DNA from: a virus
Taxonomy: Duplodnaviria; Heunggongvirae; Uroviricota; Caudoviricetes
Virus record (IMG/VR): IMGVR_UViG_3300023290_000040
Reading direction: 5' to 3' (one strand)
Length of the DNA: 10,424 nucleotides
Shown: in pieces, positions 1-10,424 of the stretch
Layout of the letters: every line of letters starts with the position of its first letter
How positions within the stretch are numbered: the first letter of the stretch is position 1
Notes under the pieces: generated by a model
What the model saw: the letters and a program-made list of their open reading frames with translations, nothing else
Database searches by the model: none
What the model was told of the DNA's origin: nothing
Made by a program: the position numbers and the translations under genes

Positions 1-2542
1 CACGCATCTGTGTCTGAATTTCATCACGGGCACCCTTGCGGGCCATGTCATACACCGCCTTCAGAGCAGCCGGACCTATCTGCCCGTTCGTGCCGTCGTT
101 GTTAATCACCACATGGTTATTCTGCTCAAACGTCCCGGACGCCTGCGACCGGCTGTCAGCCAGACTGCCCGGTGTACCGACATAACCACCGGTGGCATAG
201 CCGCGCATCAGCCGATAGAGATTCCCCACGCCAATCCGGCTGGTTGCCTCCTTTGTGAAGACAAATTCACCACGGTGAACAATCCCCGCTGGCTCATATT
301 TGCCGCCGGTTCCCGTAAATCCTCCGGTTGCAAAATGGAATTTCGCCGCAGCGGCCTGAATGGCTGTACCGCCTGACGCGGATGCGCCGCCACCAACAGC
401 CCCGCCAATGGCGCTGCCGATACTCCCGACAATCCCCACCATTGCCTGCTTAAGCAGAATTTCTGTCATCATGGACAGCACGGAACGGGTGAATCCCCGC
501 CAGTTCTGTTCGCTGCCGGTCAGCATCGCCGCCATATTCTGTGCAATACCGTCAAAGGTCTGCGTGGCCACACTTTTAACCTGCGAAAAACTGTCCGTCG
601 CACTTTCCGCCCACTCTCCCCAGCCGGACTTCATCCCGGCCATCCAGCTTCCACGAAGCTGCTCCTCCGCAGACCAGGTGTTCTTCAGTGCCGATGTGGC
701 CTTCGCCAGCGCAGCCGGATTATCACCGTACACCTCACGAAGGCGCTGCTCTTCCGACTCCCGCTGCGCCTGACGGTCGGTGAGGCCGCGGGCTTTTGCG
801 CTGATTGCCGCCTGCTTCGCGCTTTGCTGCTGTTCAAACCGCGCCGCCTGCTGTGCCAGCTCATTCAGCCGCTTCTGGTGTTCAATCTTGTCTCCCAGCT
901 CAGCCAGCTGGCGTTTGTACTCCAGCGTCTCTTTCTCATGAGCCAGCAGGGATTTTTCCTGCTCAGATAACTGCCGTTTCGTGGCGGCCTCTTTCAGGAC
1001 CACATACTGACTTTCCGCTTCCCATAAATCCCGGCGCTGCTGGCTGATTTTCTCATTCACACCGCTGTGTTTTTCCAGCGTCCTGAGCTCGGTTTCAAGC
1101 GCCAGCAGGGCTGCATGCGCCCGGTCTTCCTGGCGCTCACCGGCAGACACCTTCACACCTGACGGCTTTTTCAGCGTCGATTCATAATCCTTTTTTGCCG
1201 ACGCCATCAGCGTGTTGTAATCCGCCTGCAGGATTTTTCCGTCTTTCAGGGCCTTATTCAGCTCTTTCTGACGGGCGGTATATTTATCCAGCGGCGTCTG
1301 CAGGCGCTCATACGCCTTCTGCGCCTCTCCGGTATACTTCAGCTGTGACGACTCACGCTCAGCCCTGTCCCTTGCCGCCAGTTCACCGGCTTTTTCCATA
1401 TCCGACTGCAGCGTGGCCGCTGCCAGACCCAGACGGGCATTTTCCCGGTCATCCCATGCCCCCTGAAGGTTCGCACGAAAAGAGGAGGTCTTTCCCCGGC
1501 GCTGGCTCCGGCTCTGGTACCACTGCCATTTTTTATCCGCCTCATCAAATGCCTTCTGCGCACTGGCGAGCATATCCGCTGAGGATTCCGGACGACCGAT
1601 ATCCAGAATGGCATCCCACATCGATTTGAATGCCTTCCCTGTTTTATCCGCCCAGGTCTCCAGTGTTCCCATGTTTTCTTTCAGGCGACGGGTCTGCTCA
1701 TCAAAGCCTTTCGTGGCGATATCGTTCGCCGCCTGCAATGCCCCGGCCTCGTCTCCGGAACGCTGCAGCTGTGCAACATACGCAATCTGCTCTGCCGTCA
1801 CGTTACGGAACTGGCGCGCCATCGCCATCAGTCCCGACGTCGGGTCAGTGGTCAGCTTCCCGAAGGCTTCAGCGACTTTATCCACCTCCACACCGGATGC
1901 AGACGCAAAACGCGCGACACTCTGGTTGATGGCATCAAACTGTTCACCACCACGCACACCGGCATTCACCAGGGCTGCCAGTGACTCTCTCGCCTGGTTA
2001 AACGTCAGCCCTGCTGCCTGCCCGGCTCTTGAGAGCGTCAGCATACGATCGGCAGTCAGTCCGGCCTGATTGCCGGAAAGGACCAGCGTTTTATTAAATT
2101 CTGAAAGCGTGGCGTCGCCCTGGTACCAGGCGTACGCCAGCGCACCTGTCGCCACCGCCAGCGAGGTGACCCCGACCATCGGCAGGGTGATCGCACCGGC
2201 AAGCCCCCTGAACATGGGGATCATCCCGCCGAAGGAGTCCTTAACCTGACCACCCTGTTGCAGCAGGATCAGCCACGGACTTTGCCCGCCTGCAAGCTGC
2301 GTGGCCACGTCGGTGAACTGTGCAGGCAGCATACGCATGGCGGCTTTATACTGCCCGACGGAAATCCCCGCTTTCTGTGCAGCCAGCGCCTGTCGGCTCA
2401 GCGACTGTTCAACGACTGCCGCTGTTTTTTTCGCATCAGTTTCCGTACCGGAAAAATGACGCCTGACTCTGGCCATCTGCTCGTCAAATCTGGCCGCATC
2501 CAGACTTAAATCAACGACCAGATCGCCTACCGGTTCAGCCAT
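1..2542 (-). CDS. H: Tail tape measure protein (lambda gpH homologue), 3' end truncated by window edge
   Basis: ATG at 2542-2540 translates as MAEPVGDLVVDLSLDAARFDEQMARV, matching the lambda gpH N-terminus as recalled. The same frame at the window start translates as KAVYDMARKGARDEIQTQMR, matching the gpH C-terminal region. No ORF-track entry of 60 aa or more occupies this frame, consistent with one open frame running off the window. Start overlaps the T stop (ATGGCTGA). Confidence 0.92.
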   Translation of the reverse strand, partial: MAEPVGDLVVDLSLDAARFDEQMARVRRHFSGTETDAKKTAAVVEQSLSRQALAAQKAGISVGQYKAAMRMLPAQFTDVATQLAGGQSPWLILLQQGGQVKDSFGGMIPMFRGLAGAITLPMVGVTSLAVATGALAYAWYQGDATLSEFNKTLVLSGNQAGLTADRMLTLSRAGQAAGLTFNQARESLAALVNAGVRGGEQFDAINQSVARFASASGVEVDKVAEAFGKLTTDPTSGLMAMARQFRNVTAEQIAYVAQLQRSGDEAGALQAANDIATKGFDEQTRRLKENMGTLETWADKTGKAFKSMWDAILDIGRPESSADMLASAQKAFDEADKKWQWYQSRSQRRGKTSSFRANLQGAWDDRENARLGLAAATLQSDMEKAGELAARDRAERESSQLKYTGEAQKAYERLQTPLDKYTARQKELNKALKDGKILQADYNTLMASAKKDYESTLKKPSGVKVSAGERQEDRAHAALLALETELRTLEKHSGVNEKISQQRRDLWEAESQYVVLKEAATKRQLSEQEKSLLAHEKETLEYKRQLAELGDKIEHQKRLNELAQQAARFEQQQSAKQAAISAKARGLTDRQAQRESEEQRLREVYGDNPAALAKATSALKNTWSAEEQLRGSWMAGMKSGWGEWAESATDSFSQVKSVATQTFDGIAQNMAAMLTGSEQNWRGFTRSVLSMMTEILLKQAMVGIVGSIGSAIGGAVGGGASASGGTAIQAAAAKFHFATGGFTGTGGKYEPAGIVHRGEFVFTKEATSRIGVGNLYRLMRGYATGGYVGTPGSLADSRSQASGTFEQNNHVVINNDGTNGQIGPAALKAVYDMARKGARDEIQTQMR

Positions 2543-3373
2543 ACCGGACTCCTCCTGCGATCCCTTCTGATACTGTCATCAGCATTACGTCATCCTCCGT
2601 CATGTCCGCCACATCCGGGGAAGCGGGGATAACTTCATTCCCGTCCGGGCCAAAACGAACGCCTCCGGCAAGCCCTGCCGCTTTCTGCATCAGCACATCA
2701 TCTTCAGGCTCTTCGTCAGCCTCGCGCCGGTTCAGCAGACTGAAATCCAGCGGATGCATATCCGGATCGCTGAAAAACAGGCTGAGCACGGTGTACGTCA
2801 GCCCGGAAAAGTGCATATCCAGCAGAACATCATGAAAATAATGGGTACTGTAAAAGCGGTGCCAGTCGGCATACTCCGTGGATGACATCCCGGCAAGCAT
2901 GGCACGCCAGTCGGGTCGCCCCATCTCGCGCGCCAGTTTCAGGGCAAAACTCAGCTCACCGTCGAACACTTTCCCGCAGAAACAGGCTCTGCAGGCCCGG
3001 AGTCCTCTGCCTGGTCAGGGGCATCATTCACCACAAACCCATACATACCGGACAGCCGGTACACCACGTTTTCAGCATGAGAAATTGCCTCCGCGGGCCA
3101 GGTGGTAAGCACTTCCTGCTCAATCTGTTTAACGGCTTCATTCATGGAAGGCTGCTTTGTCTTCTGCGGATGGTTATGCCACAGGGACATCGCCACCACA
3201 AAAGCACCGGTTCTGATGGCGTCTTCCACAGTAACCTGCCGGTTGCTGTCTGACTCCGCCTGTTCTGCCTGCTGTTTCATCAGGGCGAGATGCTCAATAC
3301 GCTGCAGGGCTGACAGTTCAGAAAGCGTGACGGTCACACCGTTATGTTCAAATGATTCGGTTTTCAGGAACAT
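2535..3373 (-). CDS. GT: Tail assembly chaperone G-T fusion made by programmed -1 ribosomal frameshift (lambda gpGT homologue)
   Basis: The T frame (2535..2969) is open for 144 codons but has no ATG or RBS of its own; its first codon is the GTG immediately 3' of the slippery site. A -1 slip at G GGA AAG (2975..2969) joins the G frame to the T frame, giving ...SAGK-VFDGELSFALKLAREMG.... T stop TGA at 2537-2535 overlaps the H start. Confidence 0.85.
2951..3373 (-). CDS. G: Tail assembly chaperone G (lambda gpG homologue)
   Basis: 140-aa ORF, same length as lambda gpG, sitting between V and T/H. Its C-terminus (...SAGKCSTVS) contains the slippery heptamer in frame. ATG at 3373-3371 is preceded by a GGAG Shine-Dalgarno. 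Confidence 0.88.
   Translation of the reverse strand: MFLKTESFEHNGVTVTLSELSALQRIEHLALMKQQAEQAESDSNRQVTVEDAIRTGAFVVAMSLWHNHPQKTKQPSMNEAVKQIEQEVLTTWPAEAISHAENVVYRLSGMYGFVVNDAPDQAEDSGPAEPVSAGKCSTVS
2969..2975 (-). promoter_or_regulatory. Slippery heptanucleotide G GGA AAG for -1 frameshifting between G and T
   Basis: Plus strand reads ctttccc at 2969-2975, reverse complement GGGAAAG. In the G frame the codons are GCG GGA AAG (A-G-K), an X XXY YYZ pattern, located 6 codons before the G stop. Same heptamer and position as the lambda G/T frameshift site. Confidence 0.85.
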
Positions 3374-3388
3374 CGCTGACTCTCCGGA

Positions 3389-4129
3389 TTAACTGGCGGT
3401 GACGTTGATTTCTGCAACCGCAGCAAGTTCACCATTACCGGATACGACCGGAATGTTGACCTTGCCTGCAGCAACACCTTTCACGGTGATGGTCATACCA
3501 CTGACCGACACGGTGGCTTTTGTTTTATCCGCTGACACCGCACGGAAGCTCTTGTCAGTTGCGCCCTCCGGCTGGAAGGCCACGGTCAGCGTGGTGCTCT
3601 GCCCTTTCACCACCGAGGAGCTGGCAGGCGTCACGGTCATACCGGTTGCCGCCGTCACCGTACTGCGATCTTCTGCCATTGACGGACGGCCCACATTGGT
3701 GACCTTCACCGTACGGGTGATCACTTCCTTCGCCGTCACCGCCTTACCGATACTGCTGACCCAGCCACGGAACACATCGACCGTGCCGTTCGGGAAGCGG
3801 ATTTTATAGGCACGGGTATCACCTTCATTAAACCACGCCAGCAGCGCCTGCTGCCCCTGCTCTCCGGGCATCCACGCCAGCGTGAAGCTGGTATCTCCGG
3901 CGGATTTCTGCCCCTGCCCGGTCGCGGTCCAGTCCGCATCTTCATCATCGAGATAACTGTCGTCATAGGACTCAGCGGTCAGTTCGCCGGGCGTCAGGTC
4001 TTTAACCTTTGCCAGACGCGACCAGTCATTGTCTGAAAGCGGGTTTGCATAAGGGTCGCCGCTCCCGTTATAAACCCACAGTGTGGTCCCGGCCCCTTTC
4101 ACCGGTGCCAGAGGATTTGGTGTTGGCAT
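3389..4129 (-). CDS. V: Major tail tube protein (lambda gpV homologue) with C-terminal Ig-like domain
   Basis: Translation from the ATG at 4129-4127 gives [20 protein letters not shown]...[10 protein letters not shown], 246 aa, very close to lambda gpV as recalled. GAGGA Shine-Dalgarno lies 5 nt upstream. The C-terminal ~90 aa ([25 protein letters not shown]...) corresponds to the Ig-like domain of gpV. Confidence 0.93.
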
Positions 4130-4136
4130 ATCGTCC

Positions 4137-4532
4137 TCACATTTCATAGGTAATGACATAAGTCAGATCGGCTGAACTCCACAGGCCCGCATCATCGTCG
4201 CGCCGGTAGTCATAGCCACTGGCCACCATACTGGTGATCAAATCTGACAGTGCCGGGATATCGCTCATCACCGGATAAATCCGGGACTCCATCCACGAAT
4301 CCAGCTCTGAATCCGGCACCTGAGCAGGCAGGAAAACTTCAATATGCAGCTCCGCCTGCCAGGTATCGCTGTCCAGCTCTTCGCCCGTGTATTCAGCGCC
4401 GGTGAGATAAACGGCAATTGCCGGAAAATCTTCCTCATCAAAAACAGCGGGGCGACCATCAAAAAGCGTCGCCCCGGTGTCATGCTTCTCCAGTGCATCC
4501 AGTACGGCTGCACGGAGTTCAGTATGTTTCAT
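4137..4532 (-). CDS. U: Tail terminator protein (lambda gpU homologue)
   Basis: 131-aa product [53 protein letters not shown]...YVITYEM is almost identical to lambda gpU as recalled. ATGA overlap with the Z stop. Confidence 0.95.
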
Positions 4533-5062
4533 CGCTTTATTACCATTCTCAGTTGATGCTGCAGCGCATAGCCCAGCTCTTTCGGAAGACGCTCACGCCG
4601 TATCCGCTCAATATTCTGTTTAAACGCCGTGGTCAGCGGCACCGCCATCGGGATTTTCACCACATCAATGGGGTAACGGTTTTTCCCGGCCACACGCTGC
4701 ATGACATGCCAGCGACCATTTTTTAATCTCTGAATAAATGCCCGCTGATACCGATGCTGACCGGCTTTAAGTATGCTGTTCGGGCGACGCCCCAGCATCC
4801 TGATCCCCAGCTTAATCACAGGGAGATCACCGCGGTTAACGATAATTCTGGCATTCGGATTTCTGACCGTCGCCCGTTTCAGTCTGGACCGTTCCTTAAC
4901 CAGTTTCCGGCGAACCTTTGTCTCCCGGGCAACCTGTGATGAAGACTGATTAATCGCCGTTGTGGCCACGCGGTTAATGGCCATTGCTGAAGCCGCCGGA
5001 ATGGCGTTTTTACGAACCCGGCTCAGATTGTCAATCGCCTGATCAAGCCCTTTTATCGCCAT
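4529..5062 (-). CDS. Z: Tail completion protein Z (lambda gpZ homologue)
   Basis: N-terminus MAIKGLDQAIDNLSRV and C-terminus ...[22 protein letters not shown] match lambda gpZ as recalled. 177 aa versus 192 in lambda, suggesting a short internal deletion. Position between FII and U is syntenic. Confidence 0.88.
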   Translation of the reverse strand: MAIKGLDQAIDNLSRVRKNAIPAASAMAINRVATTAINQSSSQVARETKVRRKLVKERSRLKRATVRNPNARIIVNRGDLPVIKLGIRMLGRRPNSILKAGQHRYQRAFIQRLKNGRWHVMQRVAGKNRYPIDVVKIPMAVPLTTAFKQNIERIRRERLPKELGYALQHQLRMVIKR

Positions 5063-5077
5063 AATTTCACCCTGCGT

Positions 5078-5431
5078 TTATCGTCGCCGGTTAACTGCGG
5101 GTGGTTGACCACGGTTGAGCCAGAGATAACAGCTGCCCCCGTCATCCGGAGAAACACGATCCACCCAGAATATCTCACCATTAATGGTCAGCGTGTCACC
5201 ACGCCGCACGGCACGAACCGTATCCGTCCGCACAAATAATGACGGGCTGCTTCCTTCAATACGGACCCCGCCACCGGCAAACCCCAGCGACTCCGGATCA
5301 TCAAAAACCCCCTGAACTTCGCTGCCACACTGTGCCCCCGAGGTGAACTGCGCACAGAGCCCCATCACTTCAACGATCGTACTGTCTACCCCGGCGAGGG
5401 CAGCATCAAAGGCATTCTGAAAATCACGCAT
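5078..5431 (-). CDS. FII: Head-tail joining protein FII (lambda gpFII homologue)
   Basis: 117 aa, same length as lambda gpFII. C-terminal half (...GSSPSLFVRTD..RRGDTLTI..FWVDRVSPDDGGSC.LWL.RG.PPAVNRRR) matches lambda FII as recalled. Start overlaps the FI stop (ATGCGTGA). Confidence 0.88.
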   Translation of the reverse strand: MRDFQNAFDAALAGVDSTIVEVMGLCAQFTSGAQCGSEVQGVFDDPESLGFAGGGVRIEGSSPSLFVRTDTVRAVRRGDTLTINGEIFWVDRVSPDDGGSCYLWLNRGQPPAVNRRR

Positions 5432-5807
5432 ATTCAGCCGTTCCGTGCTGTATCATGGCCGTTGCCAGTGATGATGGCACCAGAACACGCATACCCCGTA
5501 ACGCCAGCTCAACGGGACGACCTGTCTCCGGGCAATACCCCATTACTTGCAGGCACTTCCGTACCCGGACGGCTTTAACATCATCCGGAGCATCCGTGTT
5601 GTTCAACTGCTCACCATCGTCTGTGTGATTTTGATCAGCCCCGCTCTCATCAGAGTGCATAATGCCCTCCGGGGAAACAGCAAGCTCCTCTTCCCACTCA
5701 GACACACGTTGAGCAATATCCGCAGCACTCCCCGACATATCCGCCTCGCGCCCCAGCAGGTCAGCCAGTTGACGAAGACGATTCAGATTTTCTTCTTTTG
5801 TTGCCAT
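5424..5807 (-). CDS. FI: DNA packaging/head assembly protein FI (lambda gpFI position homologue)
   Basis: Syntenic ORF between E and FII. Start chosen at the ATG at 5807-5805 (MATKEENLNRLRQLADLL...), which is preceded by AGGAGG, giving 127 aa against about 132 in lambda. The ORF-track GTG start at 5855 would fall inside the terminator-like hairpin. Acidic, low-complexity middle region. Called by position and size rather than confident sequence recall. Confidence 0.7.
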   Translation of the reverse strand: MATKEENLNRLRQLADLLGREADMSGSAADIAQRVSEWEEELAVSPEGIMHSDESGADQNHTDDGEQLNNTDAPDDVKAVRVRKCLQVMGYCPETGRPVELALRGMRVLVPSSLATAMIQHGTAEYA

Positions 5808-5821
5808 CTCAGCCTCCTGTG

Positions 5822-5851
5822 AAAAAAGACACGGGGGCATTTCGCCCCCGC
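5822..5851 (-). terminator. Putative intrinsic (partial) terminator or stabilising hairpin just after the major capsid gene
   Basis: Minus-strand RNA directly after the E stop reads GCGGGGGC-GAAAU-GCCCCCG followed by UGUCUUUUUUCAC: a 6-7 bp G/C stem and a U-tract. The FI Shine-Dalgarno follows immediately. Confidence 0.5.
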
Positions 5852-5858
5852 TCACGGA

Positions 5859-6887
5859 TTATTTCACCTGTACCACCACAAACTCATCCGGATCCGGCAG
5901 CACCATCAGCGGAGCGGACTGCGTCATGGTGAATTCACAGGACGGATCGCCCACGGTCAGCCAGTGTTTCGGGTAACGGGAAGAAGCCACCACTCCTTCA
6001 GACAACGCCTGTGCATCCTTAATGGCACCATAGCAACGAATCCCCTCTGCCGCCGTATTCCCCAACACCAGCATGCCCTCCGGCAGATAACGTTTTTCGG
6101 TACCGTCCTCTGCCACATAAGACGTTTTCGCCACCACAATGGCCAGATCGCCGTAATACCCCTTGAAGGACACCACTGCGCCCAGATCTTTCACTGCCGT
6201 TTCGAGTTGTGAATTTGAGCCGCGACGGGTATCCAGTTTTTCGCGGAACAGCTTAAAGCCATTCAGCAGACGCCAGACCGTACCGTCCATAATGGCGATA
6301 TTCACAAGGCCGCTGGCCTGATCGCAGTAGAGGTCAATATCATGCGTCGGATCAAACGTATCACGGTCCTGCTCAGACCATTTTTTACCGTCAGCCTGCT
6401 CAATGTTATTTCCTTCAGAGCGCCCGAAATCCACCTCGACAGTATCAAACTGATCCCCTTCCATGGTGTATTTGCCATACAGCACGGCATTCACCGCCTG
6501 CATTTCTTCCACCTGGACAATGGCGTGCTCTTCCTGTTTGAGGTTATCGGTAATGATACGCAGACGACGGTAGGCCGGGTCGTTCAGCTGAGCCGGATCT
6601 TCACCAGGAAGGCGCTCAACCGCCTGCTGGTAATTAAATTCGTGTTTCGGCTTGACGTAGCCCGGACGCAACACGCGGGTTTCACCACCACGATGACGCA
6701 GCACTTTTCCTTCAACAACCGGGGAGACATAGGCCGCCACCGGCGTTTTTCCGGTAATTTTGTCCAGCATCACCTCTTCGGTGTGGAAATTCACCGTACG
6801 GCGGAAAAACAGCTCCAGAAACAGCGCACGGAATTTCACTTTTTGTTCGGTATAACCGAGTAACTGGCGGGTCGTAAACAATCCCAT
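5859..6887 (-). CDS. E: Major capsid protein (lambda gpE homologue)
   Basis: 342 aa against 341 in lambda. Long colinear matches to gpE as recalled: ...TPGYVKPKHE...RLP.EDP..L.DPAYRR.RII...QVEEMQAV.AVL.GKYTM.G...LDTRRGSNS.LETAVKDLG...TMVLGNT...TMTQSAPLM.L.DPDEFV.VQ. AAGGA Shine-Dalgarno upstream of the ATG at 6887-6885. Confidence 0.95.
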   Translation of the reverse strand: MGLFTTRQLLGYTEQKVKFRALFLELFFRRTVNFHTEEVMLDKITGKTPVAAYVSPVVEGKVLRHRGGETRVLRPGYVKPKHEFNYQQAVERLPGEDPAQLNDPAYRRLRIITDNLKQEEHAIVQVEEMQAVNAVLYGKYTMEGDQFDTVEVDFGRSEGNNIEQADGKKWSEQDRDTFDPTHDIDLYCDQASGLVNIAIMDGTVWRLLNGFKLFREKLDTRRGSNSQLETAVKDLGAVVSFKGYYGDLAIVVAKTSYVAEDGTEKRYLPEGMLVLGNTAAEGIRCYGAIKDAQALSEGVVASSRYPKHWLTVGDPSCEFTMTQSAPLMVLPDPDEFVVVQVK

Positions 6888-6915
6888 AAATCAGTTCCTT
6901 TCATTCAGAAATCAG

Positions 6916-6937
6916 TCAGGCCACCGCGGTGGCCTGA
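6916..6937 (-). repeat. Perfect 22-nt palindrome (potential RNA hairpin) in the D-E intergenic spacer
   Basis: tcaggccaccgcggtggcctga is its own reverse complement. It lies 8 nt after the D stop and about 28 nt before the E start, with a weak downstream U-rich stretch (CUGAUUUCUG) on the mRNA. Confidence 0.45.
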
Positions 6938-6944
6938 TAACGTG

Positions 6945-7292
6945 TTACGGCAGCGCCGCGTGACTCAGGGCACTGCCAGCAAAGGCGTTGGCCTTTTTGT
7001 GTTCATCCACACTTTCAGGCCAGTGGATTGCCTCCGTCGCAAAGGTTCCCGACTTGTAATACGTCAGCGCCGTCTCTGTGCCTTCAAGCGGCAGTACCAG
7101 TATGCCAACCGCACTACCGGCTTTCTGTCCGTCCCAGACCACCAGTTTCCCGGTGGCTTCATCCAGCATCAGGGGCGTCAGTGCCGGTGTTGGCGAGGAA
7201 ATCCCGCTGCTGCCTGTGGCGGTATGAGCCGGATCATTACCGGCAAAAATACGTACTTCCGCACGCTGTTCAGTGATGGTTTTCGTCACCAT
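6945..7292 (-). CDS. D: Head decoration protein (lambda gpD homologue)
   Basis: 115 aa. Motifs NDPAHTAT, TPLMLD, KLV.WDG, AVGIL, YKSGTF and AFAG match lambda gpD as recalled. AGGAGG Shine-Dalgarno 9-10 nt upstream of the ATG at 7292-7290. Confidence 0.93.
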   Translation of the reverse strand: MVTKTITEQRAEVRIFAGNDPAHTATGSSGISSPTPALTPLMLDEATGKLVVWDGQKAGSAVGILVLPLEGTETALTYYKSGTFATEAIHWPESVDEHKKANAFAGSALSHAALP

Positions 7293-7328
7293 ATTGTAAA
7301 AACCTCCTATTGATGGTCAGCACTGACT

Positions 7329-7931
7329 TCATGGCATGGCCATGAGCATTTTCACGTCCGCATCACCGTCTGCTGACGTCTGTGACACGCCACCCCGCAC
7401 CGCTGCCGGTGAATGATTCGCCATGAAATGTTCAAACAGGGCGGTTGTGGATGCAGAGACCGGTTCGGCCTTACCTGATCCCGCAGCCAGCACAGCCCGG
7501 GCGTTCTCCACGGTCATTCCCGGGCAGGCCGCCAGTTTTTCAGCCTGCGCTTCTGCCCCTTTTGCCTCATCCAGGGCCATGATCTGATCACGAAGCGAGG
7601 GCCCGGCATCCGCCAGTGGTGCAGCCGCCAGGATCGGGCGGGCTTTTTCCACCGTCATCTCCGGCATCGCCGCCAGCGTTGCCGCCAGTTGTTCACGACC
7701 GTTCGCTTCTTCACACGCCATAATGCGATCGGCTTCACTCTGCGCGGATGCCACCGGCTGCTGCGGTGCCGCCGCGGCCAGAATCGCCCGGGCCTGTTCA
7801 ACGCTCATGCCCTGTTGTCCTGCCAGCATCGTGGCAAGCTGTTCACGTCCTTTCGCTTCCTGGCATGTCAGGATCCCCATCACTCGCTGGTTCTCCTGCG
7901 CGGCGGCTTCCGTTGCAGTTAATTGCGGCAT
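7329..7931 (-). CDS. Nu3: Nu3-like scaffolding protein from an in-frame internal start within C
   Basis: Internal ATG at 7931-7929, in the C frame, is preceded by GGAGGCACT (strong Shine-Dalgarno). The product begins MPQLTATEAAAQENQRVMGIL..., colinear with the lambda Nu3 start as recalled, and would be 200 aa. Lambda has the same nested C/Nu3 arrangement. Confidence 0.7.
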   Translation of the reverse strand: MPQLTATEAAAQENQRVMGILTCQEAKGREQLATMLAGQQGMSVEQARAILAAAAPQQPVASAQSEADRIMACEEANGREQLAATLAAMPEMTVEKARPILAAAPLADAGPSLRDQIMALDEAKGAEAQAEKLAACPGMTVENARAVLAAGSGKAEPVSASTTALFEHFMANHSPAAVRGGVSQTSADGDADVKMLMAMP

Positions 7932-8834
7932 AGTGCCTCCTCTGACATTACTGTTCAGCGCCGTGGCCATCACACTGATGGCATCCGACGCATTGATTAA
8001 TTCATCCGCCAGCCCGGCCTCAATGCCGGACTGACCTTCAAAAACGGCAGCCTCTGTTCCCGTGACGGCATCAACAGACAGACCGGTATACATCGCCACT
8101 TTTTCGGCAAACATCCGGCGCGCCGCATCAATCCGCTGCTGCATGTCCTGGCGAACCTCTGCCGGCAACGCTTCAAACTGATTGCCATCCACCTTGTGCG
8201 CCCCTGAGTAAATCAGCGTGATATCCACACCGGCCTGCGCCAGATGACCGGCATAGCTGACATGGCTCATCATCACGCCAATGGAGCCGATACGGGATGT
8301 CTGGGTAACCAGCCGTCGGGAGCAGGCCGACGCCAGCAGCATGGCTGCAGAACAGGCCGTGTCATTGCACAGTGCCCAGACCGGCTTCTGCTGACGGAGG
8401 CGGTAAATCATGTCAGCGCAGTCAAACGCGCCGGCGGCCTGCCCGCCCGGACTGTCAATGTCCAGCAGTATGCCCCGCACCTGGCTATCTGCCATTGCCT
8501 GCTGAAGACAGGCGACAATGCCGTCATAGCCAGTCATTCCGGAAAATGGCCGCATCCCCCCCAGCCGGTGCACCAGCGTGCCGGTCACCGGCAGTACCGC
8601 AATACCGTTCACCACCCGGTAAACACGGGCCGGTCGTTTACCTCCGGCCATGTACTCGTCCGTTTCAGCCAGCATCCCGGGAGCATCAAGCTGTACCTGC
8701 TGTTGCGGTACCGAAAGACTTGCTGCCCCCATCTCGCGCCCCAGCGCGCAAAAGAAAACCCGCGCATAGGCGGGCTCCAGAAGCAGCGGTTCATTGAATG
8801 CTGCTGCAATAATGTGTGAAAGATTACGTCTCAC
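7329..8834 (-). CDS. C: Head maturation protease / minor capsid protein C (lambda gpC homologue, S49/ClpP-like) with scaffold-like C-terminal extension
   Basis: 501 aa. The N-terminal 290 aa match lambda gpC as recalled (AFNEPL.LEPAYARVFFCAL, MTGY.GI, GILLD.D.PGG, AGAFDCAD.I, KPVWAL, SRRLVTQT.R.GSIGVMM, ITLIYSG.HKVDGN, GLSV, EAAV, AGLADEL). The apparent start is a GTG at 8834-8832 that overlaps the B stop. The C-terminal part carries three tandem Nu3-like repeats. Confidence 0.9.
   Translation of the reverse strand: MRRNLSHIIAAAFNEPLLLEPAYARVFFCALGREMGAASLSVPQQQVQLDAPGMLAETDEYMAGGKRPARVYRVVNGIAVLPVTGTLVHRLGGMRPFSGMTGYDGIVACLQQAMADSQVRGILLDIDSPGGQAAGAFDCADMIYRLRQQKPVWALCNDTACSAAMLLASACSRRLVTQTSRIGSIGVMMSHVSYAGHLAQAGVDITLIYSGAHKVDGNQFEALPAEVRQDMQQRIDAARRMFAEKVAMYTGLSVDAVTGTEAAVFEGQSGIEAGLADELINASDAISVMATALNSNVRGGTMPQLTATEAAAQENQRVMGILTCQEAKGREQLATMLAGQQGMSVEQARAILAAAAPQQPVASAQSEADRIMACEEANGREQLAATLAAMPEMTVEKARPILAAAPLADAGPSLRDQIMALDEAKGAEAQAEKLAACPGMTVENARAVLAAGSGKAEPVSASTTALFEHFMANHSPAAVRGGVSQTSADGDADVKMLMAMP
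7479..7889 (-). repeat. Three imperfect in-frame tandem repeats (about 140-160 nt, 37-45 aa each) in the C/Nu3 scaffold region
   Basis: Protein repeats are RVMGILTCQEAKGREQLATMLAGQQGMSVEQARAILAAAAP, RIMACEEANGREQLAATLAAMPEMTVEKARPILAAAP and QIMALDEAKGAEAQAEKLAACPGMTVENARAVLAAG. The matching DNA units are visible on the plus strand (…gccagcatcgtggcaagctgttcacgtcctttcgcttc…, …gccgccagttgttcacgaccgttcgcttcttc…, …gccagtttttcagcctgcgcttctgcccctttt…). Confidence 0.8.
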
Positions 8835-10416
8835 GTGGTGTTGTCTCCTCTTCCGGCCTGCGACTCTCCGCTATCTGCTGCTGATACGCCTGCGCTATCC
8901 ACACCGGACGTGAGAGTCCGGCTTTTTCCCGCTCTGCAGATTCCCTGACCTGCTGGCGGAAAATGTCCTGATAATCCTCGCCCATCAGCGCCAGCTCTTT
9001 CTCATACGTGCTCAGTCCGGCCTCAATGCGCATCACTGATTCCTGGACTTCCTTGAGCCCGTCAATGGCCATTCTTCCGGCTCCAATCCACTCAGCCCGT
9101 GACCAGGCTGATCGCGCCTGATAAAAATCAAACCGTGCCCGTGGCGGACGAATAATCCCCCGAAGAAGTGCCTCTTCCAGCCAGCAGGAAAACATCTGCG
9201 TGGCCAGCCGGGCCGCAATAAATTTTCGCCGCCCCATAAAATAGCGCCACGACTCATTGGCGGAGGCGCGGGCACTTGAGTAACTGACCTTCGAGTAATC
9301 ACGGGACAACTGTTCGTAGGAAACGCCAAGACCGGCGGCGATATACCGCAGCAGCGCCTGTTCAAGCGCCGAAAATCCATTGTCTGAATCCTGCGCGGTC
9401 TGAAGTTTCAGATCATCACCGGGGAAAAGGTGCGGAATTTTGACACCGCCCAGCGTCACGCTATTCGTGTCATACCAGGTGGAGAACTTATCCAGAATAT
9501 TAATAAGCGGATTATCCTTCTGCCCCTGCGGCGCACCGGCGATATATTCAAAGGCCTTTTCGGTATCAAGGTCACTTTCAATCGTCGCTGCATACATCGC
9601 CTTCACTATGGCCGACTGAAGCTGTGTTGCCTGCAGGGAATCGAGCATCTTCAGCCGTTCCATGACGCTGTAAAACTGATTAGCCCCACGGGTCTGCCCG
9701 TCCTCCACCGGCTCGAAAATATGCAGCATGGCCGGACGCCCGGTGGGAAGTTCACGCGGGATCCGTTCCCATCGTCCACTACCAGAGAACGGAAAATCAT
9801 CCTCACAGATATGGTACGCGACGGCACGGCCATATCGATCGACCTCCACACCGGCCCGCAGAAAACGGTTCCCCATACCGTGTCCAGGCGTGTCCACCCG
9901 TTTCGGACTCACGGCTTTAAAACGCGTACGGAATAACTGCGTGGTTTCCGTATCCCAGACCGGCTGCACAAAGATTTCGCCGTTAAACGCATGAACGCCC
10001 ACACCTTCACGGATAAATTCCGTAAACGTGCGTTTCCCTTCCACGTCGATCTCACCAAACATCCCTTCTGCGTATTCTGACCAGGCCGCCTCCACCTCAT
10101 CGACAAAACTTTTTGCCGCGGTCTCCCGCATCCCCAGCCAGCGCCAGTTCGGACGGTAGCTAATCAGAAACATATGCCCGACAATGTGATCCTTATGCAG
10201 GGCCACCGCATTGGCCGCTATTCCGTTATTGCGCACCAGATCATCTGCACGGGCATTCCCCAGACGCAACGCGGGCAGCAGGGCCGCATCGGCACTCTGC
10301 GAGGGTGGCAACCACTCTGCCATTTGCCCGCCAAATCCTGCACCGCCACCGGTGTAGCTGAGGCTCTCCCGAAGCGGAACGCCGTTCACATCAATCAGGA
10401 CAGGCGTTCGTTTCAT
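8824..10416 (-). CDS. B: Portal protein (lambda gpB homologue)
   Basis: 530 aa against about 533 in lambda. Extensive colinear matches to gpB as recalled: GFGGQ, ARADDLVRNNG, RTFT..IREGV..HAFNGE.FVQ, IPRELP.GR, EPVEDGQTRGAN.FYSVME, LQSAIVKAMYAATIES, LRYIAAGLGVSYEQLSR, ARASANESW.YFMGRRKF, WIG.GRMAIDGLKEVQE.VM.IEAGLSTYEKE. GAGG Shine-Dalgarno upstream of the ATG at 10416-10414. Confidence 0.95.
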   Translation of the reverse strand: MKRTPVLIDVNGVPLRESLSYTGGGAGFGGQMAEWLPPSQSADAALLPALRLGNARADDLVRNNGIAANAVALHKDHIVGHMFLISYRPNWRWLGMRETAAKSFVDEVEAAWSEYAEGMFGEIDVEGKRTFTEFIREGVGVHAFNGEIFVQPVWDTETTQLFRTRFKAVSPKRVDTPGHGMGNRFLRAGVEVDRYGRAVAYHICEDDFPFSGSGRWERIPRELPTGRPAMLHIFEPVEDGQTRGANQFYSVMERLKMLDSLQATQLQSAIVKAMYAATIESDLDTEKAFEYIAGAPQGQKDNPLINILDKFSTWYDTNSVTLGGVKIPHLFPGDDLKLQTAQDSDNGFSALEQALLRYIAAGLGVSYEQLSRDYSKVSYSSARASANESWRYFMGRRKFIAARLATQMFSCWLEEALLRGIIRPPRARFDFYQARSAWSRAEWIGAGRMAIDGLKEVQESVMRIEAGLSTYEKELALMGEDYQDIFRQQVRESAEREKAGLSRPVWIAQAYQQQIAESRRPEEETTPRET

Positions 10417-10424
10417 AACCTCAC

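Follow-up and report, generated by a model that had tools for sequence, protein, structure and literature searches.

The window analysed here is a stretch of 10,424 nt from a tailed phage (Caudoviricetes; IMG/VR record IMGVR_UViG_3300023290_000040). Its long open reading frames (ORFs) that match phages are all on the minus strand and follow the head-tail gene order of lambda (Table 1). The DNA is about 93–96% identical to that of phage 21 over the head genes; over almost the entire length it is 91–95% identical to that of phage 21 and of the phage-21-like E. coli phages ev017, 4A7, D2, 1W, 3W and the PhiR series. As expected of the lambda C/Nu3 type, the C/Nu3 gene has the portal gene on one side and the decoration and major capsid genes on the other, and head-completion and tail genes follow downstream of the major capsid gene.

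Table 1. Features of the head-gene region of the window, with the evidence for each (positions on the 10,424-nt window; aa numbering of the 501-aa protease).
Feature	Window positions	Strand	Protein or source coordinates	Evidence or remark
Portal	8824-10416	minus		ORF; name from phage 21/lambda annotation
S49-family prohead protease with C-terminal scaffold part (phage 21 gene 5, lambda C homologue)	7329-8834	minus	501 aa + stop	ORF
Shine-Dalgarno AGGAGG	7936-7941	minus		Sequence; 4 nt before the internal ATG
Scaffold gene (phage 21 gene 6, lambda Nu3 homologue)	7329-7931	minus	200 aa + stop	In-frame ATG at 7931-7929
Unit 1	7764-7895	minus	aa 314-357; core aa 321-355 (7770-7874)	HMM match, 81 bits
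Tri1 box	7761-7864	minus	M81255.1 5542-5645	Maps onto unit 1
Unit 2	7620-7742	minus	aa 365-405	HMM match, alignment
Tri box	7614-7724	minus	M81255.1 5682-5792	Maps onto unit 2
Deletion-prone segment in unit 2	7624-7688	minus		Alignment with E. coli 98205 L006
Unit 3	7479-7601	minus	aa 412-452	HMM match, alignment
Tri3 box	7470-7583	minus	M81255.1 5823-5936	Maps onto unit 3
C-terminal tail	7332-7478	minus	aa 453-501	Conserved F-x-x-F-M..SP and terminal (L/M)LM..P; alignment
Decoration protein D/shp	6945-7292	minus		ORF; name from phage 21/lambda annotation
Major capsid protein E	5859-6887	minus		ORF; name from phage 21/lambda annotation

Pfam places a Peptidase_S49 domain (PF01343) at aa 146–293 of the 501-aa protein (E = 3.7e-35), and the protein matches PHROG 53, head maturation protease (6e-230). 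Its Ser162 aligns with the serine of the 'maaSgg' motif of B. subtilis SppA, which is the established nucleophile of that enzyme, and is invariant among the window protein, lambda C and phage 21 gp5. Within the protease gene, the internal ATG with its AGGAGG defines a predicted nested scaffold product of 200 aa. Both phage 21 records, that of the head operon (GenBank M81255.1) and that of the complete genome (OL657228.1), mark this start with its ribosome-binding site and draw the nested scaffold coding sequence likewise. Given this nested start, the repeats described below belong both to the predicted scaffold and to the C-terminus of the protease.

The first-pass annotation of this DNA had pointed to three successive in-frame copies of a motif at 7479–7889, within the Nu3-like part of the gene. 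This is what we find: an HMM made from the units matches the 501-aa protein three times without overlap (aa 314–355, 365–405 and 412–452), at 78–81 bits each, and the matches span 7479–7895, inside the nested scaffold gene. The copies are diverged, in-frame versions of a helical motif of 35–44 aa, and their ungapped 35-aa cores (aa 321–355, 371–405 and 418–452) are spaced with periods of 50 and 47 aa. Local BLOSUM62 scores between units are 81–103, while shuffled sequences score 23 on average (SD 4.6), which gives z = 12.7–17.3; not one of 2000 shuffles equalled the observed score of a unit pair.

The copies were also said to be diverged in DNA and old, and both statements hold. The cores are 54–63% identical in protein and 59–67% identical in DNA, with identity at third codon positions down to 34–37%, which argues that the duplication is old. 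Because the copies have diverged this far at the DNA level, Tandem Repeats Finder and a seed-based DNA repeat search are blind to the array, and neither reported one of the unit period. Although synonymous sites are saturated, the residues EA-G-E..A..LA...M-V-E-AR..LAA are kept in all three units; unit 3 has GAE where the others have GRE. The motifs of the C-terminal tail that follows unit 3 are common to the three-unit homologues.

Three such repeats have been annotated before. In M81255.1, the repeat_region features of phage 21 gene 6 are called "Tri1 box", "Tri box" and "Tri3 box" and bear the remark 'function unknown; putative'. The 1506-nt gene is collinear between that record and the window, without indels (conversion offset +5271), so the Tri box features land on our three units. 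Phage 21 genes 5 and 6 resemble the window in the gene pair itself, in the nested start and in having three repeats at equal positions. The gp5 proteins are 98% identical, the 11 substitutions in 501 aa being allelic differences only, and the Nu3 parts are 96% identical in DNA; the closest relatives of the Nu3 part are E. coli chromosomal prophages, at 99.7%. The three repeats are thus very probably the Tri boxes of phage-21-type head genes, produced by an ancient in-frame duplication of a helical module of about 40 aa. We found no discussion of the Tri boxes in the literature searched, which excluded the original phage 21 head-gene paper (presumably Smith and Feiss, Gene 1993).

How common are three units? 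The uninterrupted 600-nt three-unit segment is present in all 19 phage genomes of this Nu3 type and in 1870 of 5426 complete E. coli genomes, or about a third, where it occurs at 2922 places in all and up to five times per genome. Using an intact unit-2 segment as the query for counting deletion-free copies in the complete genomes, we find it at 2844 of these places, about 97%, in 1807 genomes. S49 peptidases of Salmonella enterica with about 55% identity in the scaffold part also keep three units and the tail, the latter as F-x-x-F-M..SP ... LLMSIP. In E. coli and Salmonella, this lineage normally has three units. The triplication is not unusual, against what the first-pass annotation implied: because close relatives share the three repeats, which phage 21 carries under the name of Tri boxes, they are an already known and ordinary property of phage-21-type head genes. 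Having stood for decades in the public phage 21 record and being common in E. coli prophages, the triplication carries little weight as a discovery.

The three-unit gene also lies on plasmid records, at eight places in complete E. coli genomes. One of them, NZ_CP082081.1 (a record of 149,988 bp; hit H102), has it at 99.7% identity. These carriers may be phage-plasmids.

Lambda offers the nearest well-known comparison. Like the window, it has the gene order portal, C/Nu3, D, E and a nested scaffold gene, with the 131-aa Nu3 read from an in-frame internal start. Lambda C is 59% identical to the window protein in a full-length alignment and 54% identical over aa 3–344 by tblastn. However, its 439 aa contain a single unit, at aa 357–398, which shares the conserved motif ENSRIMGILNCEEAHGREEQARVLAETPGMTVKTARRILAAAP with the window protein, and its low-complexity linker from the Nu3 start to the unit is 36 aa longer. 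The single copy in lambda agrees with what the first-pass annotation had stated, and so does the explanation of the extra length as repeat expansion: the window protein has two added units, and BLASTP aligns each of the three to the one lambda segment. The C-terminal tails of lambda and of the phage 21 type show no significant pairwise similarity (z = −0.25), and we rejected homology between them on this score. We also rejected the lambda tail as the remnant of a second unit; a MAFFT alignment places its DRLM and PLAAGNP under unit 2, and its gapped local score against shuffles is z = 0.37.

A search of 1.84 billion cluster representatives with a profile of the unit matches 378 clusters (50% identity) at E ≤ 0.001, and 131 of the best 150 of these have one unit. 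The family pattern reads ..IL..EA.GRE.LA..LA...M.V..A...LAAAP. Among 49 full-length proteins with a single copy, 47 have the unit ending 41–80 aa ahead of the C-terminus, and unit 3 of the window, ending 49 aa before the C-terminus, fits this family placement of 40–80 aa. Eight distant full-length members were tested, and each has an S49 domain. Of the scaffold (Nu3) part of lambda-type S49 protease/scaffold proteins, the unit alone is conserved; one copy is its common state, and three copies mark one enterobacterial lineage.

The relationships among the units suggest how the array arose. Unit 1 scores above units 2 and 3 against both the lambda unit and unit 1 of distant homologues, and is by these scores orthologous to the single lambda unit. 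Units 2 and 3 are nearer to each other than to unit 1, so that they appear to have been inserted later, between unit 1 and the tail. From this orthology and similarity, the likely order of events is a single ancestral unit, the insertion of a second and the duplication of that second unit. At least one two-unit case, P0170, is independent. The S49 protease/scaffold proteins of a second lineage in E. coli (P0284 and P0290) have nearly identical units 2 and 3, which suggests recent duplication or gene conversion there, in contrast to the old, diverged units of the window.

Pfam and NCBIfam families have no match over aa 300–501, and neither a 3-unit nor a 50-unit profile finds a sequence match to the unit in the PDB. 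The lone PDB profile match, to a de novo designed helical repeat protein, was set aside as a sum of weak matches and not homology. AlphaFold runs with a single sequence and with 15 sequences gave low-confidence models (pLDDT 63 and 56, pTM 0.31 and 0.23, respectively). In both models helices lie inside the units with a short turn at P-G-M-T, low-confidence linkers run between the units, and the C-terminal tail is predicted, again at low confidence, as two short helices. The predicted picture is one of beads on a string and not of a single compact domain; since model confidence is low, it is built on secondary structure only. Foldseek searches of PDB and BFVD with these low-confidence models returned nothing with E below 0.7.

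We considered two known folds. The pattern L..PGMTVE.AR.IL and faint Foldseek matches of the low-confidence models to the helix-hairpin-helix regions of RecR and RuvA (E ≥ 3) recall the helix-hairpin-helix, and we treat this as a lead only. Membership in that fold was rejected: the G-h-G signature lacks its second glycine here, the turns being PGMT, QGMS and PEMT. The Pfam helix-hairpin-helix families do not match the unit even at E ≤ 10, and the 50-sequence unit profile finds no helix-hairpin-helix protein in the PDB. The scaffolding protein gp8 of phage P22 has a helix-loop-helix coat-binding domain at its C-terminus. This small hairpin of helices, close to the C-terminal end of its scaffold, serves as our working analogy for the Tri unit, although the P22 domain is single and terminal whereas the unit in the window is repeated and then followed by a 49-aa tail. 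Neither PDB sequence search nor Foldseek matches the unit to a gp8-type domain; the fold test is weak because the models are of low confidence.

The nested arrangement itself has counterparts elsewhere. In herpesvirus UL26/UL26.5 and phage Mu I/Z, an internal start yields a scaffold that corresponds to the C-terminal part of the protease, and the protease enters the procapsid through the part it shares with the scaffold. These systems have proteases of other families, and we liken them to the window for their nested logic. In lambda, Nu3–Nu3, Nu3–C and Nu3–E interactions have been described (PMC3224144). Because the part shared by lambda C and Nu3 joins scaffold, protease, portal and capsid protein, we read the unit as a protein-contact module; by this analogy it is most likely a protein-interaction module.

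It is tempting to assemble these elements into a mechanism. Each unit would be a small helix-helix-turn-helix module carried on flexible Pro/Ala/Gln linkers, and its contact could be with other scaffold molecules in self-association or with the inner face of the major capsid protein or the portal. Through the shared C-terminal part, the protease would travel with the scaffold into the procapsid, as for lambda C/Nu3. Three units would then make a longer or more multivalent scaffold and leave the T=7 lambda-like capsid unchanged. We give this joint scheme of helical contact module, protease delivery through the shared part and multivalent scaffold with T=7 kept an even chance of being correct. 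A bolder version, which we offer tentatively and consider rather doubtful, is that the Tri unit forms an interaction domain of the scaffold in its own right, with copy number as a tunable parameter of valency. If this is true, alleles with one, two, about 2.5, three and four units would differ in scaffold–capsid or scaffold–scaffold avidity, in assembly fidelity or in protease loading. The unit lacks a Pfam or NCBIfam model and a solved structure, though it is conserved in at least 378 clusters, and the natural alleles with one to four units are a convenient set with which to study the contacts that a lambda-type scaffold makes with capsid, portal and protease.

Such alleles came from the 120 closest database homologues, among which the length variants fall in the repeats. 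In-register deletions of one unit, with three distinct breakpoints, leave two units and 451–452 aa (P0094, P0086 and P0110); a 29-aa deletion leaves 472 aa; a 19-aa deletion within unit 2 leaves an allele of 482 aa; and a 50-aa duplication yields four units and 551 aa (P0002 and P0003). One exact 482-aa sequence, P0032, is on at least 1000 contigs. The 482-aa allele also occurs in a complete genome, that of E. coli 98205 (locus L006, 1204–1283), and in none of the 19 isolated phages. It lacks 57 nt, corresponding to window positions 7632–7688, and the deletion is bounded by 8-nt direct repeats, CTGGCGGC, at 7681–7688 and 7624–7631. The prophage alleles with two, about 2.5 and four units, which are rare, arise by recombination or slippage between the repeats themselves or between CTGGCGGC microhomologies. 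Since natural alleles are missing unit 2 wholly or partly, three units may not be strictly required.

These alleles also speak for an alternative to a contact module, namely that the extra units are neutral spacer expansions, leftovers of unequal crossing-over in a flexible Ala-rich linker that are tolerated and unused. In the same direction, lambda functions with one unit, and the AlphaFold models show no compact fold. However, this view does not sit well with the way the units evolve. Among the window, phage 21, PhiR5_1 and E. coli GE3, dN/dS is 0.16–0.26 in the Tri region and 0.07–0.23 in the protease domain; each unit, at about 0.2, is constrained like the protease. The motif residues persist in three units whose synonymous sites are saturated, Salmonella retains all three at about 55% identity, and all three are kept in about 97% of the copies in E. 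coli and in each of the 19 isolated phages. With third positions near random and the protein conserved, all three units are held under purifying selection at the protein level, and we think it improbable that the added ones are neutral.

The same comparison brings out a difference within the array. Against PhiR5_1 (L004) and E. coli GE3 (L005), dS in unit 3 of the window is 0.87, compared to 0.06–0.09 in unit 2 and 0.09–0.14 in the protease part. This jump points to a recombination boundary inside the repeat array and to unit 3 as a mosaic, alternative allele.

A further possibility, raised in the first-pass annotation, is that copy number tunes scaffold stoichiometry or the size of the capsid. 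Scaffolds do act as size determinants in other phages, and this analogy is all that speaks for the idea. The genomes of three-unit phages measure 42.9–54.4 kb, a range that brackets the 48.5 kb of lambda, and their major capsid protein has 342 aa, the length of lambda E, to which it is 61% identical end to end. Lambda-21 hybrid phages with the head genes of phage 21 are viable at lambda-length genomes. There is no sign of a different capsid geometry in three-unit phages, and an effect of repeat number on procapsid size seems very unlikely.

There is next to no chance that the repeats act in DNA or RNA, as CII-binding sites, as a promoter or terminator, or as structured RNA. TTGYN6TTGY matches at 7679–7692 and 7913–7926 on the plus strand are annotated as CII sites in OL657228.1, and one terminator-like hairpin lies on the plus strand at 7625–7641; against this, the longest DNA words common to the units do not exceed 10 nt, Rfam gives no match, and the protein is conserved while third positions are 34–37% identical. 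The TTGYN6TTGY count is also that of chance (2 against 1.92 expected), so the CII-site annotation inside the scaffold gene is probably pattern noise. A sequencing or assembly artefact, by collapse or expansion of the repeat in the window, has equally negligible probability, as the first-pass annotation had held: nothing in the window favours it, although three relatives (P0001, P0169 and P0161) do look artefactual, and the 1506-nt gene with three units recurs in phage 21, sequenced twice independently, in 17 other phage genomes and in about 1865 complete E. coli genomes, with the 600-nt segment at equal length throughout the 19 phages and these bacterial genomes, so that the agreement of many independent genomes excludes it.

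The odd relatives themselves deserve a brief description. P0001 (657 aa) has a 156-aa duplication that reaches back into the end of the protease part, and it may be an assembly artefact. P0169 (844 aa) and P0161 (582 aa) are lambda-like S49 protease/scaffold proteins joined either to the N-terminal domain of a tape-measure protein or to minor tail protein L, and are probably chimeric gene calls or misassemblies. P0185, a homologue of 258 aa from the representative library, shows systematic changes of Ala to Val, Thr to Met or Ile, Ser to Phe or Leu and Pro to Leu. This is the pattern of C-to-T converted DNA, as from a bisulfite-type library assembled as native, and the entry is a database artefact.

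Elsewhere in the window, the tail genes show two minor features. By phage annotations, the tape-measure (H-like) gene lies on the minus strand and runs past the window start. Many plus-strand ORFs of 80–153 aa with Pro/Ala/Ser/Cys-rich translations lie at 1–2500; they look like antisense artefacts of this gene. On the minus strand, the heptamer GGGAAAG at 2969–2975 stands just ahead of the stop of the G-like tail chaperone ORF (2951–3373) and where the overlapping T-like ORF (2535–2969) begins. Over the whole window the heptamer occurs as often as chance predicts (2 observed, 1.97 expected), so it is position that makes the argument: the placement is the layout expected of the lambda G/GT programmed −1 frameshift, and GGGAAAG is a candidate site for one.
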